In this document: piece by piece, positions 1 to 64,000 of the stretch
Layout of the letters: every line of letters starts with the position of its first letter
How positions within the stretch are numbered: the stretch's first letter is position 1
From: Escherichia coli
Lineage (GTDB): Bacteria > Pseudomonadota > Gammaproteobacteria > Enterobacterales > Enterobacteriaceae
NCBI RefSeq assembly: GCF_048403405.1
Contig: NZ_CP183129.1
DNA length: 64,000 nt
Direction: 5' to 3' (one strand)
The notes under the pieces: model-generated
What the model was told of the DNA's origin: nothing
Database searches by the model: none
Seen by the model: the letters and a program-made list of their open reading frames with translations, nothing else
Made by a program: the position numbers and the translations under genes

Positions 1-8
1 GGATTGAG

Positions 9-833
9 TTATCGCATTATGCCCATGAAGCCATGTACGCCCATATACACACCAACTAAGCCAATCAACAGACTGGAAAAATAGGGGGCGCGTTTAGCGA
101 GAGTGTTAAATCCGCTCCAGCGTTTTGCGACCTGCTGAACGCTGATTGCTGCGCCAACGCCTACGGTGACAAGCGTTAACGCCAGGCCAATGCTGAAACT
201 GACGACCAGTGTTGCGCCCAGTGTCAGGGCTTTCAACTGAATGCATATCAACAGCACGGTAATTGCTGCCGGGCAGGGGATAAGGCCACCGGTTAAGCCA
301 AATAGCAAAATTTGCCAGTTGGTGACCTCTCTACCATCAAAGCGTCGTTTAATGTCATTGGCATGGGCTCGTGCATGGGCATCCTGATACTCGCCATGTT
401 CGTGATGGTGATGATGTCCATGGTCGTGGTGATCTTCGTGATCGTGGTGATGATGCTCATGATCATGCTCGTGCATATTCTCCAGCCAGTTTCGTTCGCC
501 GCGCCAGGTACGCCAGAACATCCAGAACGCGGTGCCAATAATGATCACTGCGGAAATCAACTGGAGCCACGGTTCTGCTGATTGAGCAGTAAAGCGCTTG
601 CTGATCACCATCCCGCCAAAGGCAATCAACCAGACCACTGCGGTATGCGAAATGGTTGCTGCCAGTCCGAGCATCACCGCCTGTTTAATGGTGCCTTTGA
701 TGGCGATGATAAACGCCGCCATCATCGTTTTTGAGTGCCCTGGTTCCAGGCCATGAAGCGCACCAAGTAAGATGGCGCTGGGGATGAAGAACCAGGCGTT
801 TCCTTGCTGAAGAAGAGTTGTAAATTCGGTCAT
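9..833 (-). CDS. rcnA: Ni/Co efflux permease RcnA, 274 aa, with a His-rich cytoplasmic loop
   Basis: ORF track 9..833 (-); sequence recognised as E. coli RcnA including the HEHDHEHHHHDHEDHHDHGHHHHHEH tract; divergent from rcnR. Confidence 0.9.
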   Translation of the reverse strand: MTEFTTLLQQGNAWFFIPSAILLGALHGLEPGHSKTMMAAFIIAIKGTIKQAVMLGLAATISHTAVVWLIAFGGMVISKRFTAQSAEPWLQLISAVIIIGTAFWMFWRTWRGERNWLENMHEHDHEHHHHDHEDHHDHGHHHHHEHGEYQDAHARAHANDIKRRFDGREVTNWQILLFGLTGGLIPCPAAITVLLICIQLKALTLGATLVVSFSIGLALTLVTVGVGAAISVQQVAKRWSGFNTLAKRAPYFSSLLIGLVGVYMGVHGFMGIMR

Positions 834-870
834 GATAATAATTCTTAGTATTAATTCGGCAATCTGATTC

Positions 871-905
871 TACTCCCCCCCAGTACCTGATACTACCCCC
901 CAGTA
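871..905. promoter_or_regulatory. Two RcnR operator-like sites, TACT-C7-AGTA (871..885) and TACT-A-C6-AGTA (891..905), in the rcnA-rcnR divergent promoter region
   Basis: Motifs read directly in the intergenic sequence; RcnR is known to bind TACT-G6-N-AGTA type sites. Confidence 0.6.
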
Positions 906-953
906 GATTAATAGTGCTATGATTTTTCATATTCTTATTAACCAGGTGTTGCC

Positions 954-1226
954 ATGTCTCATACCATCCGTGATAAACAGAAACTGAAAGCGCGTGCCAG
1001 TAAGATTCAGGGCCAGGTCGTGGCGCTCAAGAAAATGCTCGACGAGCCGCACGAATGCGCTGCAGTTTTACAACAGATTGCTGCTATCCGTGGCGCGGTA
1101 AACGGTCTGATGCGGGAAGTGATTAAAGGTCATCTGACGGAACACATCGTTCACCAGGGGGATGAGCTAAAACGTGAAGAAGATCTGGATGTCGTTCTGA
1201 AGGTGCTGGATTCTTATATCAAATAA
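954..1226 (+). CDS. rcnR: Ni/Co-responsive transcriptional repressor RcnR, 90 aa
   Basis: ORF track 954..1226 (+); CsoR/RcnR-family sequence; divergent from rcnA. Confidence 0.9.
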
Positions 1227-1317
1227 TTTATTAACGCGATTGTAAAACTGCGGTTTTTACTCGTTTACAACGCGTGCGCTGGACATTACCATCCTCCTCT
1301 GCGATTTATCATCGCAA

Positions 1318-1448
1318 TCAAACGACTCGGGGTGCCCTTCTGCGTGAAGGCTGAGAAATACCCGTATCACCTGATCTGGATAATGCCAGCGTAGGGAAGT
1401 CACGGACCACCAGGTCATTGCTTCTTCACGTTATGGCAGGAGCAAACT
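1318..1448 (+). promoter_or_regulatory. TPP (thi-box) riboswitch in the thiM leader
   Basis: Sequence ...CGACUCGGGGUGCCCUUCUGCGUGAAGGCUGAGAAAUACCCGUAUCACCUGAUCUGGAUAAUGCCAGCGUAGGGAAGUC... matches the E. coli thiM TPP aptamer as recalled; it ends at the thiM SD and ATG (1449). Confidence 0.85.
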
Positions 1449-2237
1449 ATGCAAGTCGACCTGCTGAGTTCCGCGCAATCTGCGCACGCGTTACATCTTT
1501 TTCACCAACATTCCCCTCTTGTGCACTGCATGACCAACGATGTGGTGCAAACCTTTACTGCCAATACCTTGCTGGCGCTCGGTGCATCCCCAGCGATGGT
1601 TATCGAAACCGAAGAGGCCAGTCAGTTTGCGGCTATCGCCAGTGCGTTGCTGATTAACGTTGGCACGCTGACGCAGCCACGCGCACAGGCGATGCGTGCC
1701 GCCATTGAACAGGCAAAACGCTCTCAAACACCCTGGACGCTTGATCCAGTAGCGGTGGGTGCACTCGATTATCGCCGCCGTTTTTGTCTGGAACTTCTGT
1801 CTCATAAGCCAACCGCCATACGTGGTAATGCTTCGGAAATCATGGCATTAGCTGGCGTTGCTAATGGTGGACGGGGAGTGGATACCACTGACGCCGCAGC
1901 TAATGCGATACCCGCTGCACAAACACTGGCACGGGAAACTGGCGCAATCGTCGTGGTCACTGGCGAGATGGATTATGTTACCGATGGACATCGTATCATT
2001 GGTATTCACGGTGGCGATCCGTTAATGACCAAAGTGGTAGGAACTGGCTGTGCATTATCGGCGGTTGTCGCTGCCTGTTGTGCGCTACCAGGCGATACGC
2101 TGGAAAATATCGCATCTGCCTGTCACTGGATGAAACAAGCCGGAGAACGCGCAGTCGCCAGTAGCGAGGGGCCAGGCAGTTTTGTTCCACATTTCCTTGA
2201 TGCGCTCTGGCAATTGACGCCGGAGGTGCAGGCATGA
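1449..2237 (+). CDS. thiM: Hydroxyethylthiazole kinase, 262 aa
   Basis: ORF track; recognised ThiM sequence; stop overlaps thiD start (ATGA). Confidence 0.9.
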
Positions 2238-3034
2238 AACGAATTAACGCTCTGACGATTGCCGGTACTGATCCGAGTGGTGGTGCGGGGATTCAGGCCG
2301 ATCTTAAAACCTTCTCGGCACTTGGCGCTTATGGTTGCTCAGTGATTACTGCACTGGTGGCGCAAAATACCCGTGGCGTACAGTCGGTGTATCGCATTGA
2401 GCCTGATTTTGTCGCCGCCCAGCTCGATTCGGTGTTCAGCGATGTGCGAATCGACACCACTAAAATCGGTATGTTGGCGGAAACCGATATTGTTGAAGCG
2501 GTGGCAGAAAGGTTGCAACGTTATCAGATCAAAAACGTGGTACTTGATACCGTTATGCTGGCAAAAAGCGGCGACCCGCTGCTTTCACCTTCGGCGGTTG
2601 CTACGCTGCGCAGTCGATTATTGCCACAGGTTTCATTAATAACGCCAAACTTGCCCGAAGCTGCCGCCTTGCTCGACGCGCCACACGCGCGCACCGAACA
2701 GGAAATGCTGGAACAAGGGCGATCGCTGTTGGCGATGGGCTGTGGCGCAGTGCTAATGAAAGGTGGTCATCTGGATGATGAGCAAAGCCCGGACTGGCTG
2801 TTTACCCGCGAGGGTGAACAACGGTTTACCGCACCGCGCATTATGACCAAAAACACCCACGGCACTGGTTGTACACTCTCTGCGGCGTTGGCTGCACTAC
2901 GCCCGCGCCATACAAACTGGGCAGACACCGTCCAGGAGGCAAAAAGCTGGCTTTCATCGGCGTTAGCCCAGGCCGACACGCTGGAAGTTGGTCACGGTAT
3001 TGGTCCGGTTCACCACTTCCACGCGTGGTGGTGA
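2234..3034 (+). CDS. thiD: Hydroxymethylpyrimidine/phosphomethylpyrimidine kinase, 266 aa
   Basis: ORF track; recognised ThiD sequence; translationally coupled to thiM. Confidence 0.9.
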
Positions 3035-3098
3035 GCACCTTACTATAGCTGCTTTGGTTATTGTCAGTATTTGGCGCTGACATTCAGGGATGAAACCA

Positions 3099-3917
3099 AT
3101 GCAGCTGAGAATCATCAGTCGAAAAAAATTCACCGCTTTATTATGCGCTCTTGGGCTAATTTCCATCGTTGCAATTTATCCGCGTCAGACGGTGAATTTT
3201 TTCTACTCGACAGCAATTCAGATTAAAGACTACATCCACTTCTACGGTTATCGCCCGGTTAAATCTTTCGCTATTCGCATTCCTGCCAGTTACACCATTC
3301 ATGGTATTGATGTTTCACGCTGGCAGGAGCGAATCGACTGGCAGCGGGTGGCAAAAATGCGCGACAACGGTATTCTCTTGCAGTTTGCCTTTATCAAGGC
3401 GACGGAAGGCGAAAAGCTGGTGGACCCCTATTTTTCGCGTAACTGGCAACTAAGCCGCGAAAATGGCCTGCTGCGCGGGGCGTATCATTATTTCTCCCCG
3501 TCGGTATCCGCTTCAGTTCAGGCGCGATTATTTCTGCAAACGGTGGATTTTGCCCACGGCGATCTCCCTGCCGTGCTGGACGTAGAAGAACGGGGAAAAT
3601 TATCGGCAAAAGAATTACGCAAGCGGGTAAGTCAGTGGCTAAAAATGGTCGAAAAACGCACGGGAAAAAAGCCAATTATTTACTCAGGAGCCGTTTTTTA
3701 TCACACGAATCTGGCGGGCTATTTTAATGAATATCCGTGGTGGGTGGCTCACTATTATCAACGTCGCCCGGACAATGACGGCATGGCCTGGCGCTTCTGG
3801 CAGCATTCCGACCGTGGACAGGTAGATGGCATTAATGGTCCGGTGGATTTTAATGTGTTTAATGGCACGGTGGAGGAGTTGCAGGCATTCGTTGATGGGA
3901 TTAAAGAAACGCCTTAA
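3099..3917 (+). CDS. yegX: GH25-family lysozyme-like muramidase with N-terminal hydrophobic anchor
   Basis: ORF 3090..3917; matches E. coli YegX as recalled; start placed at the second Met (MQLRII) to give 272 aa, start uncertain. Confidence 0.75.
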   Translation: MQLRIISRKKFTALLCALGLISIVAIYPRQTVNFFYSTAIQIKDYIHFYGYRPVKSFAIRIPASYTIHGIDVSRWQERIDWQRVAKMRDNGILLQFAFIKATEGEKLVDPYFSRNWQLSRENGLLRGAYHYFSPSVSASVQARLFLQTVDFAHGDLPAVLDVEERGKLSAKELRKRVSQWLKMVEKRTGKKPIIYSGAVFYHTNLAGYFNEYPWWVAHYYQRRPDNDGMAWRFWQHSDRGQVDGINGPVDFNVFNGTVEELQAFVDGIKETP

Positions 3918-3968
3918 ATAAGAAGCAGTGATATACTCCCACCAGATTCCCCGGCAGGAAAAAGACAA

Positions 3969-4715
3969 ATGGAACAAGCGCATACCCAGCTGATTGCCCA
4001 ACTGAACGAACGTATTTTAGCGGCGGATAACACGCCGCTTTATATTAAGTTTGCCGAAACGGTAAAAAATGCCGTGCGCAGCGGGGTGCTGGAGCATGGC
4101 AATATTTTACCCGGTGAGCGTGATTTAAGTCAGTTAACCGGCGTTTCGCGCATTACGGTGCGCAAGGCGATGCAGGCGCTGGAAGAAGAGGGCGTGGTGA
4201 CGCGTTCGCGTGGTTACGGTACGCAGATCAACAACATCTTCGAATACTCGTTGAAAGAAGCGCGAGGTTTTTCTCAGCAGGTGGTATTGCGCGGGAAAAA
4301 GCCCGATACGCTATGGGTTAACAAGCGTGTCGTGAAATGTCCCGAAGAAGTCGCGCAGCAGCTGGCGGTCGAAGCAGGAAGTGATGTCTTTTTGCTTAAG
4401 CGTATTCGCTATGTCGATGAAGAAGCGGTATCGATTGAGGAATCGTGGGTTCCGGCGCATTTAATTCATGATGTTGATGCCATCGGAATTTCTCTTTATG
4501 ACTACTTCCGCAGCCAGCACATTTACCCACAACGTACGCGTTCCCGCGTTAGCGCCCGGATGCCGGATGCCGAGTTTCAGTCACATATTCAGTTAGATAG
4601 CAAAATACCGGTGCTGGTGATCAAGCAAGTGGCGCTTGACCAACAGCAACGGCCTATTGAGTACAGCATCAGCCACTGTCGCAGCGATCTATACGTTTTT
4701 GTGTGCGAGGAGTAG
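3969..4715 (+). CDS. yegW: GntR/HutC-family transcriptional regulator, 248 aa
   Basis: ORF track; N-terminal HTH and C-terminal UTRA-like region; matches YegW as recalled; 3' end overlaps convergent yegV. Confidence 0.8.
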   Translation: MEQAHTQLIAQLNERILAADNTPLYIKFAETVKNAVRSGVLEHGNILPGERDLSQLTGVSRITVRKAMQALEEEGVVTRSRGYGTQINNIFEYSLKEARGFSQQVVLRGKKPDTLWVNKRVVKCPEEVAQQLAVEAGSDVFLLKRIRYVDEEAVSIEESWVPAHLIHDVDAIGISLYDYFRSQHIYPQRTRSRVSARMPDAEFQSHIQLDSKIPVLVIKQVALDQQQRPIEYSISHCRSDLYVFVCEE

Positions 4716-5654
4716 TTCCTCGCGCGTTGGCGCACAATCACCGCCCCGATGCCCGACAACCCACGACGCCACTGCATTGCCCAGTAATACGGCATCCGCC
4801 AGTGGCAGACCAGAGGCCAGCCCGGCAAGTACGCCACCTGCATGACTGTCGCCCGCCCCAATGGTGTCTACAACTTGCGTTGGAAATGCCGGAATGCAGC
4901 CAGAAGCGTCGTTGCTGAAATACCATGCGCCCTCTTTATCGAGACGAATGATCAACGGCGCGGCAAATTTCTCCTGCCATTGCTTGCCAAGTGTTGTTAT
5001 CTCTGCGGATAAAGCAAAACGTTCGGCGGCAATCTCAGCCTCCTGACGATTGAGTGACACTAAAGGTCGACAGGCCATGATCCGCGCCAGTAATGCGTCC
5101 GGGATATCGCCAATACGTGGGCCAAAATCGATAAACGGCGTCACGTCTTGCAGCTTTTCCAGCCATTCCACTAACAATTCGCCGCAGGGCGAGGCCAGTT
5201 GATAACCGGAAAAATAGAGCAGGCTGCCAGGTGCAACGGTTAATCGCGCCAACCATTGGCGATTCCACTGATTTTCCACACCGCTGAACGACATAAACGT
5301 GCGTTCACCATCCGGCTCAACCAGCGCCAGACACCAGCCGTTATCGCCTTCGGCGTTATCGATCAGGCTGATTAAGCCCTCTTTTGCCATCCGGTTGCGA
5401 ATAATCTCCGCCCACACGCCCTGACCGAGCGGCAAGGCATTACCCGCTTCGATGCCGAGGCGCTTTAACGCCACGACAATATTCAGTGCGCAGCCGCCAA
5501 CGTTAACGCTCTGCTGTTTCAGTTCGATATCGCACCCACGCCAGGGGAGGGCATAAGCGTCGGCGATCACATCAATGACCGCCGCGCCGACGACCATCAC
5601 CGACTGACGCGTGGTTAATTCAGGCAGCAGCGTGTGTAATCGAGCGCCGCTCAT
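4689..5654 (-). CDS. yegV: PfkB-family carbohydrate/nucleoside kinase, 321 aa
   Basis: ORF track; ribokinase-like motifs (DTIGAGD near C-terminus); matches YegV as recalled. Confidence 0.8.
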   Translation of the reverse strand: MSGARLHTLLPELTTRQSVMVVGAAVIDVIADAYALPWRGCDIELKQQSVNVGGCALNIVVALKRLGIEAGNALPLGQGVWAEIIRNRMAKEGLISLIDNAEGDNGWCLALVEPDGERTFMSFSGVENQWNRQWLARLTVAPGSLLYFSGYQLASPCGELLVEWLEKLQDVTPFIDFGPRIGDIPDALLARIMACRPLVSLNRQEAEIAAERFALSAEITTLGKQWQEKFAAPLIIRLDKEGAWYFSNDASGCIPAFPTQVVDTIGAGDSHAGGVLAGLASGLPLADAVLLGNAVASWVVGHRGGDCAPTREELLLAHKNV

Positions 5655-6655
5655 ACCGCCTCCCGTTGTTGACGATATTTCGCCAGCGCTGTGGCATAGC
5701 GGTTGAAATCAAGCTGATTTACCGCATCCAGTTCCGCCTTTAACGCAGGATCGATAGCGTTAACGCCATGCAACGCGCCACAAATTGCTGTCGCCATAGC
5801 ACCGATGGTGTCTGTGTCGCCGCCAAGGTTAGCGCACAGGACGGCGCAACGGTTCGGGGCGGTTTGTGCCAGTTCAACCAGCGCAATGGCGCACGGAACG
5901 GACTCAATAGTGCTGGTACCTGCGCCAACGACCTGGTAAAGCTGTTCGCTGGCGGATTCGGTGCCGTCGGCATTGCGCACAATTTTCAGCGCAATCTCCA
6001 GACGTGCTGCCAGTGAGGCGCTGAAGGTAGTGATGCGTTTTTGTTGAGCATGTCGCGCAATTGAAGGCAGTGAATCAACAATTGCTGACCAGCTTTCTCC
6101 GTCAATGGCACGAGAAATCGCCCATGCGATGACTACCGCCCCCGCAACCGCCAGATCGGATTTATGTGTCGGGCTGGAGGCCAGCGCCACATCATCAATA
6201 AAGGAATCAACATCACGCGCCGGAAGCAAACAACCTAATGGCGAGACGCGCATCGCTGCGCCGTTGGTCACGCCGTTATTTTCCAGTTCAGCAACGGGTT
6301 TACCGTCGCGAATGGCGTTAAGCGCAATCTTCGAGGTCGGACCTAGTACGTTTTTGTTAAAGGCGTCGAAACGCAGCGCCCAGTCGAGAATATTACGCCC
6401 AATCAGATCCGGATCGATCTTGCCTTCACGTTCCAGTAACGCATCTGCCAGACACAGCGCCATCGAGGTATCGTCGGTGAATTCGGCGCGGTTAAAATAA
6501 CAGGCTGCGTTATTCTCCTTTGGTCCAGGCAGAAAACGATCAATCCAGCCAAAGTGTGCTTTAACGCGGCTGCGTGGCCAAAGCTCGGAGGGCATCCCCA
6601 TCGCATCCCCTAACGCCTGCCCATAAAGAGCACCGAGAATACGTTCTGTTTTCAT
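5651..6655 (-). CDS. yegU: ADP-ribosylglycohydrolase-family protein, 334 aa
   Basis: ORF track; matches YegU as recalled; stop/start overlaps with yegV and yegT. Confidence 0.8.
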   Translation of the reverse strand: MKTERILGALYGQALGDAMGMPSELWPRSRVKAHFGWIDRFLPGPKENNAACYFNRAEFTDDTSMALCLADALLEREGKIDPDLIGRNILDWALRFDAFNKNVLGPTSKIALNAIRDGKPVAELENNGVTNGAAMRVSPLGCLLPARDVDSFIDDVALASSPTHKSDLAVAGAVVIAWAISRAIDGESWSAIVDSLPSIARHAQQKRITTFSASLAARLEIALKIVRNADGTESASEQLYQVVGAGTSTIESVPCAIALVELAQTAPNRCAVLCANLGGDTDTIGAMATAICGALHGVNAIDPALKAELDAVNQLDFNRYATALAKYRQQREAV

Positions 6656-7929
6656 TTAACTTCCCCTTGTGTCAACGCAATATCGCGATCATCGACCTTG
6701 ATAGCCGTAATTTCGTTGTCGGATTCGCGGAAAAAAATCATGAACAGCACGGCGATAATGGCAATCATCACCGCGCCAAAAGTCCACATCCCGGACCAGT
6801 TGAAAGTCAGTCCGTTTACCGGTTCCTGATAAGCGAACATCTTTTCCATCATCACACCGCCAAGACGATAGCCGAGCAAACTGCCGAAGCCCTGGCAGCA
6901 GAGCGTGATCAGCCCCTGCGCAGCGGTACGCATATGCACGGGGGCTTTTTTATCGACATAGATGTAAGCGGTAACGTAGTAAAAATCGTAACTTACTCCA
7001 TGCAGCAAAATGCCGAGGAACAGTAACGCGTAGGTGAAATATTCATCCGCACTACCGTAAATAAAGAAGCCATAGCGGATCGCAGCGGTGACCAGACCAA
7101 GTAATAATACCTTTTTGATACCAAAGCGTTTGGTAAAAAACGGCAATGCCAGCATAAAGAAGATTTCAGAAAACTGGCCGAGCGTCATCCAGCCAGTGGC
7201 GTTTTTCATACCGACTTCGGTCAGATAACCGTTGGCAAAGATGTAATAGAACGCCAGTGGCATCGCAAACAGGAATGAACAGAAGAAAAAGACGAGGAAG
7301 TTTTTATCGCGCAGCAGGATCAGCGCATCCAGGCCGAGCATGACTTTAATGTCCATTTTGCCGGTGCTTTTTGGCGGCGTGTCGGGCAGGAAAAACGCAA
7401 ACACACCGAGCAGAGCAGAACTTCCGGCGGTAATCAGCAGCGGGATGTTAGTCGGAGAGATATCGGCATAACCCAGCATTTGCGGCAAAAATCCACATGC
7501 CAGACCGGAGGCAATCCAGCCGATAGTGCCCATCACACGAATGCGTGGGAAATCACGCTCCACATCCGGCACGTTGGCAAAAGCGATACTGTTAGTCAGC
7601 GCAATGGTCGGCATATAGGTTAGCGAGTAGGCCAGCAGTAACGGGAAGAACCCGGCAAAAGTGGTCTGTTGCGCAGCGAAATACATCAGCGCCGCACCAG
7701 CGAACATCAATACCGCCAGCACTTTCTGCGCCGAGAAAAAGCGGTCAGTGATGGAGCCAACCAGAATTGGCGACAGGATCGCCGCAATGGCGGTACAGGC
7801 ATACGACCAGCCAATTTCTCCGGCACTAAAACCGCTTTTACTTAACCACAACCACAATGGCACAAACCACGCGCCCCAGATAAACCATTCAACAAACATC
7901 ATGAACGACAGCTTTGCTGTTGTTTTCAT
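6652..7929 (-). CDS. yegT: MFS nucleoside:H+ symporter-family transporter, 425 aa
   Basis: ORF track; polytopic membrane protein; matches YegT as recalled. Confidence 0.8.
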   Translation of the reverse strand: MKTTAKLSFMMFVEWFIWGAWFVPLWLWLSKSGFSAGEIGWSYACTAIAAILSPILVGSITDRFFSAQKVLAVLMFAGAALMYFAAQQTTFAGFFPLLLAYSLTYMPTIALTNSIAFANVPDVERDFPRIRVMGTIGWIASGLACGFLPQMLGYADISPTNIPLLITAGSSALLGVFAFFLPDTPPKSTGKMDIKVMLGLDALILLRDKNFLVFFFCSFLFAMPLAFYYIFANGYLTEVGMKNATGWMTLGQFSEIFFMLALPFFTKRFGIKKVLLLGLVTAAIRYGFFIYGSADEYFTYALLFLGILLHGVSYDFYYVTAYIYVDKKAPVHMRTAAQGLITLCCQGFGSLLGYRLGGVMMEKMFAYQEPVNGLTFNWSGMWTFGAVMIAIIAVLFMIFFRESDNEITAIKVDDRDIALTQGEVK

Positions 7930-8185
7930 CTTTTAATTCCTTCATGACAGGTAATGTAAGGTACGCGATGACAATACCATTTAATGATACCTTTTAAATA
8001 CCTTTGCGGTGAAAACTTGACCGCGGTAACATTTTTTCTGATGAATCGAGCCAACAGAAAACGCTGAAAAAACATCCAAAAGATGGAAAAACTCGCCTGT
8101 AAAGACCAGGATTATGATTGCCCGCAAAAGGTGGGCCAGGACAATCCATAGCCGATATCCAATCGGAATTTACGGGAGCATAGTA

Positions 8186-9238
8186 ATGACAGATATTGCG
8201 CAGTTGCTTGGCAAAGACGCCGACAACCTTTTACAGCACCGTTGTATGACTATTCCTTCTGACCAGCTTTATCTCCCCGGACATGACTACGTAGACCGCG
8301 TGATGATTGACAATAATCGCCCGCCAGCGGTGTTACGTAATATGCAGACGTTATACAACACCGGGCGTCTGGCTGGCACAGGATATCTTTCTATTCTGCC
8401 GGTTGACCAGGGCGTTGAGCACTCTGCCGGAGCTTCATTTGCCGCTAACCCGCTCTACTTTGACCCGAAAAACATTGTTGAACTGGCGATCGAAGCGGGC
8501 TGTAACTGTGTGGCGTCAACTTACGGCGTGCTGGCGTCGGTATCGCGGCGTTACGCGCATCGCATTCCATTCCTCGTCAAACTTAATCACAACGAGACGC
8601 TAAGTTACCCGAATACCTACGATCAAACGCTGTATGCCAGCGTGGAGCAGGCCTTCAACATGGGCGCGGTGGCGGTTGGTGCGACTATCTATTTTGGTTC
8701 GGAAGAGTCACGTCGCCAGATTGAAGAAATTTCTGCGGCTTTTGAACGTGCGCACGAGCTGGGCATGGTGACTGTGCTGTGGGCCTATTTGCGTAACTCC
8801 GCCTTTAAGAAAGATGGCGTTGATTACCATGTTTCCGCCGACCTGACTGGTCAGGCGAACCATCTTGCGGCAACCATAGGTGCAGATATCGTCAAACAAA
8901 AAATGGCGGAAAATAACGGCGGCTATAAAGCAATTAATTACGGTTATACCGACGATCGCGTGTACAGCAAGTTAACCAGCGAAAACCCGATTGATCTGGT
9001 GCGTTATCAGTTAGCTAACTGCTATATGGGCCGGGCTGGGTTGATAAACTCCGGCGGTGCTGCAGGCGGTGAAACTGACCTCAGCGATGCAGTGCGTACT
9101 GCGGTTATCAACAAACGCGCTGGCGGAATGGGGCTGATTCTTGGACGTAAGGCGTTCAAGAAATCGATGGCTGACGGCGTGAAACTGATTAACGCCGTGC
9201 AGGACGTTTATCTCGATAGCAAAATTACTATCGCCTGA
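8186..9238 (+). CDS. fbaB: Class I fructose-bisphosphate aldolase, 350 aa
   Basis: ORF 8114..9238; start moved to [10 protein letters not shown] to match the FbaB N-terminus as recalled. Confidence 0.85.
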
Positions 9239-9276
9239 TACGCCTTATACGAACAGCACTACCCCGTATGACGGAA

Positions 9277-9302
9277 AAGGCGTTTACGTCGCATCCGGCA
9301 TA
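9277..9302. repeat. REP-like palindromic element
   Basis: aggcgtttacgtcgcatccggcat resembles the E. coli REP consensus. Confidence 0.5.
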
Positions 9303-9323
9303 AAAACACGCGCACTTTGCTAC

Positions 9324-9352
9324 GGCTTCCCTATCGGGAGGCCGTTTTTTTG
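9324..9352 (+). terminator. Rho-independent terminator downstream of fbaB
   Basis: Imperfect stem cggcttccc/gggaggccg with 4-nt loop followed by T7. Confidence 0.65.
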
Positions 9353-9411
9353 CCTGTCATTCTGATTAATTTTCGAATTGTCGTTTTTGTGATCATTATC
9401 TCGACATTTGA

Positions 9412-11611
<2,200 letters not shown>

Positions 11612-11620
11612 GGACGGTAT

Positions 11621-12073
11621 ATGACTAACCTGTTTGTTCGTAGCGGAATTTCTTTTGTCGATCGTAGCGAAGTTTTAACCCATATCGGTAATGAGATGCT
11701 CGCGAAAGGTGTGGTTCATGATACCTGGCCACAGGCATTAATTGCCAGAGAAGCAGAATTCCCTACCGGGATAATGCTTGAGCAGCACGCCATTGCAATA
11801 CCGCATTGTGAGGCGATTCATGCTAAGTCGTCAGCCATTTATCTGTTAAGGCCAACAAATAAAGTTCATTTTCAGCAAGCGGATGATGATAACGACGTGG
11901 CGGTATCGTTGGTTATTGCGTTAATTGTGGAAAATCCGCAGCAGCAATTGAAACTTTTACGCTGTTTATTTGGCAAGTTACAACAGCCCGATATCGTCGA
12001 GACACTAATCACTCTTCCTGAAACCCAGTTAAAGGAATACTTCACAAAGTATGTTTTAGATTCAGACGAATAA
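11621..12073 (+). CDS. gatA: Galactitol PTS EIIA component, 150 aa
   Basis: ORF track; position and size in the gat operon. Confidence 0.85.
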   Translation: MTNLFVRSGISFVDRSEVLTHIGNEMLAKGVVHDTWPQALIAREAEFPTGIMLEQHAIAIPHCEAIHAKSSAIYLLRPTNKVHFQQADDDNDVAVSLVIALIVENPQQQLKLLRCLFGKLQQPDIVETLITLPETQLKEYFTKYVLDSDE

Positions 12074-12103
12074 ATCCCTCTGTAACAATAAAAAGGACTA
12101 TTT

Positions 12104-12388
12104 ATGAAACGCAAGATTATTGTCGCTTGCGGAGGCGCGGTTGCGACCTCTACGATGGCGGCGGAAGAAATTAAAGAGTTGTGTCAGAGTCATAATATTC
12201 CTGTTGAATTAATCCAGTGTCGGGTTAATGAAATAGAAACCTATATGGATGGTGTGCATTTGATATGTACTACCGCCAAAGTTGACCGTAGTTTTGACGA
12301 TATTCCGTTAGTTCACGGCATGCCTTTTGTTTCTGGTGTCGGTATCGAAGCATTACAAAATAAAATTCTGACTATCTTACAGGGGTGA
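12104..12388 (+). CDS. gatB: Galactitol PTS EIIB component, 94 aa
   Basis: ORF track; conserved Cys near N-terminus ([10 protein letters not shown]); operon context. Confidence 0.85.
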
Positions 12389-12391
12389 CCT

Positions 12392-13747
12392 ATGTTTTCA
12401 GAAGTCATGCGTTATATTCTCGACCTCGGCCCTACAGTGATGCTGCCGGTTGTCATCATTATTTTTTCTAAAATATTAGGCATGAAGGCAGGCGATTGCT
12501 TTAAAGCGGGTCTGCATATCGGGATTGGCTTTGTTGGCATTGGCCTTGTGATTGGCTTAATGCTGGATTCCATTGGTCCGGCGGCGAAAGCGATGGCGGA
12601 AAATTTCGACCTGAATCTGCATGTGGTCGATGTCGGCTGGCCGGGCTCTTCACCAATGACCTGGGCGTCGCAAATTGCGCTGGTGGCGATTCCGATTGCG
12701 ATTCTGGTTAACGTGGCGATGTTACTGACCCGTATGACGCGGGTGGTAAATGTTGATATCTGGAATATCTGGCATATGACCTTCACCGGCGCGTTGCTGC
12801 ATCTGGCAACCGGTTCATGGATGATAGGGATGGCGGGTGTGGTAATTCACGCGGCGTTTGTTTATAAGCTCGGCGACTGGTTTGCCCGCGATACCCGAAA
12901 TTTCTTTGAGCTGGAAGGCATTGCTATTCCGCACGGTACGTCGGCGTATCTGGGGCCGATTGCGGTGCTGGTCGATGCTATCATTGAGAAAATCCCAGGC
13001 GTTAACCGAATTAAATTTAGTGCCGATGATATTCAGCGCAAGTTTGGCCCATTTGGCGAACCTGTCACCGTGGGTTTTGTGATGGGGCTGATTATCGGCA
13101 TCCTCGCGGGTTACGATGTCAAAGGTGTATTGCAGCTGGCGGTAAAAACGGCAGCAGTTATGCTGTTGATGCCACGGGTGATTAAACCCATCATGGATGG
13201 TTTAACGCCTATCGCTAAGCAGGCCCGTAGTCGTTTACAGGCGAAGTTCGGCGGTCAGGAGTTCCTGATTGGCCTTGATCCGGCGTTGCTGCTGGGGCAT
13301 ACGGCGGTGGTATCGGCAAGCCTGATTTTTATCCCGCTCACCATTTTAATTGCTGTTTGTGTTCCGGGTAATCAGGTACTGCCGTTTGGCGACCTTGCCA
13401 CCATCGGTTTCTTTGTGGCGATGGCGGTCGCCGTGCATCGTGGAAATCTGTTCCGCACCTTAATCTCGGGTGTCATCATTATGAGCATCACCCTGTGGAT
13501 CGCGACGCAAACTATTGGTTTGCACACCCAACTGGCGGCTAACGCTGGGGCGTTAAAAGCCGGAGGCATGGTGGCATCAATGGATCAGGGCGGTTCTCCC
13601 ATTACCTGGTTACTGATTCAGGTTTTCTCCCCGCAAAATATTCCCGGTTTCATTATTATCGGTGCCATTTATCTTACCGGTATTTTCATGACCTGGCGTA
13701 GAGCGCGTGGTTTTATTAAACAAGAGAAAGCCGTTCTCGCAGAATAA
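12392..13747 (+). CDS. gatC: Galactitol PTS EIIC permease, 451 aa
   Basis: ORF track; polytopic membrane protein; operon context. Confidence 0.85.
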   Translation: MFSEVMRYILDLGPTVMLPVVIIIFSKILGMKAGDCFKAGLHIGIGFVGIGLVIGLMLDSIGPAAKAMAENFDLNLHVVDVGWPGSSPMTWASQIALVAIPIAILVNVAMLLTRMTRVVNVDIWNIWHMTFTGALLHLATGSWMIGMAGVVIHAAFVYKLGDWFARDTRNFFELEGIAIPHGTSAYLGPIAVLVDAIIEKIPGVNRIKFSADDIQRKFGPFGEPVTVGFVMGLIIGILAGYDVKGVLQLAVKTAAVMLLMPRVIKPIMDGLTPIAKQARSRLQAKFGGQEFLIGLDPALLLGHTAVVSASLIFIPLTILIAVCVPGNQVLPFGDLATIGFFVAMAVAVHRGNLFRTLISGVIIMSITLWIATQTIGLHTQLAANAGALKAGGMVASMDQGGSPITWLLIQVFSPQNIPGFIIIGAIYLTGIFMTWRRARGFIKQEKAVLAE

Positions 13748-13794
13748 TTTTTACCTGAGGGGGAGTTTATCCCCCTTAACAATCAGGAGTTTTT

Positions 13795-14835
13795 ATGAAA
13801 TCAGTGGTGAATGATACTGATGGTATCGTGCGCGTTGCAGAAAGCGTCATTCCTGAAATTAAACATCAGGATGAGGTACGGGTAAAAATTGCCAGCTCGG
13901 GCTTATGTGGTTCCGATTTACCCAGGATATTTAAAAATGGTGCACATTATTATCCAATAACGTTAGGCCATGAATTTAGCGGCTATATTGATGCGGTGGG
14001 ATCCGGTGTTGATGATTTACACCCTGGCGATGCGGTTGCCTGTGTGCCGTTATTACCCTGTTTTACTTGTCCAGAGTGTTTGAAAGGGTTTTATTCCCAG
14101 TGCGCAAAATATGATTTTATTGGCTCACGGCGTGATGGTGGGTTTGCCGAATATATTGTCGTTAAGCGGAAAAATGTCTTTGCTCTACCTGCGGATATGC
14201 CTATTGAGGATGGGGCTTTTATTGAGCCGATTACCGTTGGCCTGCATGCTTTTCATTTAGCGCAAGGTTGTGAGAATAAAAACGTTATTATTATTGGTGC
14301 CGGAACCATTGGCCTGCTGGCTATTCAGTGCGCTGTCGCGCTGGGAGCAAAGAGTGTGACGGCTATCGACATTAGCTCAGAAAAACTGGCACTGGCAAAA
14401 TCTTTCGGTGCGATGCAAACATTTAACAGCCTTGAAATGAGCGCGCCGCAAATGCAGGGCGTTTTACGCGAGCTGCGCTTTAATCAGCTTATCCTCGAGA
14501 CGGCTGGCGTCCCGCAAACCGTCGAACTGGCGGTAGAGATTGCCGGGCCTCATGCCCAGCTGGCGCTGGTGGGCACGTTGCATCAGGATTTGCATTTAAC
14601 ATCGGCAACGTTTGGCAAAATATTACGTAAAGAGCTGACGGTTATCGGCAGTTGGATGAACTACTCCAGCCCTTGGCCGGGGCAGGAGTGGGAAACGGCG
14701 AGCCGGTTGCTGACAGAACGTAAGTTAAGCCTGGAGCCATTAATCGCTCACCGTGGAAGCTTTGAAAGCTTCGCCCAGGCGGTGCGTGACATCGCTCGTA
14801 ATGCTATGCCGGGCAAAGTGTTGCTCATTCCCTGA
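13795..14835 (+). CDS. gatD: Galactitol-1-phosphate 5-dehydrogenase (Zn-dependent MDR family), 346 aa
   Basis: ORF track; Zn-ADH motifs (GHEFSG, GAGTIGL). Confidence 0.85.
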   Translation: MKSVVNDTDGIVRVAESVIPEIKHQDEVRVKIASSGLCGSDLPRIFKNGAHYYPITLGHEFSGYIDAVGSGVDDLHPGDAVACVPLLPCFTCPECLKGFYSQCAKYDFIGSRRDGGFAEYIVVKRKNVFALPADMPIEDGAFIEPITVGLHAFHLAQGCENKNVIIIGAGTIGLLAIQCAVALGAKSVTAIDISSEKLALAKSFGAMQTFNSLEMSAPQMQGVLRELRFNQLILETAGVPQTVELAVEIAGPHAQLALVGTLHQDLHLTSATFGKILRKELTVIGSWMNYSSPWPGQEWETASRLLTERKLSLEPLIAHRGSFESFAQAVRDIARNAMPGKVLLIP

Positions 14836-14840
14836 AACCG

Positions 14841-14863
14841 CGGGCCAGCGTGATGCTGGCCCG
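14841..14863 (+). terminator. Perfect 9-bp stem-loop (cgggccagc-gtgat-gctggcccg) between gatD and gatR; possible attenuator or weak terminator
   Basis: Read from sequence; no strong T-run follows, so function is uncertain. Confidence 0.35.
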
Positions 14864-14934
14864 GTATTGTGCAAAACAGATCATTCACCAATGGTCCCCC
14901 TTCGTTTACACTAGCCACAATTGAATATGGGTAA

Positions 14935-15714
14935 ATGACGATGAATTCATTCGAGCGAAGGAATAAGATCATCCAATTAGTGAATGAACAGGGAACCGTG
15001 CTTGTTCAGGATCTGGCGGGAGTATTTGCTGCCTCGGAAGCGACAATCCGTGCCGATTTGCGCTTTCTCGAACAAAAAGGCGTAGTTACGCGCTTTCATG
15101 GCGGTGCGGCGAAAATAATGTCCGGTAATAGTGAAACCGAGACTCAGGAAGTTGGGTTTAAAGAGCGATTTCAGCTCGCCAGTGCGCCAAAAAACAGAAT
15201 AGCGCAGGCGGCAGTCAAAATGATCCACGAAGGGATGACCGTTATTCTCGACAGCGGAAGTACCACAATGCTTATCGCCGAAGGTTTAATGACCGCCAAA
15301 AATATCACGGTGATTACCAACAGTCTCCCGGCGGCGTTTGCCCTTTCCGAAAATAAAGACATTACTCTGGTCGTCTGTGGTGGGACCGTCCGCCATAAAA
15401 CACGCTCGATGCATGGTTCCATTGCCGAGCGTTCATTGCAGGATATTAATGCCGATTTAATGTTTGTCGGTGCTGATGGTATTGATGCGGTTAATGGTAT
15501 TACGACCTTTAATGAAGGTTATTCGATTAGCGGGGCAATGGTCACAGCCGCAAATAAAGTGATTGCCGTTCTCGATTCATCGAAATTTAATCGTCGCGGT
15601 TTTAATCAGGTACTGCCAATCGAAAAAATCGACATTATTATTACCGACGATGCTGTGTCAGAGGTGGATAAACTGGCATTGCAGAAGACACGGGTGAAAT
15701 TAATTACGGTGTAG
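14935..15714 (+). CDS. gatR: DeoR-family repressor of the gat operon; intact here
   Basis: ORF track 259 aa (start may be 14941); N-terminal HTH and C-terminal DeoR sugar-binding domain; no IS interruption. Confidence 0.8.
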   Translation: MTMNSFERRNKIIQLVNEQGTVLVQDLAGVFAASEATIRADLRFLEQKGVVTRFHGGAAKIMSGNSETETQEVGFKERFQLASAPKNRIAQAAVKMIHEGMTVILDSGSTTMLIAEGLMTAKNITVITNSLPAAFALSENKDITLVVCGGTVRHKTRSMHGSIAERSLQDINADLMFVGADGIDAVNGITTFNEGYSISGAMVTAANKVIAVLDSSKFNRRGFNQVLPIEKIDIIITDDAVSEVDKLALQKTRVKLITV

Positions 15715-15726
15715 TATTGTTCTGTA

Positions 15727-15758
15727 TGCCGGATAAGGTTTTTACACCGCATCCGGCA
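15727..15758. repeat. REP-like palindromic element between gatR and yegS
   Basis: tgccggataaggtttttacaccgcatccggca resembles the REP consensus. Confidence 0.5.
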
Positions 15759-15795
15759 TTACGGATTCTCCCTGGTTCAAGAGAGAATAGTTTGA

Positions 15796-16695
15796 TTAAC
15801 GCAATAATGGACAATCTGGTGGTAATCGACAACGCAACGCCGCCGGAAGTATTTCAATATGGAAGTTTTGCCCACTCAACGGTTCGCCATCAAGATTAAA
15901 AGTGATTTCGTGTGGGGCTTGTATATCAAACCACGACGAAGCGCCTTCGATAATATTCGGGTTATCTTCGTCAGATTTTAAGGTTGATACGAGAGCTGGA
16001 AGAATTTCATCGCCGGTAAAAATGCGCAGTTGCAGCAGGCCATCGTTAATTAACGCGTTCGGGCACAATTGCTGACCGCCACCGGCCTGACGCCCGTTAC
16101 CAATACCAATGACCAGGGCGTCACCTTGCCAGTGAAAGTTTTCACCGCGGATCTCACAACGGTCCGGTTGCAGAGTATCCATGCGCATTAAGCCATGAAT
16201 GATGTAAGAGACGCCACCCAGCGCGGCTTTTAATTTTTCCGGCGTTTCTGTGGTAATACGCGTCCCAAATCCGCCTGTCGCCATATTAATAAAACAGGTT
16301 TGTTTGTTGACCTGCGCCATATCTATCGCAATGGCGTCACCGGCAATTGCCAGTTTCAGCGCCTTATCCAGTGCCTCAGGAATCCTTACACTGGTGGCAA
16401 AATCATTGGCGGTTCCTAATGGCAAAATTCCTAGCGCGGGTATGTCATCCCCCTCACACTGAATCAACGCCGTAGAAACTTCATTAATGGTGCCATCGCC
16501 ACCACCGGCAATCACCGTTGCGACGCTCAACTTCCGGGCCTCCTCTACATATCGTGCGGCATCGCCTTTCTCCCAAGTGACCCGCACATGGATCGTCATT
16601 CCTTCCTCACGCAACAGCATAATTGCTTCGCGCAATGGTAAATTGTCAGTACTTTTGCCATTAAGAATCAGTAAGCTGGCGGGAAATTCTGCCAT
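15796..16695 (-). CDS. yegS: Lipid kinase (DAGK-catalytic-domain family), 299 aa
   Basis: ORF track; GGDGT motif; matches YegS as recalled. Confidence 0.85.
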
Positions 16696-17109
16696 GATCG
16701 TATGTGCCTTTATGATTGGTCTGTAGATAGTGTAGAGCAGAAAAGAAAAGGTGGAGTCAGAACAGGATGAAAGTCGGAGGATAAAAAATCAGTTCAAGTA
16801 TGGAGGATTCGGTGGTTACCACCAGGAGCTTGCAATGGGGACAGTGAATGTTAACGGTAGCCATAGGTAAATTTCAAAAAAGAGCATATACCTAATATTC
16901 AACTAAACAGTGGCATCTTCAATATACTATTAAAAATATATTAACCCCCCCATGGGGTTACCCGGAAGGGCCTCCGTGTATGTAATTCCTACTTATGTAG
17001 GAAATGTTGTACAGAACATTTATTATAATCCTATTCAATTATAATAATCATGCCATTATTATATTTAAACACCAGAGCGTGTCGTTGGTATTTAATGGGG
17101 GAAGGTGAG

Positions 17110-17427
17110 ATGAAAAAGATAGCTGCTATATCATTAATTAGTATTTTTCTTATGTCTGGTTGTGCTGTGCATAATGATGAAACAAGTATCGGTAAATTTG
17201 GTCTTGCATATAAAAGTAATATTCAGCGTAAACTCGATAACCAATACTACACCGAAGCCGAAGCTTCTTTAGCCAGGGGCAGAATTTCTGGTGCAGAAAA
17301 TATAGTAAAAAATGATGCAGCTCATTTCTGTGTTACTCAGGGCAAAAAAATGCAGATAGTTGACCTGAAGACAGAAGGTGCAGGATTACATGGCGTCGCT
17401 CGTCTGACATTCAAATGTGGAGAGTGA
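17110..17427 (+). CDS. yegR: Small putative lipoprotein, 105 aa
   Basis: ORF 17050..17427; start placed at MKKIAAISL with lipobox LMSGC; AT-rich gene. Confidence 0.7.
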   Translation: MKKIAAISLISIFLMSGCAVHNDETSIGKFGLAYKSNIQRKLDNQYYTEAEASLARGRISGAENIVKNDAAHFCVTQGKKMQIVDLKTEGAGLHGVARLTFKCGE

Positions 17428-17584
17428 GAATATTTTTTGGTAAGCGTCAAACATGCGCGTTCTGATTGTGCGTAGCCGGAACCTGTACGAGCACGATGCC
17501 GTTAAGTGAAAGGCATCGTGCTATGAAGGGGGATTCTATCGATGTGGTCAATGGAAGACGGTGACCAGGATACGGCTTATGCAT

Positions 17585-17611
17585 AAAAAATAAGCCCGTG
17601 TAAGGGAGATT
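17585..17611. other. Phage P2 attB core-like sequence (aaaaaataagcccgtgtaagggagatt) at the cyaR 3' end, unoccupied
   Basis: 27-mer read from sequence; matches the P2 attachment core as I recall it; no prophage genes flank it here. Confidence 0.5.
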
Positions 17612-17671
17612 ACACAGGCTAAGGAGGTGGTTCCTGGTACAGCTAGCATTTTATGGGTTATGTTTTTCAGC
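17585..17671 (-). ncRNA. cyaR: CyaR (RyeE) Hfq-dependent sRNA
   Basis: Reverse complement reads GCUGAAAAACAUAACCCAUAAAAUGCUAGCUGUACCAGGAACCACCUCCUUAGCCUGUGUAAUCUCCCUUACACGGGCUUAUUUUUU, matching E. coli CyaR as recalled. Confidence 0.85.
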
Positions 17672-17755
17672 GAAACGGATGATAACCTTAATAAATGCAG
17701 CTGTATGTGATCGGTTTCTAAGAATTTTCCATCCGGGAAAAATAATCGAAATTAA

Positions 17756-19117
17756 TCACTTACCGTGGGGGTTACGCGTGGTTTCCCCGGAGAAATTACG
17801 CATCAGGAGCGCGTAATTTAGCTCAAGATCCTGCGGCACCGGGATCCACACAGTATAACCATCGCCTGGTGCGACCGGCATAGCTTCACCTTTGGCGTTT
17901 TCCATATGCTCAAGGGTAAAGTTAATGTTGCCTTGCGGCGTCATCAGCTCAAGGCTGTCGCCAACGGAGAATTTATTTTTCACCGCTACCGCCGCGAGGT
18001 CGCCCTTGCGCTCACCGGTAAACTCACCAACAAACTGCTGGCGGTTAGAAACTGAATAACCGTATTCGTAGTTCTGATAATCGTCGTGAGTATGACGACG
18101 CAGGAAACCTTCGGTATAGCCACGATGCGCCAGACCTTCCAGAGTTTCCAGCAGGCTGGTATCGAATGGTTTGCCCGCAGCGGCATCATCGATAGCTTTA
18201 CGATAAACCTGTGCGGTGCGTGCGCAATAGTAGAAAGATTTGGTACGGCCTTCGATTTTCAGCGAATGCACGCCCATTTTGGTCAGGCGTTCTACATGGG
18301 CGATGGCGCGCAGATCTTTCGAGTTCATGATGTAAGTGCCGTGCTCATCTTCAAACGCGGTCATATACTCGCCCGGACGCTGGGCTTCTTCGATCATAAA
18401 CACTTTGTCAGTTGGTGCGCCGATACCCAGCGTCGGCTCAACATTTTGCACCGGAATCGGCTCGTACTTGTGTACGATGTTGCCAACGTCATCTTCTTTC
18501 CCTTCCTGGACGTTGTACTCCCAGCGGCAGGCGTTGGTGCAGGTGCCCTGGTTCGGGTCGCGCTTGTTGATATAGCCAGAGAGCAGGCAGCGACCGGAGT
18601 AGGCCATGCACAGCGCGCCGTGAACGAAGATCTCGATCTCCATATCCGGCACCTGATTACGAATCTCTTCAATCTCTTCCAGCGACAGCTCGCGAGAGAG
18701 GATCACGCGGGTCAGTCCCATTTGCTGCCAGAATTTCACCGTCGCCCAGTTCACGGCGTTAGCCTGTACCGAGAGATGGATCGGCATTTCAGGGAAGTGC
18801 TCGCGCACCAGCATAATCAGCCCTGGATCGGACATAATCAGCGCATCCGGCCCCATTTCCACCACCGGTTTCAGGTCACGGATAAAGGTTTTCAGCTTGG
18901 CGTTGTGCGGTGCAATGTTGACCACGACATAAAACTTTTTCCCCAGCGCATGGGCTTCATTAATGCCGAGCTGAAGATTTTCGTGGTTGAATTCGTTGTT
19001 GCGCACACGCAGGGAGTAACGTGGCTGGCCCGCATAAACAGCATCTGCGCCATAAGCGAAAGCGTAACGCATATTTTTCAGCGTTCCCGCCGGGGAAAGG
19101 AGTTCCGGTTTAAACAT
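17756..19117 (-). CDS. yegQ: Peptidase U32-family protein (tRNA uridine hydroxylase TrhP family), 453 aa
   Basis: ORF track; matches YegQ as recalled. Confidence 0.85.
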   Translation of the reverse strand: MFKPELLSPAGTLKNMRYAFAYGADAVYAGQPRYSLRVRNNEFNHENLQLGINEAHALGKKFYVVVNIAPHNAKLKTFIRDLKPVVEMGPDALIMSDPGLIMLVREHFPEMPIHLSVQANAVNWATVKFWQQMGLTRVILSRELSLEEIEEIRNQVPDMEIEIFVHGALCMAYSGRCLLSGYINKRDPNQGTCTNACRWEYNVQEGKEDDVGNIVHKYEPIPVQNVEPTLGIGAPTDKVFMIEEAQRPGEYMTAFEDEHGTYIMNSKDLRAIAHVERLTKMGVHSLKIEGRTKSFYYCARTAQVYRKAIDDAAAGKPFDTSLLETLEGLAHRGYTEGFLRRHTHDDYQNYEYGYSVSNRQQFVGEFTGERKGDLAAVAVKNKFSVGDSLELMTPQGNINFTLEHMENAKGEAMPVAPGDGYTVWIPVPQDLELNYALLMRNFSGETTRNPHGK

Positions 19118-19264
19118 AATTCTCTCGTTCTGATGACAGGTCAGATCCGCTTCACCTGATGAAGCGGCCAGGGGAGTGCCCCCACTTTAAGGGCGGGCAT
19201 TGTAGCGCTGTAGGGGGGAGCTGGTAAAGCGCCAGACGCCAACAACACGCGCCCGGCATCGTAA

Positions 19265-19597
19265 TTACGTATTGTCTTTCACCGTCTGGCTTGTGCCATT
19301 GGCTTTAACGGAGGCAATTCCGGTTTCACGAGATTGCGCGGTGGCGTACATCTGGCTGGAGCCGATAATTTGATGATTGGCGGCTTTCAGATTGAAATAG
19401 AATTTGCCGTTGCTTGCCGTTTTTTTCTCATAGCGTTCTTCTTGCGGGCTGTTGCTACGCACCGACGCGATACCCTTTTCCGCAGAGGCTTTTGAGGTAT
19501 ACAGCTCGCTGGTGAGGATAGTCTCACCATTGCCCGCTTTTAGCACAAACCGGAACTGATTATCACTGCTCTTACTGAGTTCAAACCAACCAGCCAT
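19265..19597 (-). CDS. yegP: UPF0339/DUF1508 tandem-repeat protein, 110 aa
   Basis: ORF 19265..19636; start placed at MAGWFELSK; internal duplication visible (…FVLKAGNGETI… / …FNLKAANHQII…). Confidence 0.75.
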   Translation of the reverse strand: MAGWFELSKSSDNQFRFVLKAGNGETILTSELYTSKASAEKGIASVRSNSPQEERYEKKTASNGKFYFNLKAANHQIIGSSQMYATAQSRETGIASVKANGTSQTVKDNT

Positions 19598-19776
19598 AAT
19601 GACTCCTTGATTGAAATTGCGTATCGAAAACAGCATCTAAAGGTACTGTTTGCCAATTAAAGTATGAGCGATTTTCTGGTGCCTGCCAGGGCGGAGAGAT
19701 CATGTCAGTTTGCTGACCATGCGTGGGATAATGTTGCCGGATCTGGTCTGAAGGCCATCTCCGGCAGGTAAAAATG

Positions 19777-20499
19777 TTAAACGATGCGGCAGGCGTCGGC
19801 TTCCCAGCGGTAACCGACGCCGTAAACGGCACGGATAAAGGACTGTTCGGCGTCGAGAGATTCCAGCTTGCGACGCAGGTTTTTAATGTGGCTGTCGATG
19901 GTGCGGTCGGTTACTACGCGGTAGTCGTCATAAAGATGATTGAGCAATTGCTCGCGGGAGAACACTTTTCCTGGTTCATGAGAGAGCGTTTTCAGCAGAC
20001 GAAATTCCGCAGGCGTCAGGTCAAGCATTTTTCCGCGCCATGAAGCCTGAAAACGACCTTCGTCGATAATCAACGGGCTTTCAGCATCCTGTTGCTGCAA
20101 CTCACGCTGCGGTTTGCAACGGCGCAAAATGGTTTTGACGCGCGCTACCACTTCCCGTGGGCTGTACGGCTTGCAGATATAATCATCTGCGCCAATTTCC
20201 AGCCCCAGCAGGCGGTCGATCTCTTCGATTTTTGCTGTCACCATCACGATCGGAATGTCAGAAAAACGACGAATTTCCCGACACAGCGTCAGGCCATCGG
20301 TGCCAGGGAGCATCAGATCCAGCAGGATCAGATCCGGTGGTGTCTGGCGCACATACGGCAGTACCTGATCGCCGTGGCTAATCAACGTTGGCGCATAGCT
20401 CGCAGCACGCAGATAATCAATGAGTAACTGCCCCAGCTTCGGTTCATCTTCCACGATCAAAATACGCGGTGTGTTTTCGTCGATTGGTAACTCGGTCAT
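19777..20499 (-). CDS. baeR: OmpR-family response regulator BaeR, 240 aa
   Basis: ORF track; receiver domain plus winged-helix; operon context. Confidence 0.9.
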
Positions 20500-21899
20500 A
20501 CTTCTCTCTGTAAATCCCGTTCCAGCGGTAACTCTACTGTAATGCTTACCCCGCCAAAAGGCGAATGGGCAGCAATAATGCGGCCATTATGTGCTTCAAC
20601 AATGTTCAGGCAAATCGCCAGCCCCAGCCCGGAACCGCCGCTGGCACGGTTGCGGGAGCCTTCGGTGCGATAAAAACGTTCAAACAATTTTTGTAGTTGA
20701 TCGTCACTGACACCCGGCGCACTGTCGGCAAAGGTCAGGCGCACCGTTTTGTCGTGCTGCCCGGCAGAGATTTTCAGGCTGCCGCCGCTGTCAGTGTAGC
20801 GCAGGCTGTTTTCAAGTAAGTTATTGAATAACTGCATTAAACGGTCGCGATCGCCAAATACAGTAATACTGTCTGGCAGGGAAAATTGCAGTTTCAGGCC
20901 ACGGCTGGCGAATCGTTCGCGAAATGCGCCGCCCGCCACTTCCAGCAGTGGGATCAAATCTACCGGTGCTTTTTGATAGGCGAGAGCGCCTTCATCAGAC
21001 ATCGACAACTGATGAAGATCGTCAACCAGTTTGGTCAGTGTACCGACCTCCGCCTGTAAAGACGCCACCGTCTCCGGCGTGAATTTACGCACGCCATCCT
21101 GAATGGCTTCCAGTTCACCGCGCAGCACCGCTAATGGCGTACGCAGTTCGTGAGAAATATCGGCCATAAAATCGCGCCGCATTTGCTGGTTTTTCTCCAG
21201 CGTGCTGGCAAGCTGGTTGAAGTCTTGCGCCAGTTTGCCCAGTTCATCTTCACTGGTGGGCGTTACGCGGGTAGTGAAATCGCCCGCCGCCAGTTTGTGC
21301 GTGCCGTCCACCAGCCGTTTTACCGGTGCCAGCAAACCACGCGCCAGCAGAAAGGTAGCGAGTGCCGCGAGTAACGTTGCCAGAGCGACAATCAGCCAGC
21401 TGGTTTGCCGCTGTTGTTTATCGAAATTGATATCAGTATTGCGGGTCAGTCGCTCAACAGGGGAGGCAATCACCGCGCCCACTTCCGCACCGTTGACCAG
21501 AATGGGTCGCCGTGTACCGTCAGGTGGAATCGGCGCTCGCGGACCAACCAGCACTTTGTTGTTTTGATCAACCACCCAGAACTGGGTACGCCAGCCGTGC
21601 GGTGGCATACCCGGGCCGGGTTTATCTTCCGAATTATCGTGTTCAAATGAACGCAGGATCTGAAAGACAAAGCGATCATTGTTGCGCAGGAAGCGCCAGT
21701 TGCCATGCTGCGCATACTGCTCGCCAAGCGCATCACTTAACAGTTGTAATCGCTGTTCATTACCATGCTTGATGTAATCAATAAAGCCACGCTCAAAACT
21801 GATACGCACCGCCCAGTGCATACTGATCAGCAAGACAATGCAGGTGGCGAAAATCGCCAGAAACAGTTTGCCGGTAATACCGGGTCGCCAGAACTTCAT
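20496..21899 (-). CDS. baeS: Envelope-stress sensor histidine kinase BaeS, 467 aa
   Basis: ORF track; HAMP/HisKA/HATPase motifs (HELRTPL); overlaps baeR start. Confidence 0.9.
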
Positions 21900-23311
21900 T
21901 GCGCGCTCCTTTTTCGCCGCGAAATAGCTACATTTTGATGCGTATCGTTCGGCACTCTGGCAAAGATGAACGCCGGAAGGGCAATGATAAACGCCATGCT
22001 AAGCCAGGTGTACATAAAGACGGTTTGTGTGGTGCCGCTGTCGACGCTGACATGCTGCGAACCAAAAAGTCCCAGCAACAGCCCGGCGATGGTGACGCCG
22101 ATACTCATCGACAATTGCATAATCATCGACAGCAGGCTGTTTCCGCTGCTCGCCAGATTGTCCGGGAGATCTTTCAGCGTCAGGGTGTTCATGGAGGAGA
22201 AACGCGTCGAGTTGACCATCCCTTGTAAAAACAGGACGAACGGCAAAACGTAGTACCAGCCCAGCAGGGCGGTAGTCATAAACAACAGGGTGACCAGCGA
22301 CAGACCCAGCGTGGTCGCCACCAGTACCCGACGATAACCAAAGCGATTCACCACCTGTACCACAATTCGCTTCATCCCCATGCTGCCGAGCACCATCGGG
22401 ATCATCATCAGTCCGGCATGAAACGGTGAGAAGCCAAGGCCAATTTGCAGGAAAACCGGCGTCATAAAGGGCAACATGCCGCTACCGATACGTCCGGCAA
22501 AACTCCCCGCCAGGCCCAGCGAAAAGGTACGAGTACGGAACAGTTTCAGACTGAAAAGAGCGCGGTTGTTATTTCTGGCGTGCAGCAGATAAAGCACCAG
22601 TGCTACCACGCCAACTGCGACCAGGCCAGCAATCGCCAGCGGCGATAAACCTGTACCTTTACTGCCGTCCAGCGCCAGGGTTAATACCGCCATGCCAACC
22701 GCCAGCAATAAAAAGCCGAAGAGATCAAAGCGCCGCGTCTGCATGGTGTAGTTCGGCATTAACATCAGTGTGGCGATCGCACCGATAATCCCCACCGGAA
22801 TGTTGATCAAAAAGATCCAGTGCCAGGAGGCGTACTCCACCAGCAGGCCGCCGAGCGCCGGACCGAGCAGCGGCCCGACCTGACCGGGTAACGTGACAAA
22901 GGTCATCGCCGCCATATATTGCTCGCGCGGTACGATTTTCATCACCGTCAACCTGCCGACCGGCACCATCATCGCACCGCCAACGCCCTGTAACGCGCGT
23001 GCCAGCAACAGTTCGTTCAGCGTGCCGGAAAGCGCGCAAAACAGTGAACCGAGAGTAAACAGCACGATGGCGGTAAAGAAAATATTGCGCACGCCGACTT
23101 TGTCCGCCAGCCAGCCGCTGGCAGGCAACATCACCGCCACGGTCAGCACATAAGAGACAATGACCATGTGCATATGCAACGGACTTTCCCCGAGGCTTTG
23201 CGCCATTGAGGGAAGGGCGGTGTTAACGATGGTGGTGTCCAGCGACTGCATAAAGAAGCCGAAAGCCACAATCCACAATTGCCAGCGGGTGCTGTCGGGA
23301 AGATCTGTCAT
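21896..23311 (-). CDS. mdtD: MFS efflux transporter MdtD, 471 aa
   Basis: ORF track; polytopic MFS protein; operon context. Confidence 0.85.
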
Positions 23312-26300
23312 TTACTCGGTTACCGTTTGTTTAGGTTTACGCGAAAAACGCAGCCGCAGACGGTCGAAAAAGAGATACACCACCGGCGTGGTATACAGCG
23401 TCAGGAGCTGACTCATTACCAGACCGCCGACAATGGTGATCCCCAGGGGTTGCCGCAGCTCCGAGCCGTCACCGCCCGACAATACCAGCGGCAGCGCGCC
23501 AAACAGTGCTGCCAGGGTGGTCATCATAATCGGGCGAAAACGCAGCAGACAGGCCTGGAAAATAGCTTCCTGCGGCGTCAGGTTACCGTGCCGTTGGGCT
23601 TCAAGCGCAAAATCGACCATCATAATGGCGTTTTTCTTCACGATGCCGATTAATAGCATGATCCCTATCAGGGCGATTAGGCTGAACGGGGCATTGAACA
23701 GCTCCAGCGCCAGCAGCGCTCCAACGCCCGCCGAGGGCAGGGTGGAGAGAATCGTCAGCGGATGTACGTAACTCTCGTAAAGGATACCCAGCACGATATA
23801 CACCGTGGCGATGGCGGCGATAATCAGGATCACCTGCGAGTTCATCGTCTCCTGGAATACCTGCGCCGTGCCGGCAAAACTGCCGCGCACCGTCGAAGGC
23901 ACGCCAAGTTGCGTCATTGCGCGATCGATCGCCGCACTGGCGTCCGAGAGCGATTTCCCGGTCGGCAGGTTGAACGAGATGGTCGAGGCTGCCGATAATC
24001 CCTGATGATTCACCGATAGTGGGGCATTCGCCGGTTGCCATTTAGCGAAATACGACAGCGGGATCGCTTTTCCTTCGTTATTGATAACGAACATTTTTTC
24101 CAGCGCGCTGATGTCCTGGGTATAGCGCGGATCCACTTCCATCACCACTTTATACTGGTTCATCGGCTGGTAAATGGTCGAGATTTGCCGCTGACCGAAG
24201 GCGTTATTTAAAAGGCTGTTGGCGGCCTGTACATCGATTCCCAGCCGTGCCATGGTGTCGCGGTCGTAAACCAGATTCATCTCCGCGCCGTTATCCTGCT
24301 GATCGGAGTTCACGTCCGCCAGTTCCGGCAACGTCGCCAGTTTTTTGCGGATTTTCGGCTCCCATTCGCGCAGTGCCGCCAGGTCGTCGGATAACAACGT
24401 GTACTGGTAGCTGGCGTTCGACTGACGCCCACCAACGCGAATATCCTGTACCGCCATCAGGAACAGATTCGCCCCCGGTTCTTTCGCCAGTTTTACGCGC
24501 AGACGGTCGATAATTTGCTGCGCCGTTTCGCTGCGTTCGTCGCGTGGCTTGAGGGTGATAAACATCATCCCACTGTTCACCCGCGAACCGCCGGTAAAGC
24601 CGGTGACATTATCCACCGCCGGATCGTCACGGATAATTTTCATAAAATCCTGCAACTTACCGCGCATCGCCTGAAACGAAATACTCTGATCCGCCTGTAT
24701 CCCGCCCATCAACACGCCGGTGTCCTGCTCCGGGAAGAAGGTTTTCGGGATCGAGATATACAGCCAGATATTCAGCGCAATGGTGCCAAGCAGCACCACG
24801 CCCACCAGACGGGTATGATTGAGCACCCATTTCAGCGACTTGCCATAGCCTTGTTGCAGGGCTACCAACATGCGACCAAAACCACGCAGTCGCTTTTGCT
24901 CGCGCGGCTTGCTGGCTTTCAGCATCCAGCCACACATCATCGGCGTTAGCGTCAGGGAAACCAGCAACGAAATACCAATGGCGACAGAAAGCGTCACGGC
25001 AAACTCGCGTAACAGTCGGCCCGGCAATCCGCCCATCAACAGCAGCGGTAGGAACACCGCCACCAGTGACAGACTCATCGACAGCACCGTAAAACCGACT
25101 TCGCGAGTACCTTGTAGCGCGGCCTGTAGCGGTTTCATCCCCGCTTCCAGATGACGGGCAATGTTTTCCAGCACCACGATGGCGTCATCCACCACAAAGC
25201 CAGTGGCGATGGTGAGCGCCATTAACGAAAGGTTATTGAGACTGAATCCGCACAGGTACATCGCCGCAAACGTACCAATCAGCGAAACCGGCACCGCAAC
25301 GGCGGGAATAATAGTGGCGCGACCCGAGCGCAGGAATAAAAAGACCACCAGAATCACCAGCGCCACCGAGATAATCAGCGTTTGCTCGACTTCTTCCAGC
25401 GAGGCGCGAATGGTGGGGGAGCGATCCTGGGCAATTTGCAGATCAATTGCCGCCGGAATGGTTTCCTGCAACTCCGGTAATTTTGCCCGGATGCTGTCAA
25501 CCGTCTGGATAATATTGGCTTCCGGCAGCTTGCGGATCATCAGCAAAATAGCCGGTTTGGCGTTGGTCATCCCGGCGTTGCGCACATCCTGCACCGAGTC
25601 GGTCACCGTCGCCACATCGCCCAGACGAACCGCGCCGCCGTTGTTGTAATGAATAATCAGCGGCTGATATTCAGCGGCGGTTTTTAGCTCATCGTTGGTC
25701 TGGATCTGCCAGCGGTGAGTGCTATCTTCCAGCGCCCCCTGCGGTTTACGCACGTTGGCATTGCTGATGGCGCTGCGCACATCGTCCAGCGACACGCCCT
25801 GATTAAACAGCGCCTGCGGATTCAGCCCGACGCGTACGGCGGGCAGCGAGCTGCCGCCAACATCGACATCACCGACACCGTCGATTTGCGAAATCGTCGG
25901 AGCCAGCTGCGTCGAGGCGAAATCGTACAGTTCACCCTGCGAATAAGTATCGGACGTTAGCGTGAGGATCATAATTGGCGCATCCGACGGGTTCGCTTTG
26001 CGATAGGTCGGGCGGCTGGGCATCCCGCTGGGCAGCAAACTTTGTGCAGCGTTGATCGCCGCCTGCACATCGCGCGCTGCGCCGTTGATATCCCGGTCAA
26101 AATCAAACTGCAAAATAATGCGCGTGCTGCCGAGCGAACTACTGGAGGTCATTTCACTAACCCCGGCAATGCGCCCAAGTGAGCGCTCCAGCGGCGTGGC
26201 AACGGAAGACGCCATTGTTTCTGGTGACGCACCGGGCAGCGAGGCGCTGACCATAATCACCGGAAAATCGACCTGCGGCAGCGGGGCGACCGGCAGCATA

Positions 26301-26389
26301 CGGAAGCCCAGTATGCCGCACAGGGTAATGGCGACCGACAGTAAAATCGTCGCCACCGGGCGGTAAATGAAGAGGGCAAAAAACTTCAC
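23312..26389 (-). CDS. mdtC: RND multidrug efflux pump subunit MdtC, 1025 aa
   Basis: ORF track; AcrB-like sequence; abuts mdtD and mdtB. Confidence 0.9.
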
Positions 26390-29300
26390 TTACGCCTCCT
26401 CTTCATGACGGGCAAAGCGGCTTTTGGTCCACAATGCCAGGCGGTCGAATAGCAGATAAATCACTGGCGTGGTAAACAGAGTCAGCACCTGGCTGACAAT
26501 CAGACCGCCGACCATGCCGATACCTAACGGACGACGCAGTTCCGCGCCGACCCCGGTACTCAACATCAGCGGCAGCGCGCCAAGCAGTGCCGCCAGAGTG
26601 GTCATCAGGATCGGACGAAAACGCAACAGACAAGCCTGGTAAATAGCTTCGCGCGGCGACATGCCTTGCTCGCGCTCAGCAGCCAGCGCGAAGTCGATCA
26701 TCATGATGGCGTTCTTCTTCACGATACCGATTAGCAAAATAATGCCGATAATTGCAATCACATCCAGTTCGCTACCGGCAATCATTAACGCCAGCAGTGC
26801 GCCGACCCCTGCGGTGGGTAGCGTCGAGAGAATGGTGATCGGGTGAATAAAGCTCTCGTACAGAATGCCGAGCACGATATACATCGCCACCACCGCCGCG
26901 ACAATCAGCCAGACAGTGCTGCCCAGCGCCGACTGGAAGGCGAGGGTGCTGCCCTGGAACTGCGTGGTGATATCCACTGGCAGATTCAGCGTCTTTTCGG
27001 TGTCCATAATCGCCTGCACCGCATCGCCCAGCGAATAGTTATCCGGTACGTTAAAGGAGATGGTCGTTACCGGGAACTGATCCAGATGGTTGATGGAAAG
27101 CGGCGCAAAACGCTGCTCAATTTTGGCAATTGAGCTTAACGGCACCACGCCACCGTCGCTGCTGGTCAGGCGAATGGTATCCAGCGCCGCAAGCCCTGGG
27201 GTATTTTCGGTATTGTGCTCCAGCACCACGCGATACTGGTTGGCCTGAGTATAAATGGTGGAAATCAGCCGCTGACCAAACGCGTTGTACAGGGCGTTAT
27301 CGACATCCGCCATACTGATCCCCAGACGGCTGGCGCTGTCCCTGTCGACATTGACATACGCCACCAGCCCTTTGTCCTGCCAGTCGCTGGAGACATCAGA
27401 AAGCTGTGGCAGCTGCTGGAGTTTTTCCATCAACTGTGGCACCCAGGTACTGAGCGCATCCAGTGACGTGGCCTGCAAGGTAAACTGGTACTGGGTGCGG
27501 CTGACCTGAGTATCGATGGTCAGGTCCTGCGTTGGTTGCAGGAAGAGATCGACGCCCGGCACTTTATCCACCGCCGTTTGCAGACGGGCGATGACTTTTT
27601 GCACCCGGTCATCTCGTTCATCCAGTGGTTTGAGGTTGATCTGCAAACGCGCACTGTTCAGCGACGGGTTAGTGCCATCAACGCCAACAAATGAGGTCAG
27701 GCTTTGCACTGCCGGATCCTGCAAAATCACATCCGCGACCTGGCGTTGCCGCTGGGCCATATTGGCAAAGGAGCTGGATTGCGGTGCCTGCAAAGTGCCC
27801 TGAATAATGCCGTTGTCCTGTACCGGGAAGAAACCTTTCGGAATGAATACCCACAAGAGAACACTAAGCAGCAGCGTGCTGAGTGCCACGCTTAAGGTCA
27901 GCCACGGATGATTCAGCACTTTCGCCAGTCCACGACCATAGGCGGCGATTATCCTGTCGAACATTTTCTCCGAGGCTCGGGAGAAGCGATTCTGTTTACG
28001 CAGCGACTCCTGGCTGAGCATCCGCGCGCACATCATCGGCGTCAGAGTCAGCGACACCACGGCTGAGATCAAAATCGCGACTGCCAGAGTAATAGCAAAT
28101 TCGCGGAACAGTCGCCCGACGATATCGCCCATAAATAGCAGTGGGATCAACACTGCAATCAGTGAGAAGGTCAGCGAGATAATGGTAAAGCCGATTTCAC
28201 CCGCGCCTTTGAGCGCCGCCGCCAACGGTTTTTCGCCTTTTTCGATATAGCGGGAAATGTTTTCGATCACCACGATGGCGTCATCGACCACAAATCCGGT
28301 GGCGATAGTTAACGCCATCAGCGTCAGGTTATTGATTGAAAAATCGAGAAACACCATGACCGCGAAGGTGCCGATTAACGACAGCGGCACTGCGACGCCG
28401 GGAATGATAGTCGCCGGAATATTACGCAAAAACAGGTAGATAATCATGACTACCAGCGCGATAGCCATCATCAATTCAAACTGAGTATCATCGACGGATG
28501 CGCGAATATTGGTGGTACGGTCAGAAAGTACCGTCACTTTTACCGATTTCGGCAAACTCTCGGTGAGTTGTGGCAGCATCTGCCGGATGCTGTCGGCGGT
28601 GGAGATAATGTTAGCACCGGGCTGGCGCTGAACATTCATCACGATGGCCTGTTCTTTGTTCGCCCACGCGCCGAGCCAGCTGTTTTCTGCGCCTTGTTCT
28701 ACGGTTGCGACATCGCCAAGACGAATCGGCGCGCCGTTCTGGTAGGCGATGATCAGCTGGCGATACTCTTCGGCGGATTGCATCTGGTCGTTCGCGGAAA
28801 GCGTGACCGCACGGGAAGGGCCGTCGAGGCTACCTTTTGCCGAGTTAACGTTAGCGCCGGTAATAGCGGTGCGCACGGTTTCGCTGGTCAGGCCGAGGGC
28901 GGCAATCGCCTGAGCGTTAAGTTTGACACGAACAGCCGGACGCTGGCCGCCGGAAAGCGTCACCAGGCCGACACCGGAAATCTGCGAGATTTTCTGCGCG
29001 ACGCGGGTTTCCACCATATCTTCCACTTGCGTCATTGGCATGGCGGTTGAGGTGACGGCGAGCGTCATGATTGGTGGATCTGCCGGGTTCACTTTGCTGT
29101 AAACCGGCGGGTTAGGCAGATCGCTCGGCAACAAGTTGGTCGCAGCGTTAATCGCGGCCTGCACTTCCTGCTCGGCGACATCCAGCGGTAATGTTAGCTG
29201 GAACTGTAAGGTGATAACTGACGCACCGCCGGAACTTTGCGACGACATCTGTTTCAGGCCAGACATCTGCCCAAACTGGCGTTCAAGCGGCGCGGTAACG

Positions 29301-29512
29301 GCAGAGGTCATGACATCCGGGCTCGCACCTGGGTAGAGCGTGACTACCTGAATGGTCGGATAGTCCACTTCCGGCAGCGCCGAAACGGGCAGGGCTCTAT
29401 AACCGATAATCCCAGCGAGTAAGATCGCCACCATCAGCAGCGTGGTGGCGACAGGACGCATAATAAACAGGCGCGACGGGCCGCCTGTGCTGCTCGGGGG
29501 TAACACCTGCAT
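26390..29512 (-). CDS. mdtB: RND multidrug efflux pump subunit MdtB, 1040 aa
   Basis: ORF track; AcrB-like paralogue of mdtC. Confidence 0.9.
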
Positions 29513-30759
29513 CAGGAGCGTGCTCCTTTTTTCGCGTATTCGCGGCTGGTGGCTTTCTCTTCCGGAGTGGTGGCGCTCTGGGCTTCCACTACTTCCACTT
29601 TCGCCCCTTCGGTCAGGCGATCAATGCCGTCTGTCACTACGCGGTCGCCCGCAGAAATACCTGCGCGGATCACCACTTTCTGACTGTCCTGAATGCCCGG
29701 CGTCACCAGATGTTTGCTGACCTTGTTTTCGCTATTCAGCACCCAGACAAAATGGCCTTCGTTGCCCATTTGCAGAGCGGCGGTGGGGATCACCACGGCG
29801 TTTTGTTCGGTGTCGACTAACATACGCGCGTTAACAAACTGATTGGGAAACAGCGCATCATCCTGATTATTAAAGCGTGCTTTCACTTTAATCGTACCGG
29901 TAGTGGCATCGATTTGGTTATCGAGGCTTAACAGCGTGCCTTCACTTAATTTCTTCGAGTTGGTGCGATCCCAGGCTTCTACCACCAGCGGTTTTCCGGT
30001 TTTTTGCGCCTGTACTACGGTAGCGATATCGCTTTCCGGCAGGGTAAAGAGCAAATCGATAGGATGCGTCTGGGTGATCACCACAATCCCGGTGGTATCA
30101 CCACTGGAGATTTGGTTACCAACATCAACCTGCTTGAGACCAACGCGACCATCGATTGGTGCGGTGATGCGGCTCCAGTCGAGCTGCAGCTGCGCGCTGG
30201 CGACGCTTGCTTCATCAGCCTTAATGGTGCCTTCGGTTTCACTGACCAGCGCCTGTTGGGCATCCAGCTCCTGGCGGGAGACAAGATTGGTTTTTGCCAG
30301 TTGTTGATAACGCGCCAGGTCACGGCGGGCGTTGGCAAGCGTGGCTTTATCTTTTGCCAGTTGGCCCTGGGCTTGTGCTAATGCAACTTTGAACTGGCTT
30401 GGGTCAATTTCTGCCAGTAAATCGCCTGCTTTGACCTGCTGGCCTTCCTGGAAATGTAACGCCATCAGTTGACCGTCCACGCGGCTGCGCACCGTAACGG
30501 TATTAGCGGCGGTAATGGTGCCAAGCCCGGTGAGATAACGTGGCACAGCTTGTTCTACGGCAGTCGCCGCCTGAACCGGGGCTAATGGGCCGGCACGCAT
30601 ACCACGGCGACCACCCGCTGGCGATTGCTGCGCTTGTTTCGTCGCCCCTGGGGCTGCACTCTGGGAGTCATTGCGGCCTTGCCAGAACCAGAATGCGGCG
30701 ATGGCGGCGATAACCAACACGATTACGATTACCCAACGGGATTTATAACTGCCTTTCAT
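29512..30759 (-). CDS. mdtA: Membrane fusion (periplasmic adaptor) protein MdtA, 415 aa
   Basis: ORF 29512..30906; start moved to MKGSYKSRW to match MdtA length as recalled. Confidence 0.85.
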
Positions 30760-30812
30760 CGTTAAGAGTTTCTCTTCCTGAAACGTTTCACGGAATGATA
30801 CTAGTGTAGCCA

Positions 30813-30830
30813 GCCAATAAGGGAGAAAAA
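30813..30830 (-). promoter_or_regulatory. BaeR box upstream of mdtA (TTTTTCTCCCTTATTGGC on the minus strand)
   Basis: 17/18 match to the BaeR consensus TTTTTCTCCATDATTGGC as recalled; about 55 bp upstream of the mdtA start. Confidence 0.6.
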
Positions 30831-30989
30831 TGGAGGAATTATGAAACACTGTCGGGAATCGTCTGAATGACGGGCACATTTGCGAGCACGCATCCAGTAA
30901 TAACACATGAAACTATTTTATCTGCAAGTTAGCGATAGACTGCTTGCATGGCGAAAGGAGGTAAGCCGCCGTTTTCAGCGGGACGCTGA

Positions 30990-31128
30990 AACGGGAAAGC
31001 CCCTCCCGAGGAAGGGGCCTTAAATAAGGAAAGGGTCATGATGAAGCTACTCATCATCGTGGTGCTCTTAGTGATTAGCTACCCAGCATACTAAGACTAC
31101 CAGGGCGGGGGAAACCCCGCTCTACCCT
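30990..31128 (-). ncRNA. Sib-family antisense sRNA (type I antitoxin), copy 1; ends approximate
   Basis: Minus-strand promoter-like TTGACA-17-TACTTT near 31135..31165 and hairpin gcccct/aggggc plus U-rich tail near 30995..31018; fully overlaps ibs copy 1. Confidence 0.5.
31038..31094 (+). CDS. Ibs-family type I toxin peptide, copy 1 (MMKLLIIVVLLVISYPAY)
   Basis: 18-codon ORF with SD aaggaaagggtc upstream; Ibs-like hydrophobic peptide. Confidence 0.75.
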   Translation: MMKLLIIVVLLVISYPAY

Positions 31129-31317
31129 CACTCCTGAAAGTATGCCTTCACGATAAGATTGTCAATCTGCAGGCTTTGCAGTCTGCGATCCTGCCAGCAA
31201 ATATTCTTTGCGAGACGTTACGCAATAATCACACTGGAAACTATTTTATCCGCAAGTCAGCGATAGACTGCATACAGGGCGAAAGGAGGTAAGCCGACGA
31301 TTTCAGCGGGACGCTGA

Positions 31318-31456
31318 AACGGGAAAGCCCCTCCCGAGGAAGGGGCCTTAAATAAGGAAAGGGTCATGATGAAGATACTCATCATCGTGGTGCTCTTAGT
31401 GATTAGCTACCCAGCATACTAAGACTACCAGGGCGGGGGAAACCCCGCTCTACCCT
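31318..31456 (-). ncRNA. Sib-family antisense sRNA, copy 2; ends approximate
   Basis: Same elements at equivalent positions in repeat unit 2. Confidence 0.5.
31366..31422 (+). CDS. Ibs-family type I toxin peptide, copy 2 (MMKILIIVVLLVISYPAY)
   Basis: Same position within repeat unit 2. Confidence 0.75.
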   Translation: MMKILIIVVLLVISYPAY

Positions 31457-31646
31457 CACTCCTGAAAGTATGCCTTCACGATAAGATTGTCAATCCGCAG
31501 GCTTTGCAGTCTGCGATCCTGCCAGCAAATATTCTTTGCGAGTCGTTACGCAATAATCACAGAGGAAACTATTTTGGTCACGCGTTAGCGATAGACTGCA
31601 TTCAGGGCGAAAGGAGGTAAGCCGACGATTTCAGCGGGACGCTGAA

Positions 31647-31790
31647 ACGGGAAACCCTCTCCCGGAGAAGAGGGCTTTTAATAAGGAAAGGGTTATGATG
31701 AAGCACGTCATCATACTGGAGATACTCTTAGTGATTAGCTTCCAGGCTTACTAAGAACACCAGGGGGAGGGAGAAACCTCTCCCTAACCC
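31647..31790 (-). ncRNA. Sib-family antisense sRNA, copy 3; ends approximate
   Basis: Equivalent position in unit 3; minus-strand TTGACA-17-TAATTT promoter-like element near 31800..31830. Confidence 0.45.
31695..31754 (+). CDS. Ibs-family type I toxin peptide, copy 3 (MMKHVIILEILLVISFQAY), IbsA-like but with an internal Glu
   Basis: 19-codon ORF in repeat unit 3; GAG codon read directly from sequence. Confidence 0.7.
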   Translation: MMKHVIILEILLVISFQAY

Positions 31791-31974
31791 TCACTCCTGA
31801 AATTATGTCACTCCGCCCTTAGTGTCAATCGACGGCTCTCCGTTCTTGCGAGGCGAATAGCAAAATTTTCTGCGCCGCCGGGCCTAATTCTGAAAGTTTC
31901 TTCGTTTGCTCTTATTTCATTATTGCAATCGGTATGATACCGGGCCTCAATAATTCTCTAAGAAAGGATTTCTT

Positions 31975-32634
31975 ATGAGCGAACAAATCACGTTTGCCAC
32001 CAGCGATTTTGCCAGTAACCCGGAACCACGTTGCCCCTGCATTTTGCTGCTGGATGTTTCTGGTTCTATGAACGGTAGACCTATTAATGAACTTAACGCC
32101 GGATTGGTTACCTTTCGCGATGAGCTGCTTGCCGATTCGCTGGCCTTAAAAAGAGTGGAACTCGGCATTGTGACGTTCGGCCCGGTGCATGTGGAACAAC
32201 CCTTTACCAGCGCCGCTAATTTTTTCCCGCCCATCCTGTTTGCCCAGGGCGATACACCAATGGGCGCTGCCATTACCAAAGCCCTGGATATGGTAGAGGA
32301 GCGGAAACGTGAGTATCGTGCAAATGGTATTTCGTATTATCGCCCGTGGATTTTCCTGATCACCGATGGCGCTCCAACCGATGAGTGGCAGGCTGCCGCC
32401 AACAAAGTGTTTCAGGGGGAAGAAGATAAGAAGTTTGCCTTCTTTTCCATCGGTGTTCAGGGGGCGGATATGAAGACTTTGGCACAAATCAGCGTTCGTC
32501 AGCCTTTGCCACTGCAGGGATTACAATTCCGTGAACTGTTTAGCTGGTTATCCAGTTCGCTGCGTTCGGTTTCCCGCTCCACGCCGGGAACGGAAGTTGT
32601 GCTGGAAGCGCCAAAAGGCTGGACGTCAGTGTGA
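31975..32634 (+). CDS. yegL: von Willebrand factor A (TerY-like) domain protein with MIDAS motif, 219 aa
   Basis: ORF track; DVSGS MIDAS motif at nt 32053..32067; matches YegL as recalled. Confidence 0.8.
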
Positions 32635-33392
32635 GCTGGCGTCTGGTCTATGCATCAACCGTTGGAACGTCGCACATCAGCGCGGACTTGCCTTGCCAGG
32701 ATGCCTGCCAGATGCAGGTTGCCTGGTTAAATGACCAGCAGCCATTATTGTCGGTATTTGTCGCCGATGGCGCAGGTAGCGTCTCGCAGGGTGGCGAAGG
32801 TGCGGAGCTTGCCGTTAATGAAGCGATGGCTTATATGATGCAAAAATTGCAGGGCGGGGAATTGGGGCTTAATGATGTCCTCGCAACGGATATTGTGCTG
32901 ACCGTTCGTCAGCGACTTTTTGCCGAGGCGGAAGCCAAAGAATTAGCTGTTCGCGATTTTGCCTGCACGTTTATGGGATTGATTTCATCAGCTAATGGCA
33001 CCCTGATTATGCAGATTGGCGATGGCGGCGTGGTGGTAGATTTGGGGCACGGTCTGCAACTGCCGCTCACGCCGATGGTAGGTGAATATGCCAATATGAC
33101 ACACTTCATTACTGATGAAGATGCCGTTTCCAGACTGGAAACTTTCACCAGCACTGAGCGTGCGCATAAAGTTGCAGCATTTACGGATGGTATCCAGCGG
33201 CTGGCGTTAAATATGCTGGATAATTCTCCCCATGTGCCTTTCTTTACCCCGTTTTTCAATGGGCTGGCGTCAGCAACGCAGGAACAACTCGATTTATTAC
33301 CTGAATTGTTAAAGCAGTTTTTGTCCAGCCCGGCGGTAAACGAGCGTACGGATGATGATAAAACGTTGGCACTGGCGCTGTGGTTACCATGA
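32631..33392 (+). CDS. yegK: PP2C-family Ser/Thr protein phosphatase, 253 aa, GTG start
   Basis: ORF track; GTGA overlap with the yegL stop; PP2C-like Asp-rich motifs (VADGAGS, GDGG); YegK (PphC) as recalled. Confidence 0.8.
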
Positions 33393-35329
33393 AACCCACT
33401 TTATATACTGCTACTGGTGAGTGCGTTACGCCAGGCTGTGAACTGGGCAAAGGTGGCGAAGGCGCGGTTTATGATATCGAGGAGTTTGTCGATAGCGTCG
33501 CCAAGATTTATCACACGCCGCCACCCGCCTTAAAACAGGACAAACTTGCCTTTATGGCTGCGACAGCTGACGCACAGTTGCTGAATTATGTCGCCTGGCC
33601 GCAGGCAACGCTTCACGGTGGACGAGGCGGAAAAGTTATCGGTTTTATGATGCCAAAAGTTTCTGGTAAAGAACCGATTCATATGATCTATAGCCCGGCA
33701 CATCGTCGCCAGAGTTACCCTCATTGTGCGTGGGATTTTCTACTCTATGTTGCGCGTAATATTGCTTCATCTTTTGCTACGGTTCACGAGCACGGGCATG
33801 TCGTGGGTGACGTAAACCAGAACAGCTTTATGGTAGGCCGTGACAGCAAAGTGGTGTTGATTGATAGCGACTCCTTTCAGATTAACGCCAACGGCACACT
33901 GCATTTATGCGAAGTCGGCGTGTCGCATTTTACGCCGCCAGAGCTGCAAACCTTGCCATCATTTGTCGGCTTTGAACGCACCGCGAATCACGATAATTTT
34001 GGCCTTGCGTTGCTGATTTTTCACGTCTTGTTTGGTGGTCGGCATCCTTATTCCGGTGTACCGCTTATCTCTGATGCGGGTAATGCGCTGGAGACGGATA
34101 TTGCCCATTTCCGTTATGCCTACGCGTCAGATAATCAGCGACGTGGTTTAAAACCGCCGCCACGATCTATTCCGCTGTCGATGTTACCGGGCGATGTTGA
34201 AGCCATGTTTCAGCAGGCATTCACGGAAAGTGGCGTGGCAACCGCGCGTCCGACGGCAAAAGCGTGGGTAGCGGCACTTGATTTACTACGCCAACAGTTA
34301 AAGAAATGTACCGTTTCGGCAATGCATGTTTACCCCGGTCATTTGACTGACTGCCCGTGGTGTGCGCTGGATAATCAAGGCGTTATCTATTTTATTGATC
34401 TCGGCGAAGAGGTCATTACCACCGGCGGTGATTTTGTGCTGGCGAAAGTCTGGGCAATGGTGATGGCGTCAGTAGCACCACCAGCATTGCAACTGCCATT
34501 ACCCGATCATTTCCAACCGACTGGCAGGCCGCTTCCTTTAGGCCTGTTACGGCGTGAATACATCATTCTGATTGAGATCGCACTGTCAGCGTTATCGCTG
34601 CTGCTTTGCGGCCTTCAGGTAGAACCGCGTTATATCATTTTGGTTCCCGTGCTGGCGGCTATCTGGATTATTGGCAGCCTGACAAGCAAAGCGTACAAAG
34701 CAGAAATCCAGCAACGTCGTGAGGCGTTTAATCGCGCGAAAATGGACTATGACCATTTAGTAAGCCAGATCCAACGGCTGGGCGGGCTGGAAGGTTTTAT
34801 CGCCAAACGGGCGATGATCGAAAAAATGAAGGACGAAATTCTCGGGTTACCGGAAGAGGAGAAACGCGCTCTGGCAGCACTTCATGACACTGCAAGGGAA
34901 CGGCAGAAGCAGAAGTTTCTGGAGGGATTTTTTATTGATGTTGCCTCTATTCCCGGCGTTGGCCCTGCGCGTAAAGCGGCGTTACGGTCTTTTGGTATTG
35001 AAACAGCCGCAGATGTTACCCGTCGTGGCGTTAAGCAAGTGAAAGGGTTTGGCGACCATCTGACCCAGGCGGTTATCGACTGGAAAGCGAGTTGTGAACG
35101 CCGTTTTGTGTTCAGGCCGAACGAAGCGGTAACGCCTGCAGACAGACAAGCGGTACTGACTAAAATGGCCGCCAAACGACATCGGCTGGAATCGACGTTG
35201 ACTGTCGGCGCGACAGAGTTGCAGCGATTCCGCCTTCAAGCTCCAGCACGGACCATGCCGTTGATGGAACCGTTACGTCAGGCGGCAGAAAAACTGGCTC
35301 AGGCGCAGGCTGAATTAAGCCGTTGCTGA
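33380..35329 (+). CDS. yegI: Atypical membrane Ser/Thr protein kinase with C-terminal helix-hairpin-helix region, about 646-649 aa
   Basis: ORF track; start may be 33380, 33383 or 33389, all overlapping the yegK stop; Gly-rich loop GKGGEGAVY, VAKIY Lys, HGHVVGDVNQN catalytic-loop-like, DSDSF; two predicted TM helices; HhH-like IPGVGPARKAALRSFGI. Confidence 0.8.
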   Translation: MVTMKPTLYTATGECVTPGCELGKGGEGAVYDIEEFVDSVAKIYHTPPPALKQDKLAFMAATADAQLLNYVAWPQATLHGGRGGKVIGFMMPKVSGKEPIHMIYSPAHRRQSYPHCAWDFLLYVARNIASSFATVHEHGHVVGDVNQNSFMVGRDSKVVLIDSDSFQINANGTLHLCEVGVSHFTPPELQTLPSFVGFERTANHDNFGLALLIFHVLFGGRHPYSGVPLISDAGNALETDIAHFRYAYASDNQRRGLKPPPRSIPLSMLPGDVEAMFQQAFTESGVATARPTAKAWVAALDLLRQQLKKCTVSAMHVYPGHLTDCPWCALDNQGVIYFIDLGEEVITTGGDFVLAKVWAMVMASVAPPALQLPLPDHFQPTGRPLPLGLLRREYIILIEIALSALSLLLCGLQVEPRYIILVPVLAAIWIIGSLTSKAYKAEIQQRREAFNRAKMDYDHLVSQIQRLGGLEGFIAKRAMIEKMKDEILGLPEEEKRALAALHDTARERQKQKFLEGFFIDVASIPGVGPARKAALRSFGIETAADVTRRGVKQVKGFGDHLTQAVIDWKASCERRFVFRPNEAVTPADRQAVLTKMAAKRHRLESTLTVGATELQRFRLQAPARTMPLMEPLRQAAEKLAQAQAELSRC

Positions 35330-35341
35330 GCCAGTTTTCAA

Positions 35342-36694
35342 TTAACGAAACACCACTTCCGCCCAGCGTGCCAGCCCGGCGGTGACGGAGCCAAAGTCAT
35401 CGCCGCCTGCAATCGGAATGCCCGGCAACTGTTCTGCCAGCGCCTTTTTAATCAGCGGTGAACGGGCGCTACCGCCGGTCAGGTAGATAACGTCCGGTTT
35501 TTCCTGGGCGTTATCCAGGGCCAGTTGCACCTGTTCCAGAATCCGCGCCAGTGGCTGGCTGAGGGCGCTTTCCAGCCCTTGCTGGCTAATCAGCGTAGCC
35601 AGTTCATCGCTGATAAACGGCAGTGAGGCGCGGGTTTCCGCTACGCTTGAAAGCGCAATTTTGCTCTCTTCTGCGCTACGTACCAGGCGATAGCTTAAAC
35701 GCTGACGCCAGACTTTCTGTAACAGGGCCACTTTTTCCGGTTCGCGGGCATCGCGTACCAGATCGTTAAGCAGACGACCGTTGGCACTACTGTAGAAATC
35801 ACTTTGCGCAGGGACGTCGTTGATGGCAACCGCATTCCACCACGGCAGAATCGGCAGGGCGATGCCTTTTTCGGTTTCGCCCCCCATGCCCAGTAACGGC
35901 ATCAGGTTTTTAAACGCCAGTGCGATATCCAGATCGTTACCGCCAATACGGCAACCACTGTGACCCAGCAGGCTGGCTTCACGATCGAGACGCGAACGCC
36001 ACTGCGGCCCCATCAGCAGCAATGAACAGTCAGTCGTACCACCGCCGATATCCACCACCAGCACCCGTTTTTCTTCCTGCAAGGTGGCTTCGTAATCCAG
36101 CCCAGCCGCGACCGGCTCGTACTGGAATACCACATCCTTAAACCCGGCACGCTTCGCCGCGCGTTCCAGAATCCCCTGCGCCTGGGTGTTTGCTTCATCG
36201 CCGCCAAGCCCCTGGAAGTTGATAGGGCGACCAATTACCGCCTGAGTAATCGCATCCGGCAGCTGTGCCTGCGCCTGCTGGCGAATGTGCAACATCATTG
36301 CGCAGACCAGATCCTCAAACAGCGCTACCTGCTGCGGTTTTAAGCCGCTGGCACCGAGGAACGATTTTGGTGATTTCACAAACCACACTTCTTCTGGATC
36401 ATCAATGTACTGTGCCAGTGAGGAAAGACCGAACTGCACGCTTTTCGCCGTAACATCGATATCTTCTTCGCGGTTATAACGAATCGCCCGACGCAACAGC
36501 GCCTGCGTTTCATCGTCGTCTGCCGGAACATCATGATGGCGGTACAGCCATTCGCTTACCGCTTCACGCGTTGGCGCGCAAAGCATTGAAGGCAGCAGCG
36601 TGCTGTCGTTTTCCATTTTCAGTAATTGCGGCTTACCGTCGCGCATGACCGCCACTGAACAGTTTGCTGTACCGTAATCAAAACCAATAAACAC
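35342..36694 (-). CDS. yegD: Hsp70/actin-fold ATPase-domain protein, 450 aa, GTG start
   Basis: ORF 35342..36757; start moved to GTG (VFIGFDYGTANC) to match YegD length as recalled; convergent with yegI with a 12-bp gap. Confidence 0.8.
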   Translation of the reverse strand: MFIGFDYGTANCSVAVMRDGKPQLLKMENDSTLLPSMLCAPTREAVSEWLYRHHDVPADDDETQALLRRAIRYNREEDIDVTAKSVQFGLSSLAQYIDDPEEVWFVKSPKSFLGASGLKPQQVALFEDLVCAMMLHIRQQAQAQLPDAITQAVIGRPINFQGLGGDEANTQAQGILERAAKRAGFKDVVFQYEPVAAGLDYEATLQEEKRVLVVDIGGGTTDCSLLLMGPQWRSRLDREASLLGHSGCRIGGNDLDIALAFKNLMPLLGMGGETEKGIALPILPWWNAVAINDVPAQSDFYSSANGRLLNDLVRDAREPEKVALLQKVWRQRLSYRLVRSAEESKIALSSVAETRASLPFISDELATLISQQGLESALSQPLARILEQVQLALDNAQEKPDVIYLTGGSARSPLIKKALAEQLPGIPIAGGDDFGSVTAGLARWAEVVFR

Positions 36695-36766
36695 GAAATA
36701 ATCCCCATGCCGGTGAAGAAGGGGCGTGACTTTAGCGAAATGTTGCCGTCGCGACAACCGGAATAT

Positions 36767-36779
36767 GAAAGCAAAGCGT
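36767..36779 (+). promoter_or_regulatory. Ada-box-like motif (aaagcaaagcgta) upstream of alkA
   Basis: Read from sequence about 50 bp upstream of the alkA ATG; alkA is Ada-regulated in E. coli; exact consensus match not verified. Confidence 0.35.
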
Positions 36780-36827
36780 AGCGTCTGAATAACGTTTATG
36801 CTGAAAGCGGATTAACAAGGAGATGCG

Positions 36828-37685
36828 ATGTATACCCTGAACTGGCAGCCGCCGTATGACTGGTCGTGGATGTTGGGATTTCTCGCCGCCCGTGCGGTGA
36901 ACGGTGTGGAAACGGTCGCTGACGATTATTATGCCCGTAGTCTGGCGGTGGGCGAATATCGCGGCGTGGTGACTGCTATTCCGGATATAGCCCGCCATAC
37001 TCTGCACATAAATTTAAGTGCAGGTTTAGAACCTGTTGCCGCAGAGTGTCTGGCGAAAATGAGCCGCCTGTTTGATCTGCAATGTAACCCGCAGATTGTT
37101 AACGGTGCGTTGGGCAAGTTAGGCGCGGCGCGGCCCGGATTGCGTTTACCCGGCAGTGTTGATGCTTTTGAGCAGGGCGTGCGGGCGATTTTAGGCCAAC
37201 TGGTGAGCGTGGCGATGGCGGCAAAATTGACCGCCAGAGTGGCACAGCTTTATGGCGAACGGCTGGATGATTTTCCGGATTATGTCTGCTTCCCCACGCC
37301 TCAGCGGCTGGCAGCAGCCGACCCGCAGGCATTAAAAGCGTTAGGTATGCCGTTGAAACGGGCAGAGGCGCTGATTAATCTGGCAAATGCGGCGCTGGAG
37401 GGCACCTTACCAATGACAATTCCGGGCGACGTAGAGCAAGCGATGAAAACGCTGCAAACTTTTCCGGGTATCGGGCGCTGGACGGCGAATTATTTCGCCT
37501 TACGTGGCTGGCAGGCGAAAGATGTTTTCCTGCCGGATGATTATCTGATTAAACAGCGATTTCCGGGAATGACACCGGCACAAATCCGCCGTTATGCCGA
37601 ACGCTGGAAGCCCTGGCGTTCTTATGCGCTGTTGCATATCTGGTATACGGAAGGCTGGCAACCAGACGGAACGGACGAATTGTAG
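36828..37685 (+). CDS. alkA: 3-methyladenine DNA glycosylase II, 285 aa
   Basis: ORF track; recognised AlkA sequence; C-terminus (…WQPDGTDEL) differs slightly from the K-12 protein as recalled. Confidence 0.9.
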   Translation: MYTLNWQPPYDWSWMLGFLAARAVNGVETVADDYYARSLAVGEYRGVVTAIPDIARHTLHINLSAGLEPVAAECLAKMSRLFDLQCNPQIVNGALGKLGAARPGLRLPGSVDAFEQGVRAILGQLVSVAMAAKLTARVAQLYGERLDDFPDYVCFPTPQRLAAADPQALKALGMPLKRAEALINLANAALEGTLPMTIPGDVEQAMKTLQTFPGIGRWTANYFALRGWQAKDVFLPDDYLIKQRFPGMTPAQIRRYAERWKPWRSYALLHIWYTEGWQPDGTDEL

Positions 37686-37708
37686 GCCTGATACGCCGCA
37701 TCAGGCGA
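37681..37708. repeat. REP-like hairpin (gcctgat-acgccgc-atcaggc) between convergent alkA and dgcE
   Basis: Perfect 7-bp inverted repeat read from sequence; REP-like. Confidence 0.5.
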
Positions 37709-37722
37709 TGGGGAAGCACGCC

Positions 37723-40700
37723 TCAGTTAATCGCGAAATAACTGCTATTCACCAGCAAATCCAGCGGTTGGGCATCGGCAATCACATCGCCATAAATCAG
37801 ATCGACGCCGATGCCAGAAAGCGTATCCATCACCAGGGGTAAAACTACTGGCCCGGCGATGGTCTTCATCCCGAGCCGCTGAGCGTGCCCCTGAATGATC
37901 GTAATCAGCATCTCATCCATCAAATTTCCCTGCACGTTGGCGCATAACTCACCATCAAGTAGCAGGTAATCTGCCATATTCGCTTTCAGCGAGTTGAAGA
38001 TTTGCAGATCGCGGCCCACCTGACTGAATACGATCCGACATCCCGCCAGCCGCAGTTTTTGCACGTTTTCTGCGTGATCTAAAATCGCGTCTGCCGGAAT
38101 AATCAGATGTAATAACCGTGGTGGTAGAGGGCTATTTTCCAGCTGCTCAATTAGTTCATTCACCAGCGTGGCGCTACTCAAACCGGCAACGGAAAGCGGG
38201 AGGGCGATGCTTATACCTTTACTGGCAACCGCTTTGGCGGCCTGCTGGAAAAAATCGTGGAATACCCGTCGGTCAAGAGCATGGCTAAGTGCCGGATCGC
38301 TGAAGCTACGACGAAATGTTTGTTCATCAATAATCTCGCCTTCGCAACTCCAGAGCTTAAGTGAAATCAGCCACAAATTACGCGCTTGCGGGATCCGCGG
38401 CGAAGCGACACCGTGGGCGATCATCATCAACTGATTCTCTTTAATCATCCGCCACTGTTCATCAAGCGACATCACCGCCCGTTCGCTATTTGTGGCAGCT
38501 TGCTGCGGTTCGTAAACCGTCACCCGGCCCCGTCCACCATTTTTGGAGGCATAACAGGCGATATCGGCCTGCGACATCACTTCAGCCGCCTGATGATTGT
38601 TGTCATCAATCAAGGTAATCCCGGCACTGGCACCTACCCGATGTACTCGTCCTTCCCAGATAAAGTGATAGTCATTCACGGCGCTGATAATGCGTGTAGC
38701 GATAAAACGCGCACTTTCGACATTACAATCTGGCAGCAGCAGACCAAATTCATCGCCACCGAGTCGCGCCAGCACGTCGCTGGAGCGCAGCATACTCAGC
38801 ATCAATGACGCCAGTTCGCGCAGTAAAGCGTCGCCAGCGGCGTGCCCGGCGCTGTCATTCACCGCTTTAAAGCGATCAAGATCGATAAACACCAGTGCAT
38901 GTCGCTGATGTGTACTGTTTACCGTTTGCAGCAGGATGCGTAGTTGCTTCTCAAAACTGGCGCGATTGGCGAGATGCGTCAGTGCATCATGGGAGGCGCT
39001 GTAGCTCAGCTGGCGCAGCATTTTGCGCGATTCGGTGACGTCCTGAATCACCAGAACCGAACCAATATTGCTGCCGTCCAGAGTACTTAACGGCGTAATA
39101 CTGTAATGCACGTCGTAGCTGCCGCCGCTTCGGCAGTGCAACACCACATCTTGTTCAATCGCGGAACGTGAGGTGTCGGCACTGTAAATGTTCTCCATTA
39201 ATGGTCCGTTGTCGCCAAAAGTAATATGCAACACCGTCAGGAGCGGAACACCTAACGCTTCTTCCTGCGTCCAGCCGCTCATCTTCTCCGCCACCGGATT
39301 CATAAAGGTAATTTTCATCGCCATATCAATACAGACCACGGCTTCACCGATGGAATCAAGCGTAATGTGCAGGCGCTCTTTTTCCTGAAACAATGCCTCG
39401 TTAAGCTGTTTAACCTCGGTCATATCCATATTAATGCCGAGCAGACGTTCGACTTCGCCTTCTTTATTCAGTACCCGGTTGGCGAGGGCGCGGATATGGC
39501 GGATGCCATCTTTCACGGCAATGCGAAATTCCAGCTTAAAGGGCGAGCGTGATTGCAATGAATCGCGAATCACTTTTTCGGCGTGCTGGCGATCTTCCGG
39601 CAGCACGCACTCGTACCACACCTGCCAGTTCGGTTTGATATGCGGAGGAATTTCATACAGCTCGAACATCCGCTTATCCCAGCTAAAAATATTCGGCTTT
39701 AGCTCCCACTCCCAGATGCCAATCCCGCCCGCTTCGTTAGCCAGCGTGATGCGCTCCATCAGTTGCTGATTCACCTGTTCGGTGCGTTTTAGCTCGTTAA
39801 TGTCTTCAATCTGAGCGATAAAATAGAGCGGCGTACCATCGGTGTGGCGCACCAGTGAGACGGCAAGCAACGCCCAGACAACATCGCCATTGCGGTTGTA
39901 GTAGCGTTTTTCCATTGAATAGGTGTTTATTTCACCGCTGATCAGCTTTTCAACCTGTTGCAGATCTTTATTGAGATCCTCCGGCCAGGTCAGTTGCTGA
40001 AAGGTGAGTCCGCGCAGCTCTTCCTGACTGTAACCGAGAAACTGGCAGAGTGCTTTGTTGGATTGCAGCCATTGCCCCTCGGTGCCCACTAATGCCATGC
40101 CGATGGCGGAATATTCCATGGCGTTACGAAAACGGGTTTCGCTTTCGGAAATGTGTTTGCGTTCCGCACGAAAGGCATACATCACCATGGTCATGATGTT
40201 GGCGGGCAGCAGGATCAGCAAAAACGGTAGCCACGGCATATGGCTCATCAGGTATGTACGCGGCGTAGCAAGCAGGGAGGGATCCGCGGCCATCATCAGT
40301 GACACCATCATCACCGTGGTAAGGAAGATCAAAAAGGCTTCCATTCGTGGCAGGCGCACGGCGCTCCACATCAACAGCACAATAATGAAAGTAAAAGGCC
40401 ACGGCAGATACAGCATCGAAAGCCAGCTTAACGTCAGTGTGATGGCTAACGTGAGCAGCGACTCAAAAAGCAACCGTGGGTTGCGATGGCGCAGCAGATA
40501 GTGTGGTTTAAATAACAATCCCAGCGGCACCAGTGCCAGTGCGCCGATGGATTCTGACAGTACCCATATCAAAAATGCCCTGAGAGGATCGTCTCCGGGC
40601 GTCAGCAGGATAACCAGAACACCCCCTAACAGAGGTGGAACAATGGCGCTGCCGAGTGCCAGACGCAGCCAGTCAGCCAGATTTTGCAATGGGTTATACC

Positions 40701-41040
40701 ACGGCAGCAATTTACGCAGTAGCACTGCCCCGACCACGGCTTCAACAATATTGATGGTCGTCCAGGTCATGTTCAGCGAGCTGGTGGAAAAAAGCAGGAT
40801 GGATGCGGCGATATTTCCCAGCGAGCAGCTCAGCGCAATCCCCGGCCACATGCGCCCGGCATGGCGATAAAACGCCACCATCATGATGGACGTCGGGAAC
40901 CACAGTGGGGCGAGTTGGGTGCCAAACTGCGAAAGCTCAAGCGAGAAAAGGGTAAAGATAAACGAGACTAAACCTAAACTGACCAGGTGAAGCAGCGGGT
41001 GGGGCAGGGCAATTAATACATGCTGTGATTGTTTGCTCAT
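37723..41040 (-). CDS. dgcE: Multidomain c-di-GMP protein (membrane sensor, PAS, GGDEF, EAL), 1105 aa
   Basis: ORF track; GGDEF motif (RLGGDEFGLLL) present; matches YegE/DgcE as recalled. Confidence 0.9.
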   Translation of the reverse strand: MSKQSQHVLIALPHPLLHLVSLGLVSFIFTLFSLELSQFGTQLAPLWFPTSIMMVAFYRHAGRMWPGIALSCSLGNIAASILLFSTSSLNMTWTTINIVEAVVGAVLLRKLLPWYNPLQNLADWLRLALGSAIVPPLLGGVLVILLTPGDDPLRAFLIWVLSESIGALALVPLGLLFKPHYLLRHRNPRLLFESLLTLAITLTLSWLSMLYLPWPFTFIIVLLMWSAVRLPRMEAFLIFLTTVMMVSLMMAADPSLLATPRTYLMSHMPWLPFLLILLPANIMTMVMYAFRAERKHISESETRFRNAMEYSAIGMALVGTEGQWLQSNKALCQFLGYSQEELRGLTFQQLTWPEDLNKDLQQVEKLISGEINTYSMEKRYYNRNGDVVWALLAVSLVRHTDGTPLYFIAQIEDINELKRTEQVNQQLMERITLANEAGGIGIWEWELKPNIFSWDKRMFELYEIPPHIKPNWQVWYECVLPEDRQHAEKVIRDSLQSRSPFKLEFRIAVKDGIRHIRALANRVLNKEGEVERLLGINMDMTEVKQLNEALFQEKERLHITLDSIGEAVVCIDMAMKITFMNPVAEKMSGWTQEEALGVPLLTVLHITFGDNGPLMENIYSADTSRSAIEQDVVLHCRSGGSYDVHYSITPLSTLDGSNIGSVLVIQDVTESRKMLRQLSYSASHDALTHLANRASFEKQLRILLQTVNSTHQRHALVFIDLDRFKAVNDSAGHAAGDALLRELASLMLSMLRSSDVLARLGGDEFGLLLPDCNVESARFIATRIISAVNDYHFIWEGRVHRVGASAGITLIDDNNHQAAEVMSQADIACYASKNGGRGRVTVYEPQQAATNSERAVMSLDEQWRMIKENQLMMIAHGVASPRIPQARNLWLISLKLWSCEGEIIDEQTFRRSFSDPALSHALDRRVFHDFFQQAAKAVASKGISIALPLSVAGLSSATLVNELIEQLENSPLPPRLLHLIIPADAILDHAENVQKLRLAGCRIVFSQVGRDLQIFNSLKANMADYLLLDGELCANVQGNLMDEMLITIIQGHAQRLGMKTIAGPVVLPLVMDTLSGIGVDLIYGDVIADAQPLDLLVNSSYFAIN

Positions 41041-41357
41041 TACCGCTTTATCCGCAAGACCAGGTCGCCAGTATTCGTTTCTGTGTTTATGCTAGTACAA
41101 AAGTTTTACATTTTATATGCGAATTGCTCATAAAGTGACGTAAAGGCGGATAATTTGCGCAACTGCGTATAACAATTTTTACCTTGTATAAAACTGATCA
41201 ACGTAATTTGCCACCGGGAATTCTTCGTCAACAATTAACTCTGAGCGCGCGGCAACGCTATTCGACTGGTATCAGGCGGATGAAATCCCTATAATTGCCG
41301 CGTTTGGCGCTTCGTCGCCCCCTTCCTAACATCCAGGTTAATCAGGTCGCTAAATAT

Positions 41358-41999
41358 ATGACTGATCAGTCTCATCAGTGCGTCATTATCGGTATCGCTG
41401 GCGCATCGGCTTCCGGCAAGAGTCTTATTGCCAGTACCCTTTATCGTGAATTACGTGAGCAAGTCGGTGATGAACACATCGGCGTAATTCCCGAAGACTG
41501 CTATTACAAAGATCAAAGCCATCTGTCGATGGAAGAACGCGTTAAGACCAACTACGACCATCCCAGCGCGATGGATCACAGCCTGCTGCTTGAGCATTTA
41601 CAAGCGTTGAAACGCGGCTCGGCAATTGACCTGCCGGTTTACAGCTATGTTGAACATACGCGTATGAAAGAAACGGTGACGGTTGAGCCGAAGAAGGTCA
41701 TCATTCTCGAAGGCATTTTGCTGCTGACGGATGCGCGTTTGCGTGACGAACTTAACTTCTCAATTTTCGTTGATACCCCGCTGGATATCTGCCTGATGCG
41801 CCGCATTAAGCGTGACGTTAACGAGCGTGGGCGTTCAATGGATTCAGTGATGGCGCAATATCAAAAAACCGTGCGTCCGATGTTCCTGCAATTCATTGAG
41901 CCTTCTAAACAATATGCGGACATTATCGTGCCGCGCGGCGGGAAAAACCGCATCGCCATCGATATATTGAAAGCGAAAATAAGTCAGTTCTTTGAATAA
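41358..41999 (+). CDS. udk: Uridine/cytidine kinase, 213 aa
   Basis: ORF 41295..41999; start moved to MTDQSHQC; P-loop [11 protein letters not shown]. Confidence 0.9.
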
Positions 42000-42090
42000 G
42001 CTTGATAAATTGTGTACCGTTCAGTGATAACCTGGTATGCCCTTGACGTAATTGGCGTTAAGGGAGTGATGCGCGAAAGGAGAAAATGCC

Positions 42091-42672
42091 ATGCGTCTGT
42101 GTGACCGAGATATTGAAGCCTGGCTTGATGAAGGCCGTTTGTCGATCAACCCACGTCCGCCAGTGGAGCGTATTAACGGCGCGACGGTGGATGTGCGCCT
42201 GGGCAATAAATTTCGTACCTTCCGTGGTCACACGGCAGCGTTTATCGATCTGAGCGGTCCCAAAGATGAAGTGAGCGCCGCGCTTGACCGCGTGATGAGC
42301 GATGAGATCGTTCTCGATGAAAGCGAGGCGTTCTATCTTCACCCAGGAGAGCTGGCGCTGGCGGTGACGCTGGAGTCGGTGACGCTGCCAGCCGATCTGG
42401 TGGGCTGGCTGGACGGGCGTTCTTCACTGGCGCGTCTGGGGCTGATGGTGCACGTCACCGCGCACCGTATCGATCCGGGCTGGTCTGGCTGCATTGTGCT
42501 GGAGTTCTACAACTCCGGTAAGCTGCCGCTGGCGCTGCGTCCGGGCATGTTAATTGGTGCGCTGAGCTTTGAGCCGCTTTCCGGCCCGGCGGCGCGACCT
42601 TACAACCGCCGTGAAGATGCGAAATATCGCAACCAGCAGGGCGCGGTAGCCAGCCGAATCGATAAAGACTAA
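42091..42672 (+). CDS. dcd: dCTP deaminase, 193 aa
   Basis: ORF track; recognised Dcd sequence. Confidence 0.9.
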
Positions 42673-42693
42673 TTCAGGCCCATTGAGGATACC

Positions 42694-44547
42694 ATGAGAC
42701 GATTTCTGACGACGCTGATGATACTCCTGGTCGTGCTGGTGGCCGGGTTATCTGCGTTAGTGTTGCTGGTGAATCCGAATGATTTCCGCGACTATATGGT
42801 CAAGCAAGTTGCTGCACGTAGCGGTTATCAATTGCAGCTCGACGGGCCACTGCGTTGGCACGTCTGGCCGCAGCTTAGTATCCTCTCCGGGCGAATGTCT
42901 CTCACCGCCCAGGGCGCGAGCCAGCCACTGGTTCGCGCCGACAACATGCGTCTGGACGTGGCGCTTTTACCACTACTGAGTCATCAACTGAGCGTTAAGC
43001 AGGTGATGCTAAAAGGGGCAGTGATCCAACTGACGCCGCAGACGGAAGCGGTGCGCAGTGAAGACGCTCCGGTTGCACCGCGCGACAATACCTTGCCGGA
43101 TCTGTCAGACGATCGCGGATGGTCGTTTGATATATCCAGTCTTAAGATGGCGGACAGCGTGCTGGTGTTCCAGCATGAAGATGACGAGCAGGTGACAATC
43201 CGCAATATCCGCCTGCAAATGGAACAAGATCCCCAACATCGTGGCTCATTTGAGTTCTCCGGGCGGGTTAATCGCGATCAGCGCGACCTCACGATATCCC
43301 TTAACGGTACGGTAGATGCTTCTGATTATCCGCATGATTTAACGGCGGCTATTGAACAAATTAACTGGCAGTTGCAGGGTGCAGATTTACCAAAACAAGG
43401 TATTCAGGGGCAGGGGAGTTTCCAGGCCCAGTGGCAGGAGTCACATAAACGCCTTTCATTTAACCAAATTAGTTTGACCGCCAATGACAGTACGCTGAGC
43501 GGGCAAGCACAGGTCACGCTGACAGAGAAACCGGAATGGCAGCTGAGACTGCAATTCCCGCAACTGAATCTTGACAACCTCATCCCGCTTAAAGAAACAG
43601 CGAACGGTGAAAACGGTGCCGCGCAGCAAGGGCAGAGCCAATCCACGTTGCCGCGCCCGGTCATTTCTTCGCGTATTGATGAACCGGCCTATCAGGGATT
43701 GCAAGGCTTTACGGCTGATATTTTGTTGCAGGCCAGTAACGTGCGCTGGCGCGGAATGAATTTTACAGATGTTTCCACGCAAATGACCAACAAGTCGGGT
43801 TTGCTGGAAATTACTCAACTGCAGGGCAAGCTTAACGGTGGACAGGTTTCGCTGCCGGGCACGCTGGACGCGACATCAATAAATCCGCGGATAAACTTCC
43901 AGCCACGGCTGGAAAACGTTGAGATTGGCACCATTCTGAAGGCGTTTAACTATCCGATTTCGTTGACTGGAAAGATGTCACTGGCTGGTGATTTCTCCGG
44001 TGCTGACATAGATGCCGACGCATTCCGCCACAACTGGCAAGGACAGGCACATGTCGAAATGACCGACACACGCATGGAAGGGATGAACTTCCAGCAGATG
44101 ATTCAGCAAGCGGTAGAACGTAATGGTGGTGATGTGAAGGCCGCTGAAAACTTCGATAACGTAACGCGTCTTGACCGCTTTACCACCGATTTGACGTTGA
44201 AGGATGGCGTCGTGACGTTAAACGACATGCAAGGTCAATCGCCAGTGCTGGCGCTGACAGGGGAAGGCATGTTGAATCTGGCAGATCAAACCTGCGACAC
44301 CCAGTTTGACATTCGTGTGATTGGTGGCTGGAACGGAGAAAGCAAACTGATTGATTTCCTCAAAGAAACGCCAGTACCGCTGCGGGTTTATGGCAACTGG
44401 CAGCAACTCAATTACAGCCTGCAAGTGGATCAGTTACTGCGCAAACATCTACAGGACGAAGCGAAACGTCGCCTGAATGACTGGGCCGAGCGGAATAAAG
44501 ATTCCCGCAATGGCAAAGATGTGAAGAAGTTGCTGGAGAAGATGTAA
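42694..44547 (+). CDS. asmA: Outer-membrane assembly protein AsmA, 617 aa
   Basis: ORF track; N-terminal TM anchor; matches AsmA as recalled. Confidence 0.85.
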   Translation: MRRFLTTLMILLVVLVAGLSALVLLVNPNDFRDYMVKQVAARSGYQLQLDGPLRWHVWPQLSILSGRMSLTAQGASQPLVRADNMRLDVALLPLLSHQLSVKQVMLKGAVIQLTPQTEAVRSEDAPVAPRDNTLPDLSDDRGWSFDISSLKMADSVLVFQHEDDEQVTIRNIRLQMEQDPQHRGSFEFSGRVNRDQRDLTISLNGTVDASDYPHDLTAAIEQINWQLQGADLPKQGIQGQGSFQAQWQESHKRLSFNQISLTANDSTLSGQAQVTLTEKPEWQLRLQFPQLNLDNLIPLKETANGENGAAQQGQSQSTLPRPVISSRIDEPAYQGLQGFTADILLQASNVRWRGMNFTDVSTQMTNKSGLLEITQLQGKLNGGQVSLPGTLDATSINPRINFQPRLENVEIGTILKAFNYPISLTGKMSLAGDFSGADIDADAFRHNWQGQAHVEMTDTRMEGMNFQQMIQQAVERNGGDVKAAENFDNVTRLDRFTTDLTLKDGVVTLNDMQGQSPVLALTGEGMLNLADQTCDTQFDIRVIGGWNGESKLIDFLKETPVPLRVYGNWQQLNYSLQVDQLLRKHLQDEAKRRLNDWAERNKDSRNGKDVKKLLEKM

Positions 44548-44558
44548 GACAAGTTATG

Positions 44559-44588
44559 CAGATGGCGGCGTCAATTTGTCGCCATCTG
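44559..44588. terminator. Stem-loop (cagatggcg-12 nt-cgccatctg) followed by tatttat; candidate terminator between convergent asmA and the antitoxin gene
   Basis: Perfect 9-bp inverted repeat read from sequence. Confidence 0.45.
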
Positions 44589-44599
44589 TATTTATAGCA

Positions 44600-44890
44600 C
44601 TAAGCAGCATGTGGATATTGAATTTCAATACGTTGAATATGCAATCCTGCATGAGCCATCATGGTGATCAATTTATCGATACTAAAGATCTGGATCTTAC
44701 CTCTGGCAAGTTCAGATATGCGAGGTTGAGTGACCCCTAAAGCAGACGCTGCCTGGGCCTGGCTAAACCCTTGTTGTTCAATCCAGTTATTAATGATCGT
44801 TACAAGTTCGGCACGGATCCGCATATTTTCCGCTTGTTCAGGGGTGTCACTCACCGCATCCCACACACTATCAAAGGTTTCAATTTTCAT
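44600..44890 (-). CDS. HTH (XRE/Cro-C1) antitoxin, HigA-like, 96 aa
   Basis: ORF 44600..44908; ATG at 44890 (MKIETFDS) preferred over the upstream TTG; HTH segment QAQAASALGVTQPRISELARGK; overlaps toxin stop by 11 nt. Confidence 0.75.
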   Translation of the reverse strand: MKIETFDSVWDAVSDTPEQAENMRIRAELVTIINNWIEQQGFSQAQAASALGVTQPRISELARGKIQIFSIDKLITMMAHAGLHIQRIEIQYPHAA

Positions 44891-45218
44891 TTTTCCGCTC
44901 CTGAACAAGTTCTTTATAGCGTCGTTTGGCTAAATCAACATCCGATTGACTGGTAGTCTGTGTTTTCTTTTGAAAACAATGCAATACGTAAACCGCTTCT
45001 TCAAATTTTGCGATATACATGACGCGATAGATCCCATCAGCATCGCGAGTACGAATCTCTCGCACACCAGGGCCGATAGTTGAAAAAGGTTTCCAGTCGT
45101 ATGGGTTTAACCCTTGTTGGATCCTGTCGAGTTGATAGCCAATTTCCTGTCGAGACGATTCTGGAAATGCGCGTAAATCGTCAAGACTGGTATCAAGAAA
45201 AGCCAGCTTTTTTCTCAT
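44880..45218 (-). CDS. RelE/ParE-superfamily toxin (HigB/Gp49-like), 112 aa
   Basis: ORF track; small basic protein upstream of and overlapping an HTH antitoxin (toxin-first order typical of HigBA); SD aaggatggag upstream. Confidence 0.7.
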   Translation of the reverse strand: MRKKLAFLDTSLDDLRAFPESSRQEIGYQLDRIQQGLNPYDWKPFSTIGPGVREIRTRDADGIYRVMYIAKFEEAVYVLHCFQKKTQTTSQSDVDLAKRRYKELVQERKNEN

Positions 45219-45255
45219 TACTCCATCCTTAGATTATACTAAATTTTGTATAAAT

Positions 45256-45284
45256 CAAATGCGCAGTTTGAACCTGCGCATTTG
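45256..45284. promoter_or_regulatory. Perfect 11-bp inverted repeat (caaatgcgcag-7 nt-ctgcgcatttg) beside the toxin promoter (-10 TATAAT at 45233..45238, minus strand); candidate autoregulatory operator and/or yegH terminator
   Basis: Read directly from sequence; lies between the yegH stop (45293) and the toxin start (45218). Confidence 0.5.
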
Positions 45285-45292
45285 ATGTTTTA

Positions 45293-46876
45293 TCACACTT
45301 CGTACTCCATCTCGCCATCCTTACGTAGCGGAATAATTTGCACCTTCTGCACGCGATGGCTTTCCACCTGCAACGTTTTAAGCAAATAATCCCCCACCTG
45401 AACTTCTTCGCCAGGTTTTGGAATACGCTGCAAATATTCCATCAATAGCCCGGCAATGGTGTGATATTCACGTTTTTCATCCAGCGGCAGCGGCACATAT
45501 TGCACCAGATCTTCCAGCGGCATATGACCATTCGCCGTCCAGGAACCGTCGGCATTCTTCTGAATATCATGGCGGGCGTCGATCTCTTCCACTTCATTCG
45601 GTAAGTTACCGGCAATGGTTTCTGTGACGTCACTTAATGTCACAATCCCTTCCACCGAGCCAAACTCATCCACTACAAAAGCAAAGTGTGTGCGGGCATT
45701 ACGGAACTGCTCCAGGGCAGGTAACAACGGCAAGGTTTCCGGGAACACCAGCGGCTGGCGAATCAACACCCGCAGGTTGAGCGGTTCGCCGCGCAGTGAC
45801 TGTTGTAGCAGGTCGATAACGTGAACAACACCGAGCAAATCTTCCGCGTCATCGCCATCAGTAACCACCAGTCGCGTGTGCTGATTTCGCTCCAGCAACT
45901 GGCGGATCTCGTCTTCCGGCGCGTTGAGATCGATATGCTCAATATCGTGGCGCGACGTCATAATGCTGCTGACGGTACGCTGGTTAAGATTAAGTACCCG
46001 CTCAATCATCCGCCGTTCCTGCGGATTAAAGATTTGCTGGTTACCATGATCCACCAGCATAGACGCGGTTTCGGCGTCCAGTTCCGCATCTTCTTTTTGC
46101 CCGCTAAGCAGGCGCATTACCGCTTCGGTAGTCCGCTGGCGCAGCGTCTGGTTAGCGGAAAGAAAACGTCGCCGGTTAAAGATAGCCAACTGATTGAGCG
46201 CCTCGATCATCACCGAGAAACCAATAGCAGCGTACAGGTAGCCTTTCGGAATGACGAAGCCGAAACCTTCTGCCACCAGGCTAAAGCCAATCATCAACAG
46301 GAAGCTTAAGCAGAGAATAACGATCGTCGGGTGACTGTTAACAAATTGCGTTAACGGCTTGCTGGCCATCAACATCAGGCTGATAGCGATAACGACGGCG
46401 GCCATCATGACCAGTAAATGGTCGACCATCCCGACGGCGGTAATCACCGAGTCGAGTGAGAAGATGGCGTCCAGTACCACAATTTGTGTCACCACCCCCC
46501 AGAACTTCGCACCTTTGCGTTGTGTGGGGTTATTGCTGTCTTTCCCCTCCAGCCGTTCGTTCAGCTCCATCGTGGCTTTGAACAGCAGGAAGAAACCACC
46601 AAACAGCATGATTAAATCGCGGGCGCTAAAGGTAAACGAGCGGAAGCTGAACAGCGGTTGAGTCAGGGTGACCAGCCAGGAGATTGACGCCAGCAGTAAC
46701 AGGCGCATTAACATCGCCAGCAGCAGCCCGGTAACCCGTGCGCGGTCGCGCTGCTTCGGCGGTAGTTTTTCGGCGAGGATGGCAATAAAGACCAGGTTAT
46801 CAATGCCGAGGACCAGTTCGATCACAATCAGCGTGATTAACCCGGCCCAGATAGACGGATCGGCAATCCATTCCAT
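45293..46876 (-). CDS. yegH: TerC-family integral membrane protein with CBS/CorC C-terminal domains, 527 aa
   Basis: ORF 45293..46942; start moved to MEWIADPS; matches YegH as recalled. Confidence 0.8.
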
Positions 46877-47344
46877 AGTAAGTACAAAACCTATTCGTTG
46901 TATGACAAATGTCACAATTCGATCATGGATAAATCGGGGCAAAAATGCAATGTTGCAGCACTATTTATCTCATATTATTTGAGGGTAATAACCTCACATT
47001 ACCCCTGAATTAAAAGTGGTAATAATAAAACATTATTTAAGAAATATCGCATGTGGAGACACTATATTAAATATTGTCAACCTAAAGAAACTCCTAAAAA
47101 CCATATTGAATGACACTTAATATAATTCTTAAAAATAGCCAATTGCCGAATTGTTACCTTGCCTGCTATTCCGTTAGCTGTAACACTTCCTCCTGCATTA
47201 TTGGAGAGCCAATATTCAATTACCATAATGTCACCTTATATTCGGAAGTTAATTTCCGCAATAACCCTTTCTCATCAACGACTGTATGTTGAGAGGGTTT
47301 TAAAAATTAAGCTAAATCAGTGTATTGGTAGCTAAAAAGCCAGG

Positions 47345-47356
47345 GGCGGTAGCGTG
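47345..47356 (+). promoter_or_regulatory. ops element (GGCGGTAGCGTG) within a JUMPStart-like leader upstream of wza
   Basis: Exact ops 12-mer read from sequence about 180 bp upstream of the wza ATG; RfaH-dependent antitermination site in polysaccharide operons. Confidence 0.7.
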
Positions 47357-47534
47357 TCTGGATGCCTGAAAGACCAGTCTGAATTATTCTGTCAATAGCC
47401 TGCGGATGAAATCAATTTTTTTAGGACTGATGCCAGTTAAATTTTTATTCAATTAACTGCAAGGTAAATGTGCATGGCGACATTGCTATTAATAGTGCAC
47501 AGGATAATTACTCTGCCAAAGTGATAAATAAACA

Positions 47535-48674
47535 ATGATGAAATCCAAAATGAAATTGATGCCATTATTGGTGTCAGTAACCTTGATAAGCGGTTGCACA
47601 GTACTTCCGGGCAGCAATATGTCGACGATGGGGAAAGACGTCATCAAACAGCAGGACGCTGATTTCGATCTCGACAAAATGGTGAATGTTTATCCGCTGA
47701 CCCCGCGCCTGATTGATCAATTACGCCCACGCCCCAACGTAGCGCGCCCCAATATGACGCTGGAAAGCGAGATCGCGAATTACCAGTATCGCGTCGGGCC
47801 GGGGGACGTTCTTAATGTCACCGTCTGGGATCACCCGGAACTCACCACGCCAGCCGGTCAGTACCGCAGCTCCAGCGACACCGGCAACTGGGTACAGCCT
47901 GACGGCACCATGTTCTACCCGTATATCGGCAAGGTTCACGTCGTGGGGAAAACGCTCGCTGAAATCCGCAGTGATATTACCGGGCGCTTAGCGACGTACA
48001 TCGCTGACCCGCAGGTGGACGTTAATATCGCCGCCTTCCGCTCGCAAAAAGCCTATATCTCCGGTCAGGTGAATAAATCCGGTCAACAGGCGATTACCAA
48101 CGTGCCACTGACCATTCTCGATGCCATCAACGCCGCAGGTGGCCTGACCGACACCGCTGACTGGCGCAACGTGGTGCTAACACACAATGGTCGTGAAGAG
48201 CGCATTTCTTTGCAGGCGCTGATGCAAAACGGCGACCTCAATCAGAACCGACTGCTTTACCCCGGCGATATTCTTTACGTGCCACGTAATGATGATCTGA
48301 AAGTGTTTGTGATGGGTGAAGTGAAGAAACAGAGCACCCTGAAAATGGACTTTAGCGGTATGACCCTGACTGAAGCCCTGGGTAATGCTGAAGGCATCGA
48401 CATGACCACCTCCAACGCCAGCGGCATCTTTGTCATTCGTCCGCTGAAAGGCGAGGGCGGGCGTAATGGCAAGATTGCCAATATCTACCAGCTGGATATG
48501 TCCGATGCCACGTCGCTGGTGATGGCGACAGAATTCCGCCTGCAACCTTATGACGTGGTGTATGTCACCACCGCCCCGGTTTCCCGCTGGAACCGTCTGA
48601 TCAATCAGTTGCTGCCAACTATTAGCGGTGTCCGTTACATGACGGATACAGCCAGCGACATTCATAACTGGTAA
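47535..48674 (+). CDS. wza: Outer-membrane polysaccharide export lipoprotein Wza, 379 aa
   Basis: ORF track; lipobox LISGC; recognised Wza sequence. Confidence 0.9.
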
Positions 48675-48679
48675 TCGTC

Positions 48680-49123
48680 ATGTTTAACAACATCTTAGTT
48701 GTCTGTGTCGGCAATATTTGCCGTTCTCCGACGGCGGAACGCTTACTGCAACGTTATCACCCGGAGCTAAAAGTGGAGTCCGCTGGACTCGGCGCGCTGG
48801 TCGGTAAGGGCGCTGATCCTACCGCTATCAGCGTCGCCGCAGAACATCAACTGTCTCTGGAAGGTCACTGTGCACGGCAAATCAGCCGCCGCCTGTGTCG
48901 CAACTACGACCTGATTTTGACCATGGAAAAGCGCCATATCGAACGCTTATGCGAGATGGCACCCGAGATGCGCGGCAAAGTGATGCTGTTTGGTCACTGG
49001 GATAACGAATGTGAAATCCCCGATCCGTATCGCAAAAGCCGGGATACGTTTGCAGCGGTGTACACATTACTTGAACGGTCTGCCCGCCAGTGGGCGCAGG
49101 CATTGAACGCAGAGCAGGTATAA
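48680..49123 (+). CDS. wzb: Low-molecular-weight protein-tyrosine phosphatase Wzb, 147 aa
   Basis: ORF track; CVGNICRS P-loop. Confidence 0.9.
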   Translation: MFNNILVVCVGNICRSPTAERLLQRYHPELKVESAGLGALVGKGADPTAISVAAEHQLSLEGHCARQISRRLCRNYDLILTMEKRHIERLCEMAPEMRGKVMLFGHWDNECEIPDPYRKSRDTFAAVYTLLERSARQWAQALNAEQV

Positions 49124-49125
49124 GA

Positions 49126-51288
49126 ATGACAGAAAAAGTAAAACAACATGCCGCTCCGGGAACGGGCAGTGATGAAATCGATATTGGTCGCCTGGTCGGC
49201 ACCGTCATTGAAGCGCGCTGGTGGGTAATTGGCATCACCGCCGTATTTGCCCTCTGTGCCGTGGTTTACACCTTCTTCGCCACGCCGATTTATAGTGCCG
49301 ACGCACTGGTACAAATCGAGCAAAACAGCGGCAATTCGTTAGTGCAGGACATTGGTTCGGCATTAGCCAACAAACCGCCAGCATCGGACGCCGAGATCCA
49401 GTTGATTCGTTCGCGTCTGGTGCTTGGTAAAACGGTGGACGATCTCGACCTCGATATTGCAGTGAGCAAAAACACGTTCCCGATTTTCGGTGCGGGCTGG
49501 GATCGCCTGATGGGACGCCAGAACGAGACGGTAAAAGTGACCATCTTTAACCGCCCGAAAGAGATGGCGGATCAGGTGTTTACGCTTAATGTGCTGGACG
49601 ATAAAAACTACACTCTGAGCAGCGATGGCGGCTTTAGCGCCCGTGGGCAAGCGGGCCAGATGCTGAAAAAAGAAGGCGTCACGCTGATGGTTGAAGCTAT
49701 TCACGCCCGCCCGGGCAGTGAGTTTACCGTCACCAAATACTCCACGCTGGGGATGATCAATCAACTGCAAAACAGCCTGACGGTAACGGAGAACGGCAAA
49801 GACGCAGGCGTACTGAGCCTGACTTATACCGGTGAAGATCGCGAACAGATCCGCGACATTCTTAACAGCATCGCCCGTAACTATCAGGAACAAAATATTG
49901 AGCGCAAATCGGCGGAAGCGTCGAAAAGCCTCGCTTTCCTCGCGCAACAGTTACCGGAAGTACGTAGCCGCCTTGATGTTGCCGAAAACAAACTGAATGC
50001 CTTCCGTCAGGATAAAGATTCTGTTGATCTGCCGCTGGAAGCGAAAGCGGTGCTCGATTCGATGGTGAACATCGACGCGCAGTTGAACGAACTGACCTTT
50101 AAAGAGGCGGAAATCTCCAAGCTGTACACCAAAGTTCACCCGGCGTACCGCACGCTGCTGGAGAAACGGCAGGCGCTGGAAGACGAAAAAGCCAAACTTA
50201 ATGGTCGCGTAACGGCGATGCCGAAAACCCAGCAGGAAATTGTCCGTCTGACCCGCGATGTCGAGTCTGGTCAGCAGGTCTATATGCAACTGCTGAATAA
50301 AGAGCAGGAGCTGAAAATCACCGAAGCCAGCACCGTCGGCGATGTGCGCATTGTTGACCCGGCAATCACCCAGCCTGGTGTGCTAAAACCGAAGAAAGGG
50401 CTGATTATCCTTGGGGCGATTATCCTCGGCCTGATGCTCTCTATCGTGGGTGTGCTGCTGCGCTCGTTGTTTAATCGCGGCATTGAAAGCCCGCAAGTGC
50501 TGGAAGAACACGGCATTAGCGTTTATGCCAGCATCCCGCTGTCGGAGTGGCAGAAAGCGCGCGATAGCGTCAAAACCATCAAAGGGATTAAACGCTATAA
50601 ACAGAGCCAGCTACTGGCGGTGGGGAATCCAACCGATCTGGCGATTGAAGCCATCCGTAGTCTGCGTACCAGTCTGCACTTTGCGATGATGCAGGCACAG
50701 AACAATGTGTTGATGATGACCGGGGTTAGCCCGTCAATCGGTAAAACCTTTGTCTGCGCCAACCTGGCGGCGGTGATTAGCCAGACCAATAAACGGGTGT
50801 TGTTGATCGACTGCGATATGCGCAAAGGCTACACCCACGAGCTGTTGGGCACTAATAACGTTAATGGCCTGTCGGAAATTCTGATTGGACAGGGCGATAT
50901 TACTACCGCTGCTAAACCGACCTCTATTGCCAAATTTGACCTGATCCCGCGCGGTCAGGTGCCGCCAAATCCTTCTGAACTGTTAATGAGCGAACGCTTT
51001 GCCGAACTGGTGAAGTGGGCGAGTAAAAACTACGACCTGGTGTTGATTGATACGCCGCCGATTCTGGCAGTGACCGATGCGGCAATTGTTGGTCGTCATG
51101 TCGGAACCACGTTGATGGTGGCGCGTTATGCGGTCAACACATTGAAAGAAGTGGAAACCAGTCTGAGCCGCTTTGAGCAAAACGGTATTCCGGTGAAAGG
51201 GGTGATTCTGAACTCCATCTTCCGCCGCGCCAGCGCGTATCAGGATTATGGCTATTACGAATACGAATATAAGTCGGATGCGAAATAA
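49126..51288 (+). CDS. wzc: Tyrosine autokinase / polysaccharide co-polymerase Wzc, 720 aa
   Basis: ORF 49090..51288; start moved to MTEKVKQH; Walker A GVSPSIGKT; C-terminal Tyr cluster YQDYGYYEYEYKSD. Confidence 0.9.
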   Translation: MTEKVKQHAAPGTGSDEIDIGRLVGTVIEARWWVIGITAVFALCAVVYTFFATPIYSADALVQIEQNSGNSLVQDIGSALANKPPASDAEIQLIRSRLVLGKTVDDLDLDIAVSKNTFPIFGAGWDRLMGRQNETVKVTIFNRPKEMADQVFTLNVLDDKNYTLSSDGGFSARGQAGQMLKKEGVTLMVEAIHARPGSEFTVTKYSTLGMINQLQNSLTVTENGKDAGVLSLTYTGEDREQIRDILNSIARNYQEQNIERKSAEASKSLAFLAQQLPEVRSRLDVAENKLNAFRQDKDSVDLPLEAKAVLDSMVNIDAQLNELTFKEAEISKLYTKVHPAYRTLLEKRQALEDEKAKLNGRVTAMPKTQQEIVRLTRDVESGQQVYMQLLNKEQELKITEASTVGDVRIVDPAITQPGVLKPKKGLIILGAIILGLMLSIVGVLLRSLFNRGIESPQVLEEHGISVYASIPLSEWQKARDSVKTIKGIKRYKQSQLLAVGNPTDLAIEAIRSLRTSLHFAMMQAQNNVLMMTGVSPSIGKTFVCANLAAVISQTNKRVLLIDCDMRKGYTHELLGTNNVNGLSEILIGQGDITTAAKPTSIAKFDLIPRGQVPPNPSELLMSERFAELVKWASKNYDLVLIDTPPILAVTDAAIVGRHVGTTLMVARYAVNTLKEVETSLSRFEQNGIPVKGVILNSIFRRASAYQDYGYYEYEYKSDAK

Positions 51289-51317
51289 CGACGCCTGCAT
51301 TCGCACCGCCCCGTAGG

Positions 51318-51350
51318 CCGGATAAGGCGTTCACGCCGCATCCGGCAAGC
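51318..51350. repeat. REP-like element between wzc and wcaA
   Basis: aggccggataaggcgttcacgccgcatccggca resembles the REP consensus. Confidence 0.5.
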
Positions 51351-51380
51351 AAACCAGCTCATAAGCCGGGAGAACAACCT

Positions 51381-52220
51381 ATGAAAGACAATCCGCTGAT
51401 TTCAATCTATATGCCGACCTGGAACCGTCAACAACTGGCGATTCGGGCGATAAAATCGGTCCTGCGCCAGGACTACAGTAACTGGGAGATGATCATCGTG
51501 GATGATTGCTCCACCTCCTGGGAACAACTACAACAGTACGTCACCTCCCTCAACGATCCGCGTATCACTTACATTCACAACGACATTAACAGCGGGGCGT
51601 GCGCGGTACGTAACCAGGCGATTATGCTGGCGCAAGGGGAATACATCACCGGGATCGATGATGATGATGAATGGACACCCAACCGCCTGAGCGTCTTCCT
51701 CGCCCATAAACAGCAACTGGTCACTCACGCCTTTTTGTACGCTAACGACTACGTTTGCCAGGGCGAAGTCTATTCCCAACCGGCAAGCTTGCCGCTGTAT
51801 CCCAAATCGCCGTATTCACGCCGCCTGTTCTACAAACGCAATATCATTGGCAATCAGGTCTTTACCTGGGCGTGGCGTTTCAAAGAGTGCTTGTTCGATA
51901 CCAAACTGAAAGCGGCACAGGATTACGACATCTTCCTGCGGATGGTGGTGGAGTACGGCGAACCGTGGAAAGTGGAAGAGGCGACGCAGATCCTGCATAT
52001 CAATCATGGTGAAATGCAGATCACCTCGTCACCGAAAAAATTCTCCGGATACTTCCACTTTTACCGCAAGCACAAAGACAAATTCGACCGCGCCAGCAAA
52101 AAATATCAGCTGTTTACCCTCTACCAGATCCGCAATAAACGCATGACCTGGCGCACTTTGCTGACGCTGCTGTCGGTGCGTAACGGCAAACGTCTGGCTG
52201 ATGGTATTCGGGGGCGCTAA
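51381..52220 (+). CDS. wcaA: Colanic acid glycosyltransferase (GT2), 279 aa
   Basis: ORF track; recognised WcaA sequence. Confidence 0.85.
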   Translation: MKDNPLISIYMPTWNRQQLAIRAIKSVLRQDYSNWEMIIVDDCSTSWEQLQQYVTSLNDPRITYIHNDINSGACAVRNQAIMLAQGEYITGIDDDDEWTPNRLSVFLAHKQQLVTHAFLYANDYVCQGEVYSQPASLPLYPKSPYSRRLFYKRNIIGNQVFTWAWRFKECLFDTKLKAAQDYDIFLRMVVEYGEPWKVEEATQILHINHGEMQITSSPKKFSGYFHFYRKHKDKFDRASKKYQLFTLYQIRNKRMTWRTLLTLLSVRNGKRLADGIRGR

Positions 52221-52222
52221 AG

Positions 52223-52711
52223 ATGCTGGAAGATCTGCGCGCCAACAGCTGGAGTTTACGTCCGTGCTGCATGGTTCTTGCCTATCGCGTCGCTCATTTT
52301 TGTTCGGTGTGGCGCAAAAAGAACGTCCTCAACAATCTGTGGGCGGCCCCGCTGCTGGTGCTGTATCGCATTATCACCGAATGCTTTTTCGGTTATGAAA
52401 TCCAGGCCGCCGCGACCATAGGCCGACGCTTTACTATCCATCACGGTTACGCCGTGGTGATCAATAAAAACGTGGTCGCGGGGGATGATTTCACCATTCG
52501 TCACGGCGTCACTATCGGCAATCGTGGTGCCGATAACATGGCATGTCCACACATTGGCAACGGCGTCGAACTCGGTGCCAACGTCATTATTCTTGGTGAT
52601 ATCACGCTTGGTAACAACGTCACCGTGGGCGCGGGCAGCGTGGTGCTCGACTCTGTCCCGGACAACGCGCTGGTGGTGGGAGAAAAAGCGCGAGTGAAGG
52701 TAATTAAATGA
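52223..52711 (+). CDS. wcaB: Colanic acid acetyltransferase (hexapeptide repeat), 162 aa
   Basis: ORF track; left-handed beta-helix repeats. Confidence 0.85.
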   Translation: MLEDLRANSWSLRPCCMVLAYRVAHFCSVWRKKNVLNNLWAAPLLVLYRIITECFFGYEIQAAATIGRRFTIHHGYAVVINKNVVAGDDFTIRHGVTIGNRGADNMACPHIGNGVELGANVIILGDITLGNNVTVGAGSVVLDSVPDNALVVGEKARVKVIK

Positions 52712-53925
52712 ATATTCTGCAATTCAATGTGCGACTGGCGGAAGGCGGGGCAGCAGGTGTGGCGTTAGATCTCCACCAGCGTGCGCTGCAACAGGGGCTG
52801 GCATCACATTTTGTCTACGGCTACGGCAAAGGCGGCAAAGAGAGCGTCAGCCATCAGAACTATCCGCAGGTCATCAAACATACGCCGCGGATGACCGCGA
52901 TGGCGAACATTGCGTTGTTTCGTCTGCTTAATCGCGATCTGTTCGGCAATTTCAATGAGTTATATCGTACCATTACTCGCACACCGGGCCCGGTGGTTCT
53001 GCATTTTCATGTGCTGCACAGCTACTGGTTGAATCTTAACAGCGTGGTGCGCTTTTGCGAAAAAGTGAAAAACCATAAACCGGATGTCACTCTGGTCTGG
53101 ACACTGCACGACCACTGGAGCGTTACCGGACGCTGCGCCTTTACCGACGGTTGCGAAGGCTGGAAAACGGGCTGCCAGAAATGCCCGACCTTAAATAATT
53201 ATCCGCCGGTGAAGATTGATCGCGCACACCAACTGGTGGCGGGTAAACGCCAGTTATTCCGCGAGATGCTGGCACTGGGCTGTCAGTTTATTTCCCCCAG
53301 CCAGCATGTGGCTGATGCTTTCAATAGTCTGTACGGTCCAGGGCGTTGCCGGATTATCAATAACGGTATTGATATGGCAACCGAAGCGATTCTGGCGGAC
53401 TTGCCTCCGGTACGCGAAACCCAGGGCAAGCCGAAAATCGCGGTGGTGGCGCATGACCTGCGTTACGACGGCAAAACTAACCAGCAACTGGTACGCGAGA
53501 TGATGGCGCTGGGCGACAAAATCGAACTGCATACTTTCGGTAAGTTCTCGCCGTTCACCGCTGGTAACGTTGTTAATCACGGCTTTGAAACTGACAAACG
53601 TAAACTGATGAGCGCGCTCAACCAGATGGATGCGCTGGTGTTCAGTTCTCGCGTCGATAACTACCCGCTGATTTTGTGTGAGGCGCTATCAATTGGTGTG
53701 CCGGTGATTGCCACCCATAGCGATGCGGCGCGTGAAGTGCTGCAAAAATCCGGCGGTAAAACCGTCAGCGAAGAAGAGGTGCTGCAACTGGTGCAGTTAA
53801 GCAAACCGGAAATTGCGCAGGCGATATTTGGTACCACGCTGGCTGGGTTTAGCCAACGCAGCCGCGCCGCCTACAGTGGACAACAGATGCTGGAGGAGTA
53901 TGTCAACTTCTATCAGAATCTGTAG
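52708..53925 (+). CDS. wcaC: Colanic acid glycosyltransferase (GT4), 405 aa
   Basis: ORF track; overlaps wcaB stop. Confidence 0.85.
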   Translation: MNILQFNVRLAEGGAAGVALDLHQRALQQGLASHFVYGYGKGGKESVSHQNYPQVIKHTPRMTAMANIALFRLLNRDLFGNFNELYRTITRTPGPVVLHFHVLHSYWLNLNSVVRFCEKVKNHKPDVTLVWTLHDHWSVTGRCAFTDGCEGWKTGCQKCPTLNNYPPVKIDRAHQLVAGKRQLFREMLALGCQFISPSQHVADAFNSLYGPGRCRIINNGIDMATEAILADLPPVRETQGKPKIAVVAHDLRYDGKTNQQLVREMMALGDKIELHTFGKFSPFTAGNVVNHGFETDKRKLMSALNQMDALVFSSRVDNYPLILCEALSIGVPVIATHSDAAREVLQKSGGKTVSEEEVLQLVQLSKPEIAQAIFGTTLAGFSQRSRAAYSGQQMLEEYVNFYQNL

Positions 53926-55117
53926 CTACCTACTGCTGCCGCTGATTTACCTGCTGGTTAACGTCAAAATAGCCCAGCTTGGCGAAAGTTTCCCCATTAC
54001 CATCGTCACTTTTTTACCCGTCTTGTTACTGCTGTTTTTAGAGCGCATCAACGTTAAAAAATTGATGATTGCCTTAGGGGTTGGTGCGGGACTCACGGCG
54101 TTTAACTACCTGTTTGGTCAGTCGTTGGATGCCAGTAAATACGTCACTTCAACCATGCTGTTTGTCTATATTGTGATCATTATTGGCATGGTGTGGAGTA
54201 TTCGTTTTAAAACAATTTCGCCACACAACCATCGCAAGATATTACGTTTCTTTTATCTGGTGGTCGGGCTGGTGGTGGCGCTGGCGGCGGTGGAGATGGC
54301 GCAAATTATCCTCACCGGCGGTAGCAGTATTATGGAGTCGATTTCGAAATATCTGATTTACAGCAACAGCTATGTGCTGAATTTCATTAAATTCGGCGGC
54401 AAGCGCACGACAGCACTTTATTTCGAACCGGCATTTTTCGCTCTGGCATTAATCTCAATTTGGCTCAGCATCAAACAGTTTGGTATCAAAACGCCTAAAA
54501 CCGATGCTATGATTCTCGCAGGGATAATATTATCCGGATCGTTTTCAGGGGTTATGACCTTTATCCTTTTTTATTTGCTGGAGTGGGCATTTCAATATCT
54601 GAATAAAGAGGCGATTAAGAAAAAGTTACCGTTAGCATTGGTTTCTCTGGCTGTATTCCTGGTTGGTGTGGTAATCGCGTTTCCTTATATTTCCACCCGT
54701 CTGGGTGATTTAGGCACGGAAGGTTCGTCATCGTATTATCGTATTGTCGGTCCGCTGGTGATGGTCGGTTATTCTTTGACCCATATTGACGGTGTAGTCA
54801 GATTTGGCTCACTTTATGAATATGTCGCATCATTCGGAATATTTAACGGTGCGGATGTCGGAAAAACCATAGACAATGGTTTGTATCTGCTGATTATTTA
54901 TTTTTCCTGGTTCGCAGTGTTTTTATCGCTGTGGTACATGGGGAAAGTGATAAAAATGATGATCAACGCTTTTGGTGATAACCGCAATTTTCGCGTGCAA
55001 TTATATTTTTTTACTCCGGTATCGCTGTTTTTTACCGGTTCGATATTTAGCCCGGAATATGCATTTTTAATCGTCTGTCCGTTTATTTTGCGAAAAGCGT
55101 TAAATATTACGAGGTAA
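53900..55117 (+). CDS. wcaD: Colanic acid polymerase (Wzy-like), 405 aa
   Basis: ORF 53813..55117; start moved to [10 protein letters not shown]; polytopic membrane protein. Confidence 0.8.
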
Positions 55118-55127
55118 GAATAAGAAC

Positions 55128-55874
55128 ATGTTGCTTAGCATAATCACTGTCGCGTTTCGTAACCTCGAAGGGATAGTCAAAACACATGCCTCGCTGGCGC
55201 ATCTAGCGCAGGTGGACGATATCAGCTTCGAATGGATTGTTGTCGATGGCGGTTCCAACGACGGTACCCGTGAGTATCTGGAAAATCTCAAGGGTATCTA
55301 TAACCTACGCTTTGTCAGCGAGCCAGATAACGGTATCTACGACGCCATGAACAAGGGCATTGCGATGGCACAAGGCAAGTTCGCGTTGTTTCTCAACTCG
55401 GGCGATATTTTTCATCAGGATGCCGCAAATTTTGTCCGTAAGTTAAAAGTGCAAAAAGATAACGTGATGATCACCGGCGATGCGCTGCTGGATTTTGGCG
55501 ACGGGCATAAAATTAAACGTAGCGCCAAACCGGGCTGGTATATTTACCACAGCCTGCCCGCCAGTCATCAGGCGATATTTTTCCCGGTGTCCGGCTTGAA
55601 GAAATGGCGTTATGACCTGGAATATAAAGTTTCTTCCGACTACGCGCTGGCGGCCAAAATGTATAAAGCCGGTTATGCATTTAAAAAACTCAATGGCCTG
55701 GTGTCTGAATTTTCCATGGGTGGGGTATCTACCACCAATAATATGGAATTGTGTGCTGATGCCAAAAAAGTCCAACGGCAAATATTACATGTGCCTGGCT
55801 TCTGGGCAGAATTATCCTGGCATTTACGCCAGCGTACTACCTCAAAGACGAAAGCCTTATATAACAAAAGCTGA
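55128..55874 (+). CDS. wcaE: Colanic acid glycosyltransferase (GT2), 248 aa
   Basis: ORF track. Confidence 0.85.
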
Positions 55875-55889
55875 ATATAAGGGAAAACG

Positions 55890-56438
55890 ATGCAGGATTT
55901 AAGTGGGTTCTCGGTGCCGAAAGGGTTCCGGGGCAGCAATGCTATTAAAGTGCAATTATGGTGGGCGGTACAGGCAACAATATTTGCCTGGTCGCCACAA
56001 GTATTGTATCGCTGGCGGGCATTTTTATTACGTTTATTCGGCGCAAAAATAGGAAAAAACGTAGTTATTCGTCCGTCAGTAAAAATTACCTATCCGTGGA
56101 AATTAACCTTAGGTGATTACGCGTGGGTCGGCGATGAGGTCAATTTATATACCCTCGGTGAAATAACCATTGGCGCACATTCGGTGATATCGCAAAAAAG
56201 TTATTTATGCACCGGGAGCCACGACCATGCAAGTCAACATTTCACCATTAACGCCACGCCTATTGTGATTGGCGAGAAATGCTGGCTGGCGACAGATGTT
56301 TTTGTTGCCCCTGGCGTCACGATCGGCAACGGCACCGTCGTGGGTGCGCGAAGCAGTGTTTTTAAATCGCTTCCGGCAAATGTGGTTTGCCGGGGGAACC
56401 CCGCAGTGGTGATACGCAAACGCGTTGAAACTGAATAA
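55890..56438 (+). CDS. wcaF: Colanic acid acetyltransferase (hexapeptide repeat), 182 aa
   Basis: ORF track. Confidence 0.85.
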   Translation: MQDLSGFSVPKGFRGSNAIKVQLWWAVQATIFAWSPQVLYRWRAFLLRLFGAKIGKNVVIRPSVKITYPWKLTLGDYAWVGDEVNLYTLGEITIGAHSVISQKSYLCTGSHDHASQHFTINATPIVIGEKCWLATDVFVAPGVTIGNGTVVGARSSVFKSLPANVVCRGNPAVVIRKRVETE

Positions 56439-56464
56439 ATTCAAAAAATACAGAGGAATAAGAC

Positions 56465-57586
56465 ATGTCAAAAGTCGCTCTCATCACCGGCGTAACCGGA
56501 CAAGACGGTTCTTACCTGGCAGAGTTTCTGCTGGAAAAAGGTTACGAGGTGCATGGTATTAAGCGTCGCGCATCGTCATTCAACACCGAGCGCGTGGATC
56601 ACATTTATCAGGATCCGCACACCTGCAACCCGAAATTCCATCTGCATTATGGCGACCTGAGTGATACCTCCAACCTGACGCGCATTTTGCGTGAAGTGCA
56701 GCCGGATGAAGTGTACAACCTGGGCGCAATGAGCCACGTTGCGGTTTCTTTTGAGTCACCGGAATATACCGCTGACGTCGACGCGATGGGTACGCTGCGT
56801 CTGCTGGAGGCGATCCGCTTCCTCGGTCTGGAAAAGAAAACCCGTTTCTATCAGGCTTCCACCTCTGAACTGTATGGTCTGGTGCAGGAAATTCCGCAGA
56901 AAGAAACCACGCCGTTCTATCCACGCTCTCCGTATGCGGTCGCCAAACTGTACGCCTACTGGATCACCGTTAACTACCGCGAATCCTACGGCATGTACGC
57001 CTGTAACGGTATTCTCTTCAACCATGAATCCCCGCGCCGCGGCGAAACCTTCGTTACCCGCAAAATCACCCGCGCAATCGCCAACATCGCCCAGGGGCTG
57101 GAATCGTGCCTGTACCTCGGCAATATGGATTCCCTGCGTGACTGGGGCCATGCCAAAGACTACGTAAAAATGCAGTGGATGATGCTGCAACAGGAACAAC
57201 CGGAAGATTTCGTTATTGCCACCGGCGTTCAGTACTCCGTGCGTCAGTTCGTGGAAATGGCGGCAGCACAACTGGGCATCAAACTGCGCTTTGAAGGTAC
57301 GGGCGTTGAAGAGAAGGGCATTGTGGTTTCCGTCACCGGGCATGACGCGCCGGGCGTTAAACCGGGTGATGTGATTATCGCCGTTGATCCGCGTTACTTC
57401 CGTCCGGCTGAAGTTGAAACGCTGCTCGGCGACCCGACCAAAGCGCACGAAAAACTGGGCTGGAAACCGGAAATCACCCTCAGAGAGATGGTGTCTGAAA
57501 TGGTGGCTAATGACCTTGAAGCGGCGAAAAAACACTCTCTGCTGAAATCTCACGGCTACGACGTGGCGATCGCGCTGGAGTCATAA
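56465..57586 (+). CDS. gmd: GDP-mannose 4,6-dehydratase, 373 aa
   Basis: ORF track; SDR motifs GVTGQDGSY. Confidence 0.9.
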
Positions 57587-57588
57587 GC

Positions 57589-58554
57589 ATGAGTAAACAA
57601 CGCATTTTTATCGCTGGCCATCGCGGGATGGTCGGTTCCGCCATCAGGCGGCAGCTCGAACAGCGCGGTGATGTGGAACTGGTATTACGCACCCGCGACG
57701 AGCTGAACCTGCTGGACAGCCGCGCGGTGCATGATTTCTTTGCCAGCGAACGTATTGACCAGGTCTATCTGGCGGCGGCGAAAGTGGGCGGCATTGTTGC
57801 CAACAACACCTATCCGGCAGATTTCATCTACCAGAACATGATGATTGAGAGCAACATCATTCACGCCGCGCATCAGAACGACGTGAACAAACTGCTGTTT
57901 CTCGGATCGTCCTGTATCTACCCGAAACTGGCAAAACAGCCGATGGCAGAAAGCGAGTTATTGCAGGGTACGCTGGAGCCGACTAACGAGCCTTATGCTA
58001 TTGCCAAAATCGCCGGGATCAAACTGTGCGAATCTTACAACCGCCAGTATGGACGCGATTATCGCTCGGTCATGCCGACCAACCTGTATGGCCCGCATGA
58101 CAACTTCCACCCGAGTAATTCGCATGTGATCCCTGCATTGCTGCGTCGCTTCCACGAGGCGACGGCACAGAATGCACCGGACGTGGTGGTGTGGGGCAGC
58201 GGTACACCGATGCGCGAATTTCTGCACGTCGATGATATGGCGGCGGCGAGCATTCATGTGATGGAGCTGGCGCACGAAGTCTGGCTGGAGAACACCCAAC
58301 CGATGCTGTCGCACATTAACGTCGGCACGGGCGTTGACTGCACTATCCGCGAGCTGGCGCAAACCATCGCCAAAGTGGTGGGTTACAAAGGTCGGGTGGT
58401 TTTTGATGCCAGTAAACCGGATGGTACACCGCGCAAACTGCTGGATGTGACACGCCTGCATCAGCTTGGCTGGTATCACGAAATCTCACTGGAAGCGGGG
58501 CTCGCCAGCACTTACCAGTGGTTCCTTGAGAATCAAGACCGCTTTCGGGGGTAA
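57589..58554 (+). CDS. fcl: GDP-L-fucose synthase, 321 aa
   Basis: ORF track; NAD(P)-binding GHRGMVGSA. Confidence 0.9.
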
Positions 58555-58556
58555 TG

Positions 58557-59036
58557 ATGTTTTTACGTCAGGAAGACTTTGCCACGGTAGTGCGCTCTAC
58601 TCCGCTTGTCTCTCTCGACTTTATTGTCGAGAACAGTCGCGGCGAGTTTCTGCTTGGCAAAAGAACCAACCGCCCGGCGCAGGGTTACTGGTTTGTGCCG
58701 GGAGGGCGCGTGCAGAAAGACGAAACGCTGGAAGCCGCATTTGAGCGGCTGACGATGGAGGAACTGGGGCTGCGTCTGCCGATAACAGTAGGCCAGTTTT
58801 ACGGTGTCTGGCAGCACTTTTATGACGATAACTTCTCCGACACGGATTTCACCACTCACTATGTGGTGCTCGGTTTTCGCTTCAGAGTCGCTGAAGAAGA
58901 TCTGTTACTGCCGGATGAGCAGCATGACGATTACCGCTGGCTGACGCCGGACGCGTTGCTCGCCAGTGACAATGTTCACGCTAACAGCCGCGCCTATTTT
59001 CTCGCTGAGAAGCGTGCCGGAGTTCCCGGATTATGA
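58557..59036 (+). CDS. gmm: GDP-mannose mannosyl hydrolase (Nudix), 159 aa
   Basis: ORF 58554..59036; second Met chosen as start. Confidence 0.85.
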
Positions 59037-60256
59037 AAATACTGGTCTACGGCATTAACTACTCGCCGGAGTTAACCGGCATCGGCAAGTACACCGGCGA
59101 GATGGTGGAATGGCTGGCGGCACAAGGTCATGAGGTGCGGGTTATTACCGCACCGCCTTACTACCCGCAATGGCAGGTGGGCGAGAACTATTCCGCCTGG
59201 CGGTACAAACGAGAAGAGGGGGCCGCCACGGTGTGGCGCTGCCCGCTGTACGTGCCAAAACAGCCGAGCACCCTGAAACGCCTGTTGCATCTCGGCAGTT
59301 TTGCCGCCAGCAGTTTCTTTCCGCTGATGGCGCAACGTCGCTGGAAGCCGGATCGCATTATCGGCGTGGTGCCAACGCTGTTTTGCACGCCGGGAATGCG
59401 CCTGCTGGCGAAACTGTCTGGTGCGCGCACGGTGCTGCATATTCAGGATTACGAAGTGGACGCCATGCTGGGGCTGGGCCTTGCCGGAAAAGGCAAAGGC
59501 GGCAAAGTGGCACAGCTGGCGACGGCGTTCGAACGTAGCGGACTGCATAACGTCGATAACGTCTCCACGATTTCGCGTTCGATGATGAATAAAGCCATCG
59601 AAAAAGGCGTGGCGGCAGAAAACGTCATCTTCTTCCCCAACTGGTCGGAAATCGCCCGTTTTCAACATGTTGCAGACGCCGATGTTGACGACCTTCGTAA
59701 CCAGCTTGCCCTGCCGGATAACAAAAAAATCATTCTTTACTCCGGCAATATTGGTGAAAAGCAGGGGCTGGAAAACGTTATTGAAGCTGCCGATCGCCTG
59801 CGCGATGAACCGCTTATTTTTGCCATTGTCGGGCAGGGCGGCGGCAAAGCGCGGCTGGAAAAAATGGCGCAGCAGCGTGGACTGCGCAACATGCAATTTT
59901 TTCCGCTGCAATCATATGACGCTTTACCCGCACTGCTGAAGATGGGCGATTGCCATCTGGTGGTGCAAAAACGCGGCGCGGCAGATGCCGTATTGCCGTC
60001 GAAACTGACCAATATTCTGGCGGTAGGCGGTAACGCGGTGATTACTGCTGAAGCCCACACAGAACTGGGACAGCTTTGCGAAACCTTTCCGGGCATTGCG
60101 GTTTGCGTGGAACCGGAATCGGTCGAGGCGCTGGTGGCGGGGATTCGTCAGGCGCTCCTGCTGCCCAAACACAACACGGTGGCACGTGAATATGCCGAAC
60201 GCACGCTCGATAAAGAGAACGTGTTACGTCAATTTATAAATGATATTCGGGGATAA
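59033..60256 (+). CDS. wcaI: Colanic acid glycosyltransferase (GT4), 407 aa
   Basis: ORF track; overlaps gmm stop. Confidence 0.85.
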
Positions 60257-60258
60257 TT

Positions 60259-61695
60259 ATGGCGCAGTCGAAACTCTATCCAGTTGTGATGGCAGGTGGC
60301 TCCGGTAGCCGCTTATGGCCGCTTTCCCGCGTACTTTACCCCAAGCAGTTTTTATGCCTGAAAGGCGATCTCACCATGCTGCAAACCACCATCTGCCGCC
60401 TGAACGGCGTGGAGTGCGAAAGCCCGGTGGTGATTTGCAATGAGCAGCACCGCTTTATTGTCGCGGAACAGCTGCGTCAACTGAATAAACTCACCGAGAA
60501 CATTATTCTCGAACCGGCAGGGCGTAACACTGCACCTGCCATTGCGCTGGCGGCGCTGGCGGCAAAACGTCATAGCCCGGAGAGCGACCCGTTAATGCTG
60601 GTCTTGGCGGCGGATCATGTGATTGCCGACGAAGACGCGTTCCGTGCCGCCGTGCGTAATGCCATGCCGTATGCCGAAGCGGGTAAGCTGGTCACCTTCG
60701 GCATTGTGCCGGATCTACCTGAAACCGGATATGGCTATATTCGTCGCGGTGAAGTGTCGGCGGGCGAGCAGGATACGGTGGCCTTTGAAGTGGCGCAGTT
60801 TGTCGAAAAACCGAATCTGGAAACCGCTCAGGCCTATGTGGCAAGCGGCGAATATTACTGGAACAGCGGTATGTTCCTGTTCCGTGCCGGACGCTATCTC
60901 GAAGAACTGAAAAAATATCGCCCGGATATTCTCGATGCCTGCGAAAAAGCGATGAGCGCCGTCGATCCGGATCTCGATTTTATTCGTGTGGATGAAGAAG
61001 CGTTTCTGGCCTGCCCGGAAGAGTCGGTGGATTACGCGGTCATGGAACGCACGGCAGATGCCGTTGTGGTGCCGATGGATGCAGGCTGGAGCGATGTCGG
61101 CTCCTGGTCCTCTTTATGGGAGATCAGCGCCCACACCGCCGAGGGCAACGTTTGCCATGGCGATGTGATTAATCACAAAACTGAAAACAGCTATGTGTAT
61201 GCCGAATCTGGCCTGGTCACCACCGTCGGGGTGAAAGATTTGGTGGTAGTGCAGACCAAAGATGCGGTGCTGATTGCCGACCGTAATGCGGTGCAGGATG
61301 TGAAAAAAGTGGTCGAGCAGATCAAAGCTGATGGTCGCCATGAGCATCGGGTGCATCGCGAAGTGTATCGTCCGTGGGGCAAATATGACTCTATCGACGC
61401 GGGCGACCGCTATCAGGTGAAACGCATCACCGTGAAACCGGGCGAAGGCTTGTCAGTACAGATGCACCATCACCGCGCGGAACACTGGGTAGTGGTCGCG
61501 GGAACGGCAAAAGTCACTATTGACGGTGATATCAAACTGCTTGGTGAAAACGAGTCCATTTATATTCCGCTGGGGGCGACGCACTGCCTGGAAAACCCGG
61601 GGAAAATTCCGCTCGATTTAATTGAAGTGCGCTCCGGCTCTTATCTCGAAGAGGATGATGTGGTGCGCTTCGCGGATCGCTACGGACGGGTGTAG
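60259..61695 (+). CDS. cpsB: Mannose-1-phosphate guanylyltransferase, 478 aa
   Basis: ORF track; recognised ManC/CpsB sequence. Confidence 0.9.
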
Positions 61696-61795
61696 CCGTT
61701 GAATAATCAACCGGATTAATTCTCCGGTAAATAACGAAAAAACAAAATTGGCCGTTTCGGTCAGGGCCAACTATTGCCTGAAAAAGGGTAACGAC

Positions 61796-63166
61796 ATGAA
61801 AAAATTAACCTGCTTTAAAGCCTATGATATTCGCGGGAAATTAGGCGAAGAACTGAATGAAGATATCGCCTGGCGCATTGGTCGCGCCTATGGCGAATTT
61901 CTCAAACCGAAAACCATTGTGTTAGGCTGTGATGTCCGCCTCACCAGCGAAACCTTAAAACTGGCGCTGGCGAAAGGTTTACAGGATGCGGGCGTCGATG
62001 TGCTGGATATTGGCATGTCCGGCACCGAAGAGATCTATTTCGCCACGTTCCATCTCGGCGTGGATGGTGGCATTGAAGTTACCGCCAGCCATAACCCGAT
62101 GGATTACAACGGCATGAAGCTGGTGCGCGAGGGGGCCCGCCCGATCAGCGGTGATACCGGACTGCGCGATGTCCAGCGTCTGGCAGAAGCCAACGACTTC
62201 CCTCCCGTTGATGAAACCAAACGCGGTCGCTATCAGCAAATCAATCTGCGTGACGCTTACGTTGATCACCTGTTCGGTTATATCAACGTCAAAAACCTCA
62301 CGCCGCTCAAGCTGGTGATCAACTCCGGGAACGGCGCAGCGGGTCCGGTGGTGGACGCCATCGAAGCCCGCTTTAACGCCCTCGGCGCACCTGTGGAATT
62401 GATCAAAGTGCACAACACGCCGGACGGCAATTTCCCCAACGGTATTCCTAACCCGCTGCTGCCAGAATGTCGCGACGACACTCGCAATGCGGTCATTAAA
62501 CACGGCGCGGATATGGGCATTGCCTTTGATGGCGATTTTGACCGCTGTTTCCTGTTTGACGAAAAAGGGCAGTTTATCGAGGGTTACTACATTGTCGGTT
62601 TGCTGGCAGAAGCGTTCCTCGAAAAAAATCCCGGCGCGAAGATCATCCACGATCCGCGTCTCTCCTGGAACACCGTTGATGTGGTGACTGCCGCAGGCGG
62701 TACGCCGGTAATGTCGAAAACCGGACACGCCTTTATTAAAGAACGTATGCGCAAGGAAGACGCCATCTACGGTGGCGAAATGAGCGCCCACCATTACTTC
62801 CGTGATTTCGCTTACTGCGACAGCGGCATGATCCCGTGGCTGCTGGTCGCCGAACTGGTGTGCCTGAAAGGAAAAACGCTGGGCGAACTGGTGCGCGACC
62901 GGATGGCGGCGTTTCCGGCAAGCGGTGAGATCAACAGCAAACTGGCACAACCTGTTGAGGCGATTAACCGCGTGGAACAGCACTTTAGCCGCGAGGCGCT
63001 GGCGGTGGATCGTACCGATGGCATCAGCATGACCTTTGCCGACTGGCGCTTTAATCTGCGCTCCTCCAACACCGAACCGGTGGTGCGGTTGAATGTGGAA
63101 TCACGCGGTGATGTGCCGCTGATGGAAGCGCGAACGCGAACTCTGCTGACGTTGCTGAACGAGTAA
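61796..63166 (+). CDS. cpsG: Phosphomannomutase, 456 aa
   Basis: ORF 61748..63166; start moved to [10 protein letters not shown]; active-site TASHNP. Confidence 0.9.
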
Positions 63167-63220
63167 TGTCGGATCTTCCCTTACTCCACTGCGGGTAAGG
63201 GGTTAAAAACAGGAACAACG

Positions 63221-64000
63221 ATGACAAATCTAAAAAAGCGCGAGCGAGCGAAAACCAATGCATCGTTAATCTCTATGGTGCAACGCTTTTCAGATATCAC
63301 CATCATGTTTGCCGGACTATGGCTGGTTTGCGAAGTGAGCGGACTGTCATTCCTCTACATGCACCTGTTGGTGGCGCTGATTACGCTGGTGGTGTTCCAG
63401 ATGCTGGGCGGCATCACCGATTTTTATCGCTCATGGCGCGGTGTTCGGGCATCGACAGAATTTGCTCTGTTGCTACAAAACTGGACGTTAAGCGTGATTT
63501 TCAGCGCCGGACTGGTGGCGTTTAACAATGATTTCGACACGCAACTGAAAATCTGGCTGGCGTGGTATGGACTGACCAGCATCGGACTGGTGGTTTGCCG
63601 TTCGTGTATTCGCATTGGGGCGGGCTGGCTGCGTAATCATGGCTATAACAAACGCATGGTCGCCGTAGCGGGGGATTTAGCCGCCGGACAAATGCTGATG
63701 GAAAGCTTCCGTAATCAGCCGTGGTTAGGGTTTGAAGTGGTGGGCGTTTACCACGACCCGAAACCGGGCGGCGTTTCTAACGACTGGGCGGGCAATCTGC
63801 AACAACTGGTCGAGGATGCGAAAGCGGGCAAGATTCATAACGTCTATATCGCGATGCAGATGTGCGACGGCGCGCGAGTGAAAAAACTGGTCCATCAACT
63901 GGCGGACACCACCTGTTCGGTGCTGCTGATCCCCGATGTCTTTACCTTCAACATTCTCCATTCCCGTCTCGAAGAGATGAACGGCGTACCGGTGGTGCCG
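63221..64000 (+). CDS. wcaJ: Undecaprenyl-phosphate glucose phosphotransferase WcaJ, 5' portion only (runs off the window)
   Basis: Open frame from ATG 63221 to the window end (MTNLKKRERAKTNASL…); absent from the ORF track because no stop is reached. Confidence 0.8.
   Translation, partial: MTNLKKRERAKTNASLISMVQRFSDITIMFAGLWLVCEVSGLSFLYMHLLVALITLVVFQMLGGITDFYRSWRGVRASTEFALLLQNWTLSVIFSAGLVAFNNDFDTQLKIWLAWYGLTSIGLVVCRSCIRIGAGWLRNHGYNKRMVAVAGDLAAGQMLMESFRNQPWLGFEVVGVYHDPKPGGVSNDWAGNLQQLVEDAKAGKIHNVYIAMQMCDGARVKKLVHQLADTTCSVLLIPDVFTFNILHSRLEEMNGVPVVP

Follow-up and report, generated by a model that had tools for sequence, protein, structure and literature searches.

A His-rich loop in RcnA (YohM) of Escherichia coli was described by Rodrigue et al. 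2005, as cited in PMC11445613 and PMC11247825. The loop is given as 67 aa with 17 histidines, and its cytoplasmic placement stems from a DeepTMHMM prediction for the homologue of cable bacteria (PMC11247825). Tandem repeats have been reported in the same gene of other species. In Salmonella, the VNTR STTR5 (unit CACGAC) lies in yohM (rcnA), where it sits "between two domains of YohM" (PMC5183578; PMC1781188). In Salmonella Typhimurium, STTR5 commonly comprises 8-14 perfect units, and up to 26, and it shifts length within 50 generations in the laboratory (PMC5183578). Moreover, the loss of an (HD)9 block from rcnA was observed during in-host passage of Salmonella (PMC6760104). In Klebsiella pneumoniae, MLVA locus 27 consists of a 6-bp unit (CATGGT) within rcnA (PMC3948817), and in-frame His/Asp insertions in rcnA have been reported in clinical isolates (PMC11445613).

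We analysed the rcnA gene within a 64,000-nt stretch of E. coli DNA (the window; contig NZ_CP183129.1, RefSeq assembly GCF_048403405.1). The segment 396..473 is, almost certainly, the His-rich part of the central loop of RcnA, a length-variable codon repeat over which by-product ORFs run. The E. coli RcnA loop of the literature corresponds to it in gene, in position and in the kind of tract, with 17 histidines. STTR5 occupies the orthologous gene and loop, and the unit found in O157-type E. coli alleles, GACCAC (5-9 copies), is a rotation of CACGAC; however, STTR5 forms long perfect arrays, whereas the window allele contains no perfect run of more than two units and has the length common to ~87% of E. 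coli genomes. Locus 27 of K. pneumoniae is likewise an in-frame 6-bp VNTR in the His-rich region of rcnA, but with a different repeat unit and a wider range (0-19 units). The coordinates of the features discussed below are collected in Table 1.

Table 1. Features located in and around rcnA (window coordinates)
Feature	Position	Strand	Description
rcnA (yohM) CDS	9..833	minus	274 aa, NicO-family nickel/cobalt efflux protein; ORF and profile matches
His/Asp/Glu tract HEHDHEHHHHDHEDHHDHGHHHHHEH, residues 121-146	396..473	minus	degenerate in-frame codon repeat; sole length-variable part of rcnA
Central hydrophilic loop, ~residues 108-175 (about 68 residues)	309..512	minus	predicted between third and fourth hydrophobic segments; holds the His tract
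8-nt direct repeats TTCGTGAT (sense ATCACGAA)	399-406, 435-442		36 nt apart; read from the sequence
CVN007 reverse primer match (ACCAGTGTTGCGCCCAGTGTC)	205..225	plus	exact; primer from PMC8143711 Table 1
CVN007 forward primer match (ACCGTGGCTCCAGYTGATTTC)	553..573	minus	exact; primer from PMC8143711 Table 1
Shadow-like ORF, 81 aa, I/T/M-rich	293..538	minus	+1 frame of rcnA strand; tract read as ...IITTITKITTTMDIITIT...
Shadow-like ORF, 89 aa, M/V/I/F-rich	312..581	plus	codon-aligned antisense frame; tract read as ...MFVMVMMSMVVVIFVIVVMMLMIMLV...
Third overlapping ORF, 56 aa	371..541	plus	antisense, another frame; no Pfam match; not mentioned in the initial annotation
TPP riboswitch RF00059	1318-1414	plus	71.8 bits (gathering score 54.3); upstream of thiM
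thiM	1449..2237		3' of the TPP riboswitch

The rcnA gene and its His-rich loop

The assignment of the gene to rcnA in the initial annotation is borne out by Pfam, NCBIfam and RefSeq, which agree with one another. The deduced product matches the Pfam family NicO (PF03824; E 6.2e-70, 236 bits against a cut-off of 27.7) over residues 13-273, and the NCBIfam model PRK10019 for a nickel/cobalt efflux transporter (560 bits; cut-off 195). Of the 5,426 complete genomes of E. coli, 5,365 contain a match to the 825-nt gene, labelled rcnA by RefSeq in every case. The genetic context points the same way. A divergent rcnR gene lies at 954..1226(+), its product matching the RcnR equivalog of NCBIfam (197 bits), and rcnB lies just past the window start, adjoining rcnA in every RefSeq locus that was fetched with flanks of at least 300 nt. 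The full-length profile match, the rcnR/rcnB context and the central His-rich hydrophilic loop are those of an RcnA/NicO family member. Gene order in the remainder of the window follows that of the E. coli chromosome, with rcnR, thiMD, yegXWVUT, fbaB, the gat operon, yegS, yegR, yegQ, baeRS and mdtDCBA. Judged by its sequence, the gene at 9..833(-) is rcnA, and its predicted product is the E. coli Ni(II)/Co(II) efflux protein RcnA. The term "rcnA" in PMC12708500 stands for replication-coupled nucleosome assembly and is irrelevant to this gene.

The window rcnA allele is 100% identical to those of strains 7/2 and B19429. In strain 7/2 this identity extends over the 825 nt of rcnA, while the surrounding 31 kb (window 1-31535) is only ~98% identical; local recombination or the chance sharing of a common allele could account for this pattern. 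A counterpart of the TPP riboswitch is annotated in strain 7/2, which also carries, between yegQ and yegR, a ~33-kb P2-family prophage absent from the window; the two BLAST blocks meet at window ~17577-17611. Furthermore, window ~30879-31807 gave overlapping matches (83-93% identity) to a region of strain 7/2 with two Ibs-family type I toxin genes, a pattern suggestive of ibs toxin units in tandem repeat upstream of mdtA. The rcnA-rcnR intergenic region of the window contains two near-identical 15-nt inverted-repeat sites, at 871-885 (TACTCCCCCCCAGTA) and 891-905 (TACTACCCCCCAGTA). On the other strand both sites read TACT-G6-N-AGTA, which we take to be the published RcnR operator motif.

The low-complexity His-codon tract that the initial annotation had reported in rcnA is present, with HEHDHEHHHHDHEDHHDHGHHHHHEH encoded exactly at 396..473 on the minus strand; the broader span originally delimited, 390..476, adds Met120 and Gly147-Glu148. 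Its 26 codons are CAT (nine), CAC (eight), GAT (three), GAG (two), GAA (two), GAC (one) and GGA (one). Histidine accounts for 17 of the 26 residues of the tract, as against 6 of the 248 in the rest of RcnA (binomial P ~4e-22), and this excess is therefore not due to chance. At the nucleotide level the repeat is degenerate: Tandem Repeats Finder described a period-18 array at 396-452 (3.2 copies, 74% matches), with further descriptions of the tract at periods 9, 12 and 21, and a repeat search returned four imperfect 23-nt copies at a spacing of 18-24 nt. Perfect 6-nt runs in the window allele reach two units at most (CATCAC), and a perfect hexanucleotide array of the STTR5 type, with at least three units, is absent from this allele.

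In a Kyte-Doolittle profile of RcnA, the hydrophobic segments stop near residue 107 and restart near residue 176, and the predicted loop between them (~108-175) contains 8 K+R, 15 D+E and 19 H. This profile and the literature on the 17-His loop agree with the initial annotation in placing the tract in the His-rich loop of RcnA. The topology and flexibility attributed to the loop would follow from hydropathy and the literature rather than from a structure: a PDB sequence search with RcnA for a structure of the NicO family yielded weak matches only and no real homologue. Every one of these weak matches lies over or next to the His-rich loop, and many begin at chain residues 2-5, a position consistent with expression tags. 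RcnA sequence searches thus draw His-tagged or His-rich proteins as false matches through the low-complexity tract.

Length variation of the tract among E. coli genomes

The initial annotation had considered the tract a plausible site of length polymorphism, and an alignment of E. coli genomes revealed anything but an invariant length: 11 length classes were found among 17 alleles, namely that of the window and 16 fetched E. coli rcnA alleles. Among them, rcnA measures 789-870 nt and the loop 16-43 aa, the classes ranging from -36 to +45 nt relative to the window allele (non-zero differences of -36, -21, -15, +9, +15, +21, +24, +27, +33 and +45 nt). Every difference in tract length is a multiple of 3 and falls inside the tract; the 741 flanking nucleotides are free of indels in all 17 alleles, and the flanking protein sequence is nearly invariant. 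Among the 5,365 matches, rows sampled at even intervals gave in-frame lengths of 789, 804, 810, 825, 834, 849, 852, 858 and 870 nt. The +15 and +21 classes came from a second sample, for which the query was a 271-nt stretch with the tract at its centre. With this query, 671 of 5,363 complete genomes (12.5%) were less than 95% identical. All sampled rows from the bands below 95% carried an indel of at least 15 nt, and all sampled rows at 96.7% or above had the window length. Thus, about 12.5% of the 5,363 complete genomes carry indel alleles and about 87% share the length of the window allele.

Within allele families, the tract changes in 6-nt steps. Among the O157:H7-type alleles, the sole variable is the copy number (5, 6, 7 or 9) of a perfect (GACCAC) array, and another family varies only between (CACGAG)4 and (CACGAG)5. 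The O157-type allele with n=7 was matched by 64 genomes at 99% identity or above, by 213 at 95-99% and by 85 at 90-95%; alleles of this family that differ by one or two units would be expected to fall in the 95-99% band. The loop MHGHDYEHHHHDHEHHHDHGHHHHHEHG, carried by alleles L011 and L012, is presumably the K-12 type. The loop of the window is of equal length and departs from it at three residues, with E122 in place of G, H125 in place of Y and D134 in place of H. The shortest allele, L007 (-36 nt), equals the K-12-type allele L011 minus the stretch between two 11-nt ATCACGAACAT direct repeats, the counterparts of the 8-nt pair that the window carries at 399-406 and 435-442. As to the window tract itself, it is probably comparatively stable rather than hypervariable in this strain, since it has no perfect run of more than two units and its length is common to ~87% of the genomes.

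Larger changes of the gene were seen in two strains. In strain ZF31 the match was limited to rcnA positions 715-825, adjoining yehA and a hypothetical protein, which suggests that most of rcnA has been deleted. In strain 81EVA (L019 2501-2700) rcnA is cut by an IS3-family element whose junction lies inside the His tract, at ~window 434-438, and the 5' half of rcnA together with rcnR is replaced by other sequence.

The tract and its length variation are already known and used for strain typing, as locus CVN007. The generic E. coli MLVA scheme is reportedly that of Lindstedt et al. 2007. CVN007 is a locus of this scheme, and its primers are given in PMC8143711. Both primers matched the window once and exactly, on either side of the tract, and gave no match in 100 shuffles. 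The in-silico amplicon (205..573) measures 369 bp, so that (369-314)/18 = 3.06, corresponding to CVN007 allele 3. Among Swedish ESBL E. coli, allele 3 accounts for 83%, allele 2 for 13% and allele 4 for 4% (PMC5217547), frequencies that mirror the ~87% of complete genomes with the dominant length; in non-O157 STEC, Nei's diversity for CVN007 is 0.10 (PMC3519732). As would be expected of this locus, length varies between conserved flanks. The scheme, however, assumes an 18-bp unit, and the observed rcnA alleles are mostly not multiples of 18: of the ten non-zero differences, only that of -36 nt corresponds to whole 18-bp units. MLVA repeat numbers are therefore rounded descriptions of more complex alleles.

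Overlapping open reading frames

The two ORFs that the initial annotation had listed across the tract, 293..538(-) and 312..581(+), are both in the ORF list and do cross it. The description of the pair as opposite-strand ORFs holds for 312..581(+), but 293..538(-) shares the strand of rcnA and uses its +1 frame. Read in the antisense frame, the His codons CAT/CAC become ATG/GTG, the Asp codons GAT/GAC become ATC/GTC and the Glu codons GAA/GAG become TTC/CTC; the +1 frame yields ATC, ACC, ATG and the like across the tract. No His, Asp or Glu codon can give rise to a stop in either of these alternative frames, which therefore remain open across the tract. The antisense open run corresponds to rcnA codons 86-176; TCA85 and CTA177, at its two ends, are the closest codons giving an antisense stop. 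The initial annotation had also held that the tract produces these spurious ORFs. They do appear to be by-products, but of their 81 and 89 codons only 26 each come from the tract, so that ORFs of 55 and 63 aa are left without it, and 74 ORFs of at least 80 aa are nested inside larger ORFs in the window. The tract thus lengthens 293..538(-) and 312..581(+) rather than producing them alone.

Could one or both of these ORFs be genuine overlapping or antisense genes for small proteins? Neither frame is interrupted in any of the 17 alleles, and the antisense peptide, rich in Met and Val, is hydrophobic enough to resemble a membrane helix. The openness, however, is accounted for by codon content, and the length of the open runs grows and shrinks exactly with that of the tract; the alternative frames therefore behave as by-products. 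Neither ORF has a family match in Pfam or NCBIfam, and neither is annotated in any RefSeq (PGAP) record inspected. Substitution patterns in the flanks also argue against coding. Among the 17 alleles, 51 of 64 variable flank sites (80%) fall at codon position 3 of rcnA. In the +1 frame this wobble position is the second of the codon, and in the antisense frame it is the first, both being non-synonymous there. Therefore, the alternative frames are not under purifying selection. A promoter scan upstream of 312..581(+) found no promoter-like site, a weak negative that is not relied on here. Taking into account that 74 similar nested ORFs occur within the window, and that homologues, annotation and frame-constrained substitutions were all lacking for the pair, we regard their being real genes as very improbable. 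From sequence comparison, 293..538(-) and 312..581(+) look like ordinary shadow ORFs, not genes. Known shadow ORFs are likewise long codon-aligned antisense or +1 frames bounded only by rare stop-reading codons; those over rcnA differ in receiving 26 codons from a stop-proof tract and in their unusually low-complexity look.

Origin and significance of the length variation

Two further readings concern the length variation itself. Low-complexity repeats are error-prone in some assemblies, and two complete genomes (L020 and L021) carry an rcnA flagged as frameshifted by a single base (CC to CCC and TTTTT to TTTT); these may be real pseudogenes or assembly errors. The corresponding 1-nt length variants (826 and 824 nt) were considered as products of tract slippage and discarded, as each affects a homopolymer, at window 693 or 728, and neither of these belongs to the tract. 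That location also speaks against the length polymorphism being an assembly or sequencing artefact, as do three further observations: all length changes of the tract are in-frame multiples of 3, alleles recur in independent complete genomes (64 at 99% identity or above for the O157-type n=7 allele), and PCR fragment sizing in MLVA studies displays the same variation (PMC5217547, PMC3519732). The probability of an artefact is thus virtually negligible. A different proposal accepts the polymorphism as real and takes the tract for an adaptive tuning or contingency locus, in which loop length would not drift neutrally but be selected for the Ni/Co efflux or buffering capacity that particular niches require, for instance through the (HD)n expansion of O157:H7-type lineages. 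In its favour, lineage-specific allele families exist, repeat number varies within the O157-type lineage, Salmonella data suggest a bias to mid-range STTR5 lengths (PMC5183578), and cable bacteria possess a greatly expanded loop (PMC11247825). Against it, loops of 16 to 43 aa all occur in intact genes, as expected of a tolerant linker. Moreover, all tract variants are multiples of 3 and leave the frame intact, unlike the on/off switching by repeat slippage that marks classical contingency loci; the tract does not qualify as a phase-variable locus. We consider adaptive tuning unlikely.

The reading that we favour remains that of a His-rich loop encoded by a codon repeat that varies in length. 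Because the loop consists of His, Asp and Glu codons (CAY, GAY, GAR), its DNA is a degenerate in-frame repeat with 6-, 9- and 18-nt periodicities, and this stop-proof tract adds 26 open codons to shadow ORFs in the +1 and the codon-aligned antisense frames. Its short direct repeats would permit replication slippage, the likely mutational mechanism, as well as repeat-mediated deletion or duplication. The (GACCAC)n and (CACGAG)n steps and the -36 nt allele have the appearance of signatures of slippage and of repeat-mediated deletion, respectively. The loop would thereby change by whole codons, with the flanking transmembrane segments staying fixed, and would probably tolerate changes in length, as a flexible metal-binding segment may do. 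From one allele family to another, lengths differ in complex ways (+9, +15, -15, -21 and others), with accompanying substitutions and by amounts that are not multiples of 18 or 6. Some of the diversity reflects old, complex alleles rather than recent slippage, and these older alleles have possibly been spread by recombination.

The tract of rcnA holds little new biology; it is a real, ordinary and known feature. For annotation, the alternative-frame ORFs over it should be disregarded by annotators and in ORF tracks. For typing, genome sequences could provide the exact loop sequences in place of counts of an ill-fitting 18-bp unit. It is conceivable, though quite improbable, that loop length in E. 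coli is a selected quantitative trait, with lineage-specific (His-Asp)5-9 expansions, as in O157:H7-type strains, and contractions to a 16-residue loop tuning Ni/Co efflux, or the buffering of metal in the cytoplasm, to the niche; if so, typing by CVN007 would draw on a functional rather than a neutral marker.

Follow-up and report, generated by a model that had tools for sequence, protein, structure and literature searches.

Tandem RcnR operator between rcnA and rcnR of Escherichia coli: conservation of the two sites across species and length polymorphism of their C tracts

Operators of the CsoR/RcnR family assigned to type 1 are defined by a single continuous G/C tract of 3–8 bp and by AT-rich inverted repeats positioned 6–9 bp apart (PMC3902906). 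The operator of the rcnA-rcnR region has been described as a pair of tandem type 1 sites, with a 1:1 stoichiometry per site and minor-groove contacts, in which the uninterrupted G tract is A-form-like and is read by its shape, and where RcnR also contacts the flanking DNA non-specifically, leading to wrapping (PMC3902906). Each site is bound by one RcnR tetramer, and both sites are occupied on the same DNA face (PMC5146963). The published recognition motif, TACT-G6-N-AGTA, is present in two copies between rcnA and rcnR (Iwig and Chivers 2009; Blaha et al. 2011; both as cited in PMC7055735, PMC3902906 and PMC5146963). The primary operator work, by Iwig and Chivers (J Mol Biol 393:514), is taken here through the papers citing it, and the footprint boundaries and mapped transcription starts are likewise drawn from secondary citations only. 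The title of Blaha et al. (Biochimie 93:434) presents RcnR as the repressor of rcnA as well as of its own gene, acting through a shared operator. Binding of apo-RcnR and its release by Ni(II) or Co(II) are known from the literature (PMC7055735, PMC3902906, PMC7105576, PMC5709419), and the metal-bound Salmonella RcnR was reported to bind the rcnA operator-promoter at least 90-fold more weakly than apo-RcnR (PMC5709419). Moved to a foreign promoter, the RcnR operator brought about RcnR- and Co-dependent repression (PMC7105576).

Related sites have been described for other members of the family. In the frmRAB promoter (Pfrm) of E. coli, sites of the DUF156-family regulator FrmR share with those of RcnR one unbroken G/C tract, AT-rich inverted repeats and a tandem position in the regulated promoter (PMC3902906, PMC5146963). 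However, FrmR sites have ATAC/GTAT half-sites, 9-bp GC-rich tracts and two tetramers modelled a quarter turn offset, whereas RcnR sites have TACT/AGTA half-sites, a 7-bp spacer and binding on the same face (PMC5146963). Type 2 CsoR operators, found, e.g., in Streptomyces lividans and Bacillus subtilis, are similar in their GTA/TAC dyads and in A-DNA-like G tracts read by shape; on the other hand, they hold two short interrupted G/C tracts, their repeats are about 11 bp apart and each site takes two tetramers, in contrast to the RcnR site with one tract, 7 bp and one tetramer (PMC3902906).

The window analysed here is a stretch of E. coli DNA of 64 kb, which carries at its left end a divergent pair of open reading frames separated by a gap of 120 bp. 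The features of this locus, with positions counted from the first nucleotide of the window, are as follows:

9–833, minus strand: rcnA, Ni/Co efflux pump gene (274-aa ORF; NCBIfam NF007454; annotated by RefSeq under the match)
834–953, no strand: divergent rcnA-rcnR control region (120 bp; 37.5% G+C compared to 52% in the window; in 5363 of 5426 complete E. coli genomes)
842–846, minus strand: likely ribosome-binding stretch of rcnA, AAGAA (8–12 nt before the ATG; TTCT at 842–845 conserved 0.8–0.9)
867–872, minus strand: candidate rcnA -10 hexamer, TAGAAT (2-bp overlap with TACT of site 1; bases 867–870 conserved 0.7–0.9 in 79 sequences)
871–885, no strand: RcnR operator site 1, TACT-C7-AGTA (TACTCCCCCCCAGTA; C7 at 875–881; minus strand reads TACT-G6-G-AGTA)
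891–905, no strand: RcnR operator site 2, TACT-A-C6-AGTA (TACTACCCCCCAGTA; C6 at 896–901; minus strand reads TACT-G6-T-AGTA)
915–923, plus strand: candidate rcnR extended -10, TGcTATGAT (10 bp downstream of site 2; TGnTAnnnT conserved 0.9, neighbouring bases 0.2–0.5)
954–1226, plus strand: rcnR, gene of the Ni(II)/Co(II)-responsive CsoR/RcnR-family repressor (90-aa ORF; NCBIfam NF011613)

The identity of both genes follows from curated NCBIfam equivalog and subfamily models and from RefSeq annotation. The rcnA product matched the nickel/cobalt efflux transporter model NF007454 with 560 bits (cutoff 195), and the rcnR product matched the RcnR equivalog model NF011613 with 197 bits (cutoff 138). 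The presence of the control region in complete E. coli genomes was established with a 231-nt query spanning the gap, and RefSeq annotates rcnA and rcnR at this place. Among 40 sampled matches, the top-ranked was strain 7/2, with 100% identity to the query. The RcnR protein was WP_000019944.1 in every E. coli record inspected, except for the MG1655 record, where it was NP_416608.1. The repressed target, rcnA, is transcribed leftward, out of the shared control region. Its length was 858 nt in O157:H7 SS TX 313-1 and 825 nt elsewhere; the difference presumably lies in the histidine-rich HEHDHEHHHH... loop (about 370–480 of the window), a second repeat-like variable stretch of the locus.

The initial annotation had placed two TACT-(C6-7)-AGTA motifs, 20 bp apart, in the gap between the two genes. 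Both C-tract motifs are indeed there, but the second is TACT-A-C6-AGTA and not TACT-C6-AGTA, and 20 bp is correct as the start-to-start distance, the actual gap between the sites being the 5-bp sequence CCTGA (886–890). Read on the minus strand, site 1 (TACTGGGGGGGAGTA, 871–885) and site 2 (TACTGGGGGGTAGTA, 891–905) both correspond to the published TACT-G6-N-AGTA with 0 mismatches, and both copies lie inside the divergent rcnA-rcnR intergenic region. The type 1 definition is matched as well, by the C7 and C6 tracts and by the TACT/AGTA inverted repeats, which are 7 bp apart at both sites. The assignment to the RcnR operator type made in the initial annotation is thereby supported. Likewise, the proposal made there that one shared region serves for the control of both rcnR itself and rcnA is what the title of Blaha et al. 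(2011) claims, and the published RcnR sites, as reported in secondary citations, do not map elsewhere in the intergenic region.

The compared stretch of the window (820–970) differs from K-12 MG1655, the strain of the RcnR literature, in two places only: 937, which is A instead of G, and a synonymous position near the start of rcnR. Positions 834–936 are identical, including both sites, the 5-bp spacer, the flanks and thus the 35-bp operator core, so the element is the same as the published operator and not merely similar to it. Compared to the K-12 rcnA-rcnR operator of Blaha et al. (2011), the locus and the flanking genes are the same and the operator shows no difference. Position 937, which lies downstream of the candidate rcnR -10 and ahead of the rcnR start, is G in K-12 and in six other aligned E. 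coli. The two C-tract palindromes are therefore almost certainly the tandem operator bound by RcnR, the Ni(II)/Co(II) sensor of E. coli, and nothing in the data of this analysis contradicts such an explanation. The operator sequence is the one used in previous studies (PMC7055735, PMC3902906, PMC7105576, PMC5709419). The operator is already known, is textbook-level in metal homeostasis and has been used in synthetic cobalt-inducible circuits, and finding it again adds nothing. The only new material is descriptive and consists of the depth of the tandem-site conservation and of a low-frequency, partly lineage-fixed polymorphism in tract length.

Within the window, the motif is well distinguished from the background. 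TACT-N7-AGTA occurs in 64 kb only at these two places, with 0.19 occurrences expected from shuffled sequences and two or more found in 1 of 100 shuffles. The search for TACTGGGGGGNAGTA with up to 2 mismatches also returned only these two sites, each a perfect match, where 0.16 hits were expected. The entire window has only six C/G runs of at least 6 nt, two of which belong to these sites. Since sites 1 and 2 form a short direct repeat of 15 nt with 93% identity, they could come from a local duplication, and it might be supposed that the pair arose by chance and has no function. Apart from the expected number of matches given above, such an origin is refuted by the conservation pattern, as the sites are near-perfectly conserved in Enterobacterales and in a Vibrio while the 5-bp spacer drifts, and its probability is practically negligible. 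A hairpin or RNA element was also considered and dropped, because the single-strand fold of the operator region was not notable (z = -1.2), which indicates that the region acts as duplex DNA.

The conservation was inspected in a scan of RcnR relatives with one genome per species, which gave 80 loci, mostly from Enterobacterales, including Escherichia, Citrobacter, Salmonella, Raoultella, Kosakonia, Rahnella, Hafnia, Erwinia, Edwardsiella, Morganella and other genera, together with Vibrio europaeus. Both TACT-N-AGTA sites were found upstream of rcnR in 69 of the 80 loci, and a single site was present in 9 more. Among the 69 two-site species representatives, the spacer of site 1 was C7 in 65 and that of site 2 was ACCCCCC in 59, with a start-to-start spacing of 20 bp in 66. 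When 79 upstream regions were aligned, per-base conservation was at least 0.9 in site 1 and 0.8–0.9 in site 2, whereas the first four bases of the inter-site spacer were conserved only 0–0.4, and solely the A at 890, beside site 2, reached 0.9. The motif thus accompanies rcnR across species in the form of a phylogenetic footprint, with conserved cores and a drifting spacer. The tandem site, the tract lengths and the 20-bp register are kept from Escherichia to Morganella and a Vibrio, which supports the published model of shape readout and same-face binding. A lone C7 site was found in Morganella, Edwardsiella anguillarum, Erwinia psidii and one Enterobacter; the first three of these single-site lineages indicate that the family does not always need two sites in tandem.

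Two individual genomes presented disrupted structures. In Escherichia whittamii Sa2BVA5, the 5′ coding sequence of rcnA abuts the rcnR ATG directly; a deletion appears to have removed the entire region between the genes, both operators included, as well as the first rcnA codons. In E. coli 097H6, a deletion of 5 nt (CTACT, 870–874 of the window) takes away the left half-site of site 1, leaving C7 and AGTA intact.

The promoter elements listed above are candidates recognized by their sequence and conservation. A conserved ATTC lies directly left of site 1 and, when extended by the TA that opens TACT, reads as TAGAAT on the rcnA strand; in diverged species a TAnnnT hexamer is kept at this position, e.g., TAAAAT, TATGAT and TAGGAT. 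A consensus scan had proposed another rcnA promoter, TTGCCG/TATTAT at 862–835, which was rejected since its -10 would be just 2 bp from the ATG, and the conserved TAGAAT (872–867) was preferred. The extended -10 pattern proposed for rcnR is also found in other genera, e.g., ATGCTATAAT and ATGGTATAAT.

Such an arrangement suggests how the two genes could be controlled. Each 15-bp site, in which the AT-rich inverted repeats TACT and AGTA enclose an uninterrupted G/C tract, is a type 1 CsoR/RcnR operator in the published scheme and, according to the literature, accepts one apo-RcnR tetramer; the 20-bp spacing corresponds to about two helical turns and fits binding on the same face. As the sites are situated between divergent promoters, bound RcnR would shut off rcnA (the rcnAB efflux genes) and dampen the expression of its own gene. 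On the rcnA side, site 1 overlaps the probable -10 and site 2 would cover the position of a -35, so the rcnA promoter could be fully occluded. On the rcnR side, site 2 would be placed just upstream of an extended -10 that needs no -35, which fits a milder autoregulation. The binding of Ni(II) or Co(II) lowers the affinity of RcnR for DNA, at least 90-fold for the Salmonella protein, and would release both promoters.

It could also be supposed that the palindromes are mainly there for a regulator other than RcnR (Fur, the paralogue FrmR or a nucleoid protein, for example) or belong to the promoter architecture, and that RcnR binding is incidental. A Fur-box-like cluster indeed adjoins at 828–852, where 14 of 19 positions match on both strands, and the title of a 2007 paper ties RcnRA to iron homeostasis; moreover, FrmR uses related type 1 sites with the structure ATAC-GC-rich tract-GTAT (PMC5146963). 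However, the Fur-like matches do not overlap with 871–905, the FrmR half-sites ATAC/GTAT and 9-bp tracts are unlike TACT-N7-AGTA (PMC5146963), the motif travels with rcnR across genera, and the transplanted operator confers RcnR- and Co-dependent control (PMC7105576). This proposal is largely refuted by the literature and we regard it as extremely improbable. The Fur-box-like cluster itself, with 14/19 matches to GATAATGATAATCATTATC on both strands and two further matches at 13/19, spans the rcnA start codon and 5′ leader, and only 11 Fur-box-like sites with at least 14/19 are present in 64 kb; the link between RcnRA and iron homeostasis is made in the 2007 title.

The initial annotation also pointed to the C tracts as potentially slippage-prone, and this is borne out by complete E. 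coli genomes, in which length variants occur well above an assembly-error control. At site 1, C6 was found in 118 and C8 in 98 of 5135 genomes (216 in total; 4.2%). At site 2, C5 was present in 36 records, 17 of them otherwise identical, and C7 in 32, altogether in about 68 of 5363 (1.3%). The matched control was the C6 tract of ftsI, an essential gene in which any indel would represent an assembly error; C5 was found there in 7 and C7 in 1–2 of 5421 genomes (0.15%). The excess over this control, which gauges assembly error only and not the neutral rate of slippage, corresponds to odds ratios of 7.7 at site 2 (p = 9e-13) and 26 at site 1 (p = 3e-56). Within 100 kb of MG1655, no C7/G7 tract in core genes was available as a control. 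The only other C7 of the window (16945–16951) showed 0 C6/C8 variants, in a locus present in just 617–1256 genomes and with an unmatched genome sample. This run (16941–16960) is situated in an AT-rich, intergenic and variable region, inside a small inverted repeat AACCCC...GGGGTT, and is found in about 600–1250 of 5426 genomes.

Technical aspects of the search also shape these counts. The BLAST low-complexity filter appears to mask C7, leaving about 5135 instead of 5363 searchable genomes for site 1 and for the counts of the 61-nt operator sequence. Masking, rather than biology, probably explains why the search for C5 at site 2 seeded just 36 records and why a 62-nt query gave no match for C7 at site 2, which was then counted with a longer right flank. 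Tract-variant counts are lower bounds, as a variant combined with any SNP in the flank was not scored as exact. The exact 61-nt operator (856–916) was present in 4397 genomes. Other differences included C6T at site 1 in ten genomes and G866T, outside the core, in all three sampled records with one substitution, the latter being probably the commonest other difference of the operator region.

Comparison of haplotypes defined by 1.46 kb of flanking sequence helps to separate inherited variants from errors. Two O121 isolates, from the USA and Canada, were identical and both had C8, and O111 RM9322 (USA) and E2863 (Japan) were identical and both had C6. Each of the two lengths was also found on at least two further, well-separated haplotypes, that is, on at least three distinct ones in all, which means that the variants arise repeatedly. 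Hence, at least a part of the variation is genuine, has arisen repeatedly and is passed on by descent. Assembly errors probably account for some of it, and a single batch of assemblies contributes many of the variants (accessions CP027xxx, strain names of the 2013C-2015C series). The sibling genomes WF5-5-T1 and WF5-5-T2 differ by one C, having C6 and C7, respectively. In two of six inspected genomes with a C8 operator, PSJ-29 and AMSHJX01, rcnA was flagged as a pseudogene, by a frameshift in PSJ-29 and an internal stop in the other; these could be poor assemblies or could reflect a real link between the operator change and the loss of the pump. A literature search combining rcnA/rcnR with homopolymer, slippage, phase variation or experimental evolution returned nothing relevant, and the polymorphism, modest as it is, is apparently unreported.

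Homopolymers in promoters or operators that vary in length among isolates are also known from promoter phase-variation loci, such as nspA and nadA of Neisseria and sabA of Helicobacter. Related to this, the C tracts could be proposed to form a contingency locus, in which slipped-strand mispairing would move TACT and AGTA closer together or further apart, loosen the binding of RcnR and turn Ni/Co efflux up or down in a heritable manner, with mutability itself being selected. The enrichment of length variants over the ftsI control at both sites, showing polymorphism beyond the level of error, the occurrence of C8 and C6 on at least three 1.46-kb haplotypes each, and the difference between the siblings WF5-5-T1 and WF5-5-T2 would agree with such a switch. 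However, typical phase-variable G/C tracts are longer than 6–7, and in comparison with the Neisseria and Helicobacter loci the RcnR tracts are short, with a modal length fixed across genera. A single length is maintained at each site, C7 and A-C6 being modal in at least about 95% of E. coli and in 65/69 and 59/69 species representatives, respectively. The exact C7 in about 95% of E. coli and its near-invariance across genera point to purifying selection for a fixed length, which argues against a contingency switch. Furthermore, the ftsI control addresses assembly error only, the other C7 of the window had no variants in its 617–1256 genomes, some of the variants are probably assembly errors (the CP027xxx batch; PSJ-29 with its frameshifted rcnA), and the literature search found no paper on tract variation. 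We consider a selected switch to be highly improbable.

A weaker proposal is that the operator tracts are a recurrent and heritable source of regulatory variation, where a single base gained or lost would leave TACT and AGTA 6 or 8 bp apart instead of 7, make RcnR bind the affected site less tightly and thereby reset the basal Ni/Co efflux. The near-invariant C7 across genera suggests that off-length variants would likely bind RcnR less well. We put this forward as tentative and rather unlikely. If it were true, variant lineages would be natural partial-derepression mutants, e.g., those with C6 in O111 str. RM9322/bovine E2863 and with C8 in O121:H19. A few percent of E. coli, including two STEC-associated haplotypes (O121; O111 str. 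RM9322 and E2863), carry such one-base changes, and they could be used as natural experiments on spacer length, RcnR binding and nickel/cobalt tolerance.

Several other non-coding elements were observed in the window. A TPP riboswitch (1318–1414, plus strand; Rfam RF00059, 71.8 bits) lies upstream of thiM-thiD and is annotated by RefSeq in other strains as well. Three tandem Sib antitoxin RNA genes on the minus strand (31023–31165, 31351–31493 and 31680–31828; RF00113, 141–146 bits each) are positioned beside the mdtA end of the mdt/bae cluster. K-12 has two Sib genes at the mdt/bae locus, sibA and sibB, and the strain of the window may carry an extra copy compared to it. The remaining elements are the CyaR sRNA (17588–17673, minus strand), a JUMPstart element (47318–47356, plus strand) ahead of an apparent colanic-acid (wza) cluster, and an 'algC RNA' motif (61742–61791, plus strand).

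Follow-up and report, generated by a model that had tools for sequence, protein, structure and literature searches.

The TPP riboswitch ahead of thiMD in an Escherichia coli chromosome

The stretch of DNA analyzed here (the window, 64,000 nucleotides in length) is part of an E. coli chromosome. The locus under study comprises rcnA (9..833, minus strand), rcnR (954..1226, plus strand), thiM (1449..2237, plus strand), thiD (2234..3034, plus strand), and yegX (3090..3917). The thiM gene, whose start codon occupies positions 1449..1451, codes for hydroxyethylthiazole kinase (TIGR00694, 334 bits relative to a cutoff of 256), and thiD codes for hydroxymethylpyrimidine/phosphomethylpyrimidine kinase (TIGR00097, 362 bits relative to a cutoff of 205). 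These two genes overlap by 4 nucleotides (ATGA at 2234..2237), as expected for a translationally coupled operon, thiMD. The 222-nucleotide intergenic region between rcnR and thiM is accounted for by the riboswitch described below. Most E. coli genomes are 95-99% identical to the window over the 234 nucleotides around this leader, and strain 7/2 is 100% identical over the same bases. Of 5,426 complete E. coli genomes, 5,424 have the leader, and an uninterrupted stretch of at least 80% of its length is found in 4,727 of them. On the other side of rcnR, the divergent rcnA-rcnR promoter region contains two near-identical inverted-repeat boxes (TACTCCCCCCCAGTA and TACTACCCCCCAGTA, at 871..885 and 891..905), which resemble what we take to be the known RcnR operator sites (TACT-G6-N-AGTA).

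A candidate promoter for thiM lies at 1264..1292 on the plus strand, with a -35 hexamer (TTTACA, 1264..1269), a 17-nucleotide spacer, and a -10 hexamer (TACCAT, 1287..1292). This is the sole plus-strand sigma-70-like site in 830..1600. A diverged copy of the leader, found on the mobile element of strain TC24 that is discussed below, keeps both hexamers (TTTACA and TACTAT) while its spacer differs. The transcript start can be placed by using published mutants of this leader, in which a ribosome binding site (RBS) mutant is named G142C and a start-codon mutant is named U152A (Bastet et al. 2017, PMC5499598). Because the U of the AUG start codon is at 1450, the numbering of U152A puts the +1 nucleotide (plus strand) at 1299, which is 7 nucleotides past the -10 hexamer, and makes G142 the Shine-Dalgarno (SD) G at 1440. 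Positions 1300..1316 (plus strand) form a 5'-terminal hairpin of 6 base pairs (UGCGAU-UUAUC-AUCGCA) that is present in all folds, constrained or not. The hairpin is kept in Escherichia-type leaders only, and its role is possibly in mRNA stability. A match to Ms_IGR-8 at 1223..1257 (15.6 bits relative to a gathering score of 44, E value of 0.47) was taken as a chance hit.

An Rfam 15 covariance-model scan of the whole 64-kb window returned a single TPP match, which is to RF00059 at 1318..1414 on the plus strand (71.8 bits relative to a gathering score of 54.3, E value of 3.6e-12). The match spans the full model (1-105) and is not truncated. A local covariance scan repeated these coordinates and provided a residue-level alignment, in which the J3/2 sequence CUGAGA (1351..1356) and the pyrophosphate-sensor arm formed by P4 and P5 (ACCUGAUCUGGAUAAUGCCAGCG, 1369..1391) correspond to the model consensus. 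Residues of CUGAGA and of the P4/P5 arm contact TPP in the solved structures. Likewise, RefSeq carries a feature named “TPP riboswitch” at the identical place, the rcnR-thiM gap, in a 100%-identical E. coli genome. Furthermore, the 77 nucleotides at 1324..1400 are identical to a published 80-nucleotide “E. coli TPP riboswitch” RNA, which differs in its engineered ends only. The published RNA was used for ITC of TPP binding (PMC4005666), and we infer TPP binding by 1324..1400 because its sequence is identical to that construct.

An earlier note on this DNA had proposed a TPP riboswitch ahead of thiMD at 1318-1448, and had named an Rfam scan as the check and the lack of a significant hit as grounds for rejection. 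The scan yielded a significant match above the curated threshold. Given this match, the thiM and thiD genes downstream, the RefSeq label, and the identity over 77 nucleotides, the region 1318..1448 is almost certainly the TPP riboswitch of E. coli thiM, which forms the 5' leader of the mRNA for thiMD. The feature is this riboswitch itself, beyond mere membership in the RF00059 family. For the RNA encoded in the window, we observe that it is present and where it lies, the family to which it belongs, the conservation of its fold, and its alternative pairings. As for its extent, the proposed start coincides exactly with the start of the Rfam match, but the regulatory unit begins earlier and ends later than the proposed interval. 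Position 1448 immediately precedes the thiM ATG (1449), and thus 1318..1448 encompasses the aptamer (1318..1414) and the expression platform (1403..1448).

The earlier description of this feature as a well-known cis-regulatory RNA agrees with its RefSeq annotation and with the 77 nucleotides that it shares with the published RNA. Indeed, the thiM TPP riboswitch at this location is already known and ordinary, and it is among the best-characterized riboswitches. It shares with the E. coli K-12 thiM riboswitch its species, its locus (rcnR - leader - thiM - thiD - yegX), helices P1 through P5, and an SD-sequestering platform, and the published mutant numbering maps exactly. Nothing is functionally different from the known E. 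coli riboswitch, and the leader differs by a few bases from those of many E. coli genomes. We take PDB entries 2GDI and 2HOJ to be solved aptamer structures of this same riboswitch. Here, the finding validates the scan as a positive control, and it places the published elements (promoter, +1, aptamer helices, anti-SD, SD, and Rho target) precisely in window coordinates.

The aptamer (1318..1414, plus strand) has its helical core at 1324..1401. The core consists of P1 (1324-1327/1398-1401), P2 (1328-1331,1333/1358,1361-1364), P3 (1334-1336,1338-1340/1346-1351), J3/2 (CUGAGA, 1351-1356), P4 (1370-1373/1392-1395), and P5 (1376-1379/1386-1389), all on the plus strand. For P3, we rejected the register given by Rfam, in which C1337 and A1348 are unpaired and just 80% of P3 cells pair. 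With C1337 bulged, 99.6% of the P3 cells pair among 39 thiM leaders, and the change from UUC/GAA to CAU/AUG constitutes three compensatory pairs. The bulged register was independently recovered by RNAalifold. Over all aptamer helices, 98.6% of cells pair in these 39 leaders.

Additional representatives were obtained by using the 3' half of the aptamer as a search pattern, which retrieved 120 loci from a species-representative genome collection. Approximately 60 of these loci have a thiM ortholog directly downstream, and others precede thiD. The same short-P3 aptamer type is located directly before thiD, without an intervening thiM, in Providencia, Proteus, Xenorhabdus, and Photorhabdus (L006, L027, L032, L046, L057, and others). 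Covariation within the aptamers of Enterobacteriaceae only is uninformative, and because most pairs never vary in this family, the test was widened to 119 sequences from diverse phyla. Among these aptamers, 94.7% of cells pair compared to 34-55% with slid partners, although the conservation of P4 and P5 partly reflects sequence selection because the search pattern fixed the aptamer 3' half. There are 159 compensatory cells compared to 35 in shuffles, and none of 500 shuffles reached as high a value. Double changes are found at 8 pairs. The covarying pairs are in P1, P2, and the base of P3, which are helices outside the search pattern, and at a Y/R position in P5.

We set aside the unconstrained minimum free energy (MFE) fold as a test, since the RNA is bistable and ligand-stabilized, and used constrained two-state folding. 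In the unconstrained MFE fold of 1300..1470, the aptamer is absent and stability is not above that of shuffled sequences (z = -1.24). The missing aptamer is expected, because the bound state is stabilized by ligand and by tertiary contacts that are outside the energy model. When RNAalifold was given the 39 thiM leaders and no structure, it predicted the aptamer, an SD-sequestering stem in which GG-AGGAG is the partner of CUUC-UUC, and a further small hairpin containing the G of the start codon.

Three plus-strand segments of the expression platform are involved in the alternative pairings. The first is the anti-anti-SD sequence GGGAAG (1394..1399), which is part of the 3' strands of P4 and P1 and is predicted to pair with the anti-SD strand in the absence of ligand. 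The second is the anti-SD strand itself (UUGCUUCUUCA, 1418..1428), and the third is the SD sequence AGGAG (1438..1442), read from the sequence 6 nucleotides before the start codon. In the unconstrained fold, 1394-1399 pairs with 1421-1426 (CUUCUU) and the SD is largely open. Enforcing the aptamer pairs served as a proxy for the TPP-bound state, and under this constraint the anti-SD strand pairs with 1434..1445. The modeled probability that the SD is unpaired decreases from 0.32 in the free RNA to 0.007 with the aptamer enforced. In the absence of ligand, the aptamer-enforced state is modeled as approximately 12 kcal/mol less stable than the ON state, a difference of the order that ligand binding and tertiary contacts would be expected to provide.

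Both sets of platform helices are preserved in the 39 leaders. Helices of the OFF state are 80.6% kept and those of the ON state are 80.2% kept, compared to 27-56% for slid controls. The pairs between 1394-1399 and 1421-1426 are kept in 36-39 of the 39 leaders, the CUUCUUC of the anti-SD strand is nearly invariant, and the GGAG of the SD is invariant. Support for the expression-platform helices consists mostly of conservation and one-sided changes rather than compensation, because the SD and anti-SD strands are almost invariant within Enterobacteriaceae. The OFF-state pairing also reaches into thiM codons 1-6, to approximately position 1464. In the aptamer-enforced fold, 1411-1416 pairs with 1458-1463 (80% kept across the leaders), and RNAalifold predicts a GCA/UGC pairing between 1451-1453 and 1462-1464. 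The coding start of thiM at 1451..1464 thus appears to be constrained by RNA structure in these models. Conservation of the first thiM codons (GCAACCUGACCUGC, 1451..1464) across genera extends to their nucleotide sequence.

No intrinsic terminator or U-tract hairpin is present in 830..1600, which fits translational control instead of attenuation. The leader therefore exhibits the features of the SD-sequestering class, namely mutually exclusive pairings in constrained folding and no leader terminator. In published experiments on the thiM leader, it was reported that TPP binding leads to a stem that sequesters the RBS and AUG, and that TPP addition lowers the amounts of thiM and thiD mRNA (PMC5499598). 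In the same study, Rho termination was found to be a consequence of translation repression that requires thiM codons 20-34 and not the leader (PMC5499598). The Rho-required codons correspond to 1506..1550 of the window (plus strand; PMC5499598), and the published termination sites 231, 237, and 262 map from the numbering of that study (PMC5499598) to 1529, 1535, and 1560 (plus strand). For the RNA of the window, TPP binding, translational repression, and Rho dependence would follow from this literature on the same sequence.

These findings can be arranged in a proposed mechanism. Transcription would begin near 1299, and 1324..1401 would fold as the TPP aptamer, a three-way junction with a pyrimidine-sensing arm (P2/P3 and J3/2) and a pyrophosphate-sensing arm (P4/P5). 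When TPP is low, GGGAAG (1394..1399) would pair with CUUCUU (1421..1426), leaving the SD at 1438..1442 free so that thiM could be translated, and translation of thiD would be coupled to that of thiM via the ATGA overlap. When TPP is bound, P1 and P4 would be locked, and the released anti-SD strand (1418..1428) would pair with 1434..1445 to sequester the SD. Extra pairing in the OFF state would form around the AUG, between 1411-1416 and 1458-1463 and between 1451-1453 and 1462-1464. Translation initiation would be blocked by SD sequestration. As a secondary effect, the untranslated RNA would expose a C-rich Rho target within thiM codons 20-34, where Rho would terminate transcription and cause the whole thiMD mRNA to fall.

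An alternative is that the riboswitch acts mainly by direct transcription control, through a leader intrinsic terminator or a ligand-exposed Rho site, rather than by SD sequestration. The decrease in thiMD mRNA on TPP addition and the involvement of Rho (PMC5499598) are in its favor, as is a C-rich, G-poor stretch at 1499..1523 (9 C, 2 G). However, there is no U-tract terminator hairpin anywhere in 830..1600, the termination by Rho follows repression of translation and depends on codons 20-34 instead of the leader (PMC5499598), and the conserved SD:anti-SD stem is predicted without structural input. We therefore consider direct transcription control to be improbable, and control of translation by SD sequestration remains the preferred reading.

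Comparisons with other TPP riboswitches are in line with this assignment. The E. coli thiC and thiB (tbpA) riboswitches have the same aptamer class and ligand, and two reports likewise describe translational control together with mRNA-level effects for them (PMC5234074, PMC11487190). They differ from the thiM riboswitch in the operons they control, in their P1 and P3 sequences, and in their expression platforms. In our alignment, thiC-type leaders have the P1 sequence CAAC/UUUG and long P3 inserts, and the Rfam scan of the 64-kb window revealed no riboswitch of the thiC or thiB type. Bacillus-type TPP riboswitches share the aptamer fold and ligand with the thiM leader. Unlike those riboswitches, which act via terminator/antiterminator hairpins, the thiM leader has no terminator-like site and its platform sequesters the SD.

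The suggestion that this region encodes a small minus-strand protein, and that the RNA match is incidental, derives from a 53-aa open reading frame (ORF) with an ATG start at 1257..1418 in the mechanical ORF list, but it is very improbable given that 13 of 39 orthologous leaders have in-frame stops, just 15 of 39 have the start codon, indels shift the frame, codon 3 is a stop in a close Escherichia relative, and the region is conserved in the manner of paired RNA helices, with compensatory changes. On the plus strand, a TTG-initiated ORF at 1418..1657 overlaps thiM out of frame.

Approximately 700 E. coli genomes carry the thiM leader only in pieces. Four cases were examined, among them TC24, PS10-3, and O157 Al Ain. 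Junction alignments and core searches indicate that 1354..1396 (no strand assigned) corresponds to an unoccupied attB site, used by integrase-bearing elements in other genomes. The crossover ranges are 1354..1367 for the O157 Al Ain type, 1369..1394 for the TC24 type, and between approximately 1345 and 1396 for the PS10-3 type. By sequence comparison, the same core is found at both junctions of the elements, an integrase gene adjoins the left junction, and the site is empty elsewhere. The integrase genes are at 561..1916 in the TC24 locus (L004), 15683..16990 in the PS10-3 locus (L126), and 9361..10581 in the O157 Al Ain locus (L005). The window itself has the empty, uninterrupted site with a single att core.

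In TC24, a 13.3-kb element lies between two riboswitch copies, with junctions at 432..472 and 13801..13841 of L004. This element has a gene for a 451-aa tyrosine integrase at its left end and also carries a major capsid gene. At the left junction, the host promoter and the aptamer up to GCGUAG are followed by element sequence and then by the int gene, and this copy is below the Rfam threshold. At its right end, the element contributes its own promoter (TTTACA...TACTAT) and a diverged 5' half of the aptamer, producing a full riboswitch before thiM (73.6 bits). PS10-3 has a 7.7-kb island with its own promoter and 5' aptamer half, with junctions at 15521..15616 and 23253..23349 of L126. The left and right riboswitch copies score 61.3 bits and 72.3 bits, respectively, and the PS10-3 integrase is 71% identical in protein sequence to that of TC24. 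In both TC24 and PS10-3, the integrase gene is left immediately downstream of the host promoter and a truncated aptamer.

The O157 Al Ain locus has a right-end remnant of a PS10-3-type island followed by a 16-kb cf-PICI-like element. The genes of this element include those for an integrase, DUF927, SSB, PerC, capsid, protease, portal, connectors, HNH, TerS, and TerL, and it has no tail genes. The integrase exhibits no significant similarity to the TC24 integrase (best BLASTP E value of 0.13), and the core of this element, AGAAATACCCGUAU / AGAAATACCCGTAT (1354..1367), is shorter than and distinct from the other cores. Its junctions are at 9124..9172 and 25238..25278 of L005. There is no TPP match above threshold at the O157 Al Ain locus, where the element splits the aptamer and does not rebuild it, and so thiM there has lost its promoter and the 5' half of the riboswitch. 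A direct repeat of approximately 70 bp is located near both ends of this element (about 9260..9330 and 25105..25175 of L005).

Of the 5,426 complete E. coli genomes, 469 (O157:H7 strains among them) have the island-type promoter and 5' leader (CTGGCACAAAATATAGAGATTCAACC) ahead of the riboswitch. Examples are at 23090..23290 of L126 and 9000..9172 of L005. In about 9% of complete E. coli genomes, we consider the promoter and 5' leader before thiM to be element-derived. Similar upstream motifs precede the thiM riboswitches of other Enterobacteriaceae (e.g., L072 and L095). These motifs could mean that the elements acquired their leader from an earlier host, or that species like those represented by L072 and L095 also carry remnants. 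In Cedecea sulfonylureivorans, a gene at 12399..13751 of L058 codes for an integrase with 85% protein identity to that of TC24 and is located approximately 12 kb upstream of a riboswitch-thiM pair. The proximity of this TC24-like integrase to a riboswitch and thiM indicates that use of the site extends beyond Escherichia.

The existence of split or truncated copies in some E. coli genomes raises the question of whether the copy in the window could have decayed to a non-functional remnant without any regulatory effect on thiMD in this strain. The left-junction copy of TC24 does not reach the gathering score, and no copy in O157 Al Ain is above threshold. In the window, however, the riboswitch is full length (model 1-105), includes the 77 nucleotides identical to the RNA shown to bind TPP, and is contiguous with the promoter, anti-SD, SD, and thiM. 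Moreover, the att core occurs once in the window and no insertion is present at it. A decayed remnant is thus highly unlikely, and an intact thiM riboswitch remains the preferred reading.

These comparisons raise the possibility, which we put forward tentatively and regard as somewhat less than even in likelihood, that the aptamer DNA (approximately 1354..1396) is an attachment hot-spot for at least three kinds of elements, two of which carry a surrogate promoter and 5' half that rebuild TPP control. The three kinds are the 13-kb capsid-encoding element, the 7.7-kb island, and the 16-kb cf-PICI-like satellite. If true, this site would be the riboswitch counterpart of the att sites in tRNA genes, and expression of the integrase could come under the control of the host thiM promoter, perhaps also responding to thiamine status. 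A cis-regulatory RNA would then be a usable target for integration, and host regulation would be preserved by a replacement promoter and half-aptamer brought in by the mobile elements themselves. This side observation may matter more than the riboswitch finding.

Like tRNA and tmRNA att sites, the thiM site is an attB that encodes a structured RNA, and an element copy of the displaced part rebuilds the target. However, the thiM target is a cis-regulatory mRNA leader instead of an RNA gene, what is restored is the 5' half plus promoter instead of the 3' end, and one element type (O157 Al Ain) leaves the target unrebuilt. None of 50,697 phage records was found to carry the leader segment as an attP. 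Also, we found no description that links thiM or its riboswitch to an attB, integrase, or PICI in the searchable literature, a body of text that does not extend to the attB tables of the PICI papers. The cf-PICI paper mentions six attB sites.

Several other RNAs in the window were identified by Rfam. Three tandem copies of SIB RNA (RF00113, the antitoxin of Ibs toxins) are located at 31023..31165, 31351..31493, and 31680..31828 on the minus strand, with scores of 141-146 bits. We presume that K-12 has two SIB copies (sibA and sibB) at the corresponding locus, and thus this strain may carry one extra repeat relative to K-12. Also above the Rfam thresholds are the CyaR sRNA (17588..17673, minus strand, 100.7 bits), a JUMPstart element (47318..47356, plus strand, 57.3 bits), which is expected ahead of a polysaccharide gene cluster, and an algC RNA (61742..61791, plus strand, 78.2 bits).

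What the first reader, a model, noticed from the sequence alone, without database searches (positions are those of the whole stretch)
3099..3917. Membrane-anchored GH25 muramidase (yegX) outside any prophage context
A lysozyme-family protein with an N-terminal hydrophobic anchor sits among core metabolic genes with no holin, endolysin partner or phage genes nearby. This points to a housekeeping peptidoglycan-remodelling role or a domesticated phage enzyme.
Basis: inference. Interest (0 to 1): 0.3.

Follow-up and report, generated by a model that had tools for sequence, protein, structure and literature searches.

The report
Membrane-tethered GH25 lysozyme gene yegX
This is the already-annotated but never characterised E. 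coli gene yegX, which very probably encodes a lysozyme held on the inner membrane facing the cell wall; it does not come from a resident virus, and it appears to be switched on and off together with the neighbouring vitamin B1 salvage genes.

Summary
Window 3099-3917 (+) is the RefSeq CDS yegX, 272 aa. It has a full-length GH25 domain (Pfam E=1.4e-54), a confident GH25 model and intact catalytic residues (D71, D161, E163). Its only hydrophobic helix (residues 11-27) follows a basic tail, which predicts an inner-membrane anchor with a periplasmic enzyme. The whole 64-kb window is ordinary E. coli chromosome with no phage genes.

- A phage origin has no support. True phage relatives are at most 38% identical, and the closer "phage" hits are mislabelled chromosome fragments. 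The nearest relatives are chromosomal enzymes with the same anchor in Bacteroidota and Neisseriales-like bacteria.
- "Housekeeping" is too strong. Near thiD the gene is absent in the Citrobacter, Kluyvera, Enterobacter and Mangrovibacter genomes sampled, and knockouts are viable. It is nevertheless in 5424/5426 E. coli genomes and under purifying selection (dN/dS 0.07).

New here:
- yegX is a roughly 0.9-kb single-gene segment directly behind thiD.
- No terminator separates them, and published RNA-seq shows yegX falling in step with thiD.
- A conserved leader stem buries the start codon.

Enzyme activity, topology and substrate remain untested. Verdict: a known gene of a known family, of modest interest.

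The parts
3099..3917 (+). yegX coding sequence (272 aa plus stop)
   Evidence: ORF. Identical to the RefSeq CDS 'glycoside hydrolase family 25 protein'. Present in 5424 of 5426 complete E. coli genomes. dN/dS against E. albertii is 0.072.
3099..3128 (+). Predicted cytoplasmic N-terminal tail, residues 1-10 (MQLRIISRKK, net +4)
   Evidence: All 33 homologues tabulated before the script stopped carry no net acidic tail, and in 32 of them the tail is net basic (+1 to +16). This fits the positive-inside rule (inference).
3129..3179 (+). Single transmembrane signal-anchor helix, residues 11-27 (FTALLCALGLISIVAIY)
   Evidence: It is the only hydrophobic window in the protein. Its Kyte-Doolittle mean of 2.38 lies within the family range of 1.75-2.66. 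AlphaFold2 models helix 8-26. There is no lipobox (L at -1 of C16) and no conserved AXA cleavage site (read from the sequences).
3180..3290 (+). Periplasmic juxtamembrane linker, residues 28-64: helix 28-47, then a beta-hairpin 51-62 specific to this clade
   Evidence: AlphaFold2 secondary structure, block pLDDT 77-93. Y51 and P62 are nearly invariant in 50 homologues. The solved GH25 structures align only from residue 65 onward.
3291..3893 (+). GH25 catalytic domain, residues 65-265
   Evidence: Pfam PF01183 E=1.4e-54. PDB sequence matches: 2wag 4e-33 and 1jfx 3.7e-28. The AlphaFold2 model has mean pLDDT 90.9. Foldseek top hits are 1jfx and 2wag, TM-score 0.81-0.85, rmsd 2.2-2.4 A.
3309..3311 (+). 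Codon for D71 (GIDVS motif)
   Evidence: Invariant in 50 homologues. Aligns with Asp9 of cellosyl, 1jfx.
3579..3587 (+). Codons for D161-V-E163 (the catalytic DxE motif)
   Evidence: D161 and E163 are invariant in 50 homologues. They align with Asp98 and Glu100 of cellosyl.
3846..3848 (+). Codon for D250 (VDFNVF motif)
   Evidence: Invariant in 50 homologues. It is the fourth conserved acidic residue of GH25 enzymes, equivalent to Asp182 of Cpl-1 (from my own knowledge).
3035..3920 (+). Segment of about 886 bp (leader plus yegX) that Escherichia has and other enterics lack at the thiD/yegW junction
   Evidence: Three Citrobacter species, Kluyvera, several Enterobacter and Mangrovibacter have thiD followed by a 40-170 bp spacer and then yegW, with no yegX. 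The 52-bp Citrobacter spacer aligns with the E. coli yegX-yegW spacer.
3043..3109 (+). Leader stem-loop: the outer arms pair (3043-3059 with 3094-3109), burying the AUG at 3099 and leaving the GGGA Shine-Dalgarno in a small loop
   Evidence: RNA fold of -31.2 kcal/mol, z = -2.35 against shuffles. The same outer stem folds in E. albertii and E. fergusonii. The non-coding 5' arm TATAGCTGCTTTGG is invariant in five sequences while the inner loop varies. It is not followed by a run of U, so it is not an intrinsic terminator.
3918..3968 (+). Retained ancestral thiD-yegW spacer, now lying between yegX and yegW (conserved TATACT and GGAAAAAGAyAA)
   Evidence: Direct comparison with Citrobacter, Kluyvera and Enterobacter spacers.
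1318..3034 (+). Upstream thiMD operon that probably drives yegX: TPP riboswitch 1318-1414, thiM 1449-2237, thiD 2234-3034
   Evidence: Rfam RF00059, 71.8 bits. No terminator-like site lies between thiD and yegX. In three EHEC strains the yegX log2 fold changes (-3.75, -6.42, -3.80) track thiD (-3.74, -5.56, -4.09) (PMC6729007).

Best explanation
yegX encodes a type II (N-in, C-out) inner-membrane protein. A short basic cytoplasmic tail and one stable transmembrane helix hold a roughly 40-residue linker and a GH25 (Chalaropsis-type) lysozyme domain in the periplasm.

The domain should hydrolyse the beta-1,4 MurNAc-GlcNAc bond of peptidoglycan, using the D161-x-E163 pair with D71. The products would carry ordinary reducing MurNAc ends, unlike the 1,6-anhydro ends made by lytic transglycosylases. 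Because the enzyme is tethered to the membrane, it most plausibly trims glycan strands close to the membrane, meaning nascent or loosely attached strands of the cell's own wall.

The gene is a stand-alone chromosomal unit. In Escherichia it sits directly behind thiD. Most of its transcription probably comes from read-through of the TPP-riboswitch-controlled thiMD operon. Translation is probably kept low by a conserved leader stem that buries the start codon.

Shown here: family, fold, conserved catalytic residues, a hydrophobic helix and basic tail shared across the clade, the non-phage context, purifying selection, and co-variation of the transcript with thiD.

Inferred and not shown: topology, enzymatic activity, substrate, and the role of the leader stem.
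For: Family and fold:
- Pfam GH25, full length, E=1.4e-54.
- PDB sequence matches to 2wag, 4kru and 1jfx, E from 4e-33 to 3.7e-28.
- AlphaFold2 mean pLDDT 90.9. Foldseek top 19 hits are all GH25 lysozymes, autolysins or endolysins, the best at TM-score 0.81-0.85.
- D71, D161, E163 and D250 are invariant in 50 homologues and map onto cellosyl D9, D98 and E100.

Anchor:
- There is a single hydrophobic helix after a +4 tail.
- The tabulated homologues from Bacteroidota and Neisseriales-like bacteria all have a hydrophobic helix, a 34-44 residue linker and GH25, and in all but one of them (probably N-terminally truncated) the helix follows a net-basic tail.

A functional gene:
- dN/dS is 0.072 against E. 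albertii and 0.073 against Salmonella, between thiD (about 0.02) and thiM (about 0.11).
- It is present in 5424 of 5426 E. coli genomes.

Not a prophage.

Expression:
- No terminator follows thiD, and a TPP riboswitch lies upstream.
- yegX is among the 20 most down-regulated shared genes in lettuce medium versus M9, with fold changes matching thiD and thiCEFGH in three strains.
- The leader stem is described.
Against: - I found no experimental study of YegX activity, localisation or phenotype in the searchable literature.
- Knockouts are viable, with only mild hits in chemical screens: low boric-acid sensitivity and delayed growth on epetraborole.
- To my knowledge, reducing-end muropeptides attributable to a lysozyme are not an established feature of E. 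coli sacculi.
- Whether the signal anchor is cleaved could not be tested with a dedicated predictor.
- The co-regulation with thiD rests on one published data set. A genomic SELEX study also lists an RNA-polymerase site for yegX itself, although my consensus scan found no promoter on the + strand there.
- The outer leader stem never varies, so there is no covariation evidence for it. Its 3' arm is also constrained by coding.
Confidence: 0.62

Rival explanations
1. yegX is a domesticated phage endolysin of the signal-arrest-release (SAR) type. The N-terminal helix holds the enzyme inactive in the membrane and releases it on membrane depolarisation, giving an autolysis or altruistic-death function.
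For: - GH25 is a common endolysin domain. PHROG endolysin families match with E from 1e-45 down to 1e-19.
- The YegX helix contains 7 of 17 small or weakly hydrophobic residues (T, A, C, A, G, S, A).
- GH25 genes are known to move horizontally, including through phages (PMC4241558).
Against: - No holin, pinholin, spanin or any phage gene occurs in 64 kb.
- The best true phage homologues are at most 38% identical, and the closer 'phage' records are chromosomal.
- The helix has normal anchor hydrophobicity (2.38, family range 1.75-2.66). In the Bacteroidota relatives it is a leucine, isoleucine and valine-rich stable anchor.
- All six homologue contexts examined are chromosomal with no lysis genes.
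Confidence: 0.06
2. The enzyme is active but peptidoglycan of the cell's own wall is not its physiological substrate. It might act on soluble muropeptides or glycan fragments for recycling, on another N-acetyl-hexosamine polymer in the envelope, or on foreign peptidoglycan after release in vesicles.
For: - There is no growth defect in knockouts.
- The gene is lineage-restricted.
- Expression follows a nutrient (thiamine) signal and not cell-wall genes.
- A chromosomal GH25 in Brucella was reported to affect metabolism and drug susceptibility without effect on virulence or intracellular survival (PMC12959145).
Against: - To my knowledge, every characterised GH25 enzyme is a muramidase.
- The substrate-contacting aromatic and acidic residues are invariant with those of peptidoglycan-cleaving relatives.
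- A membrane tether argues against action outside the cell.
Confidence: 0.2
3. yegX is a decaying passenger gene with no current function. It is retained only because it sits in a transcribed, recombination-cold spot.
For: - It is dispensable.
- Truncated forms are annotated in Shigella sonnei and S. flexneri (185-239 aa).
- It is absent from most Enterobacteriaceae sampled.
Against: - dN/dS of about 0.07 holds over divergences with dS of about 0.9 and 2.9 (dS was saturated, and dN/dS undefined, for the E. fergusonii pair).
- The reading frame is intact in E. coli, E. albertii, E. fergusonii and Salmonella subspecies.
- The catalytic residues are invariant.
- It is present in 5424 of 5426 E. 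coli genomes.
Confidence: 0.05

Closest known systems
Cellosyl (Streptomyces coelicolor muramidase, PDB 1jfx) and BaGH25c (Bacillus anthracis, PDB 2wag): bacterial GH25 lysozymes
   Same: - Same family and fold: 34% identity, TM-score 0.81-0.85.
- Same catalytic Asp, Asp-x-Glu constellation.
   Different: - Those are secreted, soluble, single-domain enzymes of Gram-positive bacteria.
- YegX adds a cytoplasmic tail, a transmembrane anchor and a linker of about 40 residues with an extra beta-hairpin, and it works in a Gram-negative periplasm.
Phage GH25 endolysins (Cpl-1; Psm of phage phiSM101, PDB 4krt/4kru; TP-84 endolysin)
   Same: Same catalytic domain, at 31-38% identity.
   Different: - They lie in lysis cassettes with holins and carry C-terminal wall-binding modules.
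- YegX has neither, and it sits in the core chromosome.
SAR endolysins (phage P1 Lyz, phage 21 R21)
   Same: Both have an N-terminal membrane helix in front of a muralytic domain exported by Sec.
   Different: - They belong to different catalytic families (T4-lysozyme-like).
- They are phage-encoded with a pinholin.
- Their helix is weakly hydrophobic and releasable. The YegX-family helix looks like a stable anchor.
MltG (E. coli inner-membrane lytic transglycosylase, glycan-strand terminase)
   Same: Same predicted topology: a single N-terminal helix and a periplasmic glycan-cleaving domain positioned near nascent peptidoglycan. This is a 'works like' resemblance only (inference from my own knowledge).
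   Different: - The fold is unrelated (YceG) and the chemistry differs: a non-hydrolytic reaction with 1,6-anhydro-MurNAc products.
- MltG is widely conserved, whereas YegX is patchy.
DigH (YddW), the E. coli hydrolytic glycosidase for denuded septal glycans
   Same: Both are hydrolytic (not transglycosylase) cleavers of peptidoglycan glycan in E. coli (from my own knowledge).
   Different: - It belongs to a different family and has a different localisation (outer-membrane lipoprotein, septal).
- No sequence relationship was seen or tested here.
Membrane-anchored chromosomal GH25 proteins of Bacteroidota (Pedobacter, Solitalea, Anseongella, Chitinophagales) and Neisseriales-like bacteria
   Same: - Same architecture end to end, at 44-57% identity.
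- They are single genes in housekeeping contexts.
   Different: - They have much longer lysine- and arginine-rich cytoplasmic tails (up to +17).
- They are not linked to thiamine genes.
- As far as I could find, they are equally uncharacterised.

Membership tests
Glycoside hydrolase family 25 (Chalaropsis-type lysozyme, Pfam PF01183) | Sequence match to the family profile above the curated threshold | tested here: met
   185.6 bits against a cut-off of 27, E=1.4e-54, profile positions 1-180 of 180.
Glycoside hydrolase family 25 (Chalaropsis-type lysozyme, Pfam PF01183) | The irregular beta/alpha barrel fold of GH25 | tested here: met
   AlphaFold2 mean pLDDT 90.9. Foldseek top 19 PDB hits are all GH25 enzymes, the best at TM-score 0.81-0.85 and rmsd 2.2-2.4 A.
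Glycoside hydrolase family 25 (Chalaropsis-type lysozyme, Pfam PF01183) | Catalytic acidic residues: the N-terminal Asp and the Asp-x-Glu motif (cellosyl D9, D98, E100) | tested here: met
   D71, D161 and E163 align with them and are invariant in 50 homologues.
Glycoside hydrolase family 25 (Chalaropsis-type lysozyme, Pfam PF01183) | Hydrolysis of the MurNAc-beta-1,4-GlcNAc bond of peptidoglycan | not testable with these tools
   No published assay of YegX was found.
Bitopic (type II signal-anchor) inner-membrane protein | One uncleaved hydrophobic helix, positive charge on the cytoplasmic side, C-terminus in the periplasm | tested here: inconclusive
   The helix at 11-27 and the +4 tail versus +1 after the helix fit this, and the feature is conserved across the clade. 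No signal-peptide predictor or experiment was available to exclude cleavage.
Phage endolysin / SAR endolysin | Encoded in a phage or prophage lysis cassette with a holin or pinholin (and spanins in Gram-negative hosts) | tested here: not met
   There are no phage genes in the 64-kb window or in six homologue contexts.
Phage endolysin / SAR endolysin | Close sequence relatives in phage genomes | tested here: not met
   Of 50,697 phage records, none exceeds 60% identity. Genuine phage hits are at most 38% identical, and the 36-45% 'phage' hits are chromosomal contigs.
Phage endolysin / SAR endolysin | A weakly hydrophobic, glycine- and alanine-rich, releasable N-terminal helix | tested here: inconclusive
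   7 of 17 residues are small or weakly hydrophobic, but the mean hydropathy of 2.38 equals that of clear anchors in relatives. Release cannot be tested in silico.
Bacterial lipoprotein | A lipobox [LVI][ASTVI][GAS]C at the end of the signal peptide | tested here: not met
   C16 is preceded by A-L-L, with Leu at -1. Many homologues have no Cys in the helix.

The most novel reading that the evidence does not exclude
The link to thiamine is adaptive and not an accident of insertion. On this reading, YegX is a muramidase induced by thiamine limitation: transcriptionally the third gene of the TPP-riboswitch thiMD salvage operon, and translationally gated by a conserved stem that buries its start codon. 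Its wall-cleaving activity would serve a starvation response, for example loosening or turning over the sacculus, or releasing material when the cofactor is scarce. The persistence of the thiD-yegX junction in E. coli, E. albertii and E. fergusonii, and as a decayed thiM'-'thiD relic upstream of the Salmonella subsp. indica/salamae copy, would then reflect selection for that coupling.
Probability: 0.1. Interest if true: 0.6.

Novelty: already known. Interest (0 to 1): 0.3.

Why it matters
To my knowledge, E. coli's peptidoglycan hydrolases have been catalogued intensively, and the organism is usually described as cleaving its glycan strands with lytic transglycosylases and not with a true lysozyme. 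YegX is a nearly universal E. coli gene with every hallmark of an active lysozyme placed in the periplasm, yet I could find no functional study of it.

Showing that it is active would add a hydrolytic glycan-cleaving activity, and a new class of muropeptide ends, to the model organism's cell-wall metabolism.

The coupling to the thiamine riboswitch operon and the start-codon-burying leader are cheap to test. They would explain why the enzyme has escaped notice in rich, thiamine-replete media. The practical value is modest: it is a candidate for cell-wall and antibiotic-tolerance studies, and an example of a single-gene acquisition wired into a host operon.

Tried and rejected
- **NCBIfam:** the scan of YegX gave no family.
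- **Promoter scan:** the consensus scan of 2700-4300 found no + strand sigma-70-like site for yegX, although a SELEX paper lists one. I therefore did not claim an own promoter.
- **Terminator scan:** no plausible thiD or yegX terminator was found. The three terminator-like hits lie inside coding sequence and number no more than expected from shuffles.
- **Phage origin:** a tblastn search of 50,697 phage records found nothing above 60% identity. The top hit (MT838172.1, 45%) and 'Acinetobacter phage MD-2021a' (36%) turned out to be chromosomal.
- **phrog_23704:** it matches the YegX C-terminus almost identically. I set it aside as a probable overshoot of a predicted prophage boundary, because no phage record contains it.
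- **Conserved partner gene:** I looked in six homologue neighbourhoods and found none. The M20 peptidase adjacency occurs in only two.
- **Link to yegW/yegTUV:** rejected, because E. albertii and E. fergusonii keep yegX but replace yegWVUT with DUF6493/SWIM genes. GgaR (YegW) has yegTUV as its single target.
- **Second TPP aptamer in Salmonella:** I tested whether the relic upstream of the Salmonella copy still holds one. None was detected at E<=0.01.
- **Repeated element:** the thiD-yegX spacer is single-copy in every genome where it was detected.
- **Lipoprotein reading:** rejected for lack of a lipobox.
- **Composition:** base composition shows no sign of recent acquisition. yegX has 48.4% GC and GC3 of 0.52, against a window GC of 52%.
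- **Literature:** searches for yegX, b2102, and GH25 with Gram-negative or Bacteroidetes terms found no functional work on this protein.

Full report
**1. What is there**

The window is E. coli chromosome. The gene order is rcnA, rcnR, TPP riboswitch, thiM, thiD, yegX, yegW (ggaR), yegVUT, fbaB, the gat operon and onward to the colanic-acid genes. It is collinear over all 64 kb with strain TUM14771.

The reported interval 3099-3917 (+) is exactly the RefSeq CDS yegX, 'glycoside hydrolase family 25 protein', 272 aa. A 1.2-kb query centred on it matches 5424 of 5426 complete E. coli genomes, at one place per genome as the median.

**2. The protein**

- Pfam GH25 covers residues 70-245 over the complete profile (E=1.4e-54).
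- The closest solved structures by sequence are B. anthracis BaGH25c (2wag, 4e-33), the phiSM101 endolysin (4kru) and cellosyl (1jfx).
- An AlphaFold2 model built on 50 homologues has mean pLDDT 90.9. Its 19 best PDB matches by Foldseek are all GH25 enzymes, with 1jfx and 2wag at TM-score 0.81-0.85.
- D71, D161, E163 and D250 are invariant across the 50 homologues. The first three align with D9, D98 and E100 of cellosyl, which are its catalytic residues from my own knowledge of that literature. Nothing suggests a dead enzyme.

**3. The N-terminus**

The only hydrophobic stretch is residues 11-27 (FTALLCALGLISIVAIY). It follows MQLRIISRKK, net +4. The model shows helix 8-26, a second helix 28-47 and a small beta-hairpin (51-62) before the barrel.

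The tabulated homologues all repeat the helix-and-linker plan, whether from Sphingobacteriales, Chitinophagales or Neisseriales-like bacteria. A tail with no net acidic charge (net basic, +1 to +16, in all but one) is followed by a 17-residue helix with hydropathy 1.75-2.66, then a linker of 34-44 residues, then GH25. The script stopped after 33 of the 50 sequences.

There is no lipobox, and no small-x-small cleavage motif is conserved after the helix. In the Bacteroidota relatives the helix is followed by S-P-F-Y-Y. I read this as an uncleaved signal anchor with the enzyme in the periplasm. That is an inference from the positive-inside rule and is not tested.

**4. Not a phage gene**

- No phage, holin or spanin genes lie in the window.
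- Among 50,697 phage records, no hit exceeds 60% identity. Real phage endolysins (Geobacillus TP-84, Bacillus phages) reach 36-38%.
- The best 'phage' hit (MT838172.1, 45%) carries prmA and outer-membrane-protein genes beside a membrane-anchored GH25, so it is a Bacteroidales-like chromosome fragment.
- 'Acinetobacter phage MD-2021a' is a chromosome contig with dinP and creBCD.
- PHROG endolysin families match, as expected for any GH25. One small PHROG of unknown function matches the YegX C-terminus almost identically. I take that to be a prophage-prediction overshoot.

**5. Where it came from**

I anchored a scan of one genome per species on ThiD and then ran tblastn with the neighbouring E. 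coli proteins.

- Three Citrobacter species, Kluyvera, Enterobacter cloacae, two further Enterobacter isolates and Mangrovibacter have thiM, thiD, a spacer of 40-170 bp, yegW, yegVUT and fbaB, with no yegX. A third Enterobacter isolate also lacks yegX, but there thiD is followed directly by fbaB.
- The 52-bp Citrobacter spacer aligns with the E. coli yegX-yegW spacer. E. coli therefore carries an extra segment of about 886 bp starting right after the thiD stop codon.
- E. albertii (89% amino-acid identity) and E. fergusonii (78%) have yegX in the same place. There yegWVUT is replaced by DUF6493/SWIM genes. So yegX is linked to thiD and not to the yeg genes.
- A 69% homologue exists in Salmonella enterica subsp. 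indica and salamae, between rcnB and thiM. Just upstream of it lie decayed copies of the thiM leader and 5' end (L082 7657-7793) and of the last 55 nt or so of thiD plus the spacer (L082 7861-8017). That copy too once sat behind a thiMD unit.
- The enteric sequences branch as (Salmonella, (E. fergusonii, (E. coli, E. albertii))), matching the species tree. They are sister to sequences from Neisseriales/Chromobacteriaceae-like contigs (55-57% identity; taxon assigned from DnaB), and then to a large Bacteroidota clade.
- yegX divergence tracks thiM in each pair (amino-acid identity 0.886 vs 0.863, 0.768 vs 0.782, 0.690 vs 0.698).

Either the gene was acquired before Escherichia and Salmonella split and was later lost from several lineages, or it entered Escherichia and an early thiMD-yegX segment passed to Salmonella. 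I cannot decide between these. GH25 genes are known to be unusually mobile across life (PMC4241558).

**6. Is it maintained?**

dN/dS is 0.072 against E. albertii and 0.073 against Salmonella. The neighbours give 0.02 (thiD) and 0.11 (thiM). This is clear purifying selection. Base composition is unremarkable. Shorter forms are annotated in Shigella; I did not follow these up.

**7. Expression**

- No terminator-like site separates thiD from yegX or yegX from yegW. The 64-nt spacer is single-copy. A TPP riboswitch precedes thiM.
[quoted passage not shown] Its log2 fold changes are -3.75, -6.42 and -3.80. Those of thiD are -3.74, -5.56 and -4.09, alongside thiCEFGH (PMC6729007).
- The simplest reading is read-through transcription from thiMD. 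yegX mRNA would then be high when thiamine is absent and low when it is supplied. This rests on one data set.
- The spacer plus the first codons fold into a stem (-31.2 kcal/mol, z = -2.35). In it, 3043-3059 pairs with 3094-3109, which buries the AUG at 3099.
- The stem recurs in E. albertii and E. fergusonii. Its non-coding 5' arm is invariant in five sequences while the enclosed loop varies.
- This fits translational restraint of a potentially dangerous enzyme. There is no covariation, and the 3' arm is coding, so it remains a lead.

**8. What is known**

- I found no functional study of YegX.
- It appears in lists only: an RNA-polymerase SELEX site, low boric-acid sensitivity and delayed growth on epetraborole in Keio screens, an intergenic mutation in a heat-adaptation experiment, and 2.3-fold induction in ground beef.
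- The neighbour YegW (GgaR) regulates only yegTUV.

**9. Mechanism proposed**

YegX would be an inner-membrane-tethered periplasmic muramidase. It would hydrolyse MurNAc-GlcNAc bonds of strands within reach of the membrane, be expressed mainly under thiamine limitation, and be kept at low level by its leader.

In topology it works like MltG, and in chemistry like cellosyl. It is a member of GH25. It is not a member of the phage endolysin or SAR class.

Rivals are a non-wall substrate (0.2), a SAR-like autolysin (0.06) and a functionless passenger (0.05).

**10. Verdict**

This is a correct, already-annotated observation of an uncharacterised gene of a well-known family. The interest is modest. 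The thiamine coupling and the leader stem are the only new and testable points.

Noticed in passing
window 3043-3109: The thiD-yegX leader folds so that the yegX start codon is paired. The non-coding 5' arm TATAGCTGCTTTGG is invariant in three E. coli strains, E. albertii and E. fergusonii, while the enclosed loop varies. This may be a translational brake.
   Followed up: partly
window 1318-3917: A TPP riboswitch, thiM, thiD and yegX lie in a row with no terminator-like site between thiD and yegX. Published RNA-seq shows yegX changing in lockstep with thiD, so yegX may in effect be a third gene of the thiMD operon.
   Followed up: partly
L082 7657-8017 (Salmonella enterica subsp. indica/salamae-type contig): Upstream of the Salmonella yegX homologue lie decayed relics of the thiM leader and 5' end and of the thiD 3' end, next to an intact riboswitch-thiM-thiD copy. 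This is the trace of a duplicated or imported thiMD-yegX unit. No TPP aptamer is detectable in the relic.
   Followed up: partly
L034 8828-9562 (Superficieibacter electus): An unrelated 244-aa ORF occupies the same thiD/yegW junction where Escherichia has yegX. Its sequence looks like a hexapeptide-repeat acetyltransferase, but I ran no family search on it. The junction therefore seems to accept single-gene insertions repeatedly.
   Followed up: no
L002 9768-12308 and L083 2631-9226 (E. albertii, E. fergusonii): In these species yegW-yegVUT is replaced by one or two very large DUF6493/DUF7824/DUF7825 proteins and a SWIM-domain protein, lying between yegX and fbaB. Their function is unknown.
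   Followed up: no
L087 (MT838172.1) and L086 (CAKLQH020000037.1): Two records filed as phages in the public phage collection are bacterial chromosome fragments. One carries prmA and outer-membrane-protein genes, the other dinP and creBCD. They inflate the apparent phage relatives of this protein.
   Followed up: yes
YegX residues 153-272 (window 3555-3914): PHROG family phrog_23704 ('unknown function', 134 aa) matches at 277 bits, which is essentially this same sequence, yet no phage record holds a close copy. It probably comes from a predicted prophage that overshot into the chromosome.
   Followed up: partly
L084 6461-8855 and L088 533-2962: A peptidase M20 gene lies immediately upstream of a membrane-anchored GH25 gene in a Neisseriales-like contig, and upstream of a second GH25 paralogue in Solitalea lacus. 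This could be coincidence or a weak functional link.
   Followed up: no
one search hit list (P0015, P0020, P0077): Shigella sonnei and S. flexneri entries for this protein are truncated or frameshifted (185-239 aa). This suggests pseudogenisation in Shigella.
   Followed up: no
window 51366-64000: The colanic-acid (wca) end of the window is only 78-86% identical to the otherwise near-identical strain TUM14771. That pattern is consistent with recombination next to the O-antigen region.
   Followed up: no
L082 13434-14748: In the Salmonella contig the nucleoside-permease gene yegT is split into two called genes (116 and 340 aa), so it is probably a frameshifted pseudogene.
   Followed up: no

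Follow-up and report, generated by a model that had tools for sequence, protein, structure and literature searches.

The yeg locus and its conservation

Within the window (the whole 64-kb stretch of Escherichia coli DNA analysed here), four genes at positions 3969–7929 make up the conserved E. coli yegT-yegU-yegV operon and its repressor, yegW (Table 1). Several E. coli chromosomes match this 5-kb stretch at 100% identity, their RefSeq gene names being yegW, yegV, yegU and yegT; the locus is present in 5424 of 5426 complete E. coli genomes, and the four-gene order is retained in all 80 of the Enterobacterales loci examined. In Pectobacterium the four-gene block occurs without fbaB and thiD as neighbours, indicating that yegTUV-yegW moves as a unit.

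The gene identities offered by the original prediction—a GntR regulator, a PfkB kinase, an ADP-ribosylglycohydrolase (ARH)-fold enzyme and a nucleoside permease—are borne out by Pfam and TIGR00889 matches. The ORF coordinates likewise confirm the convergence of yegW upon the operon; the 27-bp overlap of the 3′ ends leaves no room for separate terminators, and yegV-yegW is one of a set of RNA-seq-supported excludon candidates (PMC12288877). The operon was also described as tightly coupled, in agreement with the ATGA overlap seen at both of its junctions, each with a Shine-Dalgarno-like motif (GGGGAAG or GGGAGG) immediately 5′. The label ‘uncharacterised’ no longer applies to YegW, now known as GgaR (PMC10819704), or to the structure of YegT (PMC11979927; PDB 8ZOJ), but otherwise stands.

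Table 1. Genes and sequence features of the yegTUV-yegW locus (window coordinates)
Feature	Position	Strand	Description	Basis
yegW (ggaR)	3969–4715	+	248 aa; GntR/HutC-type repressor of yegTUV	ORF and RefSeq name
yegV	4689–5654	-	321 aa; divergent ribokinase-like PfkB kinase, putative riboside 5′-kinase	
yegU	5651–6655	-	334 aa; ARH-fold binuclear-metal hydrolase, putative cleavage of C1′-aglycone bond	
yegT	6652–7929	-	425 aa; NHS-family MFS proton symporter	
yegT/yegU overlap	6652–6655	-	ATGA stop/start overlap (translational coupling)	Sequence read
yegU/yegV overlap	5651–5654	-	ATGA stop/start overlap (translational coupling)	Sequence read
yegV/yegW overlap	4689–4715	.	Convergent 3′ ends, 27-bp overlap	ORF coordinates and sequence
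Candidate primary YegW operator	7960–8005	-	Block AAAGGTATTTAAAAGGTAT..TGGTAT..GTACC	Conservation and motif count
Candidate secondary YegW operator	7107–7122	-	Intragenic, GGTATCAAAAAGGTAT, nt 808–823 of yegT	GGTAT-N6-GGTAT repeat as at promoter
Promoter-like site	7984–8013	-	TTCACC-18-TATCAT; overlaps candidate operator	Consensus scan, 9/12; weak pattern match only

YegT retains the ribose contacts of NupG

YegT scores 653.9 bits against the nucleoside permease family TIGR00889 (cut-off 446), and the protein encoded here differs from that of the crystal structure published in 2025 (PMC11979927; PDB 8ZOJ) only by the engineered K267A change and two strain substitutions. Like NupG and XapB (NHS family, TC 2.A.1.10) it has the 12-TM MFS fold, with an RMSD of ~1.6 Å to NupG, and keeps both the GxxxD proton site (D315) and the triad of residues that contact ribose (R136, T140 and E264), plus D323. 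Unlike those transporters, with which it shares 27% identity, its base contacts are changed: F143W, Q225A, N228Y, Y318H and F322Y (NupG contacts as given in PMC8042404). The original assignment as a nucleoside transporter needs narrowing; isothermal titration calorimetry found no significant binding of uridine, adenosine, cytidine or guanosine (PMC11979927), and uridine, cytidine, xanthosine and gemcitabine are not transported (PMC11241209).

YegU has an intact ARH metal site without the adenine contacts

The whole length of YegU aligns with PF03747 (ADP_ribosyl_GH; 3.9e-65), the nearest solved structure being the uncharacterised MJ1187 (3e-29), with ARH3, of low identity, more distant at ~6e-16. 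Aligned with ARH3, it retains every metal or catalytic residue that we examined—E41, T76-D77-D78, the NGxAMR loop and D314-x-D316-T317, so that the TDD and DxDT two-metal site common to ARH3, ARH1 and DraG is present—whilst H164, 99% conserved in the YegU family, falls in the aligned TH motif. Characterised ARH enzymes act at ribose C1″ (PMC9738213); hydrolysis at this position is the predicted chemistry. Unlike in ARH3, residues F143, S148 and Y149, which coordinate adenine and whose mutation inactivates that enzyme (PMC8319183), are missing; this points to a substrate of the type ribosyl-X rather than ADP-ribosyl-X. The remark in the original prediction that an ARH fold is unusual for a nucleoside hydrolase remains apt.

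Could YegU instead be a DraG/ARH1-like regulatory protein de-ADP-ribosylase, its kinase and transporter neighbours being incidental? The common fold and metal site would allow it, and DraG and Tri1 are indeed the top NCBIfam matches, but at scores far below the cut-offs (78.6 against 337 bits and 66.6 against 490, respectively), with no equivalog cut-off being reached. The absent adenine contacts, the translational coupling of the genes and the repeated fusion of ARH domains to PfkB kinases (see below) all speak against this reading; moreover, no ADP-ribosyltransferase partner is encoded in the locus and a PADLOC search for defence systems gave no matches. We consider it very improbable. Its genomic partners are a kinase and a transporter, not an ADP-ribosyltransferase, and the target of YegU is probably a small molecule.

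ARH-linked kinases lack the free-ribose contacts of ribokinase

The PF00294 (PfkB) match spans the whole of YegV (1e-55), but the protein reaches no NCBIfam equivalog, scoring 79.5 bits against a cut-off of 299.65 for ribokinase. When aligned to E. coli RbsK (EC 2.7.1.15), D16, the GG motif, N46, NxxE and D255 are kept, but N14, K43 and E143—residues contacting the C1-OH, ring oxygen and C5-OH—become Val, Cys and Ala. The same pattern extends across 53 ARH-linked kinases (YegV and 52 others): D16, G42, N46, N187/E190 and D255 (RbsK numbering) vary little or not at all, conserving the GG, NxxE and DTxGAGD motifs, the last with its catalytic Asp, as well as Asn46 and the Asp16 that binds the 2′,3′-diol. 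By contrast, the position of N14 is hydrophobic in type in all 53 (V, I, F, M, L or Y); that of K43 is Cys in 37 and Lys in none; and that of E143 is Glu in just five, mostly being Ala or another hydrophobic residue. Judged by these residues, the ARH-linked PfkB kinases are distinct from ribokinase, with the catalytic apparatus kept and the C1-OH and ring-oxygen contacts lost.

The corresponding residues of human ribokinase are a Glu that binds the C1-OH and a Lys that bridges ring oxygen and C5-OH; the K54A mutant is inactive, whilst E154A leaves ~58% of activity (PMC12621476). Loss of the Glu contact alone would then be compatible with free ribose as substrate. Taken across all 53 kinases, however, the loss of the residues that hold free ribose fits better with an intact riboside being phosphorylated first and then cleaved, making the order of uptake, cleavage and phosphorylation originally predicted the less likely one.

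In that original order, YegT would import the riboside, YegU would cleave it directly to free ribose and aglycone, and YegV would serve as a dedicated ribokinase; a scheme that we regard as unlikely, if worth keeping in mind. RbsK is already present in E. coli. A profile of the YegV family finds true ribokinases as its nearest relatives in the PDB (1e-46, against 1e-31 for adenosine kinases), and the retention of the diol-binding Asp, N46 and the catalytic Asp is equally in keeping with a ribokinase. Yet the Lys that is never found in these kinases is the one without which the human enzyme is dead, the ribokinase cut-off is missed by a wide margin, and in eight loci an AIRS-domain (PurM-superfamily) protein takes the place of PfkB, an odd substitution for a plain ribokinase. 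Some support for the scheme comes from the rus loci of Bacteroidetes, in which ribokinases occur alongside either ADP-ribosylglycohydrolases or nucleoside hydrolases (bioRxiv 10.1101/574913). These share with yeg a kinase, transporter, regulator and, in some species, an ADP-ribosylglycohydrolase among variable ribose-releasing enzymes, but they are ribose-induced, SusC/D-based systems of the polysaccharide-utilisation type whose genuine ribokinases are needed if the cells are to grow on ribose. Outer-membrane components are absent from the yeg module, as are the free-ribose contacts from its kinase.

The ARH–PfkB link extends far beyond enteric bacteria

The association of ARH and PfkB proteins, adjacent or fused, is ancient, tight and spread over many phyla. 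Of the 150 best representatives of YegU homologues at 50% identity, 11 carry ARH fused to PfkB, with either domain first, and precomputed Pfam annotation lists PF00294 with PF03747 for three fusions; a PfkB gene also adjoins the ARH gene in five of seven contexts of unfused homologues. An independent metagenome scan places PfkB within three genes of ARH at 11/11 enteric and 27/44 non-enteric loci, the 17 loci where it was not found within this distance including some affected by contig ends or crude ORF calling. The order of the two steps cannot be read from fusions and adjacency alone.

The transporter is exchanged between riboside-, nucleobase- and vitamin-type families. An NHS-family protein is found at 10 of the 11 enteric loci but at only four of the 44 non-enteric ones, where NCS1 (16), PnuC-like (9) and ECF/ABC (7) transporters also occur; 19 of the 44 include a GntR/UTRA regulator. 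Such company of nucleoside-, nucleobase- or riboside-type transporters and GntR/UTRA regulators sustains the proposal that the module handles a ribosylated compound. This far-reaching ARH–PfkB link and transporter swapping, together with the residue losses in the kinases and YegU and the GGTAT-N6-GGTAT repeats at the YegW-bound regions (below), are the findings new to this study.

The order ARH-PfkB-PnuC-like-GntR, seen in nine gut-metagenome loci with a transporter above the NCBIfam PnuC equivalog cut-off (97.6 bits against 42 for TIGR01528), raises a special case of the import–phosphorylate–cleave explanation, namely that a pyridine riboside (nicotinamide riboside, nicotinic acid riboside, or a reduced or oxidised derivative) is taken up and phosphorylated to its mononucleotide, from which YegU would release the pyridine base. 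The yeast nicotinamide-riboside carrier is itself an NCS1 protein, which would accord with this; on the other hand, members of the PnuC family also carry thiamine, riboflavin or deoxynucleosides, nicotinamide riboside is already served in E. coli by PnuC and NadR, and the module has no linked gene or riboswitch related to NAD. Whilst ARH1 and ARH3 can cleave the nicotinamide–ribose bond of alpha-NAD+, characterised ARH enzymes do not cleave beta-NAD+ (PMC9738213), and natural pyridine ribosides are beta-linked. We give this special case little likelihood.

YegW and its candidate operators

YegW combines an N-terminal GntR winged helix (7e-16) with a C-terminal UTRA ligand domain (3.5e-36), placing it in the HutC subfamily; its top NCBIfam matches are of the PhnF/HutC type, all under cut-off. 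Work published in 2024 identified yegTUV as its sole repression target by ChIP-chip, EMSA and Northern analysis, with deletion of yegW derepressing the operon ~30-fold (PMC10819704).

Upstream of yegT we see a block that is almost invariant in 78 distinct enterobacterial upstream sequences, including those of Pectobacterium, whilst its flanks vary. This candidate primary operator holds three direct GGTAT half-sites (7974–8002) plus an inverted GTACC; across the 64 kb, GGTAT-N(4–12)-GGTAT occurs four times against 0.40 expected. The 190-bp probe best bound by GgaR covers it, and the weaker probe (nt 571–869 of yegT) contains the candidate secondary operator (PMC10819704), so that both published binding regions carry a GGTAT-N6-GGTAT repeat. 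A single target, strong derepression and a repeat at both binding regions fit regulation as an inducible operon.

The same study (Saito et al. 2024) proposed that YegW senses ADP-glucose and that YegTUV import, make or raise ADP-glucose, thereby promoting glycogen. In vitro, 10–100 μM ADP-glucose, but neither ADP nor glucose, detached YegW from the fbaB/yegT probe; deletion of yegW raised glycogen two- to threefold and slowed growth on glucose minimal medium; and yegV appears in a list of low-glycogen deletion mutants (PMC10819704). ADP-glucose, the sole reported effector, and glycogen level, the sole phenotype, are not predicted by a riboside model. That said, the authors themselves term the link ‘somewhat ambiguous’ (PMC10819704), YegU is without the ARH3 adenine-binding residues, and ADP-glucose lacks the ribose C1″ bond cut by characterised ARH enzymes (PMC9738213). 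In our 55 loci the recurrent neighbours are GntR regulators and transporters of riboside, nucleobase or vitamin type, with no glycogen genes among the annotated neighbour clusters (0–12, 15, 16, 21, 46, 48). The extra glycogen could follow indirectly from 30-fold overexpression, for instance through a drain of AMP, an inhibitor of GlgC. A dedicated ADP-glucose module hence seems to us rather improbable.

A proposed import–phosphorylate–cleave pathway

Together, the residue losses in the kinase and YegU, the ARH–PfkB linkage and the operator findings favour import, phosphorylation and cleavage, as in PsuK/PsuG, over import, cleavage and phosphorylation. We put at about even the chance that yegTUV-yegW is a repressor-controlled module for the utilisation or salvage of a non-canonical riboside by this route. 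Gene order, domains, residue patterns, ARH–PfkB adjacency and fusions and the operator motif are observed, and repression by YegW and the failure of canonical nucleosides with YegT are published; what we infer is which reaction each protein performs, whether kinase or hydrolase acts first, and what the substrate is, probably a non-canonical riboside and possibly alpha-linked. The proton symporter YegT, its ribose residues kept and its aglycone pocket remodelled relative to NupG, would import the riboside. YegV, derived from ribokinase and retaining the diol-binding Asp, would phosphorylate the 5′-OH of the intact molecule. Two-metal YegU would then hydrolyse the riboside 5′-phosphate at the C1′-aglycone bond to give ribose 5-phosphate and free aglycone. 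YegW, bound to the GGTAT-N6-GGTAT repeats at the promoter and inside yegT, would keep the operon nearly silent until released by a nucleotide-like ligand. The yegTUV-yegW module presents a testable orphan pathway.

A precedent exists in the E. coli pseudouridine system psuK-psuG-psuT (yeiC-yeiN-yeiM), of similar size, which likewise joins a nucleoside-family transporter and a PfkB kinase to an enzyme that breaks the ribose C1′–base bond; as described in PMC9247573 and PMC9061257, the kinase PsuK acts first and the glycosidase PsuG then works on the 5′-phosphorylated compound, giving ribose 5-phosphate. The components differ: the 60 top PDB matches to the YegV-family profile include no pseudouridine kinase, the yeg bond-breaker has the ARH fold (PF03747) rather than that of PsuG, its transporter belongs to the NHS and not the CNT family, and its regulator is a GntR protein of the HutC type.

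Organisation and conservation of the yeg locus

The module consists of the yegT-yegU-yegV operon on the minus strand and the convergent repressor gene yegW, with ORF calling placing all four genes exactly where the original prediction had put them. Sequence between positions 3500 and 8500 is 100% identical to several complete E. coli genomes and finds a match in 5424 of 5426; the cluster is flanked, in the RefSeq annotation, by thiMD and yegX to one side and by fbaB and gatYZABC to the other. Both junctions of the operon (yegT/yegU and yegU/yegV) are ATGA overlaps, each with a Shine-Dalgarno-like purine run closely upstream. At its distal end, the coding 3' ends of yegV and yegW overlap by 27 bp (4689-4715), such that full-length transcripts of the two genes are necessarily antisense to each other; the pair is also found among the RNA-seq-supported convergent-overlap 'excludon' candidates (PMC12288877).

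Features of the yeg locus and its surroundings
Feature	Position	Strand	Remarks
TPP riboswitch	1318-1414	+	71.8 bits (gathering score 54.3); also annotated in RefSeq
yegX	3090-3917	+	glycoside hydrolase family 25 (GH25); between thiD and yegW
yegW	3969-4715	+	ORF; RefSeq: GntR-family regulator
yegV	4689-5654	-	ORF; RefSeq: carbohydrate kinase family protein
yegU	5651-6655	-	ORF; RefSeq: ADP-ribosylglycohydrolase family protein
yegT	6652-7929	-	ORF; RefSeq: nucleoside permease
Candidate intragenic repeat, GGTATCAAAAAGGTAT	7107-7122		nt 808-823 of yegT; inside the published weaker probe
Candidate YegW operator block, AAAGGTATTTAAAAGGTAT..TGGTAT..GTACC	7960-8005	-	nearly invariant; flanks variable
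Promoter-like match, TTCACC-18-TATCAT	8013-7984		weak match; overlaps the candidate operator
Fourth GGTAT..GGTAT match, GGTATTTTCGGTAT	27200-27213	+	spacing N4, not N6; far from the yeg locus

The order yegT-yegU-yegV, with yegW convergent to it, is invariant in 80 loci from different species of Enterobacterales. In Pectobacterium the module is found without fbaB or thiD as neighbours, indicating that it travels as a unit. Across the same enterobacterial loci (L002-L081), identity to the E. coli proteins ranges from 84 to 96% for YegT, 77 to 91% for YegU and 79 to 94% for YegW; YegV, at 63-83%, diverges much faster than the other three.

We considered yegX as a fifth member of the module and rejected it: being confined, among loci L002-L081, to those of Escherichia, with thiD directly abutting yegW in Citrobacter, Enterobacter, Klebsiella, Raoultella and others, it represents a recent insertion. 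Thiamine, suggested as a clue to the substrate by the adjacent thiM-thiD genes and the TPP riboswitch upstream of them, was similarly set aside, because Pectobacterium and all of the non-enteric loci lack this neighbourhood. A role in defence was also rejected, with a PADLOC search for defence systems returning no matches.

YegU as an ADP-ribosylglycohydrolase-fold enzyme

The only Pfam family that YegU matches is PF03747 (the ARH fold), at 3.9e-65 and over model positions 1-285 of 287. Its nearest relative of solved structure is the uncharacterised MJ1187 (3e-29), followed by ARH3 (~6e-16). Similarity at the equivalog level is not reached with either of the protein ADP-ribosyl-arginine hydrolases DraG (78.6 bits vs 337) and Tri1 (66.6 vs 490), the match in each case being limited to the N-terminal half. 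On alignment with ARH3, the metal ligands T76-D77-D78 and D314-x-D316-T317 coincide with T60-D61-D62 and D280-x-D282-T283 of YegU, which also keeps the equivalents of E41, the NGxAMR loop and the TH motif. Across 107 YegU homologues, conservation is at least 94% for the TDD, TH and DxDT motifs and at least 95% for three residues (Thr, Gly and Met) of the NGxAMR-region loop; given this conservation, YegU should be an active two-metal ribosyl hydrolase.

The residues with which ARH3 contacts adenine are absent from YegU: F143 is replaced by Asn, S148 falls within a three-residue deletion and Y149 is replaced by Val. In ARH3 itself, the F143L and S148A substitutions almost abolish activity (PMC8319183). 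As the means of holding adenine are missing, an ADP-ribosyl-X compound is an unlikely substrate for YegU, with ribosyl-X or 5-phosphoribosyl-X the more likely. The ARH enzymes characterised to date are strictly specific for the alpha-anomer: they cleave alpha-ADP-ribosyl-arginine and alpha-NAD+ and leave the corresponding beta compounds intact (PMC9738213).

A ribokinase-like clade with altered sugar contacts

YegV, listed in a 2025 preprint as an uncharacterised sugar kinase, matches PF00294 (PfkB) at 1e-55; its GG (G53-G54), NxxE (N202-x-x-E205) and DTxGAGD (D263-T-I-G-A-G-D269; anion hole and catalytic Asp) motifs show little or no variation in the clade of ARH-linked kinases to which it belongs. 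It does not qualify as a ribokinase equivalog (TIGR02152: 79.5 bits vs a cut-off of 299.65), and an alignment of 53 ARH-linked kinases, including YegV, against E. coli ribokinase (RbsK, whose numbering is used here) shows where the differences lie. D16, which binds the 2',3'-diol, and N46 are invariant; near-invariance (52 of 53) is seen for G42, for N187 and E190 of the NxxE motif, and for the catalytic D255. The position of N14 (V26 in YegV) holds a hydrophobic residue throughout (V, I, F, M, L or Y), that of K43 (Cys in YegV) is Cys in 37 of the 53 and Lys in none, and that of E143 (Ala in YegV) is Glu in only five. In human ribokinase, K54 (= K43) bridges the ring oxygen and the C5 hydroxyl, with K54A essentially inactive, and E154 (= E143) hydrogen-bonds the C1 hydroxyl (PMC12621476); since the E154A mutant retains ~58% of activity (PMC12621476), loss of the lysine is the stronger argument of the two.

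Compared with structures in the PDB, a profile of the ARH-linked kinases lies closest to ribokinases (1e-46), with adenosine kinases at 1e-31. We read the YegV clade as ribokinase-derived kinases of a distinctive 'GGC' type that would grip a ribofuranose by its 2',3'-diol and phosphorylate O5. The site taken by the C1 hydroxyl of free ribose would in these enzymes be a hydrophobic space, as a kinase acting on an intact riboside requires.

The transporter YegT

By sequence, YegT belongs to the NHS (nucleoside:H+ symporter) family, meeting the curated nucleoside permease model TIGR00889 over its full length (653.9 bits vs a cut-off of 446.1). None of YegU, YegV and YegW reaches an NCBIfam equivalog cut-off; the three are given no specific function by any curated family. 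In our alignment, in agreement with published work (PMC8042404, PMC11979927), the ribose contacts of NupG (R136, T140 and E264) are identical in YegT, and the GxxxD proton-coupling motif of TM10 is kept (G311-x3-D315, aligned with G319-x3-D323 of NupG). The contacts to the base have changed, as previously noted (PMC8042404); we find F143W, Q225A, N228Y, Y318H and F322Y.

A crystal structure of YegT is available at 3.1 Å (PDB: 8ZOJ; PMC11979927). For uridine, adenosine, cytidine and guanosine, isothermal titration calorimetry showed no significant binding (PMC11979927), and uptake assays found that gemcitabine, xanthosine, uridine and cytidine are not transported (PMC11241209); at least two groups state explicitly that the natural substrate is still to be found. 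In Salmonella Typhi, yegT is reported to be one of the transporter genes accumulating truncation mutations (PMC9241588), which would fit a host-restricted lineage that is losing a function in the use of gut nutrients.

Recurrence of the ARH-PfkB pair beyond enteric bacteria

A search with YegU of all 1.84 billion representative proteins returned 1641 matches at E<=1e-10. Among the best 150 of these are 11 proteins of ~600-760 amino acids in which an ARH and a PfkB domain are fused, in both possible orders; precomputed Pfam annotation lists PF00294 and PF03747 together for three of the 11. A twelfth fusion among the best 150 is an ARH-ARH tandem (P0160, a 692-aa representative protein). For seven unfused homologues, 37-56% identical to YegU, we inspected the gene context: a PfkB gene adjoins the ARH gene in five, an NCS1 (Transp_cyt_pur) permease is present in four, and a GntR/UTRA regulator and a nearby PNP_UDP_1 phosphorylase in two each.

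An independent scan of metagenomes, using a profile of distant homologues, gave 80 loci whose ORFs were called and clustered; 55 of these carry at least four genes (11 enteric, 44 others). The enteric loci hold PfkB and GntR genes in 11 of 11 and an NHS transporter in 10 of 11. In the non-enteric set, PfkB lies within three genes of the ARH gene in 27 of 44 loci, a transporter in 34 and a GntR regulator in 19. The transporters themselves are of several types (NCS1 in 16 of the 44 loci, PnuC-like in nine, ECF/ABC in seven and NHS in four), the PnuC-like protein scoring 97.6 bits on TIGR01528 (cut-off 42.45). Three of the NCS1-type loci are Pseudomonas-like, judging by the RgsA sRNA gene that adjoins them; the pair is found in Enterobacterales, in Pseudomonas-type loci and in human-gut metagenomes. 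As the linkage recurs while the transporter family varies, the conserved core of the module is the ARH-PfkB pair, to which are added a small-molecule importer that can be exchanged and, in most cases, a regulator of the HutC type.

In two of the related loci a further, divergent ARH paralogue adjoins the pair (L094:1815-3209 and L099:7511-8500). In another (L090:337-12625), ARH, PfkB and NCS1 genes sit beside a nucleoside phosphorylase, an amidohydrolase and a second NCS1 permease, together with genes similar to those for glyoxylate carboligase, hydroxypyruvate isomerase, tartronate-semialdehyde reductase and glycerate kinase, a neighbourhood of purine/ureide catabolism.

YegW, its candidate operator and the glycogen phenotype

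YegW is a GntR-family regulator of the HutC subfamily, with an N-terminal winged helix (GntR, residues 29-87, 7e-16) and a C-terminal UTRA effector domain (residues 108-242, 3.5e-36). Renamed GgaR by Saito et al. (2024; PMC10819704), it is present at ~20-30 molecules per cell and binds a single genomic region, strongly at the fbaB/yegT spacer and weakly within nt 571-869 of yegT, repressing the 3.3-kb yegTUV transcript ~30-fold (PMC10819704).

Alignment of 78 distinct enterobacterial yegT upstream regions revealed a block, also present in Pectobacterium, that is far better conserved than its flanks (see table). Within the 64-kb window the pattern GGTAT-N(4-12)-GGTAT occurs four times (0.40 expected): as two overlapping copies inside this block (7974-8002), once inside yegT and once at a distance. 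The distant match is probably due to chance; a second YegW target is absent from the published ChIP-chip data (PMC10819704). Since the repeat is found at both of the mapped YegW-bound regions, is conserved across genera, and PMC10819704 gives no operator motif, we propose GGTAT-N6-GGTAT direct repeats as the candidate YegW operator. A riboswitch, which would have revealed the metabolite, was found neither in the yegT leader nor directly upstream of the ARH-PfkB module in 67 related loci, where those that do occur serve neighbouring genes (guanidine-I, Moco, T-box and, at a TonB receptor gene in L146, one cobalamin).

Deletion of yegW raises glycogen two- to three-fold and slows growth on glucose minimal medium, and 10-100 uM ADP-glucose displaces the regulator from DNA where ADP and glucose do not (PMC10819704). 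This ligand result is real, and has led to ADP-glucose and glycogen being viewed as the business of the operon. The same study, however, demonstrates an effect on YegW rather than activity of the yegTUV enzymes on ADP-glucose, and reports no clear function for yegT, yegU or yegV (PMC10819704); ADP-ribose and riboside phosphates lie outside the set of effectors tried, YegU is without an adenine pocket, and glycogen genes number zero among the annotated recurrent neighbours. We therefore think it very unlikely that this is the primary function; the glycogen phenotype may instead arise indirectly, through changes in nucleotide pools under 30-fold overexpression.

A proposed kinase-first riboside pathway

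We favour a scheme in which YegT would import a non-canonical riboside, YegV would phosphorylate it at O5', YegU would cleave the riboside 5'-phosphate to ribose 5-phosphate and an aglycone, and YegW would repress the operon until some pathway ligand appears; taken as a whole, we rate its chances as even. The original prediction had also envisaged uptake, cleavage and phosphorylation, but with the riboside cleaved first and the ribose phosphorylated thereafter. The ribokinase-like profile of the ARH-linked kinases would suit that order, as would the pairing of ribokinases with ADP-ribosylglycohydrolases in ribose-utilisation loci of Bacteroidetes (bioRxiv 10.1101/574913). It is the loss of free-ribose contacts from YegV-type kinases that argues against it, and from which we infer that phosphorylation comes before bond cleavage; the reverse order strikes us as unlikely.

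Kinase-first catabolism has a precedent in E. coli: the PfkB kinase PsuK acts first on pseudouridine, with PsuG then cleaving the 5'-phosphate (PMC9247573, PMC9061257). The yeg operon likewise combines a nucleoside transporter, a PfkB kinase and a putative C1'-bond-cleaving enzyme, and by this analogy the evidence supports a pathway of the pseudouridine type. YegU, however, has the ARH fold and is not of the PsuG (pseudouridine-5'-phosphate glycosidase) family; as it matches PF03747 alone, the yeg pathway would be an analogue of PsuK/PsuG and not a member. Its variant features would be the ARH-fold hydrolase, the 'GGC' ribokinase-derived kinase and a module that is widespread and sometimes fused.

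The description of the module as 'uncharacterised' holds for the enzymatic function of yegTUV but not for the locus as such, for YegW or for the structure of YegT, all of which were already known. In the literature on the function of yegT, yegU and yegV, or on ARH-PfkB pairs, we found no paper that assigns a substrate; work on the same topic comprises the GgaR paper, the YegT/NupG structure papers, the gemcitabine-transport paper and incidental mentions only. To this the present analysis adds the Rosetta-stone fusions, the exchange of one transporter family for another, a residue signature for the kinase, the loss of the adenine pocket from YegU and the candidate operator repeat. Although the yeg genes are part of the core genome of the best-studied of all bacteria, three of the four lack a known substrate: a genuine and tractable gap in the E. 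coli gene catalogue, for which there are now specific predictions. Were the chemistry true, it would add a new enzyme fold to nucleoside/riboside catabolism, give a small-molecule metabolic role to the ARH family (whose members are known chiefly as enzymes that undo the ADP-ribosylation of proteins), explain or reinterpret the glycogen phenotype of yegW mutants, and possibly reveal the use by gut bacteria of an overlooked class of ribosides.

Candidate ribosides

Nine gut loci with the order ARH-PfkB-PnuC-like-GntR make a pyridine riboside a lead worth recording. Elsewhere, nicotinamide riboside is among the compounds carried by NCS1 transporters. The pyridine ribosides found in nature, however, have a beta linkage. 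Against them stands the rejection of beta-NAD+ by characterised ARH enzymes (PMC9738213).

A bolder proposal, which we put forward tentatively and consider improbable, is that alpha-linked ribosides, such as alpha-ribazole or other cobamide lower-ligand ribosides set free in the gut, would have in YegTUV and relatives the first pathway dedicated to them; YegV would then act as a 5'-kinase on the alpha-riboside and YegU as the hydrolase of its 5'-phosphate. The alpha-specificity of characterised ARH enzymes speaks for it, as does YegT, which keeps its ribose contacts yet ignores all beta-nucleosides tried. E. coli ribokinase binds the alpha-furanose, with N14 contacting its C1 hydroxyl; the YegV clade has lost at least one ribokinase contact to this group (E143, whose human equivalent binds it), with small hydrophobic residues largely taking the place of both N14 and E143. 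Unless the alpha-riboside reading proves true, the pathway would be unsurprising in kind.

Also in its favour is a branch of eight loci (L145-L150, L161 and L163; e.g. L146:2640-2820, minus strand) with features resembling those of corrinoid-uptake loci. Here the ARH protein is 35-41% identical to YegU, its gene is accompanied by ECF components S, T and A, and PfkB is replaced by a 269-aa AIRS-N-domain (PurM-superfamily) protein, cluster c11. A known alpha-ribazole kinase is CblS. Cluster c11 has no NCBIfam match, and the names given to its homologues go no further than 'AIR synthase related' or 'selenophosphate synthetase-related'. Counting only where flanking sequence was available, several loci of the branch also carry TonB receptors (best match BtuB, below cut-off), a beta-propeller protein or a BtuF/IsdE-like binding protein; it is one such BtuB-like receptor gene that the cobalamin riboswitch of L146 precedes.
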